Sequence record: PQ657784
Length of the DNA: 64,000 nt
DNA from: Escherichia phage EPIMRB01
Reading direction: 5' to 3' (one strand)
Shown: one piece after another, positions 1-64,000 of the stretch
How positions within the stretch are numbered: the first letter of the stretch is position 1
Layout of the letters: every line of letters starts with the position of its first letter
The notes under the pieces: generated by a model
Databases searched by the model: none
Told to the model about the DNA's origin: nothing
Seen by the model: only the letters and a program-made list of their open reading frames with translations
Made by a program: the position numbers and the translations under genes

Positions 1-1049
1 TTGATGACTTTTTCGCAAAAGGTGGTTCAGAATATATTTTTGCAACTGCGCAAAACTGGCCAGAAGGCTTCTCTGGAATTTTAACTCTGTCTGGTGGATT
101 ATCATCAAATGCTGAAGTAACAGCAGGAGATTTGATGGAAGCCTGGGACTTCTTTGCTGACCGTGAATCTGTTGACGTTCAGTTGTTTATTGCGGGTTCT
201 TGTGCCGGTGAATCTTTAGAAACAGCATCTACTGTCCAAAAACACGTCGTTTCAATTGGGGATGCTCGCCAAGATTGCTTAGTATTGTGCTCACCACCGC
301 GTGAAACTGTAGTTGGAATTCCTGTAACTCGTGCTGTCGATAACTTAGTCAATTGGAGAACTGCAACTGGTTCATACACTGATAATAACTTTAATATCAG
401 TTCAACCTATGCAGCAATTGATGGTAACTACAAATATCAGTATGACAAATATAATGATGTAAATCGTTGGGTTCCATTAGCAGCTGATATTGCTGGTTTA
501 TGCGCGAGAACCGATAACGTTTCTCAGACTTGGATGTCTCCAGCTGGTTATAATCGCGGTCAGATTCTTAACGTTATTAAACTTGCTATTGAAACTCGCC
601 AAGCTCAGCGCGACCGTTTATATCAAGAAGCTATCAACCCAGTAACTGGTACAGGTGGTGATGGTTACGTATTGTATGGTGATAAAACAGCTACTTCTGT
701 TCCTTCTCCATTTGATCGTATTAACGTTCGTCGTCTGTTTAATATGTTGAAAACGAATATCGGACGTAGTTCAAAATATCGTTTGTTCGAATTAAACAAC
801 GCGTTTACTCGTTCATCATTCCGCACAGAAACTGCCCAATACTTACAGGGAATTAAAGCTCTCGGTGGAATTTATGAATATCGTGTAGTTTGCGATACAA
901 CAAATAACACTCCGTCAGTAATTGATAGAAATGAGTTTGTTGCAACATTCTACATCCAACCGGCTAGAAGCATTAACTACATTACCTTGAACTTCGTAGC
1001 AACTGCTACTGGTGCAGATTTCGATGAGTTAACTGGTCTTGCAGGTTAA
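1..1049 (+). CDS. 18: Tail sheath protein gp18, C-terminal portion (5' end lies outside window)
   Basis: Reading frame is open from window start to stop at 1049; sits directly upstream of tail tube gene 19 as in T4; terminator hairpin and late promoter motifs follow. Confidence 0.8.
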   Translation, partial: DDFFAKGGSEYIFATAQNWPEGFSGILTLSGGLSSNAEVTAGDLMEAWDFFADRESVDVQLFIAGSCAGESLETASTVQKHVVSIGDARQDCLVLCSPPRETVVGIPVTRAVDNLVNWRTATGSYTDNNFNISSTYAAIDGNYKYQYDKYNDVNRWVPLAADIAGLCARTDNVSQTWMSPAGYNRGQILNVIKLAIETRQAQRDRLYQEAINPVTGTGGDGYVLYGDKTATSVPSPFDRINVRRLFNMLKTNIGRSSKYRLFELNNAFTRSSFRTETAQYLQGIKALGGIYEYRVVCDTTNNTPSVIDRNEFVATFYIQPARSINYITLNFVATATGADFDELTGLAG

Positions 1050-1065
1050 TACGGTGCATTCTAAA

Positions 1066-1083
1066 GGCCTGTTTCGGCAGGCC
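1066..1083 (+). terminator. Hairpin after gene 18 (ggcctg tttcgg caggcc)
   Basis: 6-bp perfect stem seen directly downstream of gp18 stop; no clear U-tract, so may be an RNA-stability element rather than a terminator. Confidence 0.4.
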
Positions 1084-1143
1084 ATATAAATACACTATAT
1101 CCTTAATTCTTTAATTCTATATGCCCTAGGTTAAACATAGGGA

Positions 1144-1151
1144 TATAAATA
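1144..1151 (+). promoter_or_regulatory. T4-type late promoter motif TATAAATA upstream of gene 19 (second copy at 1085-1092)
   Basis: Exact TATAAATA 15 bp upstream of gene 19 ATG. Confidence 0.6.
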
Positions 1152-1165
1152 CTACAGAGGCTAAT

Positions 1166-1657
1166 ATGTTTGTAGATGATGTAACACGAGCGTTTGAATC
1201 TGGTGATTTTGCTCGACCTAACTTATTCCAAGTAGAAATTTCTTATCTTGGACAAAATTTTACGTTTCAATGTAAAGCCACTGCTTTACCAGCTGGTATT
1301 GTAGAAAAAATTCCAGTCGGATTTATGAACCGTAAAATTAACGTAGCAGGCGATCGTACATTCGATGACTGGACTGTTACAGTAATGAACGATGAGGCAC
1401 ATGATGCTCGCCAGAAGTTTGTTGATTGGCAAAGCATTGCTGCTGGGCAAGGGAACGAAATTACTGGTGGAAAACCAGCAGAATATAAAAAGAGCGCTGT
1501 TGTTCGCCAATACGCTCGTGATGCTAAAACTGTAACAAAAGAAGTCGAAATTAAAGGCCTGTGGCCTACTAACGTGGGTGAACTTCAATTAGATTGGGAT
1601 TCAAACAATGAAATCCAAACCTTTGAAGTAACTCTTGCTCTCGATTATTGGGAATAA
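1166..1657 (+). CDS. 19: Tail tube protein gp19
   Basis: 163-aa ORF with recognisable T4 gp19 sequence; preceded by TATAAATA late promoter motifs; position between 18 and 20. Confidence 0.9.
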   Translation: MFVDDVTRAFESGDFARPNLFQVEISYLGQNFTFQCKATALPAGIVEKIPVGFMNRKINVAGDRTFDDWTVTVMNDEAHDARQKFVDWQSIAAGQGNEITGGKPAEYKKSAVVRQYARDAKTVTKEVEIKGLWPTNVGELQLDWDSNNEIQTFEVTLALDYWE

Positions 1658-1689
1658 AATGAATGGGGAGAAATCCCCATCCTGCTTAA

Positions 1690-3314
<1,625 letters not shown>

Positions 3315-3315
<1 letters not shown>

Positions 3316-3554
3316 TGGAAGGTTTAATTGAAGCTATTAAATCAAACGACCTCGTAGCCGCTCGTAAATTCTTTGCTGAAGCCATGGCTGCAAGAACGAT
3401 TGATTTAATTAAAGAAGAAAAAATCGCTATCGCTCGTAATTTCTTAATCGAAGGTGAAGAACCTGATGATGAGGATGACGAAGATAGCGATGATAAAGAC
3501 GACAAAAAAGACAAAGACTCTGACGAAGATGACGAAGACGAGGATGATGAATAA
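3315..3554 (+). CDS. 67: Prohead core protein gp67 with acidic Asp/Glu-rich C-terminus
   Basis: 79-aa ORF, stop/start coupled to gene 20 and 68; strongly acidic C-terminal tail; T4 order 20-67-68-21. Confidence 0.8.
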
Positions 3555-3979
3555 TGCTTCTGATCCCTGAAACTCATGAATTAGTTCTCGAGAATGTCGA
3601 AGCACTTATTCCTGAAGCACAGGGTCGCTTTGACGAATTGTCTTCTGCTTTAAATAAAGACGATATAAATACAATTGTCGAGAATATGCTTGATGATGAA
3701 ACTGATTTAGCGATTGCATTAGCTTCTATTAATGAAGATATGCCGCTAAATGAATTCATCGTTAAACATGTTTCTGCTCGTGGTGAAATTACACGTACTA
3801 AAGACCGCAAGACGCGTGAACGTAATGCATTTCAAACCACCGGGCTGTCTAAAGCAAAACGTAGACAAATTGCTCGCAAAGCTACCAAAACGAAGATTGC
3901 CAACCCAGCAGGTCAATCTCGTGCTCAGCGTAAGCGTAAAAAAGCTCTTAAACGCCGTAAAGCATTAGGATTAAGCTAA
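3554..3979 (+). CDS. 68: Prohead core protein gp68
   Basis: 141-aa ORF, ATGA overlap with gene 67, basic C-terminus; T4 gene order. Confidence 0.8.
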
Positions 3980-4617
3980 TGAATGAACCCCAATTACTAA
4001 TTGAAACTTGGGGTCAACCTGGCGAAATTATTGATGGTGTGCCAATGCTTGAATCTCATGATGGAAAAGACCTCGGTTTAAAACCTGGTTTATACATCGA
4101 AGGAATATTCATGCAAGCGGAAGTCGTCAATAGAAATAAACGTCTTTATCCAAAACGCATATTAGAAAAAGCGGTAAAAGACTATATCAATGAGCAAGTT
4201 TTAACAAAACAAGCTCTCGGAGAATTAAATCATCCTCCACGCGCTAATGTTGACCCGATGCAAGCCGCTATCATTATAGAAGATATGTGGTGGAAAGGAA
4301 ATGACGTATACGGACGAGCTCGTGTTATTGAAGGTGACCATGGTCCTGGAGATAAATTAGCAGCTAATATTCGTGCCGGATGGATTCCAGGAGTTTCTTC
4401 TCGTGGATTAGGTTCATTGACTGACACAAATAAAGGTTATCGTATCGTAAACGAAGGATTCAAATTAACTGTAGGTGTTGATGCAGTATGGGGTCCAAGT
4501 GCTCCAGATGCATGGGTAACTCCTAAGGAAATTACCGAATCACAGACGGCGGAAGCCGATACAAGTGCCGATGACGCCTATATGGCTCTCGCAGAGGCCA
4601 TGAAAAAAGCGTTATAA
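3979..4617 (+). CDS. 21: Prohead core protease gp21
   Basis: 212-aa ORF, T4 gp21-like sequence, position between 68 and 22. Confidence 0.9.
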   Translation: MNEPQLLIETWGQPGEIIDGVPMLESHDGKDLGLKPGLYIEGIFMQAEVVNRNKRLYPKRILEKAVKDYINEQVLTKQALGELNHPPRANVDPMQAAIIIEDMWWKGNDVYGRARVIEGDHGPGDKLAANIRAGWIPGVSSRGLGSLTDTNKGYRIVNEGFKLTVGVDAVWGPSAPDAWVTPKEITESQTAEADTSADDAYMALAEAMKKAL

Positions 4618-4647
4618 ATATTATTATCTAAACAACAGGACTACAAA

Positions 4648-5457
4648 ATGCTTAAAGAACAACTGATTGCTGAAGCGCAAAAAATTGATGCTTCCGTTGC
4701 TCTTGATAGTATTTTCGAATCAGTTAATATTTCTCCGGAAGCAAAAGAAACTTTCGGCACTGTATTCGAAGCTACCGTCAAGCAGCACGCCGTTAAATTA
4801 GCTGAATCTCATATCGCTAAAATTGCTGAAAAAGCAGAAGAAGAAGTAGAAAAAAATAAAGAAGAAGCCGAAGAAAAAGCTGAGAAGAAAATCGCTGAGC
4901 AAGCTTCTAAATTCATCGACCATCTTGCGAAAGAATGGCTCGCTGAAAATAAATTAGCAGTTGATAAAGGCATCAAAGCCGAACTGTTTGAATCCATGCT
5001 TGGTGGATTAAAAGAGCTCTTTGTTGAACACAACGTTGTTGTTCCAGAAGAATCAGTTGATGTTGTAGCTGAAATGGAAGAAGAGCTGCAAGAACATAAA
5101 GAAGAATCAGCTCGTCTGTTCGAAGAACTCAATATGCGCGACGCATATATCAATTATGTGCAGCGTGAAGTGGCATTGAGCGAAAGTACTAAAGATCTGA
5201 CTGAGTCTCAAAAAGAAAAAGTCTCTGCTCTGGTCGAAGGTATGGATTATTCAGATGCATTCTCAAGTAAATTGAGTGCCATCGTAGAAATGGTGAAGAA
5301 ATCTAATAAAGATGAAAGCACTATTACTGAGAGTATAAATACTCCTGATACTGAAGCAGCCGGACTGAATTTCGTCACTGAAGCTGTAGAAGATAAAGCT
5401 GCACCTGGTGCAGAAGATATTGTAAGTGTATATGCGAAAGTCGCATCTCGTTTCTAA
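4648..5457 (+). CDS. 22: Prohead core scaffold protein gp22
   Basis: 269-aa highly charged, coiled-coil-like (E/K-rich) protein immediately upstream of the major capsid gene. Confidence 0.9.
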   Translation: MLKEQLIAEAQKIDASVALDSIFESVNISPEAKETFGTVFEATVKQHAVKLAESHIAKIAEKAEEEVEKNKEEAEEKAEKKIAEQASKFIDHLAKEWLAENKLAVDKGIKAELFESMLGGLKELFVEHNVVVPEESVDVVAEMEEELQEHKEESARLFEELNMRDAYINYVQREVALSESTKDLTESQKEKVSALVEGMDYSDAFSSKLSAIVEMVKKSNKDESTITESINTPDTEAAGLNFVTEAVEDKAAPGAEDIVSVYAKVASRF

Positions 5458-5475
5458 TTTTAAAGGTTAACACAA

Positions 5476-7041
5476 ATGACTATCAAAACTAAAGCTGAAC
5501 TTTTGAACAAATGGAAGCCATTACTGGAAGGTGAAGGTTTACCGGAAATTGCTAATAGCAAACAAGCGATTATCGCTAAAATCTTTGAAAACCAGGAAAA
5601 AGATTTCCAGACAGCTCCAGAATACAAAGACGAAAAAATCGCTCAGGCGTTCGGTTCTTTCTTAACAGAAGCTGAAATCGGTGGTGACCACGGTTACAAC
5701 GCTACTAACATCGCTGCTGGTCAAACTTCTGGCGCAGTAACTCAGATTGGCCCAGCTGTTATGGGTATGGTACGTCGTGCTATTCCTAACCTGATTGCTT
5801 TCGATATTTGCGGTGTTCAGCCGATGAACAGCCCGACTGGTCAGGTATTCGCACTGCGCGCAGTATATGGTAAAGACCCAATCGCTGCCGGCGCTAAAGA
5901 AGCATTCCACCCAATGTATGGTCCAGATGCAATGTTCTCTGGTCAGGGTGCTGCTAAGAAATTCACAGCTCTGGCTGCTAGCACACAAACCACAGTAGGT
6001 GATATCTATACTCACTTCTTCCAGGACACTGGTACTGTGTATCTGCAAGCTTCTGCTCAAGTAACAATTAGTGCAAGCGCAACTGACGCTGCTAAATTAG
6101 ATGCTGAAATTAAGAAACAAATGGAAGCTGGTGTACTGGTAGAAATCGCTGAAGGTATGGCTACTTCTATCGCTGAACTTCAGGAAGGTTTCAACGGTTC
6201 TACCGATAACCCATGGAATGAAATGGGCTTCCGTATCGATAAACAAGTTATCGAAGCTAAATCTCGTCAGCTGAAAGCTGCTTACTCTATCGAATTAGCA
6301 CAAGACCTCCGCGCTGTTCACGGTATGGATGCTGATGCTGAACTGTCTGGTATTCTGGCTACCGAAATCATGCTGGAAATCAACCGCGAAGTTGTTGATT
6401 GGATTAACTACTCAGCTCAGGTTGGTAAATCTGGTATGACCCTGACTCCGGGTTCTAAAGCTGGTGTATTTGACTTCCAGGATCCGATTGATATTCGTGG
6501 TGCTCGCTGGGCGGGTGAATCCTTTAAAGCTCTGTTGTTCCAGATTGACAAAGAAGCAGTTGAAATTGCTCGTCAGACTGGTCGTGGTGAAGGTAACTTC
6601 ATTATCGCTTCCCGTAACGTAGTTAACGTTCTGGCTTCAGTTGATACTGGCATTTCTTATGCTGCACAGGGTCTGGCTACCGGCTTTAACACTGATACTA
6701 CCAAGTCAGTATTTGCTGGTGTTCTGGGTGGTAAATACCGTGTATATATCGACCAGTATGCTAAACAGGATTATTTCACTGTAGGTTATAAAGGTCCGAA
6801 CGAAATGGATGCTGGTATTTACTACGCTCCATATGTAGCTCTGACTCCGCTGCGTGGTTCCGATCCGAAGAACTTCCAACCAGTAATGGGATTCAAAACT
6901 CGTTACGGTATCGGTATCAACCCATTTGCAGAATCCGCTGCTCAGGCTCCGGCTTCTCGCATCCAGAGCGGTATGCCTTCTATTCTGAATAGCCTTGGTA
7001 AAAACGCTTACTTCCGCCGTGTATATGTTAAAGGTATCTAA
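5476..7041 (+). CDS. 23: Major capsid protein gp23
   Basis: 521-aa ORF whose sequence I recognise as T4 gp23 (same length); followed by strong hairpin terminator. Confidence 0.95.
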   Translation: MTIKTKAELLNKWKPLLEGEGLPEIANSKQAIIAKIFENQEKDFQTAPEYKDEKIAQAFGSFLTEAEIGGDHGYNATNIAAGQTSGAVTQIGPAVMGMVRRAIPNLIAFDICGVQPMNSPTGQVFALRAVYGKDPIAAGAKEAFHPMYGPDAMFSGQGAAKKFTALAASTQTTVGDIYTHFFQDTGTVYLQASAQVTISASATDAAKLDAEIKKQMEAGVLVEIAEGMATSIAELQEGFNGSTDNPWNEMGFRIDKQVIEAKSRQLKAAYSIELAQDLRAVHGMDADAELSGILATEIMLEINREVVDWINYSAQVGKSGMTLTPGSKAGVFDFQDPIDIRGARWAGESFKALLFQIDKEAVEIARQTGRGEGNFIIASRNVVNVLASVDTGISYAAQGLATGFNTDTTKSVFAGVLGGKYRVYIDQYAKQDYFTVGYKGPNEMDAGIYYAPYVALTPLRGSDPKNFQPVMGFKTRYGIGINPFAESAAQAPASRIQSGMPSILNSLGKNAYFRRVYVKGI

Positions 7042-7056
7042 TCTTTGACGATTTAA

Positions 7057-7080
7057 GGGACCTTCGGGTCCCTTTAGTTG
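7057..7080 (+). terminator. Rho-independent terminator after gene 23
   Basis: gggacc ttcg ggtccc followed by T-rich run. Confidence 0.65.
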
Positions 7081-7089
7081 TTTTTATGG

Positions 7090-7097
7090 TATAAATA
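7090..7097 (+). promoter_or_regulatory. Late promoter motif upstream of gene 24
   Basis: Exact TATAAATA between terminator hairpin and gene 24 start. Confidence 0.6.
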
Positions 7098-7124
7098 AAT
7101 CATATAAACCAAAAGGAAAGCGCA

Positions 7125-8408
7125 ATGGCTAAAATCAACGAACTTCTGCGCGAATCAACCACAACGAATAGCAACTCAATCGGTCGCCCAAATCTCGTTG
7201 CTTTGACTCGCGCTACCACTAAATTAATATATTCTGACATTGTAGCAACGCAAAGAACTAATCAACCTGTTGCTGCTTTTTATGGTATCAAATACCTTAA
7301 CCCAGATAACGAATTTACATTTAAAACTGGTGCTACTTACGCCGGCGAAGCTGGGTATGTAGACCGAGAACAAATCACAGAATTAACAGAAGAGTCTAAA
7401 TTAACTCTCAATAAAGGCGATTTATTCAAATATAATAATATCGTTTATAAAGTATTAGAAGATACACCATTTGCTGATATTGAAGAAAGCGATTTAGAAT
7501 TAGCTCTTCAGATTGCAATCGTTCTTTTAAAGGTTCGTCTATTTTCTGATGCTGCAGTAACAAGCAAATTTGAAAGCTCTGATAGTGAAATTGCGGATGC
7601 TAGATTCCAGATTAATAAATGGCAAACCGCAGTTAAATCTCGTAAACTTAAAACTGGCATCACAGTTGAATTAGCACAAGATTTAGAAGCAAATGGATTC
7701 GATGCTCCTAATTTCTTGGAAGATTTGCTTGCAACCGAAATGGCGGATGAAATCAATAAAGATATTCTGCAGTCTTTGATTACAGTATCAAAACGCTATA
7801 AAGTTACAGGAATTACTGATACTGGATTCATTGATTTGAGTTATGCATCTGCACCTGAAGCTGGTCGTTCATTATACCGAATGGTATGCGAAATGGTTTC
7901 ACATATCCAGAAAGAATCAACTTATACTGCAACGTTCTGTGTTGCTTCAGCTCGTGCCGCTGCGATTCTTGCTGCATCAGGTTGGTTAAAACATAAACCA
8001 GAAGATGACAAATATCTTTCACAAAATGCCTACGGGTTCTTAGCTAATGGTTTACCGCTTTATTGCGATACCAACAGCCCATTAGATTATGTAATCGTGG
8101 GTGTAGTAGAAAATATAGGTGAAAAAGAAATTGTTGGATCAATTTTCTATGCTCCGTATACAGAAGGCCTTGACTTAGATGACCCTGAACATGTAGGTGC
8201 ATTTAAAGTTGTAGTTGATCCAGAAAGTTTGCAGCCATCTATCGGTTTATTAGTTAGATATGCTTTATCTGCAAATCCTTACACTGTAGCAAAAGATGAA
8301 AAAGAAGCAAGAGTAATTGACGGTGGAGACATGGATAAAATGGCGGGTCGTTCAGATTTGTCTGTTTTATTAGGTGTTAAGCTACCAAAAATTATCATTG
8401 ATGAATAA
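7125..8408 (+). CDS. 24: Capsid vertex protein gp24 (gp23 paralog)
   Basis: 427-aa ORF with gp23-like fold motifs, late promoter TATAAATA 30 bp upstream, T4 position. Confidence 0.9.
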   Translation: MAKINELLRESTTTNSNSIGRPNLVALTRATTKLIYSDIVATQRTNQPVAAFYGIKYLNPDNEFTFKTGATYAGEAGYVDREQITELTEESKLTLNKGDLFKYNNIVYKVLEDTPFADIEESDLELALQIAIVLLKVRLFSDAAVTSKFESSDSEIADARFQINKWQTAVKSRKLKTGITVELAQDLEANGFDAPNFLEDLLATEMADEINKDILQSLITVSKRYKVTGITDTGFIDLSYASAPEAGRSLYRMVCEMVSHIQKESTYTATFCVASARAAAILAASGWLKHKPEDDKYLSQNAYGFLANGLPLYCDTNSPLDYVIVGVVENIGEKEIVGSIFYAPYTEGLDLDDPEHVGAFKVVVDPESLQPSIGLLVRYALSANPYTVAKDEKEARVIDGGDMDKMAGRSDLSVLLGVKLPKIIIDE

Positions 8409-8414
8409 AACAAA

Positions 8415-8435
8415 GGGACCTTTCGGTCCCTTTTT
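8415..8435. terminator. Bidirectional terminator between gene 24 (+) and rnlB (-)
   Basis: gggacc tttc ggtccc flanked by A-run upstream and T-run downstream. Confidence 0.65.
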
Positions 8436-8437
8436 AT

Positions 8438-9442
8438 TTAACTTACCAATTCAATCCAAGCCGGACGAAGTACATCTTGTACCATTTTAACTAATTCCTT
8501 TTTAACCAAAGAAGGACTATCCGCTTGAGTTAGAGTAATACCTTCACGAGAAGTTTCTTCCAAAATATCTTGAACAGTTAGTCCCATCACCTTTCCAAAA
8601 TCTTTTGGACCAATTTCGCCAATTTTAGAAATAACGTTATTTACTCGGTTCAGTGTAACGTAACAAGCTAAAATTCCCACCAATTTGTTATCAGCTTCTG
8701 ACAGTTCAACTTTAGCTTTAATAGGCTTATCAGACTTTTTCTTTTCACTAAATTTAGAGTTCTTGCATTTGATGGCTACACGATTGCGATTAGGCAGCCA
8801 AGAAGGATAACAAGGTTTCAATACATATCCTTCAGCGGTAAATACTTCGCCTTTTGCTTCGGCATTCCAAACGCATTTATTTGCATCAACTAATCCAGCG
8901 TGGTCTACCGTAAAATTATAATCTTGGACGACGGAATCTAAATCATTTGGCAATTTAATAAGTTCTTCAAATTTACCGCGACCTAAAAGTGGAGCCATTT
9001 TAAATTTAAATGTATTACAGAATGATTCCATCATATAATCATCGACATAAGTCACATCACCACTTTCTGTAGTAACAATAATGTCAAATACATAAAAATC
9101 TTTATCGCCATAATCGACATTCTTCTGAATGCCAGGTCCAGCGAATTCGCCAAAGACTTGATAAGATACAACCGCTGAAGTTTCCATAATATCTTGTACT
9201 GCTTTAATGGAATCAGCGTAATTCTTTAAAACAATTTCATACCCAAAGAAATCTTCAGCAGGAAGAATAGGACCAGTGCGTTTAGCACAAGTTACTTTAT
9301 CACGCTCAATAATCAATGAGAAATTTGTGCCGTGAATCTTTTCACGAGCTACCCATTCGCCGCCAGTCAATCCTAAACTGTAAAGTTTTTCAATAAATTT
9401 AGAGTTGTAATGATTTTCAAGACTGCTATACTTTTTAAACAT
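8438..9442 (-). CDS. rnlB: RNA ligase 2 (Rnl2)
   Basis: 334 aa; nucleotidyltransferase motif I lysine in EKIHGTN near N-terminus; T4 rnlB length and position after gene 24. Confidence 0.85.
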
Positions 9443-9451
9443 AATTAATCC

Positions 9452-9730
9452 TCAAAATGTAATTTCTAACCAATCACCATCACGCTGATCACTATTGACT
9501 TTAAAGCTAAATCCTTCTTTTCTCAGCCAATCACCAATTTCTTCAGTAATCAATTTATCGCGAGCAGTACAATAATAACTAAAATATGTTTTACCTTGTT
9601 CAGCTGCTTTATTAGCAAGTTCCGAAAAATCTTTAATAAAACACTCTAGCTTAAACTGTTTACTTTTAAGTGCTTTTTCGCGTAATCGATTAGCAAAAGA
9701 TTCATTTTCATAAAGATCATACTGTTCCAT
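9452..9730 (-). CDS. Hypothetical protein (24.2 position)
   Basis: 92-aa ORF in track, co-directional and tightly packed with rnlB; function unknown. Confidence 0.6.
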   Translation of the reverse strand: MEQYDLYENESFANRLREKALKSKQFKLECFIKDFSELANKAAEQGKTYFSYYCTARDKLITEEIGDWLRKEGFSFKVNSDQRDGDWLEITF

Positions 9731-9932
9731 TTTTCACCTTTTTATTAATATGCCTTTTTCTATAAACAACTTTTTCTCGAGTTTCAAATTTATTCTTAGC
9801 AGTCATAGCTCGAGCCCATAATACAGCCACTTCCTTTGCCTGTAAGTTTAATTCACGAGCAATTTCAATGAATGACTTTCCAGACTCATGAAGAGTAAAC
9901 ACCACAACCTCAGTTCTCATAATCAATCTCAT
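9717..9932 (-). CDS. Hypothetical protein (24.3 position); start ambiguous between ATG 9932 and ATG 9920
   Basis: 71-aa ORF in track, overlaps next ORF by a few codons; no recognisable motif. Confidence 0.5.
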   Translation of the reverse strand: MRLIMRTEVVVFTLHESGKSFIEIARELNLQAKEVAVLWARAMTAKNKFETREKVVYRKRHINKKVKNGTV

Positions 9933-10021
9933 GTTATCGAGTTGATGCCATTATATACATCATTTTCTGAGCGTGTTTTGTGTGCTTTCAAAATGAAGAA
10001 AGGGGCAGAAGCCCCTTATGA

Positions 10022-11440
10022 TTATGGATAGGTATAGATGATACCAGTTTCTAAAGCAGTTTTATGAATGATGTATCCATTACGTGATTCTTGAACATCA
10101 ACTTCTGGATAGTCTTTCATCATCTTCTGAAGGGTGTAACGATGCAGGTAGTATTTACTATCTGGATCTTCAGTTTTCCAATCTTTACCTTCTTCAGTCA
10201 TTTTTTGGATTTCATCCATAACCCACCAACCGCACCAGATATAAGCTGAAGTACGATGTGGAAGAGGATGAACATAAGGCAATTCACCTTCTGGTTCTGG
10301 AGCAACTTTATCAGTTACCTGAACTTGACCTTCTGCTGTGATAGTTTTGCTATCATAATCAGTAGCAGTAACAGTTGCAGTAACTTCAATAGTTTGACTT
10401 CCAATAGATGATGTATCAACAGTGTATACATTAGTTGACCCTTCTACTGGAGAAGAATCTTTCTTCCATGAATATTCGATTTGTGCTTCTTCTGGAGCAT
10501 CCGTAACATTAGCAGTAAATGTAGCCGAAGCATCTTGCTGAACGTTAATAGAAGGAGGAGTCAATGTAACCTGTGGATTCATTGTCTTCTTATTAACTGT
10601 CAATGATACTTCATTAGAAGTAACTTCCTTTTCATTGTAATTTTCAGCCGTTACTTGGGCTACACACTTAACTGTTTTAGCTCCAACTGTGGTAGGAGTA
10701 TAGTTAAATGTAGTAGTAGTTTCTCCATCGACCAGAGAACCGTCAACATACCACTGATACGTAGCAGACGCTCCATCGGGTTGAGAAACTAAGGCAGCAG
10801 TAAATTGAACTGGGGTTCCAATAACTCCTGCTGGAGGATTAGCAGGAGTTACGGCTAACGTAGTTGTCTGTGTTTTCTTATTAACAGTCAGTGACACTTC
10901 ATTAGAAGTAACTTCCTTTGCATCATAATCTGTCGCGGTTACTTGAGCTACACACTTAATTGTTTTAACTCCGCTTGCGTCAGGAGTGTAATTGAATGTA
11001 GTGCCAGTTGCTTCGCCCACAGGAGAACCGTCAACGTACCATTGATATGTAGCGTTTGCACCTGATGGCTGTGAAGCTAAGGCAGCGGTAAATTCAATTG
11101 GAGTTCCAATCACTCCAGCATCAGGGCTACCAGGAGTTACAGCTAAAGTAGTTGTTTGTGTCTTATTTTGAACTGTGATAGTTGTACTAATTTCTGCTGT
11201 TTCAGGTTCAGATTCTGCAACTTGATTGGTTGCAACTACTTTAATAGTCTTTTGACCGGCAGGTCCTTTTAGTACATAACTAAAAGTTGCTGACGTTTCT
11301 TCCTGTGGAGCGTCGTCTACAGTCCAAGCATATGTAATAGGTCCATCTCCAGTTTGACCACTGGGTGTAGCAGTAAACTGCTGAGTCTGATCTATAACTC
11401 CAGTAGGTGTTTTAGGAGTTATATCAACTGTAAAAGTCAT
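10022..11440 (-). CDS. hoc: Highly immunogenic outer capsid protein Hoc, 472 aa with four Ig-like domains plus C-terminal capsid-binding domain
   Basis: N- and C-terminal sequence recognisably Hoc; internal 96-aa Ig-like unit present as two diverged tandem copies; T4 Hoc as I recall is 376 aa. Confidence 0.9.
   Translation of the reverse strand: MTFTVDITPKTPTGVIDQTQQFTATPSGQTGDGPITYAWTVDDAPQEETSATFSYVLKGPAGQKTIKVVATNQVAESEPETAEISTTITVQNKTQTTTLAVTPGSPDAGVIGTPIEFTAALASQPSGANATYQWYVDGSPVGEATGTTFNYTPDASGVKTIKCVAQVTATDYDAKEVTSNEVSLTVNKKTQTTTLAVTPANPPAGVIGTPVQFTAALVSQPDGASATYQWYVDGSLVDGETTTTFNYTPTTVGAKTVKCVAQVTAENYNEKEVTSNEVSLTVNKKTMNPQVTLTPPSINVQQDASATFTANVTDAPEEAQIEYSWKKDSSPVEGSTNVYTVDTSSIGSQTIEVTATVTATDYDSKTITAEGQVQVTDKVAPEPEGELPYVHPLPHRTSAYIWCGWWVMDEIQKMTEEGKDWKTEDPDSKYYLHRYTLQKMMKDYPEVDVQESRNGYIIHKTALETGIIYTYP
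10589..11164 (-). repeat. Two diverged tandem 288-bp repeat units inside hoc (encode duplicated Ig-like domain)
   Basis: Protein units aa 93-188 and 189-284 are about 80 percent identical; DNA landmarks recur at exactly 288-bp offset (e.g. cttattaac at 10589 and 10877). Confidence 0.85.
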
Positions 11441-11449
11441 AAGTTATCC

Positions 11450-12130
11450 TTATTTTAATGTTACGAAAGAAGAATTGCGTGTTTCACGAATTAGAACTGA
11501 TCCGTCACGATTAATGTAATAAATTAAGCTAAACAAAGTTTGGTGTGCCGACGCGTGTTCAAAACTAGTTGGGTGAGATTTCCAATCCGGAGTTTCAGCA
11601 ATCCATTGGTAAATCCACCAAGGAACAGTGCAGAATCCTGGATTTTTTCCAATCAGCTGAAGATTCGGACTAAAGTTTTCCGGAAGAGTAAATACAGACG
11701 GCTTTTCAGATTCAATAATCTCAGCTACAGCCTGCTCGAATTTTTCTTCAACAAAAGGAGTGTCTTCAATCAAAACATCGGTATTTTCAGGAATTTTATC
11801 CGTTTCTACTACTTCAATTTTAATGTCAGATTTAACCGGAGAATCAATCAGAAGTGCTGCTTCTGGATTGACTTCTTCATCGTCATATTTTAATCCGTCT
11901 GCAGCATCAGCAGCATCAATTAAGTCTTTAATAGATAACCCATCAGTCTCTGGCATAGGTTCACTAGCGAGCTTCTGGAGGGCTTCTTCAATATCATTAA
12001 CGATATTATCAAAAGATTTATTCTTTTTGACCTTTATACCAAACTGTTCAGCATATTCAGCTAATTTAGCTTTAGCTTCTTTGTTATCATCAAGAGCCTT
12101 CAGCTCTGCAATATAATCTTTATCTATCAT
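11450..12130 (-). CDS. inh: Inh, inhibitor of prohead protease (internal head protein)
   Basis: 226-aa acidic protein immediately downstream of hoc as in T4. Confidence 0.7.
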   Translation of the reverse strand: MIDKDYIAELKALDDNKEAKAKLAEYAEQFGIKVKKNKSFDNIVNDIEEALQKLASEPMPETDGLSIKDLIDAADAADGLKYDDEEVNPEAALLIDSPVKSDIKIEVVETDKIPENTDVLIEDTPFVEEKFEQAVAEIIESEKPSVFTLPENFSPNLQLIGKNPGFCTVPWWIYQWIAETPDWKSHPTSFEHASAHQTLFSLIYYINRDGSVLIRETRNSSFVTLK

Positions 12131-12143
12131 AATATTTCCTCAG

Positions 12144-12151
12144 TATAAATA
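12144..12151 (+). promoter_or_regulatory. Late-promoter-like motif upstream of the seg endonuclease gene
   Basis: TATAAATA 29 bp upstream of ATG 12180. Confidence 0.45.
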
Positions 12152-12179
12152 TAGATATATTTATTACTCGGAAAATAGT

Positions 12180-12797
12180 ATGTACCACTTTGTATATGAA
12201 ACAACAAATCTAATAAATGGTAAAAAGTATATAGGAAAACACTCTACTGATGACTTGAATGATGGTTACCTTGGTTCCGGTAAGGCAATTCAGCAGGCTA
12301 TAAAGAAATATGGTGAAAACAATTTCTCTAGAACAATACTAAAAGAGTTTAAAACTTCCGAAGAAGCGTACATGTATGAAGAAGAAATTATAACTCCTGA
12401 AATAATAAAAAGCAAAAATTATTATAATATGAAACCTGGTGGAATTGGTGGAATTGTTATGACTACAGAGGTTATAGCAAAGATGAAAGAATCTTCCGCT
12501 AAGAGATTTGAAAACTCACCGGGCACGGTATTAGGTACAACTTGTTACACTAATGGAACTAAAAATATTTTTATTAAGCCTGGAGAACTTGTTCCAGAAG
12601 GATTTGTAAAAGGGATGGTTCATCCTAATAGAAAGTCCAGAAAAGGATGTAAAGTCAAACCGACTACCACAGGAACTTTTTGGGTCAATAATGGTGCAAT
12701 AAATAAATTAATACAACCAGACGGTATTATTCCCGACGGATTTATTAAAGGTCGTCTCATGAAAAGAGATTCTAAAGGCAAATTTAGTAAGGCATAA
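12180..12797 (+). CDS. GIY-YIG homing endonuclease, Seg family (segE-like by position)
   Basis: 205-aa ORF with N-terminal GIY-YIG-type motifs (KYIGK ... YLGSG); free-standing between inh and uvsW; TATAAATA motif upstream. Confidence 0.75.
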   Translation: MYHFVYETTNLINGKKYIGKHSTDDLNDGYLGSGKAIQQAIKKYGENNFSRTILKEFKTSEEAYMYEEEIITPEIIKSKNYYNMKPGGIGGIVMTTEVIAKMKESSAKRFENSPGTVLGTTCYTNGTKNIFIKPGELVPEGFVKGMVHPNRKSRKGCKVKPTTTGTFWVNNGAINKLIQPDGIIPDGFIKGRLMKRDSKGKFSKA

Positions 12798-12799
12798 TT

Positions 12800-14308
12800 A
12801 TGGATATTAAAGTACATTTTCACGACTTCAGTCATGTACGCATCGATTGTGAAGAGAGCACGTTCCACGAATTAAGAGATTTCTTTTCGTTTGAGGCCGA
12901 TGGATATAGATTTAACCCTCGCTTCAGATATGGCAACTGGGATGGACGAATCCGTCTTTTAGATTATAATCGTCTTCTTCCATTCGGCTTAGTCGGGCAA
13001 ATTAAAAAGTTCTGTGATAACTTTGGCTATAAAGCCTGGATTGACCCGCAAATTAACGAAAAAGAAGAATTATCAAGAAAAGATTTTGATGAATGGCTTT
13101 CTAAGTTAGAAATCTATTCAGGAAATAAAAGAATTGAACCACACTGGTATCAAAAAGATGCAGTGTTCGAAGGATTAGTTAATCGTCGCAGAATTCTTAA
13201 TCTTCCAACATCCGCAGGTAAATCTTTAATTCAAGCTTTGCTTGCACGTTATTATTTGGAAAATTATGAAGGTAAAATTCTTATCATTGTTCCAACAACT
13301 GCTCTGACAACTCAGATGGCTGATGACTTTGTTGACTATCGTTTATTCAGTCATGCAATGATAAAGAAAATTGGCGGCGGAGCATCAAAAGATGATAAAT
13401 ATAAAAATGATGCACCGGTAATTGTCGGTACATGGCAAACTGTAGTAAAACAACCGAAAGAATGGTTCTCACAGTTTGGAATGATGATGAATGATGAATG
13501 CCATCTTGCTACAGGAAAAAGTATTTCATCTATCATATCGGGTTTAAATAACTGCATGTTCAAATTCGGTTTGTCTGGTTCATTACGTGATGGCAAAGCC
13601 AATATCATGCAGTATGTTGGAATGTTTGGTGAAATATTTAAGCCAGTAACGACTTCTAAATTAATGGAAGATGGACAAGTAACTGAGTTAAAAATTAATA
13701 GTATTTTTCTTCGTTATCCTGATGAGTTTACTACTAAATTAAAGGGAAAAACTTACCAAGAAGAAATAAAAATTATTACTGGGCTCAGTAAAAGAAATAA
13801 ATGGATCGCTAAATTAGCTATTAAACTTGCGCAAAAAGATGAAAACGCTTTTGTCATGTTTAAGCATGTATCGCATGGTAAAGCTATTTTCGATTTAATT
13901 AAAAATGAATACGATAAAGTTTATTACGTATCAGGGGAAGTTGATACCGAAACCCGTAATGTAATGAAAACCTTAGCTGAAAACGGTAAAGGAATAATTA
14001 TAGTAGCAAGTTATGGTGTATTTTCTACTGGTATTTCAGTTAAAAATCTGCATCACGTTGTTTTAGCGCACGGTGTTAAATCTAAAATTATTGTATTGCA
14101 AACAATAGGTCGTGTATTACGTAAGCATGGTTCTAAAACAATCGCAACGGTCTGGGACCTCATTGATGATTGCGGTGTTAAGCCAAAATCTGCTAATACG
14201 AAAAAGAAATATGTTCATTTGAACTATCTTTTAAAACACGGCATTGATCGTATTCAGCGCTACGCAGATGAAAAATTTAATTACGTAATGAAAACAGTTA
14301 ATTTATAA
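12800..14308 (+). CDS. uvsW: UvsW RNA-DNA / DNA-DNA helicase
   Basis: 502 aa; Walker A PTSAGKS and DECH box (NDECH); T4 position. Confidence 0.9.
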   Translation: MDIKVHFHDFSHVRIDCEESTFHELRDFFSFEADGYRFNPRFRYGNWDGRIRLLDYNRLLPFGLVGQIKKFCDNFGYKAWIDPQINEKEELSRKDFDEWLSKLEIYSGNKRIEPHWYQKDAVFEGLVNRRRILNLPTSAGKSLIQALLARYYLENYEGKILIIVPTTALTTQMADDFVDYRLFSHAMIKKIGGGASKDDKYKNDAPVIVGTWQTVVKQPKEWFSQFGMMMNDECHLATGKSISSIISGLNNCMFKFGLSGSLRDGKANIMQYVGMFGEIFKPVTTSKLMEDGQVTELKINSIFLRYPDEFTTKLKGKTYQEEIKIITGLSKRNKWIAKLAIKLAQKDENAFVMFKHVSHGKAIFDLIKNEYDKVYYVSGEVDTETRNVMKTLAENGKGIIIVASYGVFSTGISVKNLHHVVLAHGVKSKIIVLQTIGRVLRKHGSKTIATVWDLIDDCGVKPKSANTKKKYVHLNYLLKHGIDRIQRYADEKFNYVMKTVNL

Positions 14309-14333
14309 GGGCTTCGGCCCTTTGGAGAAAAAG

Positions 14334-14564
14334 ATGTTACTAGAATTTAAACAATTTCTTTATGAAGCTTCTATTGATGAATTTATGGGTAAAATTGCCT
14401 CTTGTCAAACATTAGAAGGTTTAGAAGAACTTGAAGCTTATTATAAGAAAAGAGTCAAAGAAACTGAATTAAAAGATACTGATGACATCTCTGTGAGAGA
14501 TGCTTTGGCAGGAAAAAGAGCTGAATTAGAAGATTCAGACGATGAAGTAGAAGAAAGCTTTTAA
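14334..14564 (+). CDS. uvsW.1: UvsW.1 small acidic protein
   Basis: 76 aa from ATG 14334 (track starts at TTG 14322); directly downstream of uvsW. Confidence 0.6.
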   Translation: MLLEFKQFLYEASIDEFMGKIASCQTLEGLEELEAYYKKRVKETELKDTDDISVRDALAGKRAELEDSDDEVEESF

Positions 14565-14570
14565 ATTAAA

Positions 14571-14600
14571 AAAGGCCCAACCAAAAAGGAAGGGCCAAAA
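14571..14600. terminator. Bidirectional hairpin between uvsW.1 (+) and uvsY.-2 (-)
   Basis: aaaaaaggccc ... gggccaaaa, GC stem flanked by A-runs on both sides. Confidence 0.55.
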
Positions 14601-14619
14601 CTATAGACTAAAGGTCACA

Positions 14620-14787
14620 CTATAGCAAAAGTTGTGTTTCATTTAATTGTTCTTCCGAACTTTCTGAAACTGGTAGTTCTTTAATGTAATTATAGCAAGG
14701 CCCAGGATGTACAGGACCTTTGTCTGTTTCAACAACCAATGCAGAATCGATTGGAGTTTTACAGACAACACAAATCTTATCTGACAT
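14620..14787 (-). CDS. Small Cys-rich protein (uvsY.-2 position), not in ORF track (55 aa)
   Basis: Hand-translated: MSDKICVVCKTPIDSALVVETDKGPVHPGPCYNY...; CxxC plus distal Cys suggests a zinc ribbon; sits between uvsY.-1 and the bidirectional terminator. Confidence 0.5.
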   Translation of the reverse strand: MSDKICVVCKTPIDSALVVETDKGPVHPGPCYNYIKELPVSESSEEQLNETQLLL

Positions 14788-14815
14788 GATTGTCTCCTCT
14801 GAATTATATATCTAT

Positions 14816-15040
14816 TTATACAACTCTCATATGCATATCAATGCCCATATCTTTAGAATAAAAATATTCATCAAGATATCCGGCAAATTTTCCTTTAATA
14901 TAAAGGACATCTTCACCGCACGGGTGGTCGGCCAGGATACGAATATCCTGACGCTTAAGATTATGCTTTTTCATTAAGAATTGAATTTCCGTTTCAAATT
15001 CTTCTTCATAATTAAAAGCATCATCAATGCTATATCTCAT
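14816..15040 (-). CDS. Hypothetical protein (uvsY.-1 position)
   Basis: 74-aa ORF, stop overlaps uvsY start. Confidence 0.6.
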   Translation of the reverse strand: MRYSIDDAFNYEEEFETEIQFLMKKHNLKRQDIRILADHPCGEDVLYIKGKFAGYLDEYFYSKDMGIDMHMRVV

Positions 15041-15453
15041 TATTTTCCAGCCTCAAACGCTCGCATGTCTTGAATATGCTTAATAGCAAATCCACGTGAT
15101 TTAATAGCATCAAGAGCTCCGCTACAGAAATCTAATAAAATCCCCCAATACTGTAACGAGGTATCAACCTTTAAAACATCCTTATCAGCTGATAGAACTG
15201 TCTTCATTTCTGATTTCTCGTAACGATCCATACTAAATTCATCACCGTCTCCTCGTCCCGAGTAGTAGTCTAATTTAGCTTTAAGAGCAACTTTTTTCTG
15301 TGCGTCAATTCTAAGCATTTCCTTTTTAATACTTGAATGCTTATTAAGCCATTTACTATATAACATCACATTATTAGCTGCTTCATACTGTAATTTAGTC
15401 GAATCTATAAACACATCTTTCTTCAATTCTTCTTGAAGATCTTCTAATCTCAT
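15040..15453 (-). CDS. uvsY: UvsY recombination mediator protein
   Basis: 137 aa, T4 UvsY length and sequence; MotA-box middle promoter upstream. Confidence 0.85.
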   Translation of the reverse strand: MRLEDLQEELKKDVFIDSTKLQYEAANNVMLYSKWLNKHSSIKKEMLRIDAQKKVALKAKLDYYSGRGDGDEFSMDRYEKSEMKTVLSADKDVLKVDTSLQYWGILLDFCSGALDAIKSRGFAIKHIQDMRAFEAGK

Positions 15454-15493
15454 ATTGTTCTCTATTCAATTGTTATTGGATGGACTTAGATTC

Positions 15494-15519
15494 ATTATAC
15501 CACGTTTTAACGTGAAGCA
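15494..15519 (-). promoter_or_regulatory. MotA-dependent middle promoter for uvsY (probable)
   Basis: Minus-strand ATGCTTCA (MotA-box-like) 13 nt upstream of TATAAT, about 45 bp before uvsY ATG. Confidence 0.5.
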
Positions 15520-15918
15520 TTATACTCTATTACTAGAAGCCAATTGCAGTTTTATCTGCTCAATATCATCAGGGTTATCGATGACCGAAAAGCGTATTTC
15601 TACTATCAGAGTATAATCGTCATAAACGGGTATCACATTAACTGATAATTTATCAATACGTGGCTCATAGTTTCTTACTGCGCTTTCGATATTGCGCTCA
15701 ACCGTATCAGCAGTAAGAGGAGTCATATTTTCAAAAAGCTGGTCTGATAAATCACATCCAAATTCAGGGTCAAACGGTCTTGAACCTTTTCTTGTTGTAA
15801 TAATTCCCAAAAGACTGTTTTTAATTGACCTTAATCCAAGCGATCTGGAAACGTCTTTGTTCCAATCCATTTTCATTTCCGGGTCAATGTCAGAATAAAG
15901 CTTATTAATATTTGACAT
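15520..15918 (-). CDS. 25: Baseplate wedge protein gp25
   Basis: 132 aa, T4 gp25 length and position adjacent to gene 26. Confidence 0.85.
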   Translation of the reverse strand: MSNINKLYSDIDPEMKMDWNKDVSRSLGLRSIKNSLLGIITTRKGSRPFDPEFGCDLSDQLFENMTPLTADTVERNIESAVRNYEPRIDKLSVNVIPVYDDYTLIVEIRFSVIDNPDDIEQIKLQLASSNRV

Positions 15919-16544
15919 TATAGTAACTCAAAGAACTCTTTGAGGCCTCTTATTACGTGAGCATGGGTTTTTCCACACTCTGGACACTTAATTGGAACAG
16001 CCAAATAAACAGTAGGCTTTAAAAGCATATCTTTTATAGCTACAATATCTGACTCTGTGATGATAGAATATAAATCTTCCAGTTCTTTTTCATTTAAGTC
16101 TTCAACTGGAATGCTTTCCCCGTTAGCATGAATCGTTTCTATGCATGATACTATCATGTGGGCTATATTTTTATCATCAAAAATTTTAGGGTATCGGAAT
16201 TTAATTTTAATGTCACCCAGTGTATACCAGAGGTCTTCTGGTGCATCTATTTGTGTATGTAATAGATTTATATGGGTTGGTATTTCAGTTCCACAGGTGC
16301 ACTTCCAGGAGTTTTCGTGATTAACTTCGCCGAGAGAATGTGCCCATAAATGAATCAACAATAGTTCTGATTCTTGGCGGTTTAAATCTTTTGCATTTGT
16401 GCAGTCTTTGATTAGCTTTTTAACAATTACTTCTACGGAACCATTATTTTTGGCAGTAATAAGTTCTAGATATTCTTTAAGCGTGAATGCGCGACAATTG
16501 ATTATTTTAGAACCAACTCTCACATCAAATTTGTATTCATACAT
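15918..16544 (-). CDS. 26: Baseplate hub protein gp26
   Basis: 208 aa, divergently arranged with gene 51 as in T4. Confidence 0.8.
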
Positions 16545-16569
16545 ATTTAGCTCCTTTATTTATCATATT

Positions 16570-16577
16570 TATAAATA
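16570..16577 (+). promoter_or_regulatory. Late promoter motif for gene 51, within a near-palindrome that also reads TATAAATA on the minus strand toward gene 26
   Basis: ttTATAAATAg seen; reverse complement of tatttataaata also contains TATAAATA. Confidence 0.55.
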
Positions 16578-16594
16578 GAATAAAAGGAGCATCT

Positions 16595-17344
16595 ATGGCA
16601 AACATTATTCGTTGTAAATTACCAGATGGTGTTCATCGTTTTAAACCATTTACGGTAGAAGATTATCGAGATTTTTTGTTAGTTCGAAACGATATAGAAC
16701 ATCGGTCACCACAAGAGCAAAAAGAAATAATTACTGATTTAATTGATGATTATTTTGGAGACTATCCGAAGACTTGGCAACCATTTATATTTTTGCAGGT
16801 ATTTGTAGGGTCAATAGGTAAAACTAAAGTACCAGTCACATTCGTATGTCCAAAATGTAAAAAAGAAAAGACAGTTCCATTTGAAATATATCAAAAAGAA
16901 TTAAAGGAACCTGTTTTTGATGTAGCTAATGTTAAAATTAAATTAAAGTTTCCTTCTGAGTTTTATGAAAATAAAGCAAAGATGATTACTGAAAATATTC
17001 ATTCTGTTCAAGTAGATGAAATATGGTATGATTGGAAGGAAATTAGTGAATCAAGTCAAATAGAACTAGTTGACGCCATCGAGATAGAAACATTAGAAAA
17101 AATTCTCGATGCAATGAATCCTATTAATTTAACTCTACATATGTCATGCTGTAATAAGTACATTAAAAAATACACTGATATAGTAGACGTGTTTAAGCTA
17201 TTAGTTAACCCAGATGAGATATTTACTTTTTATCAAATTAATCACACACTCGTAAAAAGTAATTATAGCTTAAATTCAATAATGAAAATGATTCCTGCTG
17301 AGCGCGGATTCGTATTAAAACTGATTGAGAAGGATAAACAATAA
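16595..17344 (+). CDS. 51: Baseplate hub assembly catalyst gp51
   Basis: 249 aa, late promoter upstream, followed by 27-28-29. Confidence 0.8.
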
Positions 17345-18519
17345 TGAGTATGTTGCAACGCCCAGGATATCCAAATCTCAGCGTTAAATTATTTGATAGC
17401 TACGACGCTTGGAGTAATAATAGATTTGTTGAATTAGCTGCTACTATTACCACATTAACTATGCGGGATTCTCTTTATGGCCGAAATGAAGGAATGCTGC
17501 AGTTTTATGATTCTAAAAATATCCATACAAAAATGGATGGAAATGAAATAATTCAGATTTCTGTAGCTAATGCAAACGATATTAATAATGTTAAAACACG
17601 AATTTATGGATGTAAGCATTTTTCAGTGTCAGTAGATTCAAAGGGTGATAACATCATTGCTATTGAATTGGGAACTATTCATTCTATAGAAAATCTTAAA
17701 TTTGGCAGACCGTTTTTCTCTGATGCAGGTGAATCTATAAAGGAAATGCTTGGTGTAATTTATCAAGACCGCACATTATTAACTCCAGCAATAAATGCTA
17801 TAAATGCTTATGTTCCTGATATTCCGTGGACTAGCACATTTGAAAACTATTTGTCATATGTCAGAGAAGTTGCTCTAGCTGTAGGAAGTGACAAATTTGT
17901 ATTTGTGTGGCAAGACATCATGGGAGTTAACATGATGGACTATGATATGATGATAAATCAAGAACCATATCCAATGATTGTCGGTGAGCCATCTTTAATA
18001 GGTCAATTCATCCAAGAATTAAAATATCCATTAGCATATGATTTCGTTTGGTTGACTAAATCGAATCCTCACAAACGTGACCCAATGAAAAACGCTACTA
18101 TCTATGCTCATTCATTTTTGGATTCTTCATTGCCAATGATTACTACAGGAAAGGGCGAAAACTCTATTGTAGTATCAAGGTCAGGTGCTTATTCTGAAAT
18201 GACTTATAGGAATGGATATGAAGAAGCTATTCGTCTTCAAACTATGGCACAATACGATGGTTATGCTAAATGTTCTACTGTCGGTAATTTTAACTTGACT
18301 CCTGGCGTTAAAATTATTTTTAATGATAGTAAAAACCAATTTAAAACAGAATTTTACGTTGATGAAGTCATCCATGAATTATCAAATAATAATTCAGTAA
18401 CTCATCTATATATGTTCACTAATGCAACGAAACTGGAAACAATAGACCCAGTTAAGGTTAAAAATGAATTTAAATCTGATACTACCACTGAAGAAAGTAG
18501 TTCTTCCAATAAGCAATAA
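17344..18519 (+). CDS. 27: Baseplate hub protein gp27
   Basis: 391 aa, T4 gp27 length and position. Confidence 0.85.
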
Positions 18520-18997
18520 AGAAGTTTCTATTCCTAAAATGGGTCTTAAACATTATAACATTTTAAAAGATGTTAAAGGTCCTGATGAAAATTTAAAACT
18601 TCTTATTGATTCTATTTGTCCGAATTTATCACCAGCAGAAGTTGATTTCGTTTCCATTCATTTATTAGAATTTAATGGAAAGATTAAATCTCGTAAAGAA
18701 ATAGATGGTTATACTTATGACATTAATGATGTTTATGTATGCCAAAGATTGGAATTTCAATACCAAGGAAATACATTTTATTTTAGACCTCCTGGAAAAT
18801 TTGAACAATTTTTAACGGTGAGCGATATGTTATCCAAATGCTTGCTTAAGGTCAATGATGAAGTTAAAGAAATTAATTTTCTTGAGATGCCAGCATTCGT
18901 TTTAAAATGGGCAAATGATATTTTTACAACTTTAGCAATTCCTGGCCCTAATGGTCCAATAACTGGAATTGGCAATATTATTGGATTATTTGAATGA
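18464..18997 (+). CDS. 28: Baseplate distal hub protein gp28 (start uncertain; track start overlaps gene 27)
   Basis: 177-aa ORF in track between 27 and 29. Confidence 0.7.
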
Positions 18998-20766
18998 AAA
19001 AGCCACAAGAAATGCAAACGATGCGTAGAAAAGTTATTTCAGATAATAAACCAACACAGGAAGCGGCTAAATCCGCTTCTAATACTTTATCTGGACTTAA
19101 TGACATATCTACGAAATTGGATGATGCTCAAGCTGCTTCTGAATTAATTGCTCAAACTGTCGAAGAAAAATCGAATGAAATAATTGGAGCAATTGACAAC
19201 GTTGAAAGCGCAGTGAGTGATACTACCGCAGGTTCTGAGTTAATTGCCGAGACTGTTGAAATTGGCAATAATATCAATAAAGAAATAGGCGAATCACTCG
19301 GAAGCAAATTAGATAAATTAACGAGTTTATTAGAACAAAAAATTCAGACAGCTGGAATTCAACAGACGGGAACTAGTTTAGCCACGGTTGAAAGCGCTAT
19401 TCCTGTTAAAGTTGTTGAGGATGATACAGCCGAATCTGTGGGTCCTTTATTACCGGCCCCCGAAGCAGTTAATAATGATCCTGATGCTGATTTTTTCCCG
19501 ACCCCTCAGCCAGTTGAGCCAAAGCAAGAATCACCAGAAGAAAAACAGAAAAAAGAAGCATTTAACTTAAAATTATCTCAAGCTTTAGATAAATTAACAA
19601 AGACAGTTGATTTTGGATTTAAGAAATCTATTTCAATTACTGATAAAATATCAAGCATGCTATTTAAGTACACCGTCAGTGCTGCTATTGAAGCTGCTAA
19701 AATGACTGCAATGATATTGGCTGTTGTTGTTGGAATAGACCTTTTGATGGTTCACTTTAAATACTGGTCAGGTAAATTTTCACAAGCCTGGGACTTGTTT
19801 AGTGCAAACTTTACTAAATTCTCTAGCGAAACCGGAACATGGGGTCCTTTATTACAGAGCATCTTTGGTTCTATTGATAAAATTCAACAATTTTGGGAAA
19901 AGGGAGATTGGGGTGGATTGACAGCAGCTATCATAGAAGGACTCGGAAGTGTTCTTTTTAATTTAGGAGAGCTTATTCAATTAGGTATGGCTAAATTATC
20001 TGCTGCAATTCTTCGAGTCATTCCTGGCATGAAAGACACTGCTGATGAAGTAGAAGGAAGAGCACTGGAAAATTTCCAAAATACTACTGGAGCATCTCTC
20101 AATAAAGAAGACCAGGAAAAAGTTGCAAATTATCAGTACAAAAGAATGAATGGAGACCTTGGTCCAATAGCAAAAGGATTAGACAAAATTGCGAACTGGA
20201 AAACTCGTGCATCTAACTGGATTCGTGGTGTAGATAATAAAGAAGCACTAACATCTGATGAAGAGAGAGCAGAGGAAGAAGAAAAATTAAAGCAGCTTTC
20301 TCCGGAGGAAGCTAAAATTGCTTTAATGAAAGCTAATGAAGCTCGTGCTGCTATGAATCGTTTTGAAAAATATGCTGATTCAGCTGATATGAATAAAGAC
20401 TCAACGGTTAAATCTGTTGAATCTGCCTATGAAGACCTTAAAAAACGGATGGATGACCCGGATTTAAACAATTCACCGGCAGTTAAAAAAGAACTTGCTG
20501 CTAGATTTTCTAAAATTGATGCTACTTATCAAGAGCTCAAGAAAAATCAGCCTAATGCCAAACCTGAAACTTCTGCTAAATCGCCAGAAGCGAAACAGGT
20601 CCAGGTTATTGAAAAGAACAAAGCACAGCAAGTTCCTGTTCAGCAAGCATCTCCTTCAATCAATAATACTAATAATGTTATTAAGAAAAATACTGTCGTT
20701 CATAATATGACACCTGTCACAAGCACAACTGCTCCTGGTGTATTTGATGCGACTGGAGTTAATTAA
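18994..20766 (+). CDS. 29: Baseplate hub / tail length determinator gp29
   Basis: 590 aa, T4 gp29 length, extended Ala/Glu/Lys-rich region. Confidence 0.85.
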   Translation: MKKPQEMQTMRRKVISDNKPTQEAAKSASNTLSGLNDISTKLDDAQAASELIAQTVEEKSNEIIGAIDNVESAVSDTTAGSELIAETVEIGNNINKEIGESLGSKLDKLTSLLEQKIQTAGIQQTGTSLATVESAIPVKVVEDDTAESVGPLLPAPEAVNNDPDADFFPTPQPVEPKQESPEEKQKKEAFNLKLSQALDKLTKTVDFGFKKSISITDKISSMLFKYTVSAAIEAAKMTAMILAVVVGIDLLMVHFKYWSGKFSQAWDLFSANFTKFSSETGTWGPLLQSIFGSIDKIQQFWEKGDWGGLTAAIIEGLGSVLFNLGELIQLGMAKLSAAILRVIPGMKDTADEVEGRALENFQNTTGASLNKEDQEKVANYQYKRMNGDLGPIAKGLDKIANWKTRASNWIRGVDNKEALTSDEERAEEEEKLKQLSPEEAKIALMKANEARAAMNRFEKYADSADMNKDSTVKSVESAYEDLKKRMDDPDLNNSPAVKKELAARFSKIDATYQELKKNQPNAKPETSAKSPEAKQVQVIEKNKAQQVPVQQASPSINNTNNVIKKNTVVHNMTPVTSTTAPGVFDATGVN

Positions 20767-20774
20767 GGAATAAT

Positions 20775-21869
20775 ATGGCAATTGTTAAAGAAATAACTGC
20801 TGATTTAATTAAAAAGTCCGGTGAGAAAATTTCAGCCGGACAGAGCACTAAATCAGAAGTAGTAACTAAAACATACACTGCCCAGTTTCCAACTGGGCGT
20901 GCTAGTGGTAATGACACTACAGGGGACTTCCAGGTAACAGATCTATATAAGAATGGATTATTATTTACTGCATACAATATGTCATCTAGGGATTCTGGAA
21001 GTCTTAGATCGATGAGATCTAACTACTCTTCTTCATCTTCTAGTATTTTACGTACAGCCAGAAACACTATCAGTAATACAGTATCAAAACTGTCAAATGG
21101 ATTAATATCAGATAATAATTCAGGAACAATAAGTAAAGTTCCTGTTGCAAATATTCTTTTACCGAGATCTAAATCCGATGTTGATACATCATCACATAGA
21201 TTTAACGATGTTCAAGATAGTCTTATTACAAAAGGTGGAGGTACTGCTACTGGCGTGTTAAGCAATATGGCTTCAACTGCAGTATTTGGAGCACTGGAAA
21301 GTATAACACAAGGTATAATGGCTGATAATAATGAACAGATTTATACGACAGCCAGAAGTATGTATGGTGGTGCTGAGAATAGAACTAAAGTGTTCACTTG
21401 GGATTTGACTCCGCGCTCCACAGAAGATTTAATGGCTATTATTAATATCTATCAATATTTTAACTATTTTTCTTATGGTGAAACGGGTAAATCTCAATAT
21501 GCTGCTGAAATAAAAGGATATCTAGATGAGTGGTATCGCTCTACTTTTATTGAGCCATTAACTCCAGAAGATGCAGTTAAAAATAAGACGTTATTTGAGA
21601 AAATGACATCGAGTTTAACTAACGTTCTTGTAGTTTCAAACCCGACAATTTGGATGGTTAAAAACTTTGGCGCAACTTCTAAATTTGACGGAAAAACAGA
21701 AGTGTTTGGACCGTGTCAAATTCAAAGTATTAGATTTGATAAAACTCCGAATGGTAATTTTAACGGATTAGCTATTGCTCCTAACCTTCCAAGTTCTTTT
21801 ACGCTCGAGATTACTATGAGAGAGATTATCACGTTAAACCGTGCTTCTTTATATACGGGGACTTTCTAA
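20775..21869 (+). CDS. 48: Baseplate tail tube cap gp48
   Basis: 364 aa, T4 gp48 length and position. Confidence 0.85.
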   Translation: MAIVKEITADLIKKSGEKISAGQSTKSEVVTKTYTAQFPTGRASGNDTTGDFQVTDLYKNGLLFTAYNMSSRDSGSLRSMRSNYSSSSSSILRTARNTISNTVSKLSNGLISDNNSGTISKVPVANILLPRSKSDVDTSSHRFNDVQDSLITKGGGTATGVLSNMASTAVFGALESITQGIMADNNEQIYTTARSMYGGAENRTKVFTWDLTPRSTEDLMAIINIYQYFNYFSYGETGKSQYAAEIKGYLDEWYRSTFIEPLTPEDAVKNKTLFEKMTSSLTNVLVVSNPTIWMVKNFGATSKFDGKTEVFGPCQIQSIRFDKTPNGNFNGLAIAPNLPSSFTLEITMREIITLNRASLYTGTF

Positions 21870-22834
21870 TGTATTCTTTAGAGGAATTTAATAACCAAGC
21901 AATAAACGCAGACTTCCAACGTAATAATATGTTTAGCTGCGTTTTTGCCACTACTCCATCAACTAAAAGCTCATCATTAATAAGCTCAATTAGTAACTTT
22001 GCTTATAACAACTTGGGGCTAAATTCAGACTGGTTAGGATTGACTCAAGGCGATATTAATCAGGGAATTACCACGCTAATTACTGCTGGTACACAAAAAC
22101 TGATAAGAAAATCAGGGGTTAGTAAATATCTTATTGGTGCAATGAGTCAACGCACAGTTCAAAGTTTATTAGGTTCATTTACAGTTGGTACATATTTAAT
22201 TGACTTCTTTAACATGGCATATAACTCATCTGGATTGATGATATATTCTGTAAAAATGCCAGAGAATAGATTATCCTATGAAACTGACTGGAACTATAAC
22301 TCTCCTAATATTCGTATAACTGGGAGAGAATTAGACCCTTTGGTTATTTCATTTAGAATGGATTCAGAAGCTTGTAACTATCGTGCAATGCAAGACTGGG
22401 TTAACGCTGTTCAAGACCCAGTAACTGGACTGCGTGCTTTGCCACAAGATGTCGAGGCAGATATTCAGGTTAATCTTCATGCTCGTAATGGATTACCTCA
22501 TACTGCGGTGATGTTCACCGGATGCATTCCAGTGTCAGTGAGCGCTCCTGAGTTATCATATGATGGAGATAACCAAATAACTACATTTGATGTTACTTTT
22601 GCATATAGAGTCATGCAGGCTGGAGCAGTTGATAGACAAGCTGCCCTTGAATGGCTTGAATCTGCTGCTATAAATGGCATTCAAAGCGTTCTCGGAAATA
22701 GTGGAGGTGTTACTGGATTATCTAATTCGCTTTCACGACTTAGTAGATTAGGTGGAACTGCTGGAAGCATTTCAAACATTAATACTATGACGGGAATTGT
22801 CAATTCGCAAAGTAAAATATTAGGAGCAATATAA
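21869..22834 (+). CDS. 54: Baseplate tail tube initiator gp54
   Basis: 321 aa, gp19/gp48-related, last gene of the baseplate operon, followed by hairpin terminator. Confidence 0.85.
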   Translation: MYSLEEFNNQAINADFQRNNMFSCVFATTPSTKSSSLISSISNFAYNNLGLNSDWLGLTQGDINQGITTLITAGTQKLIRKSGVSKYLIGAMSQRTVQSLLGSFTVGTYLIDFFNMAYNSSGLMIYSVKMPENRLSYETDWNYNSPNIRITGRELDPLVISFRMDSEACNYRAMQDWVNAVQDPVTGLRALPQDVEADIQVNLHARNGLPHTAVMFTGCIPVSVSAPELSYDGDNQITTFDVTFAYRVMQAGAVDRQAALEWLESAAINGIQSVLGNSGGVTGLSNSLSRLSRLGGTAGSISNINTMTGIVNSQSKILGAI

Positions 22835-22838
22835 CAAT

Positions 22839-22862
22839 GGGGACCTTTCGGTCCCCATATTT
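22839..22862. terminator. Hairpin terminator between gene 54 (+) and minus-strand early ORF
   Basis: ggggacc tttc ggtcccc followed by T-rich run. Confidence 0.6.
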
Positions 22863-23153
22863 TTATTTACGGAATGAAATAAAAGCAGCAACTGAAGCAA
22901 CTAAACTGTCTTCAATATAAACTTCAATTTTTACCGGAGCTTCTGACTCAAATTTACCTGTTACTACACCTTGGAAAATGCTTTCAGTCTGTTCTGGCTT
23001 TGAAAAATTTTCAGAAGGAAAAATTCCGAACTTTTTATCTGTTCCAAAAATTTTGATAAATTCATCATAAACTGCTTCATTAAAAGCGTTATCAGCAGGA
23101 ATAACGCCTTCAACTACAAGTTCTTGACCTAAAAAGCGTAAAGAAGATTTCAT
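22863..23153 (-). CDS. Hypothetical early protein (alt-downstream ORF)
   Basis: 96-aa ORF with its own early promoter cassette 10-60 bp upstream. Confidence 0.5.
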   Translation of the reverse strand: MKSSLRFLGQELVVEGVIPADNAFNEAVYDEFIKIFGTDKKFGIFPSENFSKPEQTESIFQGVVTGKFESEAPVKIEVYIEDSLVASVAAFISFRK

Positions 23154-23161
23154 TTTGTGTT

Positions 23162-23214
23162 CCTCATGTTATGTTAGTAAGATTATTATAACACAACACG
23201 AGGGACTTGTAAAC
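23162..23214 (-). promoter_or_regulatory. Early promoter cassette (GTTTAC -35, TATAAT -10, leader with GAGG SD) for ORF 22863-23153
   Basis: Minus-strand GTTTACAAGTCCCTCGTGTTGTGTTATAATAATCTTACTAACATAACATGAGG; 49 of 53 nt identical to cassette at 39138-39190. Confidence 0.65.
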
Positions 23215-25271
23215 TACATCTTGAACTTTTTAGACATTCCGTTGATGTTAACCAAAGAAGCCAAGATTTGAGAAACTTCGTTTTCCTCTTCTTTTGATTC
23301 TTCTACAAGGAATTGATTAAACCCAGCCATTGGACGAACTTCACCAGTTTCCATTAGATGATCGCCATCATATACCGATTCTTCTAATTGTTCAGAAGGA
23401 GGAACGATTGTGCCTTCGATTAGATACTTGTTATAAGCAGTTTCTTTCATCATGTACGTGCTTACTTTATTAATCTTCAACAAAATTCCACGCGGTAGAA
23501 TAACTTCAGCTTCTGATGGAAATCCTGATAAATGACCTGGAACGATAACTTTGATTCGCTCAGCCCCTTTAATTACCATACCTACACTAGTTTCAGCATC
23601 TTCATTAGCATATGCAGAATGACTACCCATATGCATTAAATCTTCGGCATCAACGGAACCTTCTCCTTCACCAGAAAATACTGCACCGGAATCATCTAGA
23701 GCCATATAGTTTTTACCATGCTCACCGAAGATATTTGGTTTAAGCGATGTTGATACGAAGTTCTTGAAATAGAACATTTTATTTTCAATATTATGGCGTA
23801 AAGTTTTAAAAGTAACTTCTTGACCACGATAAAGCGTAGTTCCCGGAGGAAGAACTGATCCTTTGGCGAATGCAGAATCCATTGTCTCGATGTGTTTAAT
23901 AGCTCGTTCCATGTATTCTTCACGGGTAGAATCTGGTTTACCTAAAAGGAACGAGTTCATTTCAACATATGAATCTGCACAATAATCTTCAATTACATCA
24001 GACTCAGCCTGAGTCAGTCCTTTTGGAGTTACTTCGGTGCTTGCGTATTCATATGCCTGAGCAGCAGATTCATTAATCAATTTATAAATGCCATTCATGA
24101 CAAATTGAATAATAGCTACCTTTTCGTCTGGCGTGGCTTTAGAACCTTTAACTAAATCATTGATAATTTTCTTAATAACATCAAAGCTATTAGAAATATT
24201 AATGTCAGCGAGATCGCTCAAAATTTTATCTGTTTTATAATCAAAGAATTCTTTATTCTTTAAATATTCTTGAGAACCTTGATGTGTTATATCGCTCTGC
24301 AGTCTGATAGACGGATCACGTAAACGCGCATGGGCCAATGCAATATGATTTCGGAAGCTTTCTAGTTCATAATCGTTAGATTTAAAACGAGAAGCACTTC
24401 TCATACCACCGATAGCTCCTTTGCCGAAGTTTGAACCAATCTGAATAACGCCAGAGTTCATTGGTCCTTCTGCTTTATATACCGGAACTTTAGATTCAAA
24501 CTCTTGATATTTCTTAGCAGCGAAGCTATCGCCCTGGAGTGAAGCATCGACAGTAGAATATTGAGCTTGTGCTGCTAATCGACGACTAATTTTAGTTTTC
24601 TGAATAACAGCTTGATCCGTGCGCTTATCATTTTCTAAAGCAATAGAAGCAGCAACAGCAACAGCTTTAGGAACAGCATTACCTGTTTTGACATCTACAT
24701 AAACATCACCAACCTTTGATTCAACTTTTGTGAATAACTCAGTTGAAATAGGAGGTACACCTGGAATGTCTTCTAAATTGGCATTTTTACGGTAAACCAT
24801 AATATATGCATACTTTTTATCGTAATCCCAGATTTCCTTTAAAAGAACATATCGACCTGCTCCTTTAGTACGTACTAAACGGTCAGCAATAACTTGCATT
24901 TGACGAGCAGCGCCATTTGTTTTACTTTTTAGTACGCGGAATAAGCATGCATCAATTTTATACTGTTTCATTGTTTGAAGAGCAGTATCAAAAACAGCAT
25001 TAATGACACCAATTGGATTTCCACCCAAGTTTTTAAGTTTAACTAATGATAGTTTCTCATTAACACCTATCATTACGATATGCATCATTTTATCGCCTGG
25101 CTTAACGTTTTTATTTGTATCACCGCCAGAGGTGTATGTACAAAATCTAAATCCAGGAAGCACGCTTTCTTCACCAGCTTGAATAGCAAAAATTTGAGGT
25201 ATTTTATGCTTAGGATTTAAGTTAACAACCGGCGCCGAAGCGCCGTCAAATAATTCTGTAATAAGTTCCAT
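23214..25271 (-). CDS. Alt-family ADP-ribosyltransferase paralog (685 aa)
   Basis: N-terminal about 230 aa near-identical to adjacent Alt; C-terminal R-S-E ART motifs YRGQ, FVSTS, EAEVILPRG; start MELITE. Confidence 0.8.
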   Translation of the reverse strand: MELITELFDGASAPVVNLNPKHKIPQIFAIQAGEESVLPGFRFCTYTSGGDTNKNVKPGDKMMHIVMIGVNEKLSLVKLKNLGGNPIGVINAVFDTALQTMKQYKIDACLFRVLKSKTNGAARQMQVIADRLVRTKGAGRYVLLKEIWDYDKKYAYIMVYRKNANLEDIPGVPPISTELFTKVESKVGDVYVDVKTGNAVPKAVAVAASIALENDKRTDQAVIQKTKISRRLAAQAQYSTVDASLQGDSFAAKKYQEFESKVPVYKAEGPMNSGVIQIGSNFGKGAIGGMRSASRFKSNDYELESFRNHIALAHARLRDPSIRLQSDITHQGSQEYLKNKEFFDYKTDKILSDLADINISNSFDVIKKIINDLVKGSKATPDEKVAIIQFVMNGIYKLINESAAQAYEYASTEVTPKGLTQAESDVIEDYCADSYVEMNSFLLGKPDSTREEYMERAIKHIETMDSAFAKGSVLPPGTTLYRGQEVTFKTLRHNIENKMFYFKNFVSTSLKPNIFGEHGKNYMALDDSGAVFSGEGEGSVDAEDLMHMGSHSAYANEDAETSVGMVIKGAERIKVIVPGHLSGFPSEAEVILPRGILLKINKVSTYMMKETAYNKYLIEGTIVPPSEQLEESVYDGDHLMETGEVRPMAGFNQFLVEESKEEENEVSQILASLVNINGMSKKFKM

Positions 25272-25274
25272 GAT

Positions 25275-27371
25275 TTATCCTTGAACGAACTTGTAAGGCA
25301 TGTTTGTAATATCTATGCAAGACGCAATAATTCCAAGAGATGATTCTACTTTCTGTTTAACATTTGATGAAACAAATGATGCAAAATCAACTCTGTCTTC
25401 TATTTCAATATCACCTGTCATTGCAACTACTTCACCAGTTTCCATTAGACGGTCACCGTCATAAATTACTGATTCGGTGAGTTCTTCCGTAGTCATAACT
25501 TCAGCTTGAATGAGTTTTGTATTATTAGATGTTGTTCCGTCATTATTAGAAGCATCAGTTATTTTATTAACTTTGACCATCAATCCGCGTGGTAGAATAA
25601 CTTCAGCTTCTGTTGCTATTCCGAGACTTCCTGGATATACAACATTAACTTTATGAGCTCCATCAATTGCCCATCCTATTTGAACTTTAACGTATTCAGG
25701 ATTTTCTTTATACGCTCTTATTTCATTTGGATTAATAGTTATTCCTTCTTCATTTTTATCAACTGTCAATTCATTACGAGCTTCTGGTTCTAAAAGACCA
25801 ATACCAGCATGTGTAATTCCAAAACGTCCAAAAATGATAGGAGTTAAAGAAGTAGATACAAAATTTCTGAAATAGAACACTTTATTTTTAACTAGTGCTT
25901 CGTATATAGGAGCAGTCATACTTTGAGCACGATAAACTGTAATGCCTTCTGGTATACGGTCACCATTTTCAAAAGCTGAATCTAAGTTATTTATAGCAGA
26001 TTCAATTTCTTTTTCACTCATTACATCATATCGTTCTGGATTGTAGCGTCCTAAAAGAAGATTATTGATGTCAGTATATCCTGAACCGCAATACTCTCTA
26101 ATGCCGCGCTTTTGTGATGGAGTATATTTAGAACCATCACGGGCAATAGTAATATCAATCATTGGACCTGCACCAATTCCAGAAAAGCTATAAATCATTC
26201 GTTTGAGGAATTTAGTTTTTGCTGCGTTCCAGGAATTTTTAGTTATTTCTTCCCAGACTTCATCTGGCTGTCCTTTACGGGTTTTATTATGTTTATCAAG
26301 CCAATTATCTTTATATTCTTCAAAGAGTTGATTAACAGCTGCTGCGTATTTTTCTAAACATTTTATTGAAGTAGTTGGTTCATTTTTAATCGCATTAAGA
26401 ATTACATCTTTAATTTTTTCAGAAACTTCACCAACCTCACTCATTGGAAAGAATTTATAGTCATAATGAAGTTCATCTGCAGTTCCTTCAGCAATAATTT
26501 TTGCTGCCTTAGTTTTAGAAGCTAATGAATTAATTCCAAGCTTCATTTCTTCTGCTTCGGGAATTAAAGGAGCTGTAGCAGGTTTATTGAAATTAGCTGC
26601 GGTAGATTCATACTTTTGGAATAATTCACTTTCAAATCTAGAAGATTCCAATGACTGACTTTGTGCAATTGCTCTACGGGAAATTTTAACTTTAACGATT
26701 ACAGCTTGGTCAGAACGTTTATCGTTTTCTTGTGCAATAGATGCGGCAATTGCCTCATTTTTAGTTACTTGAGCTCCGGTATCTTTATTGATATAAACAT
26801 CACCGACCTTCGATTCAACTTTAGTAAAGAGCTCGGTACTAATTTCAGGAACTCCTGGAATGTCTTCTAATGATACATTTTTGCGATGTATAAGAATATA
26901 TGCATACTTTTTATCGTAATCCCAGAGTTCCTTAAGAAGGACGTATCTGCCACCTGAACGACTACGGATAAGTCTATCAGCAATAAGTTGAATTTGACGA
27001 GCTTGACCAGCAGTTTTAGACTTAAGAATACGGAGCATACAGGCATCAATTTTATACTGACGCATCGTCTGCATCGCAACAGTAAAAACTGAATTGATGT
27101 AATTAATTGGGCTTGGACCGAGACCTTTTAATTTAGCAATTGAACCTTTGGCAGTTAATGTAAAAGGAACAATATGCATCATTTTATCGCCCATCTTTAA
27201 ATCGCGATTAGTATCACCTCCAGATGTATAGGTACATAAACGAAAGCCTGGTTGTTCAATTGCGTCATCAACATGAACTGAAAAAATTTGCGGTATTTTC
27301 TTCTTTGGATTTAAGTTTGTAATCGGAAGAGTAGTATCTTCGTCAAATAATTCTGTAATGAGTTCCATCAT
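25275..27371 (-). CDS. alt: Alt ADP-ribosyltransferase (698 aa), packaged internal head protein
   Basis: Sequence matches what I recall of T4 Alt; ART motifs YRAQ, FVSTS, EAEVILPRG; stop is 3 nt from start of downstream paralog. Confidence 0.85.
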   Translation of the reverse strand: MMELITELFDEDTTLPITNLNPKKKIPQIFSVHVDDAIEQPGFRLCTYTSGGDTNRDLKMGDKMMHIVPFTLTAKGSIAKLKGLGPSPINYINSVFTVAMQTMRQYKIDACMLRILKSKTAGQARQIQLIADRLIRSRSGGRYVLLKELWDYDKKYAYILIHRKNVSLEDIPGVPEISTELFTKVESKVGDVYINKDTGAQVTKNEAIAASIAQENDKRSDQAVIVKVKISRRAIAQSQSLESSRFESELFQKYESTAANFNKPATAPLIPEAEEMKLGINSLASKTKAAKIIAEGTADELHYDYKFFPMSEVGEVSEKIKDVILNAIKNEPTTSIKCLEKYAAAVNQLFEEYKDNWLDKHNKTRKGQPDEVWEEITKNSWNAAKTKFLKRMIYSFSGIGAGPMIDITIARDGSKYTPSQKRGIREYCGSGYTDINNLLLGRYNPERYDVMSEKEIESAINNLDSAFENGDRIPEGITVYRAQSMTAPIYEALVKNKVFYFRNFVSTSLTPIIFGRFGITHAGIGLLEPEARNELTVDKNEEGITINPNEIRAYKENPEYVKVQIGWAIDGAHKVNVVYPGSLGIATEAEVILPRGLMVKVNKITDASNNDGTTSNNTKLIQAEVMTTEELTESVIYDGDRLMETGEVVAMTGDIEIEDRVDFASFVSSNVKQKVESSLGIIASCIDITNMPYKFVQG

Positions 27372-27404
27372 ATCCTCTCTAGTGTTTATTCTATTTATAA
27401 AATT

Positions 27405-27422
27405 AAAGGCCCGAAGGCCTTT
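27405..27422 (-). terminator. Hairpin between gene 30-side ORF and alt
   Basis: aaaggcc cgaa ggccttt. Confidence 0.5.
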
Positions 27423-27609
27423 AATAATCTATTGGTAAGAGAGTACGGTATATTTCAAACTTTGGACCTTTTTCATAGGCATCAAATGTTTCTGTGAATT
27501 TATTATAAGCATATGCATCTATAAATTCAATCATAATTTGTGATACAGAAGTAGAAACATCTCCACCTTCTTTTTGAGCAACGACAATTGTTTCTAAGTA
27601 AGCTTTCAT
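27421..27609 (-). CDS. Hypothetical small protein
   Basis: 62-aa ORF overlapping ligase gene stop by 4 nt; unknown. Confidence 0.4.
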   Translation of the reverse strand: MKAYLETIVVAQKEGGDVSTSVSQIMIEFIDAYAYNKFTETFDAYEKGPKFEIYRTLLPIDY

Positions 27610-29066
27610 AGACCAGTTACCTCATGAAAATCACCAAATACATCCTCAAATGTATTAGCTTTAGTTTTATCTTCACGTAAACGAATCGCAATCGGAAGAA
27701 ATAATTTAACGTAATCAGTGCGGCCGTCAGATTTTAACCAACCATTGCATTCACATTCTAGAATTTTTCCAATATAATAATTTTGGTTTTCCATAATGCG
27801 AGTACGGTCAAGTTCATGCGATTTTACACCGGCTTTATCTTTTAAGCCTGAACCAGCATTTACTTTAATTTTTCCACACTCTGATTCAAGAATAAATCCA
27901 CCTGCTTTAGTAGGGTCTTTACGGTGAGGATAAATTCCTACAATTTTTAAATCAACATCAATTACTTCTTTAAATTTATAAAGATTTTTTGAACGAGCAT
28001 TTTCCCACAATCCATCGGTATTTTTGAGAATAATACCTTCAAGACCTTGGTCAATATACTTTTTATAAATTACCTTAGCTTCATCTAGGTTATTTACTAC
28101 TTGGTTTTCAATTAAAATTACTTTATCATATCCTGATGTCATTTGTTCTAGTTTAGAAAAACGTACATCATATTTTAAACGAAACGCCGGAAGACCGTAT
28201 ATTTCTACCAACGGAACATAATCCCAGACCTGAAACTTCATGCATTTGGCTTCTTTTTCTGAAATAGTTCCCTTTAAAGATTTATTGGCAATTCCATTAG
28301 AAGCAGTACGTGATTCAGCTACTTCGGAAAACTCTTTAGCTTTACTGATTTCAGGAGCATCAAAAAGAAAATCTAGGCCTTCTGGCTCTTTTTCAACTTG
28401 CTCATGGTATACCAATTCACCATCAATTAACACACCTTCTGGATGAATCTGGCGGGCTTCGGCAGTCATTTTGATTAACTCTTCTTTAAGAAGATCTAAT
28501 CCTAGATATTCATTACCAGCTCGTGATAAAAGACGAACATCATCTAATTCATCGCCTCGGACTTCAGCAAAACACCGAGCTCCATCTGCTTTTAACTGTG
28601 CAAAAGCTGGAAATTTGATATTCTTACTAATGCCTTTTTCATCATAAGAACTTGCCAACATTTGAGGTTGTTCAGGAATTAAACCTGGCCAAACTTTATT
28701 TGCAATAGATACTGAAGCACCGCATTCAAGGTCTCGCATCATAACTCGACGCAAAACTTCAACATCATCCTTTTTACCATCAGTGATATATCCAGTTAAT
28801 TCCTCAATTGCAGCATTTCCAGTCAATTTCCGAGTAGCTAACGTGAATTCAATGAAGTCAAGCATATCGGTAATAGTCAGCATTCCAAAACTCTGGGTAG
28901 CAATACCAGGTTTAGGCCATTTCTTGATATAATACTGTAACCCACGAGAATAAGTCAGACGATATACTCGTTTAAGCAATTCATTATCTTTATTCTTTTC
29001 AAGAATTGCTTGCTTCTGCTTAGTTGATCCAATAGATGCTATTTCATTCAGAATTTTAAGAATCAT
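27606..29066 (-). CDS. 30: ATP-dependent DNA ligase gp30
   Basis: 486 aa; adenylation motif KADGAR; sequence recognisable as T4 DNA ligase. Confidence 0.9.
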   Translation of the reverse strand: MILKILNEIASIGSTKQKQAILEKNKDNELLKRVYRLTYSRGLQYYIKKWPKPGIATQSFGMLTITDMLDFIEFTLATRKLTGNAAIEELTGYITDGKKDDVEVLRRVMMRDLECGASVSIANKVWPGLIPEQPQMLASSYDEKGISKNIKFPAFAQLKADGARCFAEVRGDELDDVRLLSRAGNEYLGLDLLKEELIKMTAEARQIHPEGVLIDGELVYHEQVEKEPEGLDFLFDAPEISKAKEFSEVAESRTASNGIANKSLKGTISEKEAKCMKFQVWDYVPLVEIYGLPAFRLKYDVRFSKLEQMTSGYDKVILIENQVVNNLDEAKVIYKKYIDQGLEGIILKNTDGLWENARSKNLYKFKEVIDVDLKIVGIYPHRKDPTKAGGFILESECGKIKVNAGSGLKDKAGVKSHELDRTRIMENQNYYIGKILECECNGWLKSDGRTDYVKLFLPIAIRLREDKTKANTFEDVFGDFHEVTGL

Positions 29067-29332
29067 TGCTCATCCTTCAAGGTTTGGTTTACAGCTCTAT
29101 TATAAATCAATTCATCATTAAGCTCAGGCAAAGACTTATGATATGTAGTTCTAACTTTATTTCCTTGCATCCAGTGCTTGACGTAAATGAAACCTTGCTC
29201 TACGCATTTTTTAAAAATTCGTTCGTCTTTTTGAGCTCGGAATTCTGGATTGCATCTAAAAAATTGATTTACGTGACCGTAATCACGTGTAGTATTACCT
29301 TCATTTTCATAAATAGTATGAACAACAAACAT
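29063..29332 (-). CDS. Hypothetical protein (30.1 position)
   Basis: 89-aa ORF, coupled to gene 30. Confidence 0.5.
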   Translation of the reverse strand: MFVVHTIYENEGNTTRDYGHVNQFFRCNPEFRAQKDERIFKKCVEQGFIYVKHWMQGNKVRTTYHKSLPELNDELIYNRAVNQTLKDEQ

Positions 29333-30171
29333 TAGAATGCTCCTTGAAAAATATTATCACCACTAGTAGGTCTATTATACAAATACTCTATGCCACCAGG
29401 TTTAATATAGTTCCATGTCTGAAATGGATGTGTCTGATATGGATGGTATAGATGATTATAAGGATTAAATCCAGGCGTTCTCCAGGTAGTGTTCCAAGGA
29501 AAAGAATCGTTTTTAATCATCTTTTCAATTAAATCTTTTATAGCTTTTTCACTATCAAAACTTTCTTTATTTTCCTTCGGCGAAAAAAGCTTATTTTCTA
29601 CATCATTCCATGTATAAACTCGCTGAGCAGTTTTTGGAATATTGTCACGCTCTCCTCGAGCCATCCAATAAACCGGAACATTTAATATTTCACTCGCGTG
29701 GTCGCAGTGGTGAGCGAGATCGTCAATATAACAAATTACGTTATATTTCTCTTTTGCCTTTTTGAATAACTCTTCTTTTGAAGAATCATGACCACACATC
29801 ATTACTTCTGAGAAGGCACCAGGAAAAAGAGCATTCAAATTAAATTGACGATTCAGCAGAGCGTCAATAGAATCACCCAATGCTGTAACAGCTACAAAAT
29901 TATAATCTTCTTTTAGTTTGTTAATTACGCACAATGCATCTTTATATGGAGACAAGTAACGAATAAAATCTGAACGATTGTATTTTTCAATTAGCTTGAC
30001 ACCGAGTTCTTCATCACAATTAAAGAGTTTACCCGGAGAAATAAATTTCTCATCTTGGATCATTTTTAAAATATGTTCTAACGGAAGATTATATTTCTGA
30101 GCAAAATAAGGAAGACCTGATTGCCAGCTTAAACATACTCCATCAATATCAGTCAAAATAGTAGGCTTCAT
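29332..30171 (-). CDS. Hypothetical protein, possible HAD-like phosphatase (30.2 position)
   Basis: 279 aa; N-terminal DIDGV motif resembles HAD motif I. Confidence 0.55.
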   Translation of the reverse strand: MKPTILTDIDGVCLSWQSGLPYFAQKYNLPLEHILKMIQDEKFISPGKLFNCDEELGVKLIEKYNRSDFIRYLSPYKDALCVINKLKEDYNFVAVTALGDSIDALLNRQFNLNALFPGAFSEVMMCGHDSSKEELFKKAKEKYNVICYIDDLAHHCDHASEILNVPVYWMARGERDNIPKTAQRVYTWNDVENKLFSPKENKESFDSEKAIKDLIEKMIKNDSFPWNTTWRTPGFNPYNHLYHPYQTHPFQTWNYIKPGGIEYLYNRPTSGDNIFQGAF

Positions 30172-30632
30172 AGAGAGTCTCTTAGTAGGTTTAACACATC
30201 AATAAATTCAGCTTCGGTTAGTATTGTATCATCTTTTGTTAGACCACTAGCCATGCTGTGCTTCAAAACTTTTCCTTTCGAGGCTTGTAATGCATCGCGA
30301 AAGCCCCTGTTTTGGATCGCTGCTTCAAAATATGCATTTGTGTATAATTCTTTCCACGCCGGGGAGTATCTTGAAAACGGAACTCCAAGCCAGAAGAGGG
30401 TCCCACGGTCCTGAGCTCTAGCATAAGACCTTCCAGCTTGTTGGGCGGCAAGCCCGGATAACCCAAATATACGACGTTGCTGTTCAATATTTTTCACCTT
30501 ACACCCTTGGAGGAATCCTTCGAGACCTCCAAATTGGATACCATCCATAACAAAAGGCCATTGGGCGAAATTACTTAATGCGCATGATGGCCATCTAAAA
30601 TTGCTTCTTATCTCTAGCTCAGACATTTTCAA
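30168..30632 (-). CDS. Hypothetical protein (30.3 position)
   Basis: 154-aa ORF, stop/start coupled. Confidence 0.5.
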   Translation of the reverse strand: MKMSELEIRSNFRWPSCALSNFAQWPFVMDGIQFGGLEGFLQGCKVKNIEQQRRIFGLSGLAAQQAGRSYARAQDRGTLFWLGVPFSRYSPAWKELYTNAYFEAAIQNRGFRDALQASKGKVLKHSMASGLTKDDTILTEAEFIDVLNLLRDSL

Positions 30633-30825
30633 TACTTATAATTTCAACATCAGCCCAATGACCATAGCAAGGAAGACGAAATTCAACTGGCCAGTTAGGG
30701 TCCTTTTCTAATATAATAGACTGAACTTGTGGCTCTTCATATTCATCGGTATACGGACCTTTATACGTTACTTTATATGTGACCTTAATGTACTTAATTC
30801 CAAAAATCTTATTAATTATATTCAT
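30619..30825 (-). CDS. Hypothetical small protein
   Basis: 68-aa ORF in tightly packed early array. Confidence 0.4.
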   Translation of the reverse strand: MNIINKIFGIKYIKVTYKVTYKGPYTDEYEEPQVQSIILEKDPNWPVEFRLPCYGHWADVEIISIENV

Positions 30826-31019
30826 ACTAATTCCTTTAATCCGTAAATAGGAGATAATTCATCGCCCATACGAAGGTCTTCATTTCCATCTACCCAGGAA
30901 ACAATATAAGCCTCTTTTATTTGAATACCACTCCATTTAAATGGAGGTAGAACCTTAGAAATTAATCCAGGTATACCAACTCCCTTTAATTCAACAGTTT
31001 GACCTAAAAAGAATTTCAT
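30822..31019 (-). CDS. Hypothetical small protein
   Basis: 65-aa ORF, coupled overlaps. Confidence 0.4.
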   Translation of the reverse strand: MKFFLGQTVELKGVGIPGLISKVLPPFKWSGIQIKEAYIVSWVDGNEDLRMGDELSPIYGLKELV

Positions 31020-31306
31020 TAGAACCTCATCTGAAAACCGTGCGATTTAACATTACCGCCGCCAATATCAGAAATGTTAATTTCACGCGCAATTGAAGGG
31101 TCAATGTCAATTTCACGATTGAGTTTAGTGATAGCTAAAGTATCGCGGCCATTTACAGTACGGAACTCTAAAGGACATACTACATTAACGTAGTTTTTAA
31201 TCGATTCACTAGTAGGTTGCAAATGAGCAGGAAGGTCTTTAGGCGCCTTAGAGAAAACTACTTCGCAGAAATTTTTACGGGTATCAAAATAAGTAGTCAT
31301 AAACAT
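31019..31306 (-). CDS. Hypothetical protein
   Basis: 95-aa ORF, preceded by hairpin at 31323-31338. Confidence 0.45.
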   Translation of the reverse strand: MFMTTYFDTRKNFCEVVFSKAPKDLPAHLQPTSESIKNYVNVVCPLEFRTVNGRDTLAITKLNREIDIDPSIAREINISDIGGGNVKSHGFQMRF

Positions 31307-31347
31307 AGTATTTTCCTCAGTAAGGGGCCGAAGCCCCTCATTTTATT

Positions 31348-31713
31348 TTAAATATCAAATTCGTTAAGAACTACATCAAAGATTGCTTCAAGATGCTCAG
31401 GTTTAGCTCTGTTACTCAGAATATGACGAATCCAAGTTTTAACCAGAAGCTTGCGATTAACGCCATTCCAGCAAGGATGAGTCCCTAAATCGCGTTGACG
31501 AAAATCATCATCCAAAGCGATTTTGAAGTTGGAACCTTCCATTGTGATTGAAACCGTGATGCCATTTTCAAATCGCATATAAACGTAGTTAGGAGTCATA
31601 TACTGTTCAATTTCGCATACTGATCCATTTTGATGTTTCCAAAGGCAAATAGTATCAATAGAACCTGCAATACCATTAGAAACATATTTACGTTCAAAGT
31701 TGATGTAGTTCAT
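31348..31713 (-). CDS. Hypothetical protein
   Basis: 121-aa ORF with early promoter (GTTTAC ... TATTAT) just upstream. Confidence 0.5.
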   Translation of the reverse strand: MNYINFERKYVSNGIAGSIDTICLWKHQNGSVCEIEQYMTPNYVYMRFENGITVSITMEGSNFKIALDDDFRQRDLGTHPCWNGVNRKLLVKTWIRHILSNRAKPEHLEAIFDVVLNEFDI

Positions 31714-31750
31714 TTTTATTCTCCGAGATGTTTAATTGCGGTACAGGTAT

Positions 31751-31779
31751 ATAATATCATATCCTGTACCAAAGTAAAC
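31751..31779 (-). promoter_or_regulatory. Early promoter with inverted repeat around -10
   Basis: GTTTAC, 17-nt spacer, TATTAT; 7-bp inverted repeat gtacagg / cctgtac (31741-31769). Confidence 0.55.
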
Positions 31780-31781
31780 AA

Positions 31782-32114
31782 TTATTTTACTACTTTCCAG
31801 TGCTGCATGTCAAGTTTACCAACTTTTTTCATCTTCTCAATTAAGCGTTCGGCGCGTTGGCGAGCTGTAACATAATACCATTCACCTAATTCATTTTGTT
31901 CAATTTTTCCAACGATTACTGTATTCAATTCATAAATCCAACCAGTAAAGAAATTATGAACTTGAATTGTAAAGGTGAAATCTGTTCCCATACCTTCTGT
32001 TGTTTCTACTTCAATAATATCACCTTCAACTGCCATTAAGAACCACATAGTTTCATCATATTTACCGTTGAAGCATTTAGTTTTAACTGCAGCGTTCAGA
32101 TTAATTGTTTTCAT
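31782..32114 (-). CDS. Hypothetical protein
   Basis: 110-aa ORF with early promoter upstream. Confidence 0.5.
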   Translation of the reverse strand: MKTINLNAAVKTKCFNGKYDETMWFLMAVEGDIIEVETTEGMGTDFTFTIQVHNFFTGWIYELNTVIVGKIEQNELGEWYYVTARQRAERLIEKMKKVGKLDMQHWKVVK

Positions 32115-32141
32115 TTTATTCTCCTTTGTTTGTGTAAGATA

Positions 32142-32171
32142 ATACTATCACAAAGGAACTATACTGTAAAC
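32142..32171 (-). promoter_or_regulatory. Early promoter upstream of ORF 31782-32114
   Basis: GTTTAC, 18-nt spacer, TAGTAT. Confidence 0.45.
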
Positions 32172-32200
32172 AACTTTGTGCAATCTTTGGAAAATAAAAA

Positions 32201-32220
32201 AGGACTCCCGAAGGAGTCCT
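32201..32220 (-). terminator. Hairpin downstream of 30.9-like ORF
   Basis: aggactcc cgaa ggagtcct, 8-bp perfect stem. Confidence 0.55.
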
Positions 32221-32224
32221 CAAC

Positions 32225-32401
32225 TTATGCTTTCTGCTTACCAAAACGAGAAGCATCATCTCGAAGAACCGCACGTGCTCGGCGCATGATCTTCTCAACA
32301 GTTTGATTGATACGAGAGTTCGACCCACGCTTGTAACCAGCGCGTTTAGAATCACCAACTTTCTTTTCAACTGCTTTCTTTGCTTTAGCTTGTTTTGCCA
32401 T
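32225..32401 (-). CDS. Small basic protein (30.9-like); likely start ATG 32401 (MAKQAKAK...)
   Basis: Track ORF extends to 32443, but internal ATG is preceded by a TATAAAT motif; 58 aa, Lys/Arg-rich. Confidence 0.45.
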   Translation of the reverse strand: MAKQAKAKKAVEKKVGDSKRAGYKRGSNSRINQTVEKIMRRARAVLRDDASRFGKQKA

Positions 32402-32798
32402 TATAAATTCTCTTTTAAATGAAAATGCAGGACTTATTGGCATTGCCTGCGCAAGCCCTCAAGGGGAACATAGGTTTTTGAATATTTAACGACCAGGATA
32501 ATCATAAACCCGTCATCATACCTTATAGCTCTTATCTGTTGCACACCGTTAGCTTAAAGGTTCCGGGTTCGATTTCTCGAGGATAAGATATATACTGATG
32601 GATATATAGGCCTTGAGGCGTACTCCCGATTAGCCATCACCTCGGGGTAGCATGCACTTGCCGCTATAAAATAACATTCAAGAGGTACACCGTAAAACTG
32701 CCGGGGTCTTAAAACTATAATGATTCGCAAATCATTAATCAGACAGTTCGACGGCTCCTCGTTTTAACTTCACACTAAGGCAGTGACTCTCCAATAAA

Positions 32799-33047
32799 TT
32801 ACTTCAGTGTTACCACAAAGTGACGAACTGCTTTTCGTGCAGCAGAAGCCAGTGGCTTAGCATATTTAAGTTCATCTTTTTCCTGAAGCTCAGCAGCTAA
32901 TGCAGTTTGAGCAGGATTCAGATGTTTGAAATAACGCAGGATTTCAAGAGCTTCGGCTTCAACATCAATAGATGCGCCATAGTTTTCGTGACCATTATTC
33001 CATGCGTTTCGTTGCAGTTCAAGAGCGTGTTGTAATTGTTTAATCAT
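32799..33047 (-). CDS. rIII: RIII lysis-inhibition accessory protein (probable)
   Basis: 82-aa ORF immediately downstream of gene 31, as described for T4 rIII; assignment by size and position. Confidence 0.55.
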   Translation of the reverse strand: MIKQLQHALELQRNAWNNGHENYGASIDVEAEALEILRYFKHLNPAQTALAAELQEKDELKYAKPLASAARKAVRHFVVTLK

Positions 33048-33194
33048 TTAAAAATTCTCGTTAGAGATTAAAACTCGGTAGTCACGTTCTTCTGAATTTC
33101 ATCTTCTTTCGACAGATCTCTCAGTTGTAGACTACCACATAGAATTGTTCGGTTAACTTATTATTCCGACACCCAATTCATATTATTATTTATA

Positions 33195-33530
33195 TCACTT
33201 ATAAAGACACGGAATAGCTTTATAGTGACAGGTAACGAATTTTTGTTTAATTTCTTTTGGCTGCTTAAGACCCAGAGCTACAAAAGGATGCGGAACGTTT
33301 CGAATTTGACCAACTGGAAGAGAAGTCAAATCACCAACTTCGCAGAAACCTTCAGGAACATCAGGACCAACAGAGTGAACTACACACAGTTCAGGAACTT
33401 CACCTTGAACACGTTTACCGATAATAAGTCCTGATTCTGTAACTTCTTCATCACCGGCTTGTGCAGGTTCAGAAACTAAAATAACATATTCACCGACAGC
33501 ACGAATTGGTAGCTGTTGTACTTCAGACAT
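33195..33530 (-). CDS. 31: Co-chaperonin gp31 (GroES analogue)
   Basis: 111 aa, recognisable T4 gp31 sequence. Confidence 0.85.
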
Positions 33531-33586
33531 CGTTTTTCCTTTTTGTTAACAGATGAATTAATAATAACAAATAATTCTTAAAGCAT

Positions 33587-33895
33587 TTATTTACCAATAA
33601 ATTGAAGCAAATGCTCAACTTTCATACCATTAACGGAAATCAATTTGTCAATAGAAAAACCTCGCCATGCACCAAGCTCAACATCAAATACTGGAATCAT
33701 ATCAGTAGATTCTTTCCGAGTAGATTCAGTCAATTTACCGGTTTGCATGGTTGGCATAAAGTCCGCATCACGAGTGCCTTTCATAGTACGAATAGTACCA
33801 TCAGACTTTTCAAAAACTACGTTTGAAACCCCCATGGACAATTTAGTTTTCAAAATTTCACGAATTGCTACTTTCTGTTCAGTTGTCAGTTTCAT
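33587..33895 (-). CDS. Hypothetical protein (31.1 position)
   Basis: 102-aa ORF. Confidence 0.5.
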   Translation of the reverse strand: MKLTTEQKVAIREILKTKLSMGVSNVVFEKSDGTIRTMKGTRDADFMPTMQTGKLTESTRKESTDMIPVFDVELGAWRGFSIDKLISVNGMKVEHLLQFIGK

Positions 33896-34132
33896 TTATT
33901 TACCTATTACAGTTTTAATATGGGTTGTTCCACGTTCTTTAAGAGTGGAAAGCAATTTTTGGCATTTTTCTAAATCAGATTTCCAACTATACGGTCTATC
34001 AATACAAACCCATTCTGACTTATAATACTGCTTCCATTTAGAGAAAAAATATTTCTTATACTCTACAGCAAATGAAATATTCTCGTTAGAATAAGAACTA
34101 ATTGCTGTGAGCTGTACCAAGCGAAATTTCAT
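33896..34132 (-). CDS. Hypothetical protein (31.2 position)
   Basis: 78-aa ORF, coupled to cd. Confidence 0.5.
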   Translation of the reverse strand: MKFRLVQLTAISSYSNENISFAVEYKKYFFSKWKQYYKSEWVCIDRPYSWKSDLEKCQKLLSTLKERGTTHIKTVIGK

Positions 34133-34713
34133 TATTCACCACAGAATTCGTTGATATTTTCCCAGTTTAACTTATTCAAGTTTTTCTTAGGAACATTAAA
34201 CACTTCAATACCCGCATTTCGCAGAATATCATCCCAGCCAGGTTTATTTTTATCATATGTTTCACAATAAACCAGCTTTTTAATACCAGATTGAGCTATC
34301 GCTTTTGCGCAATCTGGGCAAGGAGAAAGTGTTACATACATAGTAGCACCTTCAATTGAAGAACCGTTTCGTGCAGCAAACAAAATCGCATTTAGTTCAG
34401 CATGAATTTCATTTTTAGACGACCATTCAGAGTGAGCGCTACGGTGTTCTTTCGCTAAGACAAAACGATCAGTTGAACCAAACGATACGCATTCGGGCTT
34501 ATGACCTTGAATGATAGTATGTTTAGGCTTATTCAGCAACCAACCTTGCTCGGCAGCATAATCACAACAGTTCACACCCCCGGCAGGTGAACCATTATAT
34601 CCGGTAGAAATAATACGTCCATTCTTTTCAATTACTGCTCCTACCTTCCAGGAGCAACATTTTGATTCTTGCGATACTAAATATGCAATTTGAAGTACTG
34701 TACTCGCTTTCAT
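34132..34713 (-). CDS. cd: dCMP deaminase
   Basis: 193 aa; zinc-binding deaminase motifs HAELNAI and SPCPDC. Confidence 0.9.
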   Translation of the reverse strand: MKASTVLQIAYLVSQESKCCSWKVGAVIEKNGRIISTGYNGSPAGGVNCCDYAAEQGWLLNKPKHTIIQGHKPECVSFGSTDRFVLAKEHRSAHSEWSSKNEIHAELNAILFAARNGSSIEGATMYVTLSPCPDCAKAIAQSGIKKLVYCETYDKNKPGWDDILRNAGIEVFNVPKKNLNKLNWENINEFCGE

Positions 34714-35048
34714 TTCATAATCACCAGATAAGCAGATTTAGCAGTTTCAACACGATAAATTTCGTGGCGAAGTTTAGTTATACTTTTAATAACAGAACTA
34801 ATTATATTCTGCCCATCTTTAAAGCGGTTTTTCTTATCAATAAAAATTGCGCCAACCATCTTTTTGTGAAGCTCAACTGGGTACTTCGTCACAATAATAG
34901 CATCATACACAGAAGGATGAATACTATTCACTAAAGTGTCATTCATTAAAGTTATTCTAATGAACTGTGCTGTTTCAGAGTCAAGCGCTCTATGATCGCC
35001 AGTATCATTTTCAAGACAATTATCAATTATATCAGTTAAATTCATCAT
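34710..35048 (-). CDS. Hypothetical protein (cd.1 position)
   Basis: 112-aa ORF. Confidence 0.5.
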   Translation of the reverse strand: MMNLTDIIDNCLENDTGDHRALDSETAQFIRITLMNDTLVNSIHPSVYDAIIVTKYPVELHKKMVGAIFIDKKNRFKDGQNIISSVIKSITKLRHEIYRVETAKSAYLVIMK

Positions 35049-35281
35049 AGTACGCCATACACCCTTTGTGCTTCAACTAATCCATCAAAATCCAATTTGA
35101 GATGTGTTATTTGGTCACCATCACCTGGATTCACAATTACTAATACTGAACGAGGAGTTTCGGTAATAACGCGAACCGATGTTTCTGGAAATCGTTCAGA
35201 AACCTTATTTACCAATTCCTGAGCAAATAGTTTAACTTTTTCTTGGAATTCTTTGACAGTAATTGGTTTTTCACTTAGCAT
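35045..35281 (-). CDS. Hypothetical protein (cd.2 position)
   Basis: 78-aa ORF. Confidence 0.5.
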   Translation of the reverse strand: MLSEKPITVKEFQEKVKLFAQELVNKVSERFPETSVRVITETPRSVLVIVNPGDGDQITHLKLDFDGLVEAQRVYGVL

Positions 35282-35805
35282 GTTGATCCCAGCTCCTTAC
35301 TTTCAACGTTTTTGACTAATTTAACAGAAACTAATTCAGCATCTTGTGTAATCATTACCGGGCCTTCTTCATACTCTTCAAGATATTCTAGAGCTTTCTT
35401 TTTAGCTTCTTCCTTCGTGTCAGTTTGAGCATAGATATAAAACATGCAACCACCAGTAATACCTACTACTTTCCACTTAATTTCTTTATCAGTTTTAATT
35501 TCAAATTTACTGACAGAATCATCTTTTTGAACTTCTTCGAAAAAAGAATATTCTAACATATAAGCAATTGAAAATAGCGGGCTAACTTTATAGGATTCGC
35601 CCATTACATCAACAGCTTTATACCAGCGGTCATCAATTTCGCGTTTAATGCTAATAACATTTTTCGCAGGATCTATTTTTACTTTAAATGAATTTTCCCC
35701 AATAAACTGGGCAATTCGTTTATTAGCCCCGCAAGTTTCATTAAAAATATCTTTATATCCAGCTTTAAAGCGATAAACCTTATCTTCTTCAAACCATTCG
35801 CTCAT
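35275..35805 (-). CDS. Hypothetical protein (cd.3 position)
   Basis: 176-aa ORF with hairpin-containing early promoter upstream. Confidence 0.5.
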   Translation of the reverse strand: MSEWFEEDKVYRFKAGYKDIFNETCGANKRIAQFIGENSFKVKIDPAKNVISIKREIDDRWYKAVDVMGESYKVSPLFSIAYMLEYSFFEEVQKDDSVSKFEIKTDKEIKWKVVGITGGCMFYIYAQTDTKEEAKKKALEYLEEYEEGPVMITQDAELVSVKLVKNVESKELGSTC

Positions 35806-35826
35806 TTCAATTTCCTCATTTGTTTC

Positions 35827-35865
35827 GGTAGAGCTATAATATCACAACTCTACCACAAAGTAAAC
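35827..35865 (-). promoter_or_regulatory. Early promoter with inverted repeat (ggtagag / ctctacc) embracing the -10, upstream of cd.3-position ORF
   Basis: GTTTAC at 35860-35865 (minus sense), TATTAT -10, 7-bp inverted repeat read directly. Confidence 0.55.
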
Positions 35866-35867
35866 TA

Positions 35868-36143
35868 TTAAATTGCTTTGAATTCTGATGTCTGCGATTC
35901 AAAACGAATATCACCTTTGATGACTAACTCAGCGTCAAGACCGAATACGACAATGATATGCGCGGAACCTGGATACAGCGTAATGGCAATAGAATCCACC
36001 TGGTCTGGAAGCAAAGTGTTCAATACATGAGTCACTTGAGCATGAATTCTAAGCTCGGCTGCGTTATCAAGCTTTTCAAACATATTATTAGCAATAATTT
36101 GGCTAAACACTACTTCTACGATTTTAGAATAAGTCGGAAACAT
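35868..36143 (-). CDS. Hypothetical protein (cd.4 position)
   Basis: 91-aa ORF. Confidence 0.5.
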   Translation of the reverse strand: MFPTYSKIVEVVFSQIIANNMFEKLDNAAELRIHAQVTHVLNTLLPDQVDSIAITLYPGSAHIIVVFGLDAELVIKGDIRFESQTSEFKAI

Positions 36144-36145
36144 AT

Positions 36146-36338
36146 TTACCTCACATAATTTTCTTCAAGCCAATCAATAACATCTAACGCATTATCAAAA
36201 GTTGAACCATCTACTTTGTCTTCTGTTTCATAATCAAGAACATCTAAGCCTACTCTTCCATTAACAATAGGCCATAAACAAAATAAATATTTCTTTTCTT
36301 TTTCAATTTTATCACAAAGTTGATAAATCTTTTCTATG

Positions 36339-36346
<8 letters not shown>
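36146..36346 (-). CDS. Hypothetical protein (cd.5 position)
   Basis: 66-aa ORF. Confidence 0.5.
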
Positions 36347-37761
<1,415 letters not shown>

Positions 37762-37764
37762 TTA

Positions 37765-37995
37765 TTATTTCTCAACCAACGATTGAATATAATCATGCAG
37801 GTCTTTAGATGCTTTACCCCACTTATTTTGGTATTCATTTTTAAGATTAGCACGTGATTGAGCTAATAAAACATCATTAGTTGGAGGTAAAGATTCTAAT
37901 CGTTGAATCTGGCGTCCGTAAATCATTGCAGCCATCTCGGATTCATAAATCAATCCTTTGAGATGTTCAAATTGATGCCATGAAATCATTTGCAT
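37765..37995 (-). CDS. Hypothetical protein
   Basis: 76-aa ORF between pseT.1-like ORF and spanin pair. Confidence 0.4.
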   Translation of the reverse strand: MQMISWHQFEHLKGLIYESEMAAMIYGRQIQRLESLPPTNDVLLAQSRANLKNEYQNKWGKASKDLHDYIQSLVEK

Positions 37996-38285
37996 TTATC
38001 CTCTTTTAACTCTTGGCGATAATAACATATCATAGTTTTCTGATCATGTACATATCGTTTTACATCATTAAGCCAAATGCGAAATTCCTGGGAATCTTCA
38101 AATGGCATACCGATCCAAGCTTTACCATCAATAACTTTAACTTGCCAAGATAGTTTAGCTTCATCATATGACTTTATCTGCACAGGCCAATTAGGATGAA
38201 CTGTTTCTTTCTTTACTTCTAGAGGCTTTGTCGAACAACCAACTAGAAGACCAATAGATAATATTACTGCTGATAGTTTAATCAT
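37986..38285 (-). CDS. Outer-membrane spanin (lipoprotein; T4 pseT.2-type)
   Basis: 99 aa; signal peptide with lipobox LVGC (Cys17); adjacent to TM/coiled-coil partner. Confidence 0.6.
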   Translation of the reverse strand: MIKLSAVILSIGLLVGCSTKPLEVKKETVHPNWPVQIKSYDEAKLSWQVKVIDGKAWIGMPFEDSQEFRIWLNDVKRYVHDQKTMICYYRQELKEDKCK

Positions 38286-38635
38286 TTAGAAAGGTCCTGG
38301 ATGTCTTCTGCGAACTTGTTGAAGGAGTTGTTGATTTGTTTTTCAACCAATCCTGGCTTATGAGCCACCACATCCGCCTTCTTTGCGTCTTTGCGCAGTT
38401 TTTCATTTTCACGCTCAATAGCAGCAATTGCCTCACGATTTTTATTATTCATCGCATCAATATAATTATACTGAATTCGCAAATTATCTAATGCTAAAGC
38501 GTTTTCATTGGCTGTTTTTGTAATTTCAGTAACCGATGTTTCTAATCTTTCTACCTTATTTTTTAAAATAATAGATGTTCCGCCAAATGCTATTACAAGT
38601 AATAACAATCCAGCTGTAAAATTACTTACATGCAT
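38282..38635 (-). CDS. Inner-membrane spanin (T4 pseT.3-type)
   Basis: 117 aa; N-terminal TM helix LLLLVIAFGGTSIIL followed by charged coiled-coil region; stop overlaps o-spanin start. Confidence 0.55.
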   Translation of the reverse strand: MHVSNFTAGLLLLVIAFGGTSIILKNKVERLETSVTEITKTANENALALDNLRIQYNYIDAMNNKNREAIAAIERENEKLRKDAKKADVVAHKPGLVEKQINNSFNKFAEDIQDLSK

Positions 38636-39132
38636 AAAGTTTTAATAACCTCTACAATATCGTCTTGAGAAAGACCGTTAATTAAAATATGATGTTCAGC
38701 TGGAGATTTAGAAATTTTAAAGCATGCCTTAACATCTTCTGCCATATCCGATGCACTACGATTTGGATTACTAATTCCAAGACGATGTTTTCCCGTCAAA
38801 GGATTAACGATGATATAGCATTTACAGCTATTAATGTGAACATTAGGTTGAGTCTGATTAATGAACACATCACAATCATATTTCGCAAGCTGATTTTCTA
38901 AAAAGACTTTCATCTCCTCAACCGCATCAGGAAGCATATCACGGGCTTGCTCAAGACGACGATTTCGATATTCTTTAATGGTCGTTTTCCGCTTGACTTG
39001 CTTAGCTAAATCTTTCTTAAGATCGGTGATATATCCAACTCGACGATTTCCTTTAAATACAGAAATCCCATCTGTAGTATCACCGTATGCTTCAACGACC
39101 ATCTCAGTAGTAATAAGCTGCAAATCCATCAT
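38626..39132 (-). CDS. alc: Alc, inhibitor of host transcription
   Basis: 168 aa, T4 Alc length and position upstream of pseT block; early promoter cassette upstream. Confidence 0.8.
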   Translation of the reverse strand: MMDLQLITTEMVVEAYGDTTDGISVFKGNRRVGYITDLKKDLAKQVKRKTTIKEYRNRRLEQARDMLPDAVEEMKVFLENQLAKYDCDVFINQTQPNVHINSCKCYIIVNPLTGKHRLGISNPNRSASDMAEDVKACFKISKSPAEHHILINGLSQDDIVEVIKTLCM

Positions 39133-39137
39133 AAAGT

Positions 39138-39190
39138 CCTCATGTTATGTCAGTAAGTCTACTATAACACAACACGAGGGACTTGTAAAC
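39138..39190 (-). promoter_or_regulatory. Early promoter cassette for alc (near-identical copy of 23162-23214)
   Basis: Minus-strand GTTTAC ... TATAGT ... CATGAGG directly upstream of alc ATG. Confidence 0.65.
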
Positions 39191-39193
39191 AGC

Positions 39194-40781
<1,588 letters not shown>

Positions 40782-40808
40782 AATAAAATGGGCCTTGCGG
40801 CCCACTCC

Positions 40809-41987
40809 TTAAAAATATTTTTTAAAACTCATCATAACTTTATCATCAACGTCATTATCAATCTGCGCAACAAGATAAGATGACAGTTCTACTTCTTGCG
40901 GTGCGGATTGAACATTATCAGAATTAAGATATTCACGAATCCAAGGATATGGATGTTTAACCGGAGCATCGGTAATTGGGCATGGAAGACCACACTGCTT
41001 CATACGAGATACAGTTAAGTAATCAATAAAGCTCCACATGCTATTTGTATTTAATCCAGGAACATCGCCATCTTTAAATAAATGAACTGCCCAATCTTTT
41101 TCTTGGCGGTTAACTTCCATGAAAATATCAACTGCTTCTTGCTCACACTCTTGAGCAATTTTAACCCATTCATCACCATCAGTGCCAAGTTGAAGTTGAC
41201 GAATAATATATTGAGTGCCTTTAAGGTGAAGCTGTTCATCACGTGCAATGAACTTCATAATCTTGGCATTACCTTCCATGATTTCCATGTTTTTATGGAA
41301 GTTAAAGGTACATGCGAAAGATACATAAAAACGAATAGCTTCCAATGCGTTGATTACATGCAAACAGAGGTAAAGAGATTTCATTAGCTCATGCTTCCAA
41401 TATGTCTCATGCTCAATAGCATCTTCAATAACGTCTTCGTCTGCATTAATTTCTTTTTGGTATTCGATATCAGCTTTAGCGTTTTCCCAATAACGAGTTT
41501 TAATCAGAACATCATCATAATAACGTCCAATGGATTCAGCACGTTTCATAATAGCTTCATCTAATACAATTTCATCAAATACCTTCGATGGATCAGTATA
41601 AAGATTTCGCATGATATGTGTATATGAACGGCTGTGAATAGTTTCACTAAAAGTCCACGTAGCAACCCATGTATCAAGGCTTGGGTCTGAAATTAATGAC
41701 ATAAGTACAGCAGACGGCGCACGACCCTGAATGCTATCCAAAAGTGATTGATACTTCAGGTTATTAGTAAAAATATTTTGCTGATACTGAGGAAGTTTAT
41801 TAAATTGTGCAGCATCCATCATCAAGTTTACTTCTTCAGGACGCCAGAAAAATGATAAAGATTTCTCAATAAGTTCTTCAAATACTCTATGTCGTTGAAT
41901 ATCATAACGCGCAATACCAAGACCTGAACCAAAAAACATAGGTTCTTTTAAAACATCAACTGGATTTGTATTAAAAACTGTGCTCAT
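40809..41987 (-). CDS. nrdB: Ribonucleotide reductase small subunit, uninterrupted (no intron)
   Basis: 392-aa continuous ORF with NrdB-like sequence; no intervening sequence. Confidence 0.9.
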   Translation of the reverse strand: MSTVFNTNPVDVLKEPMFFGSGLGIARYDIQRHRVFEELIEKSLSFFWRPEEVNLMMDAAQFNKLPQYQQNIFTNNLKYQSLLDSIQGRAPSAVLMSLISDPSLDTWVATWTFSETIHSRSYTHIMRNLYTDPSKVFDEIVLDEAIMKRAESIGRYYDDVLIKTRYWENAKADIEYQKEINADEDVIEDAIEHETYWKHELMKSLYLCLHVINALEAIRFYVSFACTFNFHKNMEIMEGNAKIMKFIARDEQLHLKGTQYIIRQLQLGTDGDEWVKIAQECEQEAVDIFMEVNRQEKDWAVHLFKDGDVPGLNTNSMWSFIDYLTVSRMKQCGLPCPITDAPVKHPYPWIREYLNSDNVQSAPQEVELSSYLVAQIDNDVDDKVMMSFKKYF

Positions 41988-42038
41988 AAATTTTCCGCTT
42001 AGTTAATAGTTGGTGACTCGTCCGTGAGTCAAATTATA

Positions 42039-44303
42039 TCATAATTTACAGGATGAACAATCTTCAGCTTTTGGAGTTTCTATTTCATAATCATCAGTAC
42101 CAGAACCATCGCGGGTATTATGATAATAGAAATTTTTAATGCCATAATACCATCCGTATAGCATGTCATCAATCATTATTGACATTGGAACCTTTCCTTT
42201 TGGAAAAATCTGCGGGTCATAATATGTATTTGCTGAAGCTGATTGACATACCCATTTCAGCATAATAGCTACCTGCGTAAGATAAGGTTTATTACCTTTC
42301 TTAGCTAATTTCCACGTATAATCATATAGGTCTATGTTATGCTCAATATTGGGCACGACTTGATTAAAGGAACCCTCTTTTGATTCTTTAACAGAGACTG
42401 GTCCACGTGGAGGCTCGATGCCGTTTGTACTGTTAGAAACTTGGGAAGATGACTCACATGGCATAAGTGCTGATAATGTGCTATTACGGATGCCAAAGAG
42501 CTTAAGGTCTTCCCGCAGCGACGACCAGTCACAAACGTATTTTGGAGCTGCTATTTGGTCAATCTTTTTATTGTACCAGTCGATAGGTAATTCGCCTCGA
42601 GACCAACGAGTGTCTGAATAATATTCGCAAGGTCCTTTTTCTTTGGCGAGCTTAATGGATGCTTTAATGAGTCCATACTGTAGTCTCTCAAATAGTTCAT
42701 GTGTTAAATCGTTAGCATCTTCATAAGAAGCAAAATTACTTGCCAGCCAAGCTGCATAGTTAGTAACACCTACGCCAAGGTTTCGACGCTTTTTAGCTTT
42801 TTCTGCTTCAGGAACTGGATATCCTTGGTAGTCCAAAAGATTATCAAGAGCACGAACTTGGACTTCTGCCAATTCATTAATTTTATCTTGGTCTTGCCAA
42901 TCGAAGTTATCCAACACAAATGCAGATAACGTGCACAATCCAATTTCAGCATCAGGACTATTCACATCATTTGTTGGAATAGCAATTTCACAACACAAGT
43001 TACTCTGACGAATCGGTGCCTTTTCACGAATAAACGGAGTATAGTTATTCGTATTATCAATGAACTGCACATAAATCCTTGCTGTTCCTGAACGTTCAGT
43101 CATGAGTAATTCAAACAGTTCACGTGCTTTAATACGCTTTTTACGAATATTAGGGTCTTTTTCTGCGGCTTCATACAATTCACGGAAACGGTCTTGGTCT
43201 TTAAAATAAGAATAATAAAGCTCGCCACCCATTTCATGCGGACTGAACAAAGTAATGTAGTCGTTCTTTCCAAAACGTTCCATCATCAAATCATTCAACT
43301 GGACGCCATAATCCATATGACGGATACGGTTTTCTTCTACGCCTTTGTTATTTTTCAAAACGAGAAGATTTTCAACTTCCAAATGCCAAATAGGATAATA
43401 AGCAGTAGCAGCGCCGCCACGAATTCCGCCCTGTGAACATGATTTAACAGCAGTCTGAAAATGTTTCCAAAAAGGAATAACACCAGTATGGCGTACTTCA
43501 CCTGTGCCAATCTTAGAACCTTCGGCACGAATCATACCAACGTTAATGCCGATTCCAGCTCGCTTGGAGATATATTCAACAATTGAAGCAGAAGCTTTGT
43601 TGATAGACTTCAGCGAATCACCTGCCTCAATAACAACGCATGAACTAAACTGTCGAGTTGGAGTACGACATCCAGCCATAATAGGAGTTGGCAGTGAAAT
43701 CTGTCGAGTAGATACTGCTTCATAAAAACGAATAACATGTTTTAATCTGTCAACAGGTTCATCTTGATGCAATGCCATTCCAATAGTCATAAATGCAAAC
43801 TGCGGAGTTTCATAAATTTGACCAGTGGTTTTATCTTTAATGAGATATTTTTCTTTTAATTGCATCGCCCCGGAATAAGTAAATTCCATATCCCGCTCGT
43901 GCTTAATTTTTGATTCTAAAAATGTAATTTCTTCTGCTGAATATTTTGACAGCAGTTCAGGGTCGTATTTACCTTCATTTACACAGTAAGAAATATGGTC
44001 AATAAATGAACGCGGTTCATACTGTCCGTAAACATGCTTACGAAGAGCAAACATTAAACAGCGAGCGGCTACGTATTGATAATCAGGCTCTTCAACTGAA
44101 ATAGAATTCGCAGCAGTCTTAATGACAATAGTCTGAATGTCGTCAGTTGTCATTCCATCACGGAGATATGATTTAATATTTTCATATAATTCATAAGGAT
44201 CTACAGATGTTCCTTCAGCTGCCCAAGATAAAACTTTAATAATTTTTTGCGGGTCAAAGCTCTGAGAAACACCACTACTTTTGATAACATTAATTAATTG
44301 CAT
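42039..44303 (-). CDS. nrdA: Ribonucleotide reductase large subunit
   Basis: 754 aa; C-terminal CSSC redox pair; class Ia RNR. Confidence 0.9.
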   Translation of the reverse strand: MQLINVIKSSGVSQSFDPQKIIKVLSWAAEGTSVDPYELYENIKSYLRDGMTTDDIQTIVIKTAANSISVEEPDYQYVAARCLMFALRKHVYGQYEPRSFIDHISYCVNEGKYDPELLSKYSAEEITFLESKIKHERDMEFTYSGAMQLKEKYLIKDKTTGQIYETPQFAFMTIGMALHQDEPVDRLKHVIRFYEAVSTRQISLPTPIMAGCRTPTRQFSSCVVIEAGDSLKSINKASASIVEYISKRAGIGINVGMIRAEGSKIGTGEVRHTGVIPFWKHFQTAVKSCSQGGIRGGAATAYYPIWHLEVENLLVLKNNKGVEENRIRHMDYGVQLNDLMMERFGKNDYITLFSPHEMGGELYYSYFKDQDRFRELYEAAEKDPNIRKKRIKARELFELLMTERSGTARIYVQFIDNTNNYTPFIREKAPIRQSNLCCEIAIPTNDVNSPDAEIGLCTLSAFVLDNFDWQDQDKINELAEVQVRALDNLLDYQGYPVPEAEKAKKRRNLGVGVTNYAAWLASNFASYEDANDLTHELFERLQYGLIKASIKLAKEKGPCEYYSDTRWSRGELPIDWYNKKIDQIAAPKYVCDWSSLREDLKLFGIRNSTLSALMPCESSSQVSNSTNGIEPPRGPVSVKESKEGSFNQVVPNIEHNIDLYDYTWKLAKKGNKPYLTQVAIMLKWVCQSASANTYYDPQIFPKGKVPMSIMIDDMLYGWYYGIKNFYYHNTRDGSGTDDYEIETPKAEDCSSCKL

Positions 44304-44620
44304 AAGTCCTCAACTTGAAAATCGTCTTTAAACAATCGGTTAACTATATGAGCTATTATATCACCATGACACGGCTTTGGTTTACATGTGCATCCTAGCC
44401 TCATTCCACGTAAAGGCTCTAAATGTGCTTTAGTTATTTCTCCGGATTTAATTCGACGTATAAAATCTTTTTTGAATAATTCAATGGCAGCCTCCCGGCT
44501 GCCAGCATCTTTACCGACGTAATTTCCCCAAAATGTACCACGGTGAATATTAACATCAAAGTCGGATTTATATTTATTCACTACCTGGCATAGACGGCCC
44601 GCGCGGTGATAATTCGTCAT
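44294..44620 (-). CDS. Hypothetical Cys/His-rich protein (nrdA.1 position)
   Basis: 108 aa; C-x-C ... C-H cluster ([12 protein letters not shown]). Confidence 0.5.
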
Positions 44621-44849
44621 ATTGTTTTTCCGTTAAAACAGTAATATCATAATAACAGTCAGAAGAAGTTTTAACTGTGGAAATTTTATTATCAAAATAC
44701 TCACGAGTCATTTTATGAGTATAATATTTTTTGCCATAAATGATAATAGGCTGATTTGGTCCTGGAACTTCTAACTCGCTTGGATTAGGAAGTGTAAAAA
44801 GAACGACACCAGAAGTATCTTTAAATCGTAAAATCATATATCCTCGCAA
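44574..44849 (-). CDS. Hypothetical protein (nrdA.2 position)
   Basis: 91-aa ORF overlapping neighbour. Confidence 0.45.
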
Positions 44850-44860
44850 TTAAATTAAAA

Positions 44861-45720
44861 TTACACCGCCATCTTTCCTTTAATTGGCGGGTGAGATACA
44901 TAGTTTTTAAGAACAAAATCATGTGGCTTTGCGAATTGACTCAACCAAAATACCTGCGATTCTGTGTTCCATTCATCAAATTCATCTGGAAATTTTAATT
45001 GTAATTCGCATAAATCCATAGGTTCACGACGCAAAATTTCTTTACATTGTTCTACGTGATTCATATAGATATGAGTATTACCACCAGAAAATATCAAATC
45101 TCCTGGAATAAGATTACACATCTTAGCTACAATATGAACTAACGTAGCATATGATGCAATATTAAATGGAAGACCGAGGAAAACATCTACCGAACGTTGA
45201 TACCACTGCAAATCCAAATAGCCATTACGCACATTAAACTGATAGAACATATGACAAGGTGGTAATGCCATATATTTAAGTTCAGCTGGATTCCATGCAG
45301 AAACAATTTGACGCCTATCATTTGGTAGTTTTTTAATACGATCAACAACTTCTATAATTTGGTCTACACCACCAAAATCGCGCCATTGTTTTCCATAAAT
45401 TGGACCAAGTTCACCACTATGGTATCCTAAATCTTTTGCTTGATTTTCGTAATTTTCATCCCAGACTGTTTTGCCTTGAATTAATGAATCATGTTGAATT
45501 AATCGCAAATCATTGACATTTGTGCTTCCCGATAAAAACCATATTAGCTCAGCAATGCAAGCTTTCCAGGCGAGCTTCTTAGTCGTTACTGCAGGAAAAC
45601 CTTTAGTTAAATCCCAGCGTAATTTAGTACCGAACAAAGCAATTGTTCCTGTGCCTGTTCGGTCATCGGTTTCATAGCCATTTTCCAGGATATCTTTAAT
45701 TAAAAATTGGTATTGTTTCA

Positions 45721-45721
<1 letters not shown>
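44861..45721 (-). CDS. td: Thymidylate synthase, uninterrupted (no group I intron)
   Basis: 286 aa from ATG 45721 (MKQYQ...; track starts at TTG 45733); active-site motif LPPCH; continuous ORF. Confidence 0.9.
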
Positions 45722-46511
<790 letters not shown>

Positions 46512-46754
46512 TCAAAACCCCCTTTCAATAAACCATTCAGTGGCTTTATTAGCATCAAAGAATAATTCTTCATATGTCTTTTCTTTGTTTTCAAAAACTG
46601 TCACACAAACACGTTGACATTCTCCACAGTATTCTTCTGACATACTCAAAGCGTCAGAAAACATTTCATTAAATTCATTTAAATCAGGATTATGCAATGC
46701 GTTAAAAATTGCATAATCGAATTCATCATTCATAAATTCAAATACAAAAATCAT
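46512..46754 (-). CDS. Hypothetical protein (frd.1 position)
   Basis: 80-aa ORF. Confidence 0.45.
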   Translation of the reverse strand: MIFVFEFMNDEFDYAIFNALHNPDLNEFNEMFSDALSMSEEYCGECQRVCVTVFENKEKTYEELFFDANKATEWFIERGF

Positions 46755-46762
46755 ATTATCTC

Positions 46763-47098
46763 CTAATATAAAGGATCGGGAACATATCCACTAGCTTTAA
46801 TCATTTTAATTAACGTTAACATTCCTTTATTAACTGCTCGTGAGATTTCATCAAAAACTTCATCACTAAAAAGTTCTAACACGCCCTTCTGAACTTTTAA
46901 TTTACAGCCAACAATTTCGTCATCGCCTATAGTAAATTCGTTTCCGCCAATTCCACCGAAAAACTTAATTGCACCAGTCAACTGTCTTCCACGAGAATAT
47001 GGGTCGTGTGATAAAGTAATATGAGTCACCCCAGGTACAGTTTTAAATTGGCAACGGATGTTTACTTGGGCAATTCCAGTTACGTGAATGTCAGACAT
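46763..47098 (-). CDS. Hypothetical protein (frd.2 position)
   Basis: 111-aa ORF. Confidence 0.45.
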   Translation of the reverse strand: MSDIHVTGIAQVNIRCQFKTVPGVTHITLSHDPYSRGRQLTGAIKFFGGIGGNEFTIGDDEIVGCKLKVQKGVLELFSDEVFDEISRAVNKGMLTLIKMIKASGYVPDPLY

Positions 47099-47108
47099 AA
47101 TATTTTCC

Positions 47109-47351
47109 TCAAACAGACTTTTTCACAATTTTCCAATCAGCTTTAAACTGATCGACGTCAGAATGGTAAATCCAGAATCCTGCGCTTTCTCCATCCTCAT
47201 AAAGAGGGCATCCATCGCATTCATCTTCCCATCCCATATCACGCAAAAGACGTTCAGCTTTTTCAACAAGTTCAGAATCTTTACCGATGATATTAAAATA
47301 CCATTTACCTCTAACTTCTGAATCTTTAATGCTCTGACGTTGTAATCTCAT
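47109..47351 (-). CDS. Hypothetical protein (frd.3 position); start at ATG 47351
   Basis: Track ORF begins at a TTG inside the promoter -35; internal ATG 47351 has AAGGAG SD, giving 80 aa. Confidence 0.45.
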   Translation of the reverse strand: MRLQRQSIKDSEVRGKWYFNIIGKDSELVEKAERLLRDMGWEDECDGCPLYEDGESAGFWIYHSDVDQFKADWKIVKKSV

Positions 47352-47372
47352 TTTATTCTCCTTAGTTAATAA

Positions 47373-47406
47373 GGCTATAGTATCACTACTATAGCCTGTT
47401 GTAAAC
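47373..47406 (-). promoter_or_regulatory. Early promoter with 10-bp inverted repeat (ggctatagta / tactatagcc)
   Basis: GTTTAC at 47401-47406 (minus sense); hairpin immediately downstream, including TACTAT -10. Confidence 0.55.
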
Positions 47407-47408
47407 AA

Positions 47409-47711
47409 TTATTTTTGAATTTTATCGAGCCACTTACCAAGCTTAATCATTTCTTTAGTAGCCTTTTCCATACTTCTGAACTTAACCAATAGAGGATAGG
47501 TATCGACACCCATAACTAAACTGGTTACAAGACTGTGTTCACCCACAAGCCATAACGAATACGTTTGAATATCGAGTCCGTAATTTCTGTCTTTATGGAC
47601 CCGTACACCCATCACTTCAAATTTCTCACTAGCTTTTTCTACCGCATCCAGGAAATCATCTTTAGTCATATTAGGCCTTAAAAGTTTTTCGCAAAAGTTC
47701 AATGATTTCAT
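47409..47711 (-). CDS. Hypothetical protein
   Basis: 100-aa ORF, ATG start. Confidence 0.4.
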   Translation of the reverse strand: MKSLNFCEKLLRPNMTKDDFLDAVEKASEKFEVMGVRVHKDRNYGLDIQTYSLWLVGEHSLVTSLVMGVDTYPLLVKFRSMEKATKEMIKLGKWLDKIQK

Positions 47712-48036
47712 CTACATTGTTTTCGTCAACAATGCAGTGAATTTTCGTTACGCCAGAAACCTTGTCTTTAACTTCATCTTCTTCAGAAGTTGGTTCTTTA
47801 TACTCACGAAAACAATGAAATTCATCTTCGCAGACGTTAAAGTAAAAATGCTTTCCATTTGCGCATTCAATGTGTTTTATTACTTTAAATCCGTCAGCAA
47901 AGAAAGATTCTTTAACTTCAAACCATCCGCCATTTTCTTGAATAATTTTAACTATTGATGAATTAGAACGTGGGCGATAACTAATAAATGTATCAATAAG
48001 TCTTGGAACAAGCTCATACTTTTTGCCATTATACAT
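47671..48036 (-). CDS. Hypothetical protein
   Basis: 121-aa ORF. Confidence 0.4.
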   Translation of the reverse strand: MYNGKKYELVPRLIDTFISYRPRSNSSIVKIIQENGGWFEVKESFFADGFKVIKHIECANGKHFYFNVCEDEFHCFREYKEPTSEEDEVKDKVSGVTKIHCIVDENNVDEIIELLRKTFKA

Positions 48037-48080
48037 TACGTTTTCCTCATTTTAATAGGGGCTATAAAGCCCCTTGATAA

Positions 48081-48329
48081 TTATTGTTCAATCAGTCCCA
48101 TGTAAAATTCTGCGTCTTCAGAATCCATACCATCACAATATTCATTAGCCATAAAACGAGTGAGGTCTTCAAGAGGACCTTCAATAACGATTTGAATACT
48201 CCAAAACTTAGAATCTTGTACGCTTGTGATACTAAGTTCAGGATAACGATTACGAATAACTTCTTCAATATATTCAAAATCAACGATGTCAATATCAACT
48301 TTAGCCATATTATTTTCCTCTTTAATCAT
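48081..48329 (-). CDS. Hypothetical acidic protein
   Basis: 82-aa ORF with hairpin-containing early promoter upstream and hairpin downstream. Confidence 0.45.
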
Positions 48330-48344
48330 CAGCAGTATTGCCGA

Positions 48345-48381
48345 TAGTTGTATAGTACCACAGTCCTTGTGGTATGTAAAC
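48345..48381 (-). promoter_or_regulatory. Early promoter with spacer hairpin (accaca / tgtggt) upstream of ORF 48081-48329
   Basis: GTTTAC at 48376-48381 (minus sense), TACTAT -10. Confidence 0.5.
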
Positions 48382-48413
48382 CGTTTTGTGAAAAAATTTT
48401 TGAAATAAAAAAG

Positions 48414-48432
48414 GGGACCTCTAGGGTCCCCA
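48414..48432 (-). terminator. Hairpin downstream of gene 32
   Basis: ggggacc tcta gggtcccc with flanking A/T runs. Confidence 0.55.
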
Positions 48433-48453
48433 ATTAATTAGTAATATAATCTA

Positions 48454-49362
48454 TTAAAGGTCATTCAAAAGGTCATCCAGGTCCGTGTCATCAGCACTAG
48501 ATGAACTGCCAGAGCTTGAGCTCATAAAATCATCTTCAGTTTTTGTATTGAAGTCATCAACATTGAATGCATCCAAATCATCAGCAACTTTATCAGCTTT
48601 CTTAGCGGCAGTCGCTGCGGCACCACCCATAGCAGCAGTTCCCATAACTTGACTGAACTTAGTGCTCAGTTCTTCAAACGATTTGAATTTATCTTTAGAA
48701 GTCATTTCAGAAAGGTCAACCATTTGTTCAAACAGTTCTTTCTGGAAAGATTCATCATCAATGTTTGGAATCGCAGATTGATTCAGGAATTTAGATTCGT
48801 CGTAGTTACTAAAACCAGAAACTTGTTTAACTTTCAGTACAAAGTTAGCACCTTCCCACGGACAAGTTACATCAACCGGAGTTTCACCCATTTCAACATC
48901 AACTGCAATCATTGCATTGATTTTATCCCAGATTTTTTTACCGAAACGGTATTTAAATACTTTACCTTCATTTTCTGGAGCAGCTGGGTCTTTTACTACA
49001 AGAATGTTAGCCCAGTAAGAAGTTTTACGTTTAACAAGACCATATTCTTTATTGTCAGTGTTGTACAAATCATTTTTACTGATGTACTGACATACTGGAC
49101 AGGAATCGTAATCACCGTGGGTAGATGAACAGTTTTCAATATACCATTTACCATTTTTCTTGAAACCGTGATTTACAAGAATTGCGAATGGTGCTTGTTC
49201 ATCATTTTTAGACGGAAGAAAACGAATTACTGCTTGACCGTTACCCGCATTATCGAGTTTCAGTTTCCACTCGCCTTTATCTTCAGAAGAAAAACCACCT
49301 TTATTTCCAGCCAGTTTAGCCATTTGTGCAGCGAGTTCAGCAGTAGATTTACGTTTAAACAT
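48454..49362 (-). CDS. 32: Single-stranded DNA-binding protein gp32
   Basis: 302 aa; zinc site H-x12-C-x9-C-x2-C ([10 protein letters not shown]); Ser/Asp-rich acidic C-terminus; recognisable T4 gp32. Confidence 0.95.
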
Positions 49363-49364
49363 TT

Positions 49365-49445
49365 TTATTTCCTTTTTAATTTAATTAACAGTTGGTGCTA
49401 TGACGATGTATGACCTCATAGCTGGTCAGTGAGATAATTATAATC
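49365..49445 (-). promoter_or_regulatory. Gene 32 leader: late promoter plus autoregulatory translational operator with pseudoknot-like element
   Basis: mRNA-sense sequence ...TATAAATAG...UGACCAGCUAUGAGGUCAUACAUCGUCAUAGCAC... then A/U-rich tract before ATG; matches my recollection of the T4 gene 32 operator. Confidence 0.55.
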
Positions 49446-49461
49446 TATTTATAATAAGCAA

Positions 49462-50115
49462 TTAATACTTGCAAGATTTCACAGTTTCAATAAAAACACT
49501 TTTAGCTTTCTGTGAATCAATATTTAAAATTTTTCTATAAGCCTTTAACTTTATAGAATAATTATTCCAGACTAAATTATCAGTCTGTTCATCATGTTTA
49601 TCGATTATATTTAAAAACGAATCAAGCAAGATAAACGTCTCAAACGAAATTATATTCGATTGAAGTAGTTTAAAAATATAACTTGATTGAACTTTTGGAT
49701 TATACTCAAAGATTTCTTTAAAAGCAGAAACTTCAACTTTTTTACTAAAATAATAAATGTTGCGAATATCTTCTTCAAACTTAAATTTAATTTGCTTTAA
49801 GCGTCCGATATATTCACGATAAAACACAAGTGCATCAGCGTCAGAGATGTCACCAATCCAAGCATCTTGGTTAGCAACAAGATTGCTTATAAAGATTAAA
49901 GCAAGTTCCTTTAATTTATATTTTTCTGATAACTTCTGGAAAAAATACTTATCCCTTCGCTTTTGATAAGCGGCATCAGACACCCGCATGCACCAATTAT
50001 ACTTAATTACATCATACTTTCCATTCATATGTTGTTTTATCATTAAGTATAATTTATAAACTGATTTACCATCAATGTATCTTTCACCACCAGCAGGCAT
50101 GCGGAGTTTAATCAT
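49462..50115 (-). CDS. 59: Helicase loader gp59
   Basis: 217 aa, T4 length and position between 32 and 33. Confidence 0.85.
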   Translation of the reverse strand: MIKLRMPAGGERYIDGKSVYKLYLMIKQHMNGKYDVIKYNWCMRVSDAAYQKRRDKYFFQKLSEKYKLKELALIFISNLVANQDAWIGDISDADALVFYREYIGRLKQIKFKFEEDIRNIYYFSKKVEVSAFKEIFEYNPKVQSSYIFKLLQSNIISFETFILLDSFLNIIDKHDEQTDNLVWNNYSIKLKAYRKILNIDSQKAKSVFIETVKSCKY

Positions 50116-50450
50116 AGTAGAAAATCTAATGTATTAGTTTTTTCACAACGAATAACAGAAGGACGTAAAAGATTTTCGTCAATAGCTTCTGACTGAATTT
50201 TTTCAATTATACCCGAAGGAATAAATTTAGCAAATTGAGTTTCAGGAATAGAATTTTCTTCCAAGAATGCTGTTGTAGCTTCAAGATAACTCATTCCAAA
50301 CTCTTCTACCATTTTTTCAATAATAAATCCATTTTCTTGACGGTCAAGAAGCTTTGCTATTTCATCCTTTTCTTTTTTAATTGAAAGTTCTTTTTCTGAA
50401 AGACCGGTCTCATCGACCGGACGAATATCATTTAGAGAAAACTGTGTCAT
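50112..50450 (-). CDS. 33: Late transcription co-activator gp33
   Basis: 112 aa from ATG 50450 (MTQFSLNDIRP...). Confidence 0.85.
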   Translation of the reverse strand: MTQFSLNDIRPVDETGLSEKELSIKKEKDEIAKLLDRQENGFIIEKMVEEFGMSYLEATTAFLEENSIPETQFAKFIPSGIIEKIQSEAIDENLLRPSVIRCEKTNTLDFLL

Positions 50451-50697
50451 AAAGTTCAACTACCTCTTCGGTTTCAGCTTCAAACACATCACGGTTATCT
50501 TTATGATACAAAGCTAACAGACGATTAAACATCTTTCCATCAACGCCAAGTTCATCTTTGGCGCGAATTCGAATATCTTTAATCAATTCATTATAACCGG
50601 AAATTTTCAGTTTATGATCAGATGCTTCTTTAATAAATTTAGCCAAGTCTTCACCATGGATAGCTTCATCAAATTCAACCATTTCTTTTTTAGCCAT
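50428..50697 (-). CDS. dsbA: dsDNA-binding protein DsbA
   Basis: 89 aa, T4 position between rnh and 33. Confidence 0.8.
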   Translation of the reverse strand: MAKKEMVEFDEAIHGEDLAKFIKEASDHKLKISGYNELIKDIRIRAKDELGVDGKMFNRLLALYHKDNRDVFEAETEEVVELYDTVFSK

Positions 50698-50705
50698 TAT
50701 TCACC

Positions 50706-51623
50706 TCAAAATTCATTAATGCTATTAGTTAATTTAGAAAGACCCGCTTTTACAAAATATGAATAAATTTTGCCACGCGGTGGTAATTTATATGAATTAT
50801 AGTAATTCACAATGTTTGAAGCAATATTATCAGGAATATAATCAAAATCAATTAGAACTAAATTTTCTTTATAACGATTATATTCAGATTCTGTGAGAAG
50901 CACCTTAGCTTGCTCACGGTCATTAGCAATGGCTTCAACGATTGAAGTTTTCATTGAAGGAGTTCGTTCACCTTCAACTTTGGTAAACCAAAAGTCAGAT
51001 CGCACTTTAACTGAAGCAACGTTATCCTTTTTGTCGCCTTTAAGGATTTTAGTCATACAGTCAATTTCAGCAGAACCGCTTTTAATTTTAACCCATTTCT
51101 TGTGCATCGGTGACCATTGCTTAACATTTGGGTATTTGTGAAGTTGAGTAAAGTCACCATCCGATGAAATGATTAAAATCTTATGCCCTTCTAAAGAGAA
51201 CTTTTTAACAAGAACAGCAATATGGTCATCTGCTTCATACTTATCAATATCCATAACGATGTATGGCATATAAGCTTTCAATTCATCTATAACTTTATGA
51301 CTGGATTCAAAATAACCTTCCCAGTCCCAAGTAGATTCTTCTCGTGCTTTTCCACGGTTTTTCTTATAATAATAAGCGAAATCACGACGCCAGTATCCAG
51401 ATTTCGCATTATCAATACACAGTACAATTTTAGTGTATCCAAGAGCTTTTGCTTTTTTGACATTAAACTTAATTGAGTTCAATATCAAATGACGAACCAT
51501 TGATAAATTAATTTTTTCTTTATCTGGGAAGTTTACTAGAGCAGTCGAAAGTGCAATTTGACTAAAGTCAATTAAGCAGATTCCTTCTTTGTAATCTTCA
51601 TCCAGCATCATTTCTAAATCCAT
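50706..51623 (-). CDS. rnh: RNase H (5'-3' exonuclease, FEN family)
   Basis: 305 aa from ATG 51623 (MDLEMMLDEDYKEG...); track extends 5 codons upstream. Confidence 0.85.
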   Translation of the reverse strand: MDLEMMLDEDYKEGICLIDFSQIALSTALVNFPDKEKINLSMVRHLILNSIKFNVKKAKALGYTKIVLCIDNAKSGYWRRDFAYYYKKNRGKAREESTWDWEGYFESSHKVIDELKAYMPYIVMDIDKYEADDHIAVLVKKFSLEGHKILIISSDGDFTQLHKYPNVKQWSPMHKKWVKIKSGSAEIDCMTKILKGDKKDNVASVKVRSDFWFTKVEGERTPSMKTSIVEAIANDREQAKVLLTESEYNRYKENLVLIDFDYIPDNIASNIVNYYNSYKLPPRGKIYSYFVKAGLSKLTNSINEF

Positions 51624-51639
51624 ATGAACCTCGTTCAAT

Positions 51640-51682
51640 TAGTGAGATTTCTATTATATACTATCCAAATCTTAAAGTAAAC
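51640..51682 (-). promoter_or_regulatory. Early promoter upstream of rnh
   Basis: Minus-strand GTTTAC, 18-nt spacer, TATAAT in rnh-gene 34 intergenic region. Confidence 0.5.
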
Positions 51683-51685
51683 AAG

Positions 51686-51693
51686 TATAAATA
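51686..51693 (+). promoter_or_regulatory. Late promoter motif upstream of gene 34
   Basis: Exact TATAAATA 35 bp upstream of ATG. Confidence 0.6.
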
Positions 51694-51727
51694 CTTATTA
51701 TTGAAAACACAATAGGAGCCCGGGAGA

Positions 51728-54700
51728 ATGGCCGAGATTAAAAGAAAGTTCAGAGCAGAAGATGGTCTGGACGCAGGTGGCGATAAAATAATCAACGTAG
51801 CTTTAGCTGATCGTGCCGTAGGAACTGACGGTGTTAACGTTGATTACCTAATTCAAGAAAACACAGTTCAACAATATGATCCAACTCGTGGATATTTAAA
51901 AGATTTTGTAATCATTTATGATAACCGCTTTTGGGCTGCTATAAATGATATTCCAAAACCAGCAGGAGCTTTTAATAGTGTACGCTGGAGAGCATTACGT
52001 ACTGATGCTAATTGGACAACTGTTTCATCAGGACCTTATCAATTAAAGTCAGGCGAATCAATTTCAGTTGATACTGCAGCTGGTAATGACATTACATTTA
52101 CTTTGCCATCTTCTCCAATTGATGGAGATACTATCGTTCTTCAAGATATTGGTGGAAAACCTGGTGTTAACCAAGTTTTAATTGTAGCTCCAGTGCAAAG
52201 TATTGTAAACTTCAGAGGCGAACAAGTACGTTCAGTACTAATGACTCATCCAAAATCGCAGATAGTTTTAATTTTTAGTAATCGTCTGTGGCAAATGTAT
52301 GTTGCTGATTATAGCAGAGAAGCTGTAGTCGTAACACCGGCAAGTCTTTATCAGGCGCAATCTAACGATTTTATCGTGCGCAGATTTACTTCAGCCGCGG
52401 CGATTAATATTAAACTTCCGAGATTTGCTAATCATGGCGATATTATTAATTTCGTCGATTTAGACAAATTAAATCCACTTTATCATACAATTGTTACTAC
52501 ATACGATGAAACAACTTCAGTGCAAGAAGTTGGAACTCATTCCATTGAAGGCCGTACATCGATTGATGGTTTCTTGATGTATGATGATAATGAAAAATTG
52601 TGGAGATTGTTTGACGGGGATAGTAAAGCACGTTTACGTATTATAACAACTAATTCTAGTATTCGTCCAAATGAAGAAGTTATGGTATTTGGAGCGAATA
52701 ACGGAACAACCCAAACAATTGAACTTCAGCTTCCGACCGATATTTCCATTGGCGATACTGTTAAAATTTCCATGAATTACATGAGAAAAGGCCAAACAGT
52801 TAAAATCAAAGCTGCCGGTGAAGATAAAATTGCTTCTTCAGTTCAATTGCTGCAATTCCCAAAACGTTCAGAATATCCGCCTGAAGCTGAATGGGTGACT
52901 GTTCAAGAATTAGTTTTTAATGGTGAAACTAATTATGTTCCAGTTTTACAACTTGCTTATATAGAAGATTCTGACGGAAAATACTGGGTTGTACAGCAAA
53001 ACGTGCCAACAGTTGAAAGAGTTGATTCTTTAAATGATTCTACTAGAGCAAGATTAGGCGTAATTGCTTTAGCTACACAAGCTCAAGCTAACGTCGATTT
53101 AGAAAATTCTCCACAAAAAGAATTAGCAATTACTCCAGAAACATTAGCTAACCGTACTGCTACAGAAACTCGTAGAGGTATCGCAAGAATAGCAACTACC
53201 GCCCAAGTGAATCAGGATACTACATTCTCTTTTGCTGATGATATTATCATCACTCCTAAAAAGTTGAATGAAAGAACTGCTACAGAAACTCGTAGAGGTG
53301 TTGCTGAAATTGCTACGCAACAAGAAACTAATACAGGTACTGATGATACTACAATCATCACTCCTAAAAAGCTTCAAGCTCGACAAGGTTCTGAGTCATT
53401 ATCTGGTATTGTAACCTTTGTATCTACTGCAGGAGCTACTCCAGCTTCTAGTCGTGAATTAAATGGTACAAACGTTTATAATAAAAACACTAATAATTTA
53501 GTTGTTTCGCCTAAAGCTTTGGATCAGTATAAAGCTACTCCAACGCAACAAGGTGCAGTAATTCTAGCAGTCGAAAGTGAAGTAATTGCTGGACAAAGCC
53601 AAGAAGGATGGGCAAATGCGGTTGTAACGCCAGAAACGTTACATAAAAAGACATCAACTGATGGAAGAATTGGTTTAATTGAAATTGCTACGCAAAGTGA
53701 AGTTAATACAGGAACTGATTATACACGTGCAGTCACTCCTAAAACTTTAAATGACCGTAGAGCAACTGAAAGTTTAAGTGGTATAGCTGAAATTGCTACA
53801 CAAGTTGAATTCGACGCAGGCGTCGACGATACTCGTATCTCTACACCATTAAAAATTAAAACTAGATTTAATAGTACTGATCGTACTTCTGTTGTTGCTC
53901 TATCTGGATTAGTTGAATCAGGAACTCTCTGGGACCATTATACCCTTAATATTCTTGAAGCAAATGAGACACAGCGTGGTACACTTCGTGTAGCTACACA
54001 GGTCGAAGCTGCTGCAGGAACATTAGATAATGTTTTAATAACTCCTAAAAAGCTTTTAGGTACTAAATCTACTGAAGCGCAAGAAGGTGTTATTAAAGTT
54101 GCAACTCAGTCTGAAACTGTGACTGGAACGTCGGCAAATACTGCTGTATCTCCAAAAAATTTAAAATGGATTGTGCAGAGTGAACCTACTTGGGCAGCTA
54201 CTACTGCGATAAGGGGCTTTGTTAAAACTTCATCTGGTTCAATTACATTCGTTGGTAATGATACAGTAGGTTCTACCCAAGATTTAGAACTGTATGAGAA
54301 AAATAGTTATGCAGTATCACCATATGAATTAAATCGTGTATTAGCAAATTATCTGCCGTTAAAAGCAAAAGCTGTAGATAGTAATTTATTGGATGGTCTA
54401 GATTCATCTCAGTTCATTCGTAGGGATATTGCACAGACGGTTAATGGTTCACTAACCTTAACCCAACAAACGAATCTGAGTGCCCCTCTTGTATCATCTA
54501 GTACTGCTACGTTCGGTGGTTCAGTTACAGCAAATAGTGTACTAACTATTTCTAATACTGGAACAGAAACTCATCTGATTTTTGAGAAAGGACCTCAAAC
54601 TGGAACTAACCAAGCACAGACGGTGACTATTAGAGTGTGGGGTAATCAATTTAGTGGGGAATCAAACACAACACGTTCTACCGTATTTGAAGTTAGTGAT

Positions 54701-55597
54701 GAAACATCTTATCACTTTTATTCTCAACGCGATAAAGATGGTAATATAGCATTTAGCATTAATGGTACTGTAATGCCAATAAATGTGAATGCTTTAGGAA
54801 CATTGAATGCAAATGGTGTAGCAACATTTGGTAATTCAGTCACTGCAAGTGGTGAAATTATTTCTCGAAGCGCAAATGCTTTCCGTGCTATTAACGGAAA
54901 TTATGGTTTTATTGTTCGCAATGACGGGTCAGTAACGAATTTTATGCTTACTGCATCGGGCGATCAGACTGGTGGATTTAATGGATTACGTCCATTAACT
55001 ATTAATAATGCATCTGGTCAAGTAACGATTGGTGAAAGCTTAATCATTGCCAAAGGTGCTACTATAAATTCAGGCGGTTTGACTGTTAACTCGAGAATTC
55101 GTTCTCAGGGTACTAAAACATCTGATTTATATACCCGCGCACCAACATCTGATACTGTAGGATTCTGGTCAATCGATATTAACGATTCAGCCACTTATAA
55201 CCAGTTCCCGGGTTATTTTAAAATGGTTGAAAAAACTAATGAAGTGACTGGACTTCCATACTTAGAACGTGGCGAAGAAGTTAAATCTCCTGGTACACTG
55301 ACTCAGTTTGGTAACACACTTGATTCGCTTTACCAAGATTGGATTACTTATCCAATAACACCAGAAGCGCGTACCACTCGTTGGACGCGTACATGGCAGA
55401 AAACCAAAAACTCTTGGTCAAGCTTTGTTCAGGTATTTGATGGAGGTAACCCTCCTCAGCCATCTGATATCGGTGCTTTACCATCTGATAATGCTATAAT
55501 GGGGAATCTTACTATTCGTGATTTCTTACGAATTGGTAATGTTCGCATTATTCCTGACCCAGTGAATAAAACGGTTAAATTTGAATGGGTTGAATAA
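51728..55597 (+). CDS. 34: Long tail fibre proximal subunit gp34
   Basis: 1289 aa, T4 gp34 length; internal repeated TPKxL / ATETRRG motifs; late promoter upstream. Confidence 0.9.
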   Translation: MAEIKRKFRAEDGLDAGGDKIINVALADRAVGTDGVNVDYLIQENTVQQYDPTRGYLKDFVIIYDNRFWAAINDIPKPAGAFNSVRWRALRTDANWTTVSSGPYQLKSGESISVDTAAGNDITFTLPSSPIDGDTIVLQDIGGKPGVNQVLIVAPVQSIVNFRGEQVRSVLMTHPKSQIVLIFSNRLWQMYVADYSREAVVVTPASLYQAQSNDFIVRRFTSAAAINIKLPRFANHGDIINFVDLDKLNPLYHTIVTTYDETTSVQEVGTHSIEGRTSIDGFLMYDDNEKLWRLFDGDSKARLRIITTNSSIRPNEEVMVFGANNGTTQTIELQLPTDISIGDTVKISMNYMRKGQTVKIKAAGEDKIASSVQLLQFPKRSEYPPEAEWVTVQELVFNGETNYVPVLQLAYIEDSDGKYWVVQQNVPTVERVDSLNDSTRARLGVIALATQAQANVDLENSPQKELAITPETLANRTATETRRGIARIATTAQVNQDTTFSFADDIIITPKKLNERTATETRRGVAEIATQQETNTGTDDTTIITPKKLQARQGSESLSGIVTFVSTAGATPASSRELNGTNVYNKNTNNLVVSPKALDQYKATPTQQGAVILAVESEVIAGQSQEGWANAVVTPETLHKKTSTDGRIGLIEIATQSEVNTGTDYTRAVTPKTLNDRRATESLSGIAEIATQVEFDAGVDDTRISTPLKIKTRFNSTDRTSVVALSGLVESGTLWDHYTLNILEANETQRGTLRVATQVEAAAGTLDNVLITPKKLLGTKSTEAQEGVIKVATQSETVTGTSANTAVSPKNLKWIVQSEPTWAATTAIRGFVKTSSGSITFVGNDTVGSTQDLELYEKNSYAVSPYELNRVLANYLPLKAKAVDSNLLDGLDSSQFIRRDIAQTVNGSLTLTQQTNLSAPLVSSSTATFGGSVTANSVLTISNTGTETHLIFEKGPQTGTNQAQTVTIRVWGNQFSGESNTTRSTVFEVSDETSYHFYSQRDKDGNIAFSINGTVMPINVNALGTLNANGVATFGNSVTASGEIISRSANAFRAINGNYGFIVRNDGSVTNFMLTASGDQTGGFNGLRPLTINNASGQVTIGESLIIAKGATINSGGLTVNSRIRSQGTKTSDLYTRAPTSDTVGFWSIDINDSATYNQFPGYFKMVEKTNEVTGLPYLERGEEVKSPGTLTQFGNTLDSLYQDWITYPITPEARTTRWTRTWQKTKNSWSSFVQVFDGGNPPQPSDIGALPSDNAIMGNLTIRDFLRIGNVRIIPDPVNKTVKFEWVE

Positions 55598-55605
55598 GAG
55601 GTATT

Positions 55606-56721
55606 ATGGAAAAATTTATGGCAGAGTTTGGACAAGGATACGTCCAAACGCCATTTTTATCGGAAAGTAATTCAGTAAGATACAAAATAAGTATAGCGGG
55701 TTCTTGCCCGCTTTCTACCGCAGGACCATATGTTAAATTTCAGGATAATCCTGTAGGAAGTCAAACATTTAGCGCAGGTCTTCATTTAAGAGTTTTTGAT
55801 CCTTCTACAGGATCATTAGTTGATAGTAAGTCATATGCTTTTTCTACTTCAAATGATACTACATCAGCTGCTTTTGTTAGTTTCATGAATTCTTTGACGA
55901 ATAATAGAATTGTTGCTATATTAACTAGTGGAAAGGTTAATTTTCCTCCTGAAGTAGTATCTTGGTTAAGAACCGCCGGAACGTCTGCTTTTCCATCTGA
56001 CTCTATATTGTCAAGATTCGACGTATCATATGCTGCTTTTTATACTTCTTCTAAAAGAGCTATTGCATTAGAGCATGTTAAATTAAGTAATAGAAAAAGC
56101 ACAGATGATTATCAAACTATTTTAGATGTTGTATTTGACAGTTTAGAAGACGTCGGAGCTACCGGGTTTCCAAGAAGAACATATGAAAGCGTTGAGCAAT
56201 TTATGTCAGCGGTTGGTGGAACCAATAACGAAATTGCGCGTCTACCAACTTCAGCTGCTATAAGTAAACTTTCTGACTACAATTTAATTCCTGGCGATGT
56301 TCTTTATCTTAAAGCACAACTATATGCTGATGACGATTTACTTTCTCTTGGAACTACTAATATATCCATTAGATTTTATAATGAATCGGATGGATATATT
56401 TCTTCAACATACGCTGAGTTTACCGGTCAAGCTGGGTCATGGGAATTAAAGGAAGACTATGTAGTTGTTCCTGAAAATGCGGTAGGATTTACGATATATG
56501 CACAAAGAACTGCCCAAGCAGGTCAAGGCGGCATGAGAAATTTAAGCTTTTCTGAAGTATCAAGAAATGGCGGCATTTCAAAACCTGCTGAATTTGGCGT
56601 CAACGGTATTCGCGTTAATTATGTCTGTGAATCCGCTTCACCTCCAGATATAATGGTACTTCCTACACAAGCATCGTCTAAAACTGGTAAAGTGTTTGGA
56701 CAAGAATTTAGAGAAGTATAA
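55606..56721 (+). CDS. 35: Long tail fibre hinge protein gp35
   Basis: 371 aa, position between 34 and 36. Confidence 0.85.
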   Translation: MEKFMAEFGQGYVQTPFLSESNSVRYKISIAGSCPLSTAGPYVKFQDNPVGSQTFSAGLHLRVFDPSTGSLVDSKSYAFSTSNDTTSAAFVSFMNSLTNNRIVAILTSGKVNFPPEVVSWLRTAGTSAFPSDSILSRFDVSYAAFYTSSKRAIALEHVKLSNRKSTDDYQTILDVVFDSLEDVGATGFPRRTYESVEQFMSAVGGTNNEIARLPTSAAISKLSDYNLIPGDVLYLKAQLYADDDLLSLGTTNISIRFYNESDGYISSTYAEFTGQAGSWELKEDYVVVPENAVGFTIYAQRTAQAGQGGMRNLSFSEVSRNGGISKPAEFGVNGIRVNYVCESASPPDIMVLPTQASSKTGKVFGQEFREV

Positions 56722-56726
56722 ATTGA

Positions 56727-56750
56727 GGGAGCCTTCGGGTTCCCTTTTTC
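56727..56750 (+). terminator. Rho-independent terminator after gene 35
   Basis: gggagcc ttcg ggttccc followed by ttttt. Confidence 0.6.
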
Positions 56751-56752
56751 TT

Positions 56753-56760
56753 TATAAATA
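56753..56760 (+). promoter_or_regulatory. Late promoter motif upstream of gene 36
   Basis: Exact TATAAATA 24 bp upstream of ATG, after the gp35 terminator hairpin. Confidence 0.6.
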
Positions 56761-56783
56761 CTATTAAAATAAAGGGGCATACA

Positions 56784-57567
56784 ATGGCTGATTTAAAAGT
56801 AGGTTCAACAACCGGAGGCTCTGTCATTTGGCATCAAGGAAATTTTCCATTGAATCCAGCCGGTGACGATGTACTCTATAAATCATTTAAAATATATTCA
56901 GAATATAATAAACCGCAAGCTGCTGATAACGATTTCGTTTCTAAAGCTAATGGTGGTACTTATTTAAATAAAGTAATTTTTAATAAAGGAATGACTGTTC
57001 CTGGCGCAGGGTCAGGTGATAATGGTATTTTTGCTGGTCCTGGTGATAGTGCCACGTATGATACTACAAATATGGATATTGTTTCGTGGTATGGTATTGG
57101 TTTTAAATCATCACAAGGAACAGCAGGTAGAACTGTAGTAATTAACACGCGAAATGGAGATATTAGCTCAAAGGGCGTAATTGAAGCATCACAAATCCGT
57201 GTAACTTCGTTATCACCAGTAAATAATTATGACCTTACGCGGAAAGATTATGTTGATGGAGCAATAAATATTGTTACCGCAAACGCAAACTCTAGCAAAG
57301 GGCGTAATTGAAGCATCACAAATCCGTGTAACTTCGTTATCACCAGTAAATAATTATGACCTTACGCGGAAAGATTATGTTGATGGAGCAATAAATATTG
57401 TTACCGCAAACGCAAACTCTAGGGTATTACGCTCTGGAGACACTATGACAGGAAATTTAACTGCGCCAAACCTTTTTTCACAGAATCCTGCATCTCAACC
57501 TTCACATGTTCCACGATTTGATCAAATTGTTATTAAGGATTCTGTTCAAGATTTCGGCTATTATTAA
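56784..57567 (+). pseudogene. 36: Long tail fibre distal small subunit gene 36, split into two ORFs (56784-57311 and 57271-57567) by a frameshifting 127-bp tandem duplication
   Basis: Deleting one 127-bp copy restores a single ORF of about 218 aa (T4 gp36 is about 221 aa); the 41-aa segment KGVIEASQ...TANANS is encoded twice. Confidence 0.75.
57169..57422 (+). repeat. Perfect direct tandem duplication, 2 x 127 bp (57169-57295 and 57296-57422)
   Basis: Copies read identically by eye; flanking bases differ on both sides, so unit boundaries are exact; 127 is not a multiple of 3. Confidence 0.9.
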
Positions 57568-57575
57568 GAGGACTT

Positions 57576-60500
57576 ATGGCTACTTTAAAACAAATACAAT
57601 TTAAAAGAAGCAAAACTGCAGGAGCACGTCCTGCCGCTTCAGTATTAGCCGAAGGTGAATTGGCTATAAACTTAAAAGACCGTGTACTTTTTACTAAAGA
57701 TGACCAAGGAAATATTATTGATCTGGGTTTTGCTAAAGGCGGTAGTATTGACGGGAATGTTATTCATACAGGCAATTATAACCAAACTGGCGATTATACT
57801 TTAAATGGCACCTTCACTCAGACTGGTAATTTTAATTTAACTGGTATTGCTCGAGTAACTCGCGATATTATTGCCGCTGGGCAGATTATGACTGAAGGCG
57901 GAGAACTTATTACAAAAAGTTCAGGTACAGTGCATGTTCGTTTTTTCGATAACAATAGTCGCGAACGCGGAATCATTTATGCCCCGGCTAATGATGGTTT
58001 AACTACACAAGTACTTAATATCAGGGTTCAAGACTACGCCGCTGGTAGCGAAAGCACTTATGCATTTTCAGGCAGTGGACTATTTACTTCACCTGAAGTA
58101 TCAGCATGGAAATCTATTTCGTCTCCACAAATTCTAACCAACAAAGTCATTACTAATAATAAATCTACTGGTGATTATGACATCTATTCGATGGCAGACA
58201 ATGTTCCATTGTCTGAAAGCACTACTGCTATTAATCATCTTCGTGTCATGCGTAATGCCGTTGGTTCTGGTATTTTCCATGAAGTTAAAGATAATGATGG
58301 AATAACTTGGTATGCAGGTGATGGACTTGACACCTATCTTTGGTCATTTACTTGGAGCGGCGGAATTAAATCGAGTCACTCAATTTCTATTGGTTTAACA
58401 CCTGGTAATAAAGATTATTCAATATTAGGACCATCTAGTATTGCTTTAGGAGATAATGATACTGGATTTAAATGGCATCAAGATGGATATTATTTTAGCG
58501 TTAATAATGGAACAAAAACGTTTTTATTTAGTCCTAGCGAAACAACTAGCCTAAGAAAATTTGTAGCTGGATATTCTACTAACGGAACCGATTTAACTAC
58601 TCCTCCAACTGAAAACTATGCTCTCGCTACTGTCGTGACATATCACGATAATAACGCGTTTGGAGATGGTCAGACTCTTTTAGGATATTATCAAGGCGGT
58701 AATTATCATCACTATTTCCGCGGTAAAGGTACTACAAACATTAATACTCATGGCGGTTTGTTAGTTACTCCAGGTAATATTGATGTTATTGGCGGTTCTG
58801 TTAATATAGATGGTAGAAATAATTCTTCTACACTAATGTTTAGAGGCAACACAACAGGATACAGCTCGGTTGATAATATGGATATTAAAGTTTGGGGTAA
58901 TACGTTTGTTGATCCAAGCGGAGGTATCCGTAAAAACATTATGGAAATTTCTGATGCAACTAGCTGGATGAGCTATATTCAAAGACTTACTACTGGCGAA
59001 GTAGAAATGAACGTTAATGGTTCATTTGAATCATCTGGTGTTACTGCTGGAGATAGAGGAGTTCACACAACAGGTGAAATTTCATCTGGGGCTGTGAATG
59101 CGCTTCGTATTTGGAACGCAGATTATGGAGCTATTTTTAGACGTTCAGAAGGCAGTCTTCATATTATTCCAACTGCTTACGGTGAAGGTAAACATGGTGA
59201 TATCGGTCCACTTCGCCCGTTTAGTATGGCTTTAGATACCGGTAAAGTTACTATTCCAGATTTACAATCAAGTTACAATACGTTTGCTGCTAACGGTTAT
59301 ATTAAATTTGTTGGTCATGGAGCGGGTGCCGGCGGTTATGACATTCAATATGCTCAAGCGGCTCCTATTTTCCAGGAAATTGATGATGATGCTGTAAGCA
59401 AATATTATCCTATTGTTAAACAGAAGTTTTTAAATGGTAAAGCTGTTTGGTCTTTAGGTACTGAAATTAGTTCAGGTACATTCGTTATTCATCATCTGAA
59501 AGAAGATGGTTCACAAGGCCATACGTCTCGTTTTAATCAAGACGGTACTGTTAACTTCCCAGATAACGTTTCTGTCGGCGGCGGTGAAGCTACTATTGCT
59601 CGCAATGGTAATATCTGGTCTGATATCTGGAAAACGTTTACTTCAGCAGGCGACGTAACTAATATTCGCGATGCAATAGCTACTCGTGTTGCTAAAGAAG
59701 GTGATACGATGACCGGTAGGTTGACTTTATCTGCTGGAAATGATGCCCTTGTTTTAACTGCAGGCACGGGCGCTTCATCGCACATCCGTAGTGATGTAGG
59801 TGGTACAAATAATTGGTTTATAGGCAAAGGCGGCGGCGACAATGGTCTAAGTTTTTACAGTTACATTACACAAGGCGGTGTGAACATAACAAATAACGGC
59901 GAAATAGCGCTTTCTCCTCAAGGACAAGGAGCGTTTAATTTTAATAGAGACCGCCTTCATATAAACGGTACACAATGGACCGCACACCAGGCTGGCGATT
60001 GGGGAAATCAATGGCGCCAGGAAGCTCCTGTATTTGTGGATTTTGGTAATGTCGGTAATGATAGTTATTATCCTATTATTAAAGGAAAATCTGGTATTAC
60101 TAATGAAGGGTATATATCTGGTGTAGATTTTGGTATGCGACGCATTCCTAATAACTGGGCACAAGGTATTATTCGTGTAGGTAATCAGGAAAACGGTTCC
60201 GACCCACAAGCTATCTTCGAATTCCACCATAATGGAAACATGTACGTTCCTGACATGGTTAAAGCTGGAGTAAGAATATCAGCTGGTGGAGGTGACCCTG
60301 CATGGACAGACGCATGTGTTGTTATTGGTGATAATGACACCGGATTAGTTCATGGTGGTGACGGCCGAATCAATATGGTTGCCAATGGTATACATATTGC
60401 TTCATGGTCGTCCGCTTACCATCTCCATGAAGGTCTTTGGGATACTACTGGTGCTTTGTGGACTGAGCAAGGAAGAGCTATTATTTCTTTTGGTCATTTA

Positions 60501-60887
60501 ATCCAACAGAGTGATGCCTATTCTACGTTTGTCCGTGATGTTTATGTCCGCTCTGATATTCGTGTTAAAAAAGACCTCGTTAAATTTGAAAATGCTTCTG
60601 AAAAGCTTTCTAAAATTAACGGTTACACTTATATGCAGAAACGTGGAACTGACGAAGAAGGTAATCAGAAATGGGAACCTAACGCCGGTTTAATTGCTCA
60701 AGAAGTTCAAGCTATTTTACCAGAATTAGTTGAAGGCGACCCGGATGGTGAAGCTTTACTTCGTTTGAACTATAACGGTGTAATTGGTTTAAATACAGCT
60801 GCAATCAATGAGCATACTGCAGAAATTGCGGAACTTAAATCAGAAATTGAAGAACTTAAAGCATTAGTTAAATCATTGTTAAAATAA
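57576..60887 (+). CDS. 37: Long tail fibre distal subunit gp37 with C-terminal intramolecular chaperone / autoproteolysis domain
   Basis: 1103 aa; C-terminal about 110 aa (from RSDIRVKK, around nt 60552) resemble endosialidase-type self-cleaving chaperone domains, consistent with T2-type processed gp37. Confidence 0.9.
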
Positions 60888-60892
60888 TAAGA

Positions 60893-60906
60893 GGGGCTTC
60901 GGCCCC
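60893..60906 (+). terminator. Hairpin between gene 37 and gene 38
   Basis: ggggc ttcg gcccc immediately before the gene 38 SD; may attenuate or stabilise rather than fully terminate. Confidence 0.45.
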
Positions 60907-60918
60907 TTGGAGGTTTAT

Positions 60919-61695
60919 ATGGCAGTAACAGGACCGTGGGTAGGATCGTCTGCAGTAGTTAATACAGGACAAAATTGGATGGGTGGTGCCGCGCAGAGAT
61001 TGAGAATGGGAATTCCGTTTTGGATGAGTAATATGATAGGTCGATCTGTTGAAATAATTCACACGCTTGGAGCAGACCATAACTTCAATGGTCAATGGTT
61101 CCGAGATAGATGTTTTGAGGCAGGTAGTGCACCTATAGTGTTTAATATCACTGGAGATTTAGTATCATATTCTAAAGATGTTCCTTTATTCTTCATGTAT
61201 GGAGATACACCCAATGAATATGTTCAGTTGAATATACACGGCGTAACGATGTATGGTCGTGGCGGTAATGGCGGTAGCAATAGTCCTGGCTCAGCTGGAG
61301 GTCATTGTATTCAAAACGATATTGGTGGGAGACTAAGAATTAATAATGGTGGAGCTATTGCAGGCGGCGGTGGCGGCGGTGGCGGCGGATATTATTCTCC
61401 TTTTTCACAAATGAGATTGACCTTTGGCGGCGGCGGTGGGCGTCCGTTTGGTGCACCTGGCGGATCTATTGATATGCAATCAGGAGCGACTGGCGGTACT
61501 ATTTCTGCACCTGGCTCAGGATCCGTGAATGGTATCTATAATGGTGGAAACGGTGGTGAAGTAGGTTCCGCGGGAGGTAGATGCAATATTCGCGGTCAAG
61601 GATCTGAATATAATGGCGGCGATGCTGGTTATGCCGTCATAGGGTCCGCTCCAACGTGGATAAATGTTGGAGCAATATATGGTCCAAGAGTATAA
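60919..61695 (+). CDS. 38: Tail fibre adhesin gp38, T2 type, with glycine-rich motifs
   Basis: 259 aa from ATG 60919 (track starts at TTG 60907); GGAGG SD; multiple Gly-rich tracts separating variable segments. Confidence 0.8.
61363..61389 (+). repeat. GGC/GGT trinucleotide run encoding poly-Gly in gp38
   Basis: ggcggcggtggcggcggtggcggcgga seen directly; encodes GGGGGGGGG. Confidence 0.8.
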
Positions 61696-61725
61696 TTTGA
61701 ATAAATATCCTTAAAAGGAGGGTCT

Positions 61726-62382
61726 ATGGCAGCACCTAGAATATCATTTTCGCCCTCTGATATTCTGTTGGGTGTTCTAGATCGCTTGTTCAAAGATAAC
61801 GCTACCGGGAAGGTTCTTGCTTCCCGAGTAGCTGTCGTAATTCTTTTATTTATGATGGCGATTGTTTGGTATAGGGGAGATAGTTTCTTTGAGTACTATA
61901 AGCAATCAAAGTATGAAACATACAGTGAAATTATTGAAAAGGAAAGAAATGCACGCTTTGAATCTGTCGCCCTGGAACAACTCCAGATAGTTCATATATC
62001 ATCTGAGGCAGACTTTAGTGCGGTGTATTCTTTCCGCCCTAAAAACTTAAACTATTTTGTTGATATTATAGCATATGAAGGAAAATTACCTTCAACAATA
62101 AGCGAAAAATCACTTGGAGGATATCCTGTTGATAAAACTATGGATGAATATGCAGTTCATTTAAATGGACGTCATTATTATTCCAACTCAAAATTTGCTT
62201 TTTTACCAACTAAAAAGCCTACTCCCGAAATAAATTACATGTACAGTTGTCCATATTTCAATTTGGATAATATCTATGCTGGAACAATAACTATGTACTG
62301 GTATAGAAATGATCACATAAGTAATGACCGCCTTGAATCAATATGTGCTCAGGCGGCCAGAATATTAGGAAGGGCTAAATAA
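61726..62382 (+). CDS. t: Holin T
   Basis: 218 aa; single TM segment VAVVILLFMMAIVWY; recognisable T4 holin sequence. Confidence 0.9.
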   Translation: MAAPRISFSPSDILLGVLDRLFKDNATGKVLASRVAVVILLFMMAIVWYRGDSFFEYYKQSKYETYSEIIEKERNARFESVALEQLQIVHISSEADFSAVYSFRPKNLNYFVDIIAYEGKLPSTISEKSLGGYPVDKTMDEYAVHLNGRHYYSNSKFAFLPTKKPTPEINYMYSCPYFNLDNIYAGTITMYWYRNDHISNDRLESICAQAARILGRAK

Positions 62383-62655
62383 TTATTTGTTTGTATACAT
62401 CTCTAGATATCGATATACACCCTCAAAACCCTCGTTGAATTCGTCGATGAGGGTTTTCTTATCTTCTTGGGTTAATTCAGAAACAATTTTACGGAATGAA
62501 TTCTGATTTAACTTTCTACCTTCATGCGTTACTCCAATCTCATTCAGAAATGCAATAAAATTAGCACGATTCTCAACAATATCTTCTCTGGAAAATTTAA
62601 TCAAAATAGACGCAACAGTAATAATTTCACGAACTGTATCAATGTTTTTATTCAT
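62383..62655 (-). CDS. asiA: Anti-sigma70 factor AsiA
   Basis: 90 aa, recognisable T4 AsiA sequence; early promoter upstream. Confidence 0.9.
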   Translation of the reverse strand: MNKNIDTVREIITVASILIKFSREDIVENRANFIAFLNEIGVTHEGRKLNQNSFRKIVSELTQEDKKTLIDEFNEGFEGVYRYLEMYTNK

Positions 62656-62685
62656 TAACTATACCACTCAATTAGTTGACTTTAT

Positions 62686-62820
62686 TATAATATCATCAGA
62701 CACTTGATTTGTAAACTGGTCTGTGTTATTTTCTTCAAAAATTTTTTCTACGAATTCCTTGAACGACTCACGTTCCTGAGCTACATTATGCTCGATTACC
62801 TTTTCAAGATTATGACTCAT
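62686..62820 (-). CDS. Possible small ORF (44 aa) between arn and asiA, not in track
   Basis: Hand-translated MSHNLEKVIEHNVAQERESFKEF...; ATG overlaps arn stop (ATGA); 3' part overlaps the asiA promoter, so expression is uncertain. Confidence 0.3.
62689..62716 (-). promoter_or_regulatory. Early promoter upstream of asiA
   Basis: Minus-strand GTTTAC, 18-nt spacer, TATTAT about 35 bp before asiA ATG. Confidence 0.55.
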
Positions 62821-63095
62821 TCGAAATAATCTTCAATTTCGTAATCATGGACGTAAATCATTATAGTTTTTAATACATCATCGATACTTTTTCCCGGAGC
62901 TGGAATTACGTAAAAATATCCTGCTTTTGAGAGGTCTTTATAAGTTCCAACCAAGAAATCATTATTCTCAAGATGCAGTTCTTCAACTAATTCATTAACA
63001 ATTGAACGGTATAAATTTGGTAAAAACTTATATAGCTTTTCTAGAATATCAATTTTGATTGTATATTGAACCACGGACTGAGAATCAATAATCAT
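62817..63095 (-). CDS. arn: Arn anti-restriction nuclease inhibitor
   Basis: 92 aa, acidic, T4 Arn-like sequence and position next to asiA. Confidence 0.8.
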   Translation of the reverse strand: MIIDSQSVVQYTIKIDILEKLYKFLPNLYRSIVNELVEELHLENNDFLVGTYKDLSKAGYFYVIPAPGKSIDDVLKTIMIYVHDYEIEDYFE

Positions 63096-63204
63096 AGACC
63101 TTCCCCTTATGTTTCTGTTTGCGATTAGATTCTTTAAACGCTTTCTTCTTATCCTTATGAACAGAAGCTTTATTAAAATTATGTTTTGCGACTAAATTGT
63201 TCAT
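63085..63204 (-). CDS. Possible small Lys-rich ORF (39 aa), not in track
   Basis: Hand-translated MNNLVAKHNFNKASVHKDKKKAFKESNRKQKHKGKVYDY; overlaps arn start by 11 nt and the 72-aa ORF 3' end. Confidence 0.3.
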   Translation of the reverse strand: MNNLVAKHNFNKASVHKDKKKAFKESNRKQKHKGKVYDY

Positions 63205-63397
63205 AGTGCTGAATTACCTCTCTTAAACATTTGCATGTGAATGAAAACTTTTTAGCTACACCACATTCAAATATATGTTCTCTTAAATCGCGTGTATCGG
63301 TATATCCCATCTCAACAATAAAATGCCGTATTAGATTTTTATCTTTATCATTGAGAGAGTTAAAATAATCGGATTTTGAATTAATTTCCCTGGCCAA
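63179..63397 (-). CDS. Hypothetical protein
   Basis: 72-aa ORF with Cys-containing motif (FECG...FTCKC). Confidence 0.4.
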   Translation of the reverse strand: MAREINSKSDYFNSLNDKDKNLIRHFIVEMGYTDTRDLREHIFECGVAKKFSFTCKCLREVIQHYEQFSRKT

Positions 63398-63677
63398 ATT
63401 GAATCACCTTCAGTTGACGTTTTAATTCTTTTATAATTTCTTCGTTCATCGCAATATAAAGATCGCGTAAAGCAGGTTTTAGCATTCCATTTACCGGAGA
63501 ACTAAATGGGCATACATAATCTTTTCCTACAAGCTTTTTGGTAAATTCCATATCACAAAATTTAAATGCTGGCTCATTCGCATAAATTCCCCAATTAGTT
63601 GACATCATTTTATTGGCATATTCCAGTGCCTGAATTTGATTCATAATTCCATCGATTTGAAACTTTTTAATATTCAT
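63381..63677 (-). CDS. Hypothetical protein
   Basis: 98-aa ORF. Confidence 0.4.
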   Translation of the reverse strand: MNIKKFQIDGIMNQIQALEYANKMMSTNWGIYANEPAFKFCDMEFTKKLVGKDYVCPFSSPVNGMLKPALRDLYIAMNEEIIKELKRQLKVIQFGQGN

Positions 63678-63871
63678 TAGTAAAGGTCCTCAGAGTAAAG
63701 TTCTTTTTCACTACCACCACGTTCAATACGTACTTGTCCAGCGTAAGTTGCAATAATCATTGCTTCTTCACGTGTCCAATAATTACTGTATTGGTCAATA
63801 AACCCTTGGTCATCATCACAAACTTGTTGAGTAACTAATTGAGGTTTAACTACATCTAAAACTTCGGCCAT
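63677..63871 (-). CDS. Hypothetical protein
   Basis: 64-aa ORF; a further minus-strand ORF appears to run off the window end. Confidence 0.4.
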
Positions 63872-64000
63872 ATCTTTAGAATAATGACGAGCACCTGGAA
63901 TAATAAGAGTTCGTCCATCTTTTAATTTAAAACGGTTGGCCGCGCAGACAATTCGTCGTTGATACTTTTGGTTTTCATCCCAATATGCAGTCTGCCAACA

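Follow-up and report, generated by a model that had tools for sequence, protein, structure and literature searches.

The window analysed here comprises 64,000 nucleotides of Escherichia phage EPIMRB01 (PQ657784) and encodes a 472-aa Hoc protein on the minus strand (10022-11440), which is arranged as domain 1 (D1), two copies of domain 2 (D2), domain 3 (D3) and a capsid-binding domain. ORFs for a DUF2774 (24.3-like) protein (9717-9932) and RNA ligase 2 (8438-9442) are located on one side of the gene. On its upstream side lies inh (hoc.1; 11450-12130, minus strand), encoding the inhibitor of the gp21 prohead protease; its orthologue carries the annotation minor capsid protein inhibitor of protease in both teqhad and T4. 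A segE-type GIY-YIG homing endonuclease gene (12180-12797, plus strand; Pfam SegE_GIY-YIG PF19835, E = 3e-9, above cut-off) is situated between inh and the uvsW ORF (12800-14308). The genomic position of hoc is thus conserved as in T4, with rnlB/24.2/24.3 on one side and inh-(segE)-uvsW on the other, and both phages share the gene order 24.3 - hoc - inh. The first 25 kb are 100% identical to Escherichia phage AUBRB02 (OY979771.1), a Tequatrovirus, in which the identical gene is annotated as hoc.

A phmmer search of PDB sequences identified T4 Hoc (5vf3_Z) as a homolog of the EPIMRB01 protein with E = 4e-246. The alignment consists of two stretches, pairing query residues 1-190 with T4 1-190 and query residues 195-472 with T4 99-376 (domain score 531 bits), the last ~92 residues of the latter being almost identical. 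Because these stretches overlap on the T4 protein, domain 2 of T4 Hoc (residues ~93-188) is represented twice in EPIMRB01. The preliminary description had given a length of 376 aa for T4 Hoc, which is correct (PDB 5vf3_Z) and makes EPIMRB01 Hoc 96 aa longer. A C-terminal capsid-binding domain homologous to T4 residues ~281-376, which characterises Hoc, is present, and this C-terminal block is invariant across 34 aligned homologues. The block includes H395, R396, W402 and W406, which correspond to the T4 capsid contacts His299, Arg300, Trp306 and Trp310 (PMC10385173). In addition, the Pfam PKD family (PF00801) matches EPIMRB01 Hoc with E = 2.5e-11 and 43.9 bits (cut-off 23.5) in two stretches, the better of which covers residues 196-265 in the second D2 copy. 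BiPBP_C also exceeds its cut-off (38.3 versus 26.8 bits), and Ig_3, Ig_2 and I-set matches fall below theirs. The duplicated unit is an Ig-like (PKD-type) domain.

Tandem Repeats Finder detected a repeat with a period of 288 nt and 2.0 copies at 10583-11164 (78% matches, score 724), and a second repeat search likewise found two 288-nt copies with 78% identity. At an offset of 288 nt, identity is ~0.6-0.9 within the repeat, compared with ~0.13-0.5 (mostly near 0.3) in the rest of hoc, and the repeat is therefore real and far beyond chance. As the period equals exactly 96 codons, the repeat is in frame, and its in-frame boundaries (10589-11164) are those given in the preliminary description. The copy identity of about 80% claimed there was measured as 74 of 96 residues (77%) at the protein level and 224 of 288 positions (77.8%) at the DNA level. 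The edges of the repeat are blurred by ~18 nt because the linkers are alike, with TVQNKT preceding copy 1 and TVNKKT following each copy.

From the N-terminus, Hoc begins with Ig-like domain 1 (aa 1-92; 11165-11440, minus strand), which aligns with T4 Hoc 1-92 and has predicted beta strands with a pLDDT of 81-92. It is followed by D2 copy 1 (aa 93-188; 10877-11164, minus strand), a module type here termed alpha that ends in S183-L184-T185 and is covered by the repeat searches and by Pfam PKD and BiPBP_C matches (pLDDT ~82-95). D2 copy 2 (aa 189-284; 10589-10876, minus strand) is of the gamma type, ends in S279-L280-T281, contains the best PKD stretch and was likewise recovered by the repeat searches (pLDDT ~93-95). 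D3 (aa 285-380; 10301-10588, minus strand) aligns with T4 Hoc 189-284 and shows Pfam Ig_3 and I-set similarity at residues 289-373 (pLDDT ~80-93). The capsid-binding domain at the C-terminus (aa 381-472), together with the stop codon, occupies 10022-10300 on the minus strand and is nearly identical to T4 Hoc 285-376.

An AlphaFold2 model based on an alignment of 34 homologues has a mean pLDDT of 84, and four beta-sandwich domains are predicted over residues 1-376, where most block means lie at 80-95. Both D2 copies show the same strand pattern in this model, with a pLDDT of ~82-95. The C-terminal domain was modelled with low confidence (pLDDT 37-67), which we attribute to the shallow alignment, and is almost identical in sequence to the solved T4 domain. 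The best Foldseek matches in the PDB are proteins with four tandem Ig domains, namely Dscam1 Ig1-4, Sidekick-2 Ig1-4 and ICAM-5 D1-D4. AlphaFold2, Foldseek, Pfam and the T4 alignment thus agree on the four tandem Ig-like folds and the capsid-binding domain expected beforehand. EPIMRB01 Hoc is accordingly predicted to be a five-domain fibre composed of D1, two diverged D2 copies, D3 and a capsid-binding domain at the C-terminus, which would bind one gp23 hexamer; in T4-like phages, every gp23 hexamer of the mature capsid has one Hoc molecule at its centre. T4 Hoc forms a fibre of ~180 Å with four domains (PMC10385173). The two proteins are alike in their conserved capsid-contact residues and in being acidic, all-beta fibres, and differ in that T4 Hoc (376 aa; PDB 5vf3, 8t1x, 8t9r, 9mkb, 9mof) contains one D2 and EPIMRB01 Hoc two, neither of which is of the T4 type.

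Tandem repeats are a known source of misassembly, and the second module could in principle represent a spurious expansion of a single D2 during assembly. However, copies that are 78% identical neither collapse nor expand in assembly, the reading frame is intact, and the same repeat recurs in many independent assemblies and in metagenome-derived contigs. An assembly artefact can therefore be rejected and has a negligible probability.

The two EPIMRB01 copies differ from each other with dS = 0.73, dN = 0.155 and dN/dS = 0.21. Of the 51 strand positions, only 6 carry substitutions between them, compared with 16 of the 45 non-strand positions (Fisher p = 0.007). Across phages, copies 1 resemble each other more (mean identity 0.88) than they resemble copies 2 (mean 0.79), and copies 2 are likewise closer to other copies 2. 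From these synonymous and non-synonymous distances, the strand/loop bias and the positional orthology it follows that the duplication is old and that both copies are kept under purifying selection as folded domains, with differences mainly in loops. A recent, lineage-specific duplication that created a new Hoc architecture would agree with the additional 96 aa relative to the T4 reference, and an explicit four-Ig Tequatrovirus Hoc was not found in the searched literature. It is refuted, however, by the divergence of the copies at 22% of nucleotides, by the occurrence of two-copy hoc genes, 88-97.5% identical, in dozens of phages that were sequenced independently of one another (wV7, ime09, AR1, PP01, HP3 and pSs-1 among them), and by the fact that each copy is closer to its positional counterpart in other phages than to its sister copy; we consider it extremely improbable.

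A megablast search with hoc matched 680 phage records. After AUBRB02, the best matches (pSs-1, ECP2301, ime09, JEP6, HP3, U115 and others) contain the same 1419-bp gene with 95-97.5% nucleotide identity. Records were sampled in even steps down the megablast ranking, yielding 50 with a full-length hoc match and two further records. The full-length matches were 1419-1425 bp long in 24 of the 50 records and ~1131 bp, corresponding to the T4 form, in the other 26. The two further records (ESh34 and TOPO13) showed a match pattern that suggests three copies, which places three-copy genes at ~2 of 52 in this sample. In the protein database, Hoc falls into discrete length classes of 376 aa with one D2, 472 aa with two and 568-570 aa with three, the last being encoded by Shigella phage ESh16 and Escherichia phages UGKSEcP1 and UGKSEcP2. 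Several clusters of 472-aa Hocs comprise 58-167 member sequences each. Different copy numbers are also found among genome neighbours with ~97% identity over 25 kb, as ESh16 has a hoc of 1707 bp (568 aa) with three copies and Shfl2 one of 1131 bp (376 aa) with a single copy, and in several relatives hoc is frameshifted or split. In a scan of IMG/VR for D2-D2 and D2-D3 junctions, a D2-D2 junction was present in one contig from a small sample of only four with this Hoc type, which is consistent with a copy-number polymorphism.

The 472-aa Hocs (pSs-1, ime09, HP3, ECP2301, JEP6, U115, PP01, AR1, wV7 and others) share the five-domain architecture of EPIMRB01, are encoded by genes of 1419-1425 bp with 88-97.5% nucleotide identity, and carry the annotation Hoc-like head decoration or PKD domain protein. 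They differ from EPIMRB01 Hoc only by point substitutions and by mosaic exchange within the D2 modules. The extra domain reported in the preliminary description, and with it the four-Ig architecture, is therefore real but not unusual, as it is shared by relatives such as pSs-1, ime09, HP3 and ECP2301 and by 24 of the 50 sampled matches. The 472-aa Hoc is a lineage-typical, common allele and represents one state of a polymorphism with one, two or three D2 copies.

Many deposited Tequatrovirus genomes already contain this Hoc form as an annotated gene, and it has been published that Hoc proteins differ in how many Ig domains they have, with homologues containing 1 to 10 Ig-like domains (PMC10385173). 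By itself, the finding of a 472-aa Hoc thus matters little. In the literature searched, neither a four-Ig Tequatrovirus Hoc nor copy-number variation of D2 was explicitly described, an absence that is no proof of their being unpublished. Within the same literature, we also found no description of a within-genus polymorphism of one, two or three copies of a single module or of chimeric deletion products.

The additional unit had been interpreted as a second copy of an internal 96-aa Ig-like unit. The in-frame duplication of a diverged 288-bp unit holds, but a view of the protein as T4 Hoc with one copy added is too simple, as T4 D2 shares only 78% and 83% nucleotide identity with EPIMRB01 copies 1 and 2, respectively, and 90% with the middle copy of ESh16. 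EPIMRB01 copy 1 is 92% identical to copy 1 of ESh16 and 99% identical to copy 1 of pSs-1, and EPIMRB01 copy 2 is 94% identical to copy 3 of ESh16 and 95% identical to copy 2 of pSs-1. Judging from these sequence identities, at least three old D2 module types exist, here named alpha, beta and gamma, with EPIMRB01 being alpha-gamma, T4 beta and ESh16 alpha-beta-gamma. The hoc genes of ESh16 and of UGKSEcP1/UGKSEcP2 have flanks that nearly match the EPIMRB01 gene (99.6% and 98.2% nucleotide identity). Their first and last D2 modules correspond to EPIMRB01 copy 1 and copy 2, and a third, T4-like D2 that is absent in EPIMRB01 is located between the outer two. A recent origin of this middle module as a hybrid with a copy-2-like 5' and a copy-1-like 3' part, the expected product of a recent unequal crossover between two-copy genes, was considered and rejected, since it is a separate old type with 76-79% identity to its neighbours and 90% identity to T4 D2.

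The same identities would also be expected if the two-copy hoc had lost the middle module of an ancestral alpha-beta-gamma array, of which one-copy genes such as that of T4 (beta) would be other deletion products, and deletion products are directly observed (see below). Contrastingly, three-copy genes are rare in the sample, and modules are strongly mosaic, with the arrays alpha-beta, alpha-gamma, beta-beta, beta-gamma and alpha-gamma-beta all present in the population and suggesting no simple ancestral order. We regard such a three-module ancestor as possible but rather unlikely. The heavy mosaicism of the module types across the population obscures the ancestral copy number and order.

As a further consequence of this mosaicism, only two positions (unit positions 51-52) strictly separate copy 1 from copy 2 in all two-copy Hocs, and each of the 77 one-copy Hocs was therefore typed by comparison with whichever two-copy Hoc most resembled it in the flanks. 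Their D2 units comprise 58 mosaics, 9 pure types and 10 clean chimeras that change from copy 1 to copy 2 at no fewer than six distinct breakpoints, with no clean chimera in the opposite direction; as the database clusters do not represent independent events, the nominal p value overstates this 10:0 asymmetry. At the DNA level, the single D2 of teqhad is a chimera of this kind with a single switch from copy 1 to copy 2 near its 3' end, that of PYps11T is copy-1-like and that of Geo is copy-2-like. The 5' flanks of all three genes are 99.6% identical to EPIMRB01 hoc. Furthermore, the Logan contig L013 encodes a 376-aa Hoc whose flanks are identical to EPIMRB01 hoc at 273 of 276 and 563 of 567 nt, and within its D2, copy-1 sequence gives way to copy-2 sequence near unit nt 100-116. 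An inh orthologue with Pfam Phage_Inh_N and Phage_Inh_C domains is encoded on the same contig.

A misaligned exchange between the tandem copies with loss of 288 bp would yield exactly such a hybrid, resembling copy 1 in its 5' part and copy 2 in its 3' part, and the chimeras thus point to recurrent 288-bp deletion by unequal homologous recombination. Recombination is very active in T-even phages, which fits recurrent deletion. In the proposed scenario, the two D2 copies go back to a 288-bp (96-aa) module that was duplicated in tandem and in frame long ago, and misaligned exchange between copy 1 and copy 2 would remove exactly 288 bp, leaving a single D2 with a copy-1-like 5' part and a copy-2-like 3' part. 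Allelic exchange and gene conversion would in turn generate mosaic modules. As a counterpoint, 58 of the 77 one-copy D2 units are complex mosaics, and allelic recombination without deletion could explain some of the patterns. Expansions lack documentation of the kind seen for deletions, because three-copy hoc genes have a middle copy of old type instead of a newly formed hybrid. Taken together, the two-copy hoc very probably reflects an old duplication of D2 whose copy number (one, two or three, corresponding to 376, 472 and 568 aa) varies through homologous recombination between modules.

The segE-type gene between inh and uvsW could act as a local driver of such recombination. T4 segE occupies the same position between inh and uvsW (PMC2988022), and when SegE homes into phages without the gene, flanking sequence is co-converted as well (PMC2330249). 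Double-strand-break repair at a distance of ~0.7-1.6 kb from the repeat could promote exchange in hoc in mixed infections. The Logan contig with the chimeric D2 has no segE-type gene. We further speculate that the D2 region is a recombination-driven array of cassettes in which at least three old module types are freely reshuffled in one to three copies, with breaks introduced by SegE as a potential stimulus and with selection acting on how long the fibre is and which glycan-binding loops it presents; this extended proposal is tentative and, as a whole, unlikely.

With each extra module, the exposed fibre would become longer by one Ig domain and gain one more set of surface loops, and the loops added by the extra D2 would include a second S-L-T motif. 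In EPIMRB01, the duplication probably extends the fibre by a single Ig domain and adds a further set of variable loops. An S-L-T motif occurs twice in its Hoc, at residues 183-185 and 279-281. Mucin-glycan binding (BAM model), a trait ascribed to the Hoc of T4-like phages, is covered in the literature for T4, phiPNJ-6 and phiPNJ-9. The Hoc of phage phiPNJ-9 requires S183-L184-T185 at the end of its domain 2 for binding to MUC2, and M13 phage displaying this domain adhered to mouse colon (J Virol 2024, PMC11853027). This protein is T4-like and differs from T4 Hoc in its number of Ig-like domains, and the numbering of its motif equals that of EPIMRB01 copy 1. Unlike EPIMRB01 Hoc, it has fewer domains rather than more, as it lacks domain 3, and its gene shares ~65% nucleotide identity with T4 hoc. 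An altered mucus adherence conferred by the extra D2, as proposed in the preliminary description, is plausible. A doubled D2 need not alter adherence, however, because MUC2 is bound by domain 1 and not by domain 2 in the Hoc of phiPNJ-6.

Alternatively, D2 copy number might be selectively neutral, with the extra domain serving as a spacer and the polymorphism resulting from the high recombination of T-even phages acting on a non-essential gene. Laboratory growth does not require Hoc (PMC10385173), genes with one and with two copies are similarly common and can have almost the same flanks, and the frameshifted or split hoc genes of several relatives, like the domain 1-mediated binding of phiPNJ-6, are in agreement with neutrality. 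By contrast, the dN/dS of 0.21 indicates that both copies are maintained as proteins, inter-copy differences are concentrated in loops, and the S-L-T motif and displayed domain 2 of phiPNJ-9 have a role in MUC2 binding and colon adherence. Furthermore, a single substitution in domain 3 of T4 Hoc (D246N) changes binding to fucosylated glycans and fitness on a mucosal surface (PMC9271167). Neutrality is hence a serious possibility, although one to which we assign somewhat less than an even chance.

Hoc copy number appears to change easily by recombination. Studies of mucus adherence, phage display and vaccine scaffolds take T4 as their Hoc reference, yet about half of the T4-like coliphages found in nature have a fibre that is one or two Ig domains longer than that of T4. 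An effect of copy number on mucus binding or immunogenicity, should one exist, would bear on the comparison or engineering of therapeutic T4-like phages. Should D2 be a freely reshuffled array under selection, Hoc copy number would be a means of tuning mucosal adherence and the phage equivalent of bacterial adhesins with variable copy number, with relevance to the choice of therapeutic phages.

Some bacterial surface adhesins, such as those of the Rib/alpha C protein family, contain tandem Ig-like domains whose number differs between strains as a result of recombination. In both these adhesins and Hoc, a whole folded domain is repeated in tandem and in frame along an exposed fibre, and its copy number changes through homologous recombination between the repeats. 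For Hoc, nothing points to copy number being under immune or host selection, and its repeats are far more diverged (78% identity) and far fewer (one to three) than those of the adhesins. Among Hoc proteins, that of Serratia phage Muldoon reaches 1174 aa with 10 Ig-like domains (Fokine et al. 2023, PMC10385173). Variation of the Muldoon type occurs between distant genera, whereas that described here for EPIMRB01 and its relatives occurs within one genus, between nearly identical flanks, and affects one specific module.

A contig of Logan accession SRR27361832 (L013) carries at 1501-2631 a hoc gene with a 376-aa product, whose flanks are identical to the window gene at 273 of 276 and 563 of 567 nt. 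Its sole domain 2 is a hybrid of the window's copy 1 and copy 2 modules, with a crossover near nt 100-116 of the repeat unit, and the gene appears to derive directly from a window-like hoc by deletion of 288 bp. Shigella phage ESh16 (ON528726.1), which over the 25 kb compared is the nearest genome-level neighbor to the window phage, encodes a 568-aa Hoc with three domain 2 modules (1453-3159 of locus L008). The middle module of this gene is the closest relative of the single domain 2 of T4 (90% nucleotide identity).

In several close relatives (GenBank MZ501066, MK327940, OR757454 and MZ234018), hoc is divided into two CDS or is 1-77 nt off in length. The gene measures 1420 bp in FriedrichMiescher, where it is annotated as 'Hoc part 1/part 2', 1474 bp in vB_EcoM_G29, 1496 bp in BYEP02 (439-aa product) and 1418 bp in 101117BS1. 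These odd genes represent either frameshifts or insertions, or else sequencing errors; since hoc is dispensable under laboratory conditions, its loss would fit.

A SegE-type GIY-YIG homing endonuclease gene (12180-12797, plus strand; 205 aa) lies between inh and uvsW, as does its counterpart in T4, and is annotated merely as a hypothetical protein in Escherichia phage AUBRB02. Contig L013 lacks this gene, although it is elsewhere ~98-99% identical, and its uvsW-inh spacing is 50 nt; the presence of the endonuclease gene directly adjoining hoc is therefore variable among phages. The 502-aa uvsW ORF (12800-14308, plus strand) is immediately followed in the AUBRB02 annotation by a short separate CDS, 'uvsW_2'; this layout agrees with that known for uvsW/uvsW.1 in T4, so uvsW is not disrupted.

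Two plus-strand ORFs antisense to inh (11540-11893 and 11760-12116; 117 and 118 aa) have non-ATG starts and an odd composition, and are most likely spurious. Two in-frame short tandem repeats look like trivial low complexity: CAGTAGCAGTAA x2 (10360-10384) falls in the part of Hoc domain 3 that reads VTATVTATDY, and GCAGCATCA x2 (11901-11918) encodes DAADAAD in inh.

Follow-up and report, generated by a model that had tools for sequence, protein, structure and literature searches.

Two adjacent full-length Alt-family ADP-ribosyltransferase genes in Escherichia phage EPIMRB01 and the loss of the second copy in phage T4

What does a second full-length gene of the Alt family do beside alt in Escherichia phage EPIMRB01, and is the tandem arrangement peculiar to this phage? 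The DNA analysed (the window; 64,000 nucleotides of record PQ657784) is of a Tequatrovirus and is 100% identical over the alt/alt.-2 region to phage AUBRB02, whose record already carries the annotation of both genes. The initial annotation suspected that the pair might be known beforehand, and it is indeed annotated in hundreds of T-even genomes: the intact tandem of alt and alt.-2 is the normal, annotated state in about 400 of them. The arrangement was known from annotation and the window provides one more instance.

Organization and expression signals of the alt/alt.-2 locus

The two ORFs are co-directional and are encoded by the minus strand, as are all features whose coordinates are given below. 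They have the size (698 and 685 aa) and the 3-nt spacing originally described. The first one, alt (25275..27368, 697 aa), corresponds in position and termini to T4 alt, of which it is the ortholog. The second (23214..25271, 685 aa) codes a further full-length Alt-family ADP-ribosyltransferase and is named alt.-2 in phages RB14 and ime09. The pair is found between the DNA ligase gene (gene 30)/alt.1 and the baseplate gene 54, on the strand opposite to gene 54, and the surrounding gene order is that of T4, T2 and RB14. The ORF finder extends alt to position 27371 (698 aa, starting with MMELITE) due to an extra in-frame ATG ahead of the second ATG at 27368, where the annotations of AUBRB02, T2, RB14 and T4 place the start (697 aa, MELITE...). 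A Shine-Dalgarno sequence GAGGA (27373..27377), also present in T4, is located 4 nt before the second ATG and only 1 nt before the first one, a spacing that favours initiation at 27368.

The sequence TATAAATA, the consensus of T4 late promoters, was identified by pattern search 24 nt ahead of the alt start (27392..27399), at the same place as in T4; its match to the consensus suggests that it is a functional late promoter. Upstream of it, directly past the alt.1 stop codon, a terminator-like hairpin (AAAGGCC-TTCG-GGCCTTT; 27405..27422) is identical in T4, and a terminator was reported upstream of alt in five of six T4-like genomes (Nolan et al. 2006, PMC1524935). The alt stop codon TAA (25277-25275) is followed by the three nucleotides ATC and by the alt.-2 initiation codon at 25271, while the Shine-Dalgarno sequence AAGGA of alt.-2 (25278..25282) lies within the last alt codons, 6 nt before the ATG. 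No late promoter was found in the 3-nt gap between the genes, so that transcription of alt.-2 would depend on read-through from alt. Both genes would be carried by a single late transcript initiated at the promoter upstream of alt, with alt.-2 translated from its own ribosome binding site 3 nt past the alt stop. A σ70/T4-early-type promoter (TTTACA-17-TATAAT with a TG extension, 11/12 matches; 23185..23213) directly after the alt.-2 stop codon probably serves alt.-3 and would bound the late alt/alt.-2 unit on its 3′ side. A second TATAAATA sequence is found inside alt (25988-25995); it might act as an alternative promoter for alt.-2 or may simply be the codons for A-I-N-N.

Catalytic core and divergence of the two paralogs

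Both proteins match the Pfam family ADPrib_exo_Tox (PF03496, cut-off 23.4 bits), alt with 129.9 bits (9.8e-38) and alt.-2 with 72.8 bits (3.2e-20), and the 674-position profile of PHROG 802 is matched end to end (residues 1-696 of alt and 1-685 of alt.-2). According to the alignments and to an AlphaFold2 model of alt.-2 (pLDDT 83.4, pTM 0.79), the two feature the full Alt architecture: a ~240-aa N-terminal domain, which is the best conserved portion of the family, a helical centre, the ADP-ribosyltransferase (ART) domain and a C-terminal tail. Foldseek searches with the alt.-2 model retrieved Vis, Certhrax, C3bot, CDTa, iota-like toxin and VIP2 (E 5e-7 to 1e-4, target TM about 0.6-0.67). The motifs quoted in the initial annotation were all found: YRAQ (479-482) in alt and YRGQ (481-484) in alt.-2, FVSTSL in both, and TEAEVILPRG and SEAEVILPRG, respectively.

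Residue conservation was assessed in an alignment of nine sequences (alt numbering) and in one of 62 diverse family members (alt.-2 numbering). The predicted catalytic Arg480 of alt (codon 25929..25931), which aligns with the TVYR arginine of CdtA, is invariant in both alignments and corresponds to Arg482 of alt.-2 (23826..23828), invariant in the 62 members. The S-T-S motif, identified in alt by alignment and motif search (S505-T-S507; 25848..25856), is S507-T-S509 in alt.-2 (23745..23753), where S507 is invariant and S509 more than 90% conserved among the 62 members. The E-x-E motif of alt (E587-A-E589; 25602..25610) aligns with EYE of CdtA, and both glutamates of its alt.-2 counterpart (E587-A-E589; 23505..23513) are invariant in the 62 sequences. 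Substitution E577A in T4 Alt abolishes ADP-ribosylation (PMC11404850). The R-S-E core is thus intact on alignment in both proteins and, together with the family matches and the ART fold of the alt.-2 model, supports their assignment as full-length Alt-family R-S-E ADP-ribosyltransferases with intact catalytic residues. The ExE motif and the analogy to T4 Alt suggest that both are specific for arginine.

The proteins are 41% identical over their full length (BLASTP, E 5e-156). Their N-terminal regions, first described as nearly identical over about 230 aa, share only 67% of their residues (160/238; 69% at the DNA level). Divergence through the middle was correctly perceived: identity is 16% in the central region, 35% in the ART domain and 38% in the C-terminal tail, which is 11 residues shorter in alt.-2. 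The deepest differences concern the central helical region and the surroundings of the substrate-recognition loop close to the catalytic site, where the residues before ExE read GIATEAE in alt, GFPSEAE in alt.-2 and APSNEME in T4 Alt. Synonymous divergence between the paralogs is high (dS >1) even within the conserved N-terminal part. Judged from their sequences, alt and alt.-2 are old paralogs of the T4 Alt protein, and the second copy was retained for a long time.

Central region and active-site loops differ between the paralogs while each of them is tightly conserved among phages (98-99% at the protein level). This pattern of divergence makes it most likely that the two enzymes have different targets, each modifying its own set of host proteins. 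Both might instead act on the same targets, the second copy providing a higher injected dose or a back-up that is unrecognised by host anti-Alt countermeasures. Their common fold, catalytic motifs and predicted processing would suit such a role, as would the breadth of T4 Alt, which alone modifies many host proteins according to Depping et al. (2005), as cited in PMC5512222. We regard shared targets as improbable given that sequences with so little identity in the centre and ART domain, and with a different loop before ExE, are each kept almost unchanged. A pure dose effect would not maintain two proteins so dissimilar, though a back-up role may still apply.

Conservation of alt.-2 and its loss in T4

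The alt.-2 ORF is uninterrupted (685 aa) in the window and in phages T2, RB14 and Ec_O157kw, full-length copies in T2 and RB14 being confirmed from their own records. Relative to these three phages, the dN/dS ratio is 0.04-0.07 for alt and 0.034-0.044 for alt.-2, the latter at dS values of 0.20-0.27. Both genes are under strong purifying selection. A tblastn search identified 401 records encoding alt.-2 at ≥90% amino acid identity; two Alt-family places were found in 20 of 20 among the matches listed at this identity, T6 included. The segment that is missing from T4 was found at 94-100% nucleotide identity in 401 phage records.

In T4, the place of the 685-aa gene is occupied by the truncated ORFs alt.-1 and alt.-2 (NP_049810, NP_049809), and not by an ordinary full-length neighbour of alt with an established function. 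Aligned with the window alt.-2, the T4 sequence covers its first 348 nt and its last ~20 nt and departs from them by scattered substitutions only. Relative to the window, where the gene is intact, T4 has lost one nucleotide from a run of A, which causes a frameshift, and has a 1,699-bp deletion between two copies of the 9-bp direct repeat CTAAAAAGT. The upstream copy (24924..24932) forms the left end of the deletion and the downstream copy (23225..23233) its right end, with 1,699 bp between copies. These two deletions identify T4 alt.-1/alt.-2 as the remnant of a full-length gene. The existing T4 annotation describes them as an “old duplication of the first part of gene alt”, a partial duplication that is ruled out by the repeat-flanked deletion and the frameshift in a full-length gene. 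T4 is the phage that lost the second copy. Used as query, the T4 remnant has 90-100% identity across phage records. Two small PHROG families of unknown function, 23015 and 15247, whose lengths fit T4 alt.-1 and alt.-2 (61 and 67 aa), also match the 685-aa protein (2e-40 and 3e-38) much better than alt (1e-21 and 2e-19).

The deleted, frameshifted remnant is present in T4 and in at least 45 other records, and phage sutha lost alt.-2 by a different deletion. The gene was thus lost at least twice and is dispensable under some conditions; alt itself is non-essential for T4 in the laboratory. These losses raise the question of whether alt.-2 might be a superfluous or decaying copy without a function of its own, T4 being the end state of a process under way elsewhere. 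Such a scenario appears very improbable: the ORF is intact in 401 records, dN/dS remains low while dS reaches 0.20-0.27, none of the catalytic residues and neither of the two processing motifs has been lost, and the age of the paralogs implies that the copy was long maintained. The low dN/dS, the intact ORF and the absence of the T4 deletion and frameshift likewise led us to reject that the window alt.-2 is a pseudogene of the T4 type.

Predicted packaging and comparison with known systems

T4 Alt is a head protein present in about 40 copies whose cleavage sites, ITE-6 and LTE-619, were mapped by mass spectrometry (PMC5694885); it is injected from the head, unlike ModA and ModB (PMC5512222). 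Codons 1-6 of alt.-2 (MELITE; 25254..25271) encode a predicted N-terminal propeptide made of the six residues that are removed from T4 Alt, cleavage being expected after ITE-6, and E6 is conserved in more than 90% of the 62 family members. The predicted C-terminal prohead-protease site of alt is L630-T-E632 (25473..25481), homologous to LTE-619 of T4 Alt. The one of alt.-2 is L629-E-E631 (23379..23387), which directly precedes a conserved S-x-YDGD-x-L-M-E-T-G-E block and borders a low-confidence segment of the AlphaFold2 model (residues 632-636, pLDDT <50). The surroundings of this cleavage site are the best conserved stretch of the tail across the family. A motif rule that reproduces the published 68.2 kDa of T4 Alt predicts cleavage at ITE-6 and LTE-632 in alt and at ITE-6 and LEE-631 in alt.-2. 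As both proteins keep the ITE-6 and LxE motifs, it is reasonable to expect that both are packaged. In case of alt.-2, we infer packaging, processing and injection.

In a full-text literature search, neither proteomic data from virions nor studies of expression or enzymatic activity were found for alt.-2. This negative result leaves room for an active but unpackaged enzyme that acts late in the producing cell, more like ModA/ModB than Alt; the divergent and shortened tail of alt.-2 would fit with such a protein. We consider this unlikely, though less so than the explanations weighed above. The protein retains the MELITE propeptide without change, the LxE-S-x-YDGD-x-LMETGE block around the T4 Alt site that was mapped, and the strongly conserved N-terminal domain. 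The position and signals of alt.-2 also suit a gene that is expressed late together with a head protein. The best reading, which we hold to be probable, is that alt and alt.-2 encode two arginine ADP-ribosyltransferases that are expressed late, packaged in the capsid and injected, and that differ in their host targets. The gp21 prohead protease would trim both at ITE-6 and at the LxE site that lies some 55-65 residues before the C-terminal end, yielding mature proteins of about 70 kDa (alt) and 69 kDa (alt.-2). Both would enter the cell with the injected DNA and, in the newly infected cell, each would use NAD+ to mono-ADP-ribosylate arginines of host proteins through its C3/iota-type R / S-T-S / E-x-E site.

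T4 Alt (gpAlt, NP_049811), an injected NAD+--arginine ADP-ribosyltransferase, is the positional ortholog of the window alt. The two share the promoter region, the R / STS / ExE motifs and the cleavage motifs. They are 70% identical overall, with 98-100% identity over residues 1-240, 97% over the last ~40 and 13-75% per 40-aa block in the middle, ART domain included (dN 0.21); the window alt is a T2/RB14-type allele that is different from the one of T4. The alt.-2 protein, at 41% identity, agrees with T4 Alt in length class, order of domains, motifs and PHROG family. That T4-like genomes can carry full-length or partial duplicates of alt was reported earlier (Nolan et al. 2006, PMC1524935). The window alt.-2 and RB14 alt.-2 are one gene (685 aa), with 94.4% nucleotide identity across the 1,681-nt segment deleted in T4. 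Other annotated second copies, such as 44RR ORF187c and the RefSeq pairs of “Alt-like RNA polymerase ADP-ribosyltransferase”, have no substantive difference from the window.

Phages of this group also encode ModA and ModB (as in T4), R-S-E ADP-ribosyltransferases whose substrates are proteins of the host transcription and translation machineries. The Mod proteins are early-expressed and have about 200 aa; they are not known to be packaged or to possess the Alt N-terminal domain, the central helical region and the processed tail. The C3-like and binary toxins (Vis, C3bot, Certhrax, CDTa, iota Ia, VIP2) have in common with the Alt pair the ART fold, as seen in the alt.-2 model, the R / STS / ExE order and PF03496, but only 14-20% identity. 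They are secreted bacterial toxins, whereas Alt is delivered from the phage head. A further difference is the long, divergent stretch that is inserted between STS and ExE in the two Alt paralogs and is of low confidence in the alt.-2 model (residues 518-539).

Two Alt-family genes in tandem

As stated in the initial annotation, two co-directional ORFs are found at 25275-27371 (698 aa) and 23214-25271 (685 aa). They lie on the minus strand, the stop codon of the upstream ORF (25277-25275) being followed by 3 nt and then by the ATG of the downstream one. The 698-aa reading begins with MMELITE; initiation at the second ATG (27368) yields a 697-aa protein starting with MELITE. ATG 27368 is the alt start in the deposited annotations of AUBRB02, T2, RB14 and T4, and its spacing from the GAGGA ribosome-binding site is better than that of ATG 27371. 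The gene order is that of T4: gp48 and gp54 followed, on the opposite strand, by alt.-3, the two ADP-ribosyltransferase (ART) genes, alt.1 and DNA ligase. The upstream ART gene is alt (98-100% identity to T4 Alt over the first 240 residues and 97% over the last ~40), and the downstream one is the gene named alt.-2 in RB14 and ime09. A search of the window for tRNA genes found none.

The two proteins are full-length paralogs that align end to end (41% identity, E 5e-156). Both score above the cut-off of Pfam PF03496 (ADPrib_exo_Tox) and match PHROG 802 ("Alt-like RNA polymerase ADP-ribosyltransferase") over their whole length, and no NCBIfam model was found for either. The catalytic-core motifs attributed to them were read correctly in both. 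Their N-termini had been described as nearly identical over about 230 aa, a description that does not hold: identity is 67% over 238 aa (69% at the DNA level). The divergence noted through the middle is real, with 16% identity in the central region, 35% in the ART domain and 38% in the C-terminal tail. Recent gene conversion of the N-terminal regions was considered and rejected given the 69% nucleotide identity, a longest shared exact word of 32 nt and a dS above 1. Such a dS between the paralogs, reached even in their conserved N-terminal part, shows that the copies are old and that homogenisation is not ongoing.

The alt gene itself is a mosaic, as seen when its middle (window 25500-26560) is compared to that of T4 alt (positions 4650-5700 of the T4 record, L001). 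Between the conserved ends, and including the catalytic domain, the allele shared by the window, T2 and RB14 agrees with the T4 allele at only 13-75% per 40-aa block (dN 0.21). The T4-type middle is found in 175 phage records, and the alleles reassort, because phage SHFML-11 pairs a T4-type alt with an intact alt.-2. We rejected a fusion origin of T4 Alt from the two window paralogs, as its alignment to the window alt is collinear and its identity to alt.-2 is only 41% over the whole length.

Loss of alt.-2 in T4 and distribution of the second copy

Downstream of the 682-aa alt, T4 has the short ORFs alt.-1 (61 aa) and alt.-2 (67 aa), which its annotation treats as an old duplication covering the beginning of alt. 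When this T4 stretch is translated, the N-terminal 54 residues of the 685-aa protein appear with a single change (T instead of N at position 17) before the frame shifts; an A run of the remnant carries a 1-nt deletion. At the DNA level T4 retains 348 nt from the 5′ end of the window gene and ~20 nt from its 3′ end, and lacks everything between two copies of the 9-bp direct repeat CTAAAAAGT, located in the window at 24924-24932 and 23225-23233, 1,699 bp apart. The total length difference between T4 and the window in this region, 1,700 bp, matches exactly this deletion plus one nucleotide. The retained ends, the 1-nt frameshift and the repeat-bounded loss of 1,699 bp identify the T4 ORFs as the deletion remnant of a full-length paralog, and this account of exactly how T4 lost its second gene is added by the present analysis. 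PHROGs 23015 and 15247, whose lengths (61 and 67 aa) are those of the two T4 ORFs, fit the 685-aa protein far better than alt.

The T4-type deletion is a natural lineage trait, as it is common to at least 45 other records (e.g., RB55, RB59, vB_EcoM_112, ACG-C40). Only records at 100% query coverage were counted; a threshold of ≥80% is unusable because the retained 5′ part alone makes up 83% of the query. Phage sutha lost alt.-2 independently by a different deletion, equivalent to window 25278-23341, leaving a stub that encodes a 38-aa C-terminal remnant (5012-5128 of the sutha record, L006) and is annotated there as a second "Alt-like" gene.

Sequences 94-100% identical to the segment that T4 lacks occur in 401 phage records, among them T2, RB7, RB14, RB27 and PST. 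An Alt-family gene was detected by tblastn in 1,221 phage records, 401 of which carry alt.-2 at ≥90% amino acid identity; two Alt-family places are found in all 20 of these 401 that were listed, T6 among them. Related proteins with ~48% identity to alt.-2, e.g., in JS10 and IME341, resemble alt.-2 more closely than alt, which suggests that the duplication predates the genus.

Expression signals and flanking genes

The region upstream of alt carries a hairpin, the T4 late-promoter consensus TATAAATA (27392-27399) and GAGGA, all matching T4 except for a 5-nt GAATA repeat that T4 has downstream of TATAAATA and the window lacks. An AAGGA sequence is positioned 6 nt before the alt.-2 ATG. Co-transcription of the two genes is the simplest reading because the gap between them is too small for a promoter. 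A second TATAAATA is present inside alt (25988-25995, minus strand), 717 nt upstream from the alt.-2 start. It is kept in T2, RB14 and Ec_O157kw, which have the T2-type alt, and is missing from the T4-type allele; it may serve alt.-2 as a late promoter or merely reflect the codons for A-I-N-N.

Directly after the alt.-2 stop codon lies a strong early-type promoter (23213-23185) for alt.-3. The latter (22863-23153, minus strand; Pfam DUF5498; PHROG 1739) has its normal 96-aa form in the window. In T4, C-terminal extensions of the alt.-3 protein lead to escape from the CmdTAC defence system (PMC11618068). A perfect GC-rich hairpin with a 9-bp stem and T runs on both strands (22837-22858) separates the convergent genes 54 and alt.-3 and resembles a bidirectional terminator. 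On the other side, alt.1 (27421-27609, minus strand) codes for 62 aa (Pfam PF24647 "Phage blade protein", 7.5e-29; PHROG 1976) with its 5′ end overlapping the 3′ end of the DNA ligase gene.

Processing, catalysis and possible role of the second copy

T4 Alt is a core and head protein present in ~40 copies and ejected with the DNA (PMC9026906). Mass spectrometry has established that the prohead protease gp21 removes 6 N-terminal (ITE-6) and 63 C-terminal (LTE-619) residues, giving a product of 68.2 kDa (PMC5694885), a mass that our cleavage-motif rule reproduces. Both sites are conserved in alt.-2, an observation of the present analysis. The predicted cleavages are ITE-6 and LTE-632 in alt (mature form of 626 aa, 70.1 kDa) and ITE-6 and LEE-631 in alt.-2 (625 aa, 69.1 kDa). 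Across the Alt family, no part of the tail is better conserved than the block L-x-E-S-x-(x)-YDGD-x-L-M-E-T-G-E. Judged from these motifs, alt.-2 is probably packaged and processed as well.

For alt.-2, AlphaFold2 gives a model of good overall confidence (pLDDT 83.4, pTM 0.79), with the predicted C-terminal cut site bordering a low-confidence segment. In its C-terminal half the model matches solved ART structures of the C3, Vis, Certhrax, CDTa and iota type. Sequence searches of the PDB returned nothing at E ≤ 0.01 for alt.-2 and only weak CdtA/iota matches (E 5e-4) for alt, with no solved Alt structure. Invariant columns in an alignment of 62 diverse family members include R482, S507, E587 and E589 (alt.-2 numbering), which are present in both window proteins; mutation E577A in the second Glu region of T4 Alt abolishes activity (PMC11404850). 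Among the window phage, T2, RB14 and Ec_O157kw, alt.-2 always has 685 aa and a dN/dS of 0.034-0.044 (dS 0.20-0.27), the ratio for alt being 0.04-0.07. The two genes are under strong purifying selection, for which the evidence is provided here.

Similarity between the paralogs is highest in the parts that determine packaging, processing and catalysis. It is lowest in the central helical region, in the long STS-ExE insert and in the residues that immediately precede ExE (alt, GIATEAE; alt.-2, GFPSEAE; T4 Alt, APSNEME). Because they diverge in specific regions while each stays 98-99% conserved between phages, we infer that different substrate ranges fit the pattern better than simple redundancy. 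It is conceivable, though somewhat short of probable, that alt.-2 is a second injected effector, lost in T4, with its own host targets or with another class of substrate such as NAD-capped RNA. In that case most natural T-even phages would deliver more than the single injected ADP-ribosyltransferase of the classical view. The shared N-terminal domain of ~240 aa may be a general head-delivery module, fused by other phages to unrelated effector domains.

T4, the phage in which almost all functional studies of injected T-even ADP-ribosyltransferases were made, is among the minority of Tequatrovirus genomes that have no working alt.-2; the gene is kept under strong purifying selection in ~400 sequenced relatives, including T2 and T6. 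No virion proteomics or enzymology of the second copy was found in the literature searched, where the name alt.-2 occurs in one relevant paper; the gene appears never to have been studied experimentally, a point also raised by the present analysis. As far as this literature tells, a conserved, probably injected host-modifying enzyme therefore lacks characterisation. The pair recognised in the initial annotation is real and was correctly interpreted, yet its arrangement is known and widely annotated: the 4.9-kb region is 100% identical to that of Escherichia phage AUBRB02, where the genes are named alt_2 and alt_1, and 97-99% identical to many other Tequatrovirus records with two "Alt-like RNA polymerase ADP-ribosyltransferase" genes. 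Published descriptions of alt duplication among T4-like phages date back to 2006 (PMC1524935), and the tandem pair, already present in public records, is not a new kind of system.

Follow-up and report, generated by a model that had tools for sequence, protein, structure and literature searches.

A perfect 127-nt tandem repeat in tail-fibre gene 36 of the Escherichia phage EPIMRB01 record is very probably an assembler overlap carried inside by re-orientation of the contig

Gene 36 of phage T4 is essential for assembly of the distal half-fibre; fibreless particles are non-infectious. Tandem duplications are familiar in T4 genetics, the classical rII-region duplications being an example. Repeats are also written by the assembler SPAdes, whose contig of a circular or circularly permuted genome ends with k bases that repeat its first k bases; for 250-nt reads the largest default k is 127. 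Terminal repeats of 127 bp have been trimmed off the SPAdes contig of a phage (PMC8104045). The EPIMRB01 genome was assembled from 2 × 250-nt MiSeq reads with SPAdes v3.15.5 into a single contig (PMC13295566), and the analysis described here concerns a stretch of 64,000 nt from its record, PQ657784.1, referred to below as the window.

The genes surrounding the repeat constitute an ordinary T-even long-tail-fibre cluster, with genes 34, 35, 36, 37 and 38 followed by holin t and then asiA (Table 1). The start codon of gene 38 is ambiguous, the program-made open reading frame (ORF) beginning with TTG at 60907 (262 aa) and the annotated and Logan-called gene with ATG at 60919 (258 aa).

Table 1. 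Features of the tail-fibre region in the window, with the positions of the five corresponding CDSs listed for PQ657784.1 in Table S1 of PMC13295566.
Feature	Position in window	Strand	Position in PQ657784.1	Description
Gene 34, long tail fibre proximal subunit	51728..55597	+	147728..151597	1289 aa
Gene 35, proximal hinge connector	55606..56721	+	151606..152721	371 aa
Gene 36, truncated frame	56784..57311	+	152784..153311	175 aa; EPIMRB01_00250, XLL18580.1
Copy 1 of the 127-nt unit	57169..57295	+		gp36 codons ~129-171; equals OY979771.1 117183-117309
Copy 2 of the 127-nt unit	57296..57422	+		100% identical to copy 1
Gene 36, 3′ remnant frame	57271..57567	+		98 aa; TTG start at 57271
EPIMRB01_00251, XLL18581.1	57445-57567	+	153445..153567	40 aa; ATG-started part of the 3′ remnant, the only part annotated
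Gene 37, distal subunit	57576..60887	+	153576..156887	1103 aa; C-terminal Peptidase_S74 intramolecular chaperone domain
Gene 38, T2-type adhesin	60919..61695	+		258 aa from ATG; GP38 and Gp38_N domains

Two 127-nt units lie head to tail within gene 36 and are identical at every position according to both a repeat search and string comparison. Tandem Repeats Finder, applied to 57169-57422, reports a period of 127 with 2.0 copies, 100% matches and 0 indels, so that three methods agree with the original prediction of identical tandem copies with exact boundaries. By string comparison the period-127 identity covers exactly these 254 nt with 0 mismatches and is not extended by any base on either side; the junction is therefore without microhomology (0 nt). 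The letters at the copy junction are AAACTCTAG to the left and CAAAGGGCG to the right (junction string AAACTCTAGCAAAGGGCG); the unit itself runs CAAAGGGCGTAATTG...AAACGCAAACTCTAG, with the same ends as CAAAGGGCGTAATTGAAGC...GCAAACGCAAACTCTAG, and GGTATTACGCTCTGG is the sequence entered after the unit. A perfect repeat of 127 nt cannot have arisen by chance. It is also the only direct repeat of at least 30 nt in the 64-kb window with 100% identity, as all others are 66-94% identical: the repeats of the hoc Ig-domain (78%), of the alt paralogues (73-94%) and of gene 34 (66-84%), and a 54-nt intergenic repeat (93%). Scans of the 64-kb window for Rfam families and tRNAs gave no match.

Several of these diverged repeats merit description in their own right. 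The hoc gene on the minus strand contains a 288-nt tandem repeat at 10583-11158 whose two copies are 78% identical and which we take to encode Ig-like domains of Hoc; at 96 codons, in frame and diverged, this is a genuine duplication, unlike the perfect and out-of-frame 127-mer. The ADP-ribosyltransferase genes alt_1 and alt_2 (as named in phage AUBRB02) adjoin at ~23300-27400 and share blocks of 73-94% identity at a spacing of ~2.09 kb, a pair that looks like an old natural gene duplication. The 54-nt intergenic direct repeat occurs at 23161-23214 and 39137-39190, 16 kb apart and 93% identical, and inspection by eye suggests that each copy may contain a dyad, TCCTCATGTT...AACACGAGGGA. In OY979771.1, one site separates the gene at 82877-83167 from alt_1 and the other separates the gene at 98640-99146 from RNA ligase 1. 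This element may be a repeated regulatory cassette or a stem-loop.

The effect of the 127-nt repeat on gene 36 follows from its length, since 127 is 42 × 3 + 1 and the reading frame shifts at the join. The ORF that begins at 56784 enters the second copy out of frame and ends at a TGA stop at 57309-57311, five codons past the junction when the junction codon is included, with the C-terminal sequence ...TANANSSKGRN. A second ORF at 57271-57567 repeats KGVIEASQ...ANANS and continues into the normal gp36 C-terminus. Deletion of one copy yields a single ORF of 657 nt encoding 218 aa. The frameshift with its stop five codons on (..ANANSSKGRN), the TTG-started ORF that re-encodes the repeat and the normal C-terminus, and the return to a single gene of ~218 aa on removal of one copy had each been put forward in the original prediction; the ORF check (175 aa), the translation and the in silico deletion reproduced all three.

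The restored protein matches the Pfam family PF03903, Phage_T4_gp36, with 99.9 bits against a gathering cut-off of 26 bits (E = 1.5e-28), the match covering positions 1-129 of the 131 in the profile. The 175-aa piece matches positions 1-117 of 131 with 86.1 bits and the 98-aa piece positions 76-130 with 31.5 bits. A single gp36 frame of ~218-221 aa is thus found only after removal of one copy (218 aa), the deposited sequence having a frame of 175 aa plus a remnant, and the underlying gene 36 is an ordinary member of Phage_T4_gp36. A search of solved structures by sequence (PDB) for a role of the C-terminal 47 residues of gp36 returned no match.

The repeat is a property of the deposited record. 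Five CDSs of PQ657784.1 (PMC13295566, Table S1), including those of 175 aa and 40 aa, have the coordinates of window ORFs plus 96000, and this constant offset identifies the window as positions 96001-160000 of PQ657784.1 and places the duplication at 153169-153422 of the record. The same match to published CDSs, split pair included, rules out a duplication that is unique to the window, was inserted into it or was produced in cutting it.

The closest relative of this sequence is Escherichia phage AUBRB02 (OY979771.1), the only record at 100% identity in a megablast search of a phage collection. Compared base by base, the window and OY979771.1 60015-123887 agree at 63,873 of 63,873 positions (0 mismatches) once the extra copy is set aside. 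In AUBRB02 the 127-mer occurs once and the 657-nt gp36 CDS at OY979771.1 116798-117454 (CAK6624452.1) is intact, and the coding DNA of the restored 218-aa gp36 is identical to that of CAK6624452.1. AUBRB02 was sequenced in the same laboratory, that of the Beirut group, using the same sequencing and SPAdes pipeline as for EPIMRB01. The first 127 nt of OY979771.1 (1-127) are identical to its last 127 nt (166745-166871), which indicates that the pipeline of this laboratory leaves the overlap untrimmed; of the 166,871 bp given as the length of the record, 127 bp are surplus, leaving a unique circle of 166,744 bp. The possibility that the window wraps around the ends of OY979771.1 was also considered and is ruled out, as that overlap lies at 1/166745 and not in gene 36 (117183), and the window never reaches the ends.

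Coordinates in PQ657784.1 equal those in OY979771.1 plus 35,986. By coordinate arithmetic, position 1 of PQ657784.1 falls at OY979771.1 130,759, a difference of 1 nt from the lower boundary of the rIIA CDS (130758..132935), provided that PQ657784.1 and OY979771.1 are also collinear beyond the window; that a circle of 166,744 nt should be opened no more than 1 nt from the boundary of a gene supports this assumption. The end of the rIIA gene is the conventional start of T4 records, and PQ657784.1, which begins within 1 nt of it, was therefore rotated after assembly. A search for the rIIB/rIIA boundary found it at 712 places in 494 records; this count, from results that do not list record starts directly, is only a hint that T4-like records are often opened at that point. 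PQ657784.1 apparently starts 1 nt within rIIA as annotated, counted from its low end, reflecting either an off-by-one re-opening that clips the rIIA stop codon or a 1-nt difference in length outside the window.

It is very probable that the 127-nt duplication was created by assembly and re-orientation and is absent from the phage. With k = 127, SPAdes would have written the EPIMRB01 contig with its last 127 bases repeating its first 127, and the start and end of that contig would by chance have fallen inside gene 36. When the contig was re-opened at the end of rIIA, its head would have been moved behind its tail with the overlap still untrimmed, an operation that would set both terminal copies of the 127-mer side by side. 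The in silico join would then shift the frame of gene 36 and lead the annotation pipeline to call CDSs of 175 aa and 40 aa, while the phage itself would carry one copy and make a normal gp36 of 218 aa. We infer that the former contig ends meet between 57295 and 57296, so that copy 2 would be superfluous, left over from the overlap (k = 127) between the two ends of the contig as SPAdes wrote it; copy 1, judged from the letters and their counterpart in AUBRB02, would be the genuine single-copy sequence. Four observations bear this out: the unit equals the final SPAdes k of 127, the copies are perfect, adjacent and together exactly 2k long, the record has been rotated, and its relatives are single-copy. 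An overlap moved inside by re-opening gives adjacent perfect 127-nt copies with no requirement for microhomology, so the zero-nucleotide junction fits this origin, being insufficient by itself to exclude a real event. The original prediction had listed an assembly artefact among its options, and it is this option that the match to k, the rotation and the single-copy sibling favor.

The proposed origin is reflected in the distribution of the junction. Comparison with gene 36 of related phages, suggested along with the original prediction, gave single-copy genes in AUBRB02 and in the best 40 of 689 matching phage records, in which a 921-nt query spans 793-794 nt by megablast, as expected of one copy. 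The duplication junction was absent from IMG/VR, JGI metagenomes and GTDB genomes. A junction-centred 80-mer was never contiguous in INPHARED, where only its two separate halves occur, 127 nt apart and in permuted order, and the same 80-mer had no match in 5,426 complete E. coli genomes. The exact 175-aa product was found on no indexed public assembly using an exact-protein index.

An independent assembly provides a further view of the locus. Exact-protein look-up of gp37 and gp35 identified one public contig of 16,665 nt, from the Logan assembly of ENA run ERR12363570, which was made with a different assembler from SPAdes. This contig is unbroken across gene 36, where a 218-aa gp36 is called, contains the 127-mer once and does not include the junction; it differs from the de-duplicated window at 0 positions over 12.4-13.1 kb. 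A tandem duplication that occurs at appreciable frequency would make a small-k de Bruijn graph fork at either end of the unit and so interrupt the contig; the continuity of this one thus speaks against the junction in the ERR12363570 reads. Based on sequence identity and the ENA accession, this run is most probably that of AUBRB02 and not necessarily the EPIMRB01 library. The 2026 paper from the Beirut group describing EPIMAM01 and EPIMRB01 reports intergenomic similarity of <95% between EPIMRB01 and its reference phages (PMC13295566), and AUBRB02 appears in it only within the reference list. EPIMRB01 and AUBRB02 appear to be one phage, or its re-isolate, deposited twice with different names and accessions.

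Among the alternatives, a genuine and very recent 127-bp duplication in the EPIMRB01 stock, arising by illegitimate recombination or replication slippage, present in the consensus or a large sub-population and knocking out gp36, is very unlikely. The repeat is present in the deposited sequence, tandem duplications are, as noted above, well known in T4 genetics, and EPIMRB01 has a smaller burst and weaker growth suppression than EPIMAM01 (PMC13295566), although two different phages are being compared there. Against such an event, the length is exactly the assembler k, the otherwise identical AUBRB02 genome has one copy, and the junction is in no public collection searched; the 0-nt junction microhomology points the same way, suggestively only, as microhomology is not obligatory. 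A frameshift in an essential fibre gene is moreover difficult to square with the consensus of a plaque-forming lysate. EPIMRB01 is reported to adsorb efficiently, form plaques and have a burst of ~75 PFU per cell (PMC13295566), properties that are hard to reconcile with a consensus-level frameshift in gene 36. The original prediction of a broken gene 36 and a phage defective in distal half-fibre assembly is not supported, in view of these plaques and this burst, the match to k, the rotation and the single copy in AUBRB02 and ERR12363570. Its accompanying argument, from the instability of perfect duplications in T-even phages proficient in recombination, is reasonable in itself but is not needed, because the duplication was most probably never in phage DNA.

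A related reading would have the EPIMRB01 stock carry the duplication and still make working fibres, either from a two-piece gp36 in which residues 1-171 are joined by a separately initiated C-terminal fragment, or from minority revertants that supply gp36 in mixed infections, with the match to k being coincidental; its chance is equally small. Taken together, a genuine and a tolerated duplication account for only a little more of the probability than the first of these does alone. Slighter still is the prospect of an in silico error at some other step unrelated to the SPAdes overlap, such as manual editing or contig merging, given that a length of exactly 127 nt would then be a coincidence and that the SPAdes route is documented in the other record of the laboratory, OY979771.1.

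Least credible is a duplication that is real and tolerated, with gp36 made as two polypeptides (175 aa and a re-initiated C-terminal piece) or, through a ribosomal frameshift in the second copy, as a full-length protein in which 42 residues are repeated internally. In its favor, the sequence shows a GGAG motif 8 nt before the TTG at 57271, and the two frames together encode all gp36 residues. Against it, the five codons before the stop contain no canonical slippery heptamer in frame, as read from the sequence, the arguments from k = 127 and AUBRB02 apply equally, and gene 36 is split in none of the best 40 of 689 phage records, nor does any INPHARED record contain the junction, so that a conserved programmed arrangement is ruled out.

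Attributing the repeat to an untrimmed overlap, the gene 36 duplication offers no biological novelty and belongs to a known class of assembler k-mer overlap artefacts; its importance is for curation, and its sole unusual aspect is that rotation carried the overlap from the ends of the record into an essential gene. In PQ657784.1 as deposited, an essential tail-fibre gene is falsely frameshifted, and both CDSs annotated there, XLL18580.1 (175 aa) and XLL18581.1 (40 aa), are spurious. The split of gene 36 has been read as "localized divergence" of the tail-fibre region and as a possible cause of phenotypic differences (PMC13295566). Part of that inference rests on the artefact, and both the record and the published interpretation need correction. 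OY979771.1 is 127 nt overlong for the same cause, an untrimmed SPAdes overlap. More generally, phage records can be screened for a perfect internal tandem repeat with a unit of 127, 99, 77 or 55 nt, which suggests an untrimmed overlap in a rotated contig.

Compared with T4 gp36, the restored gene 36 of EPIMRB01 has the expected position between genes 35 and 37, on which the order of ORFs and the annotation of relatives concur, the synteny 34-35-36-37-38-t and the PF03903 match, whereas the deposited frame is split into pieces of 175 aa and 40 or 98 aa; on the evidence, this split is a difference of the record and not of the phage. The repeat resembles the tandem duplications of T-even phages in being a head-to-tail direct repeat inside a T4-type genome, however the length of such duplications need not equal k, their presence would show in the reads, and they could not be fixed in an essential gene of a viable stock; the first and last of these points argue against this origin in EPIMRB01. 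The closest likeness is to the SPAdes "127 bp artificial overlap", shared in the length of exactly 127 nt, the 100% identity of the copies and the matching assembler and read length, and seen also at the ends of the AUBRB02 record. In contrast to that terminal overlap, the copies in EPIMRB01 are internal, the assembled contig having been opened anew at rIIA, and there they mimic a gene-disrupting duplication and are annotated as two CDSs.
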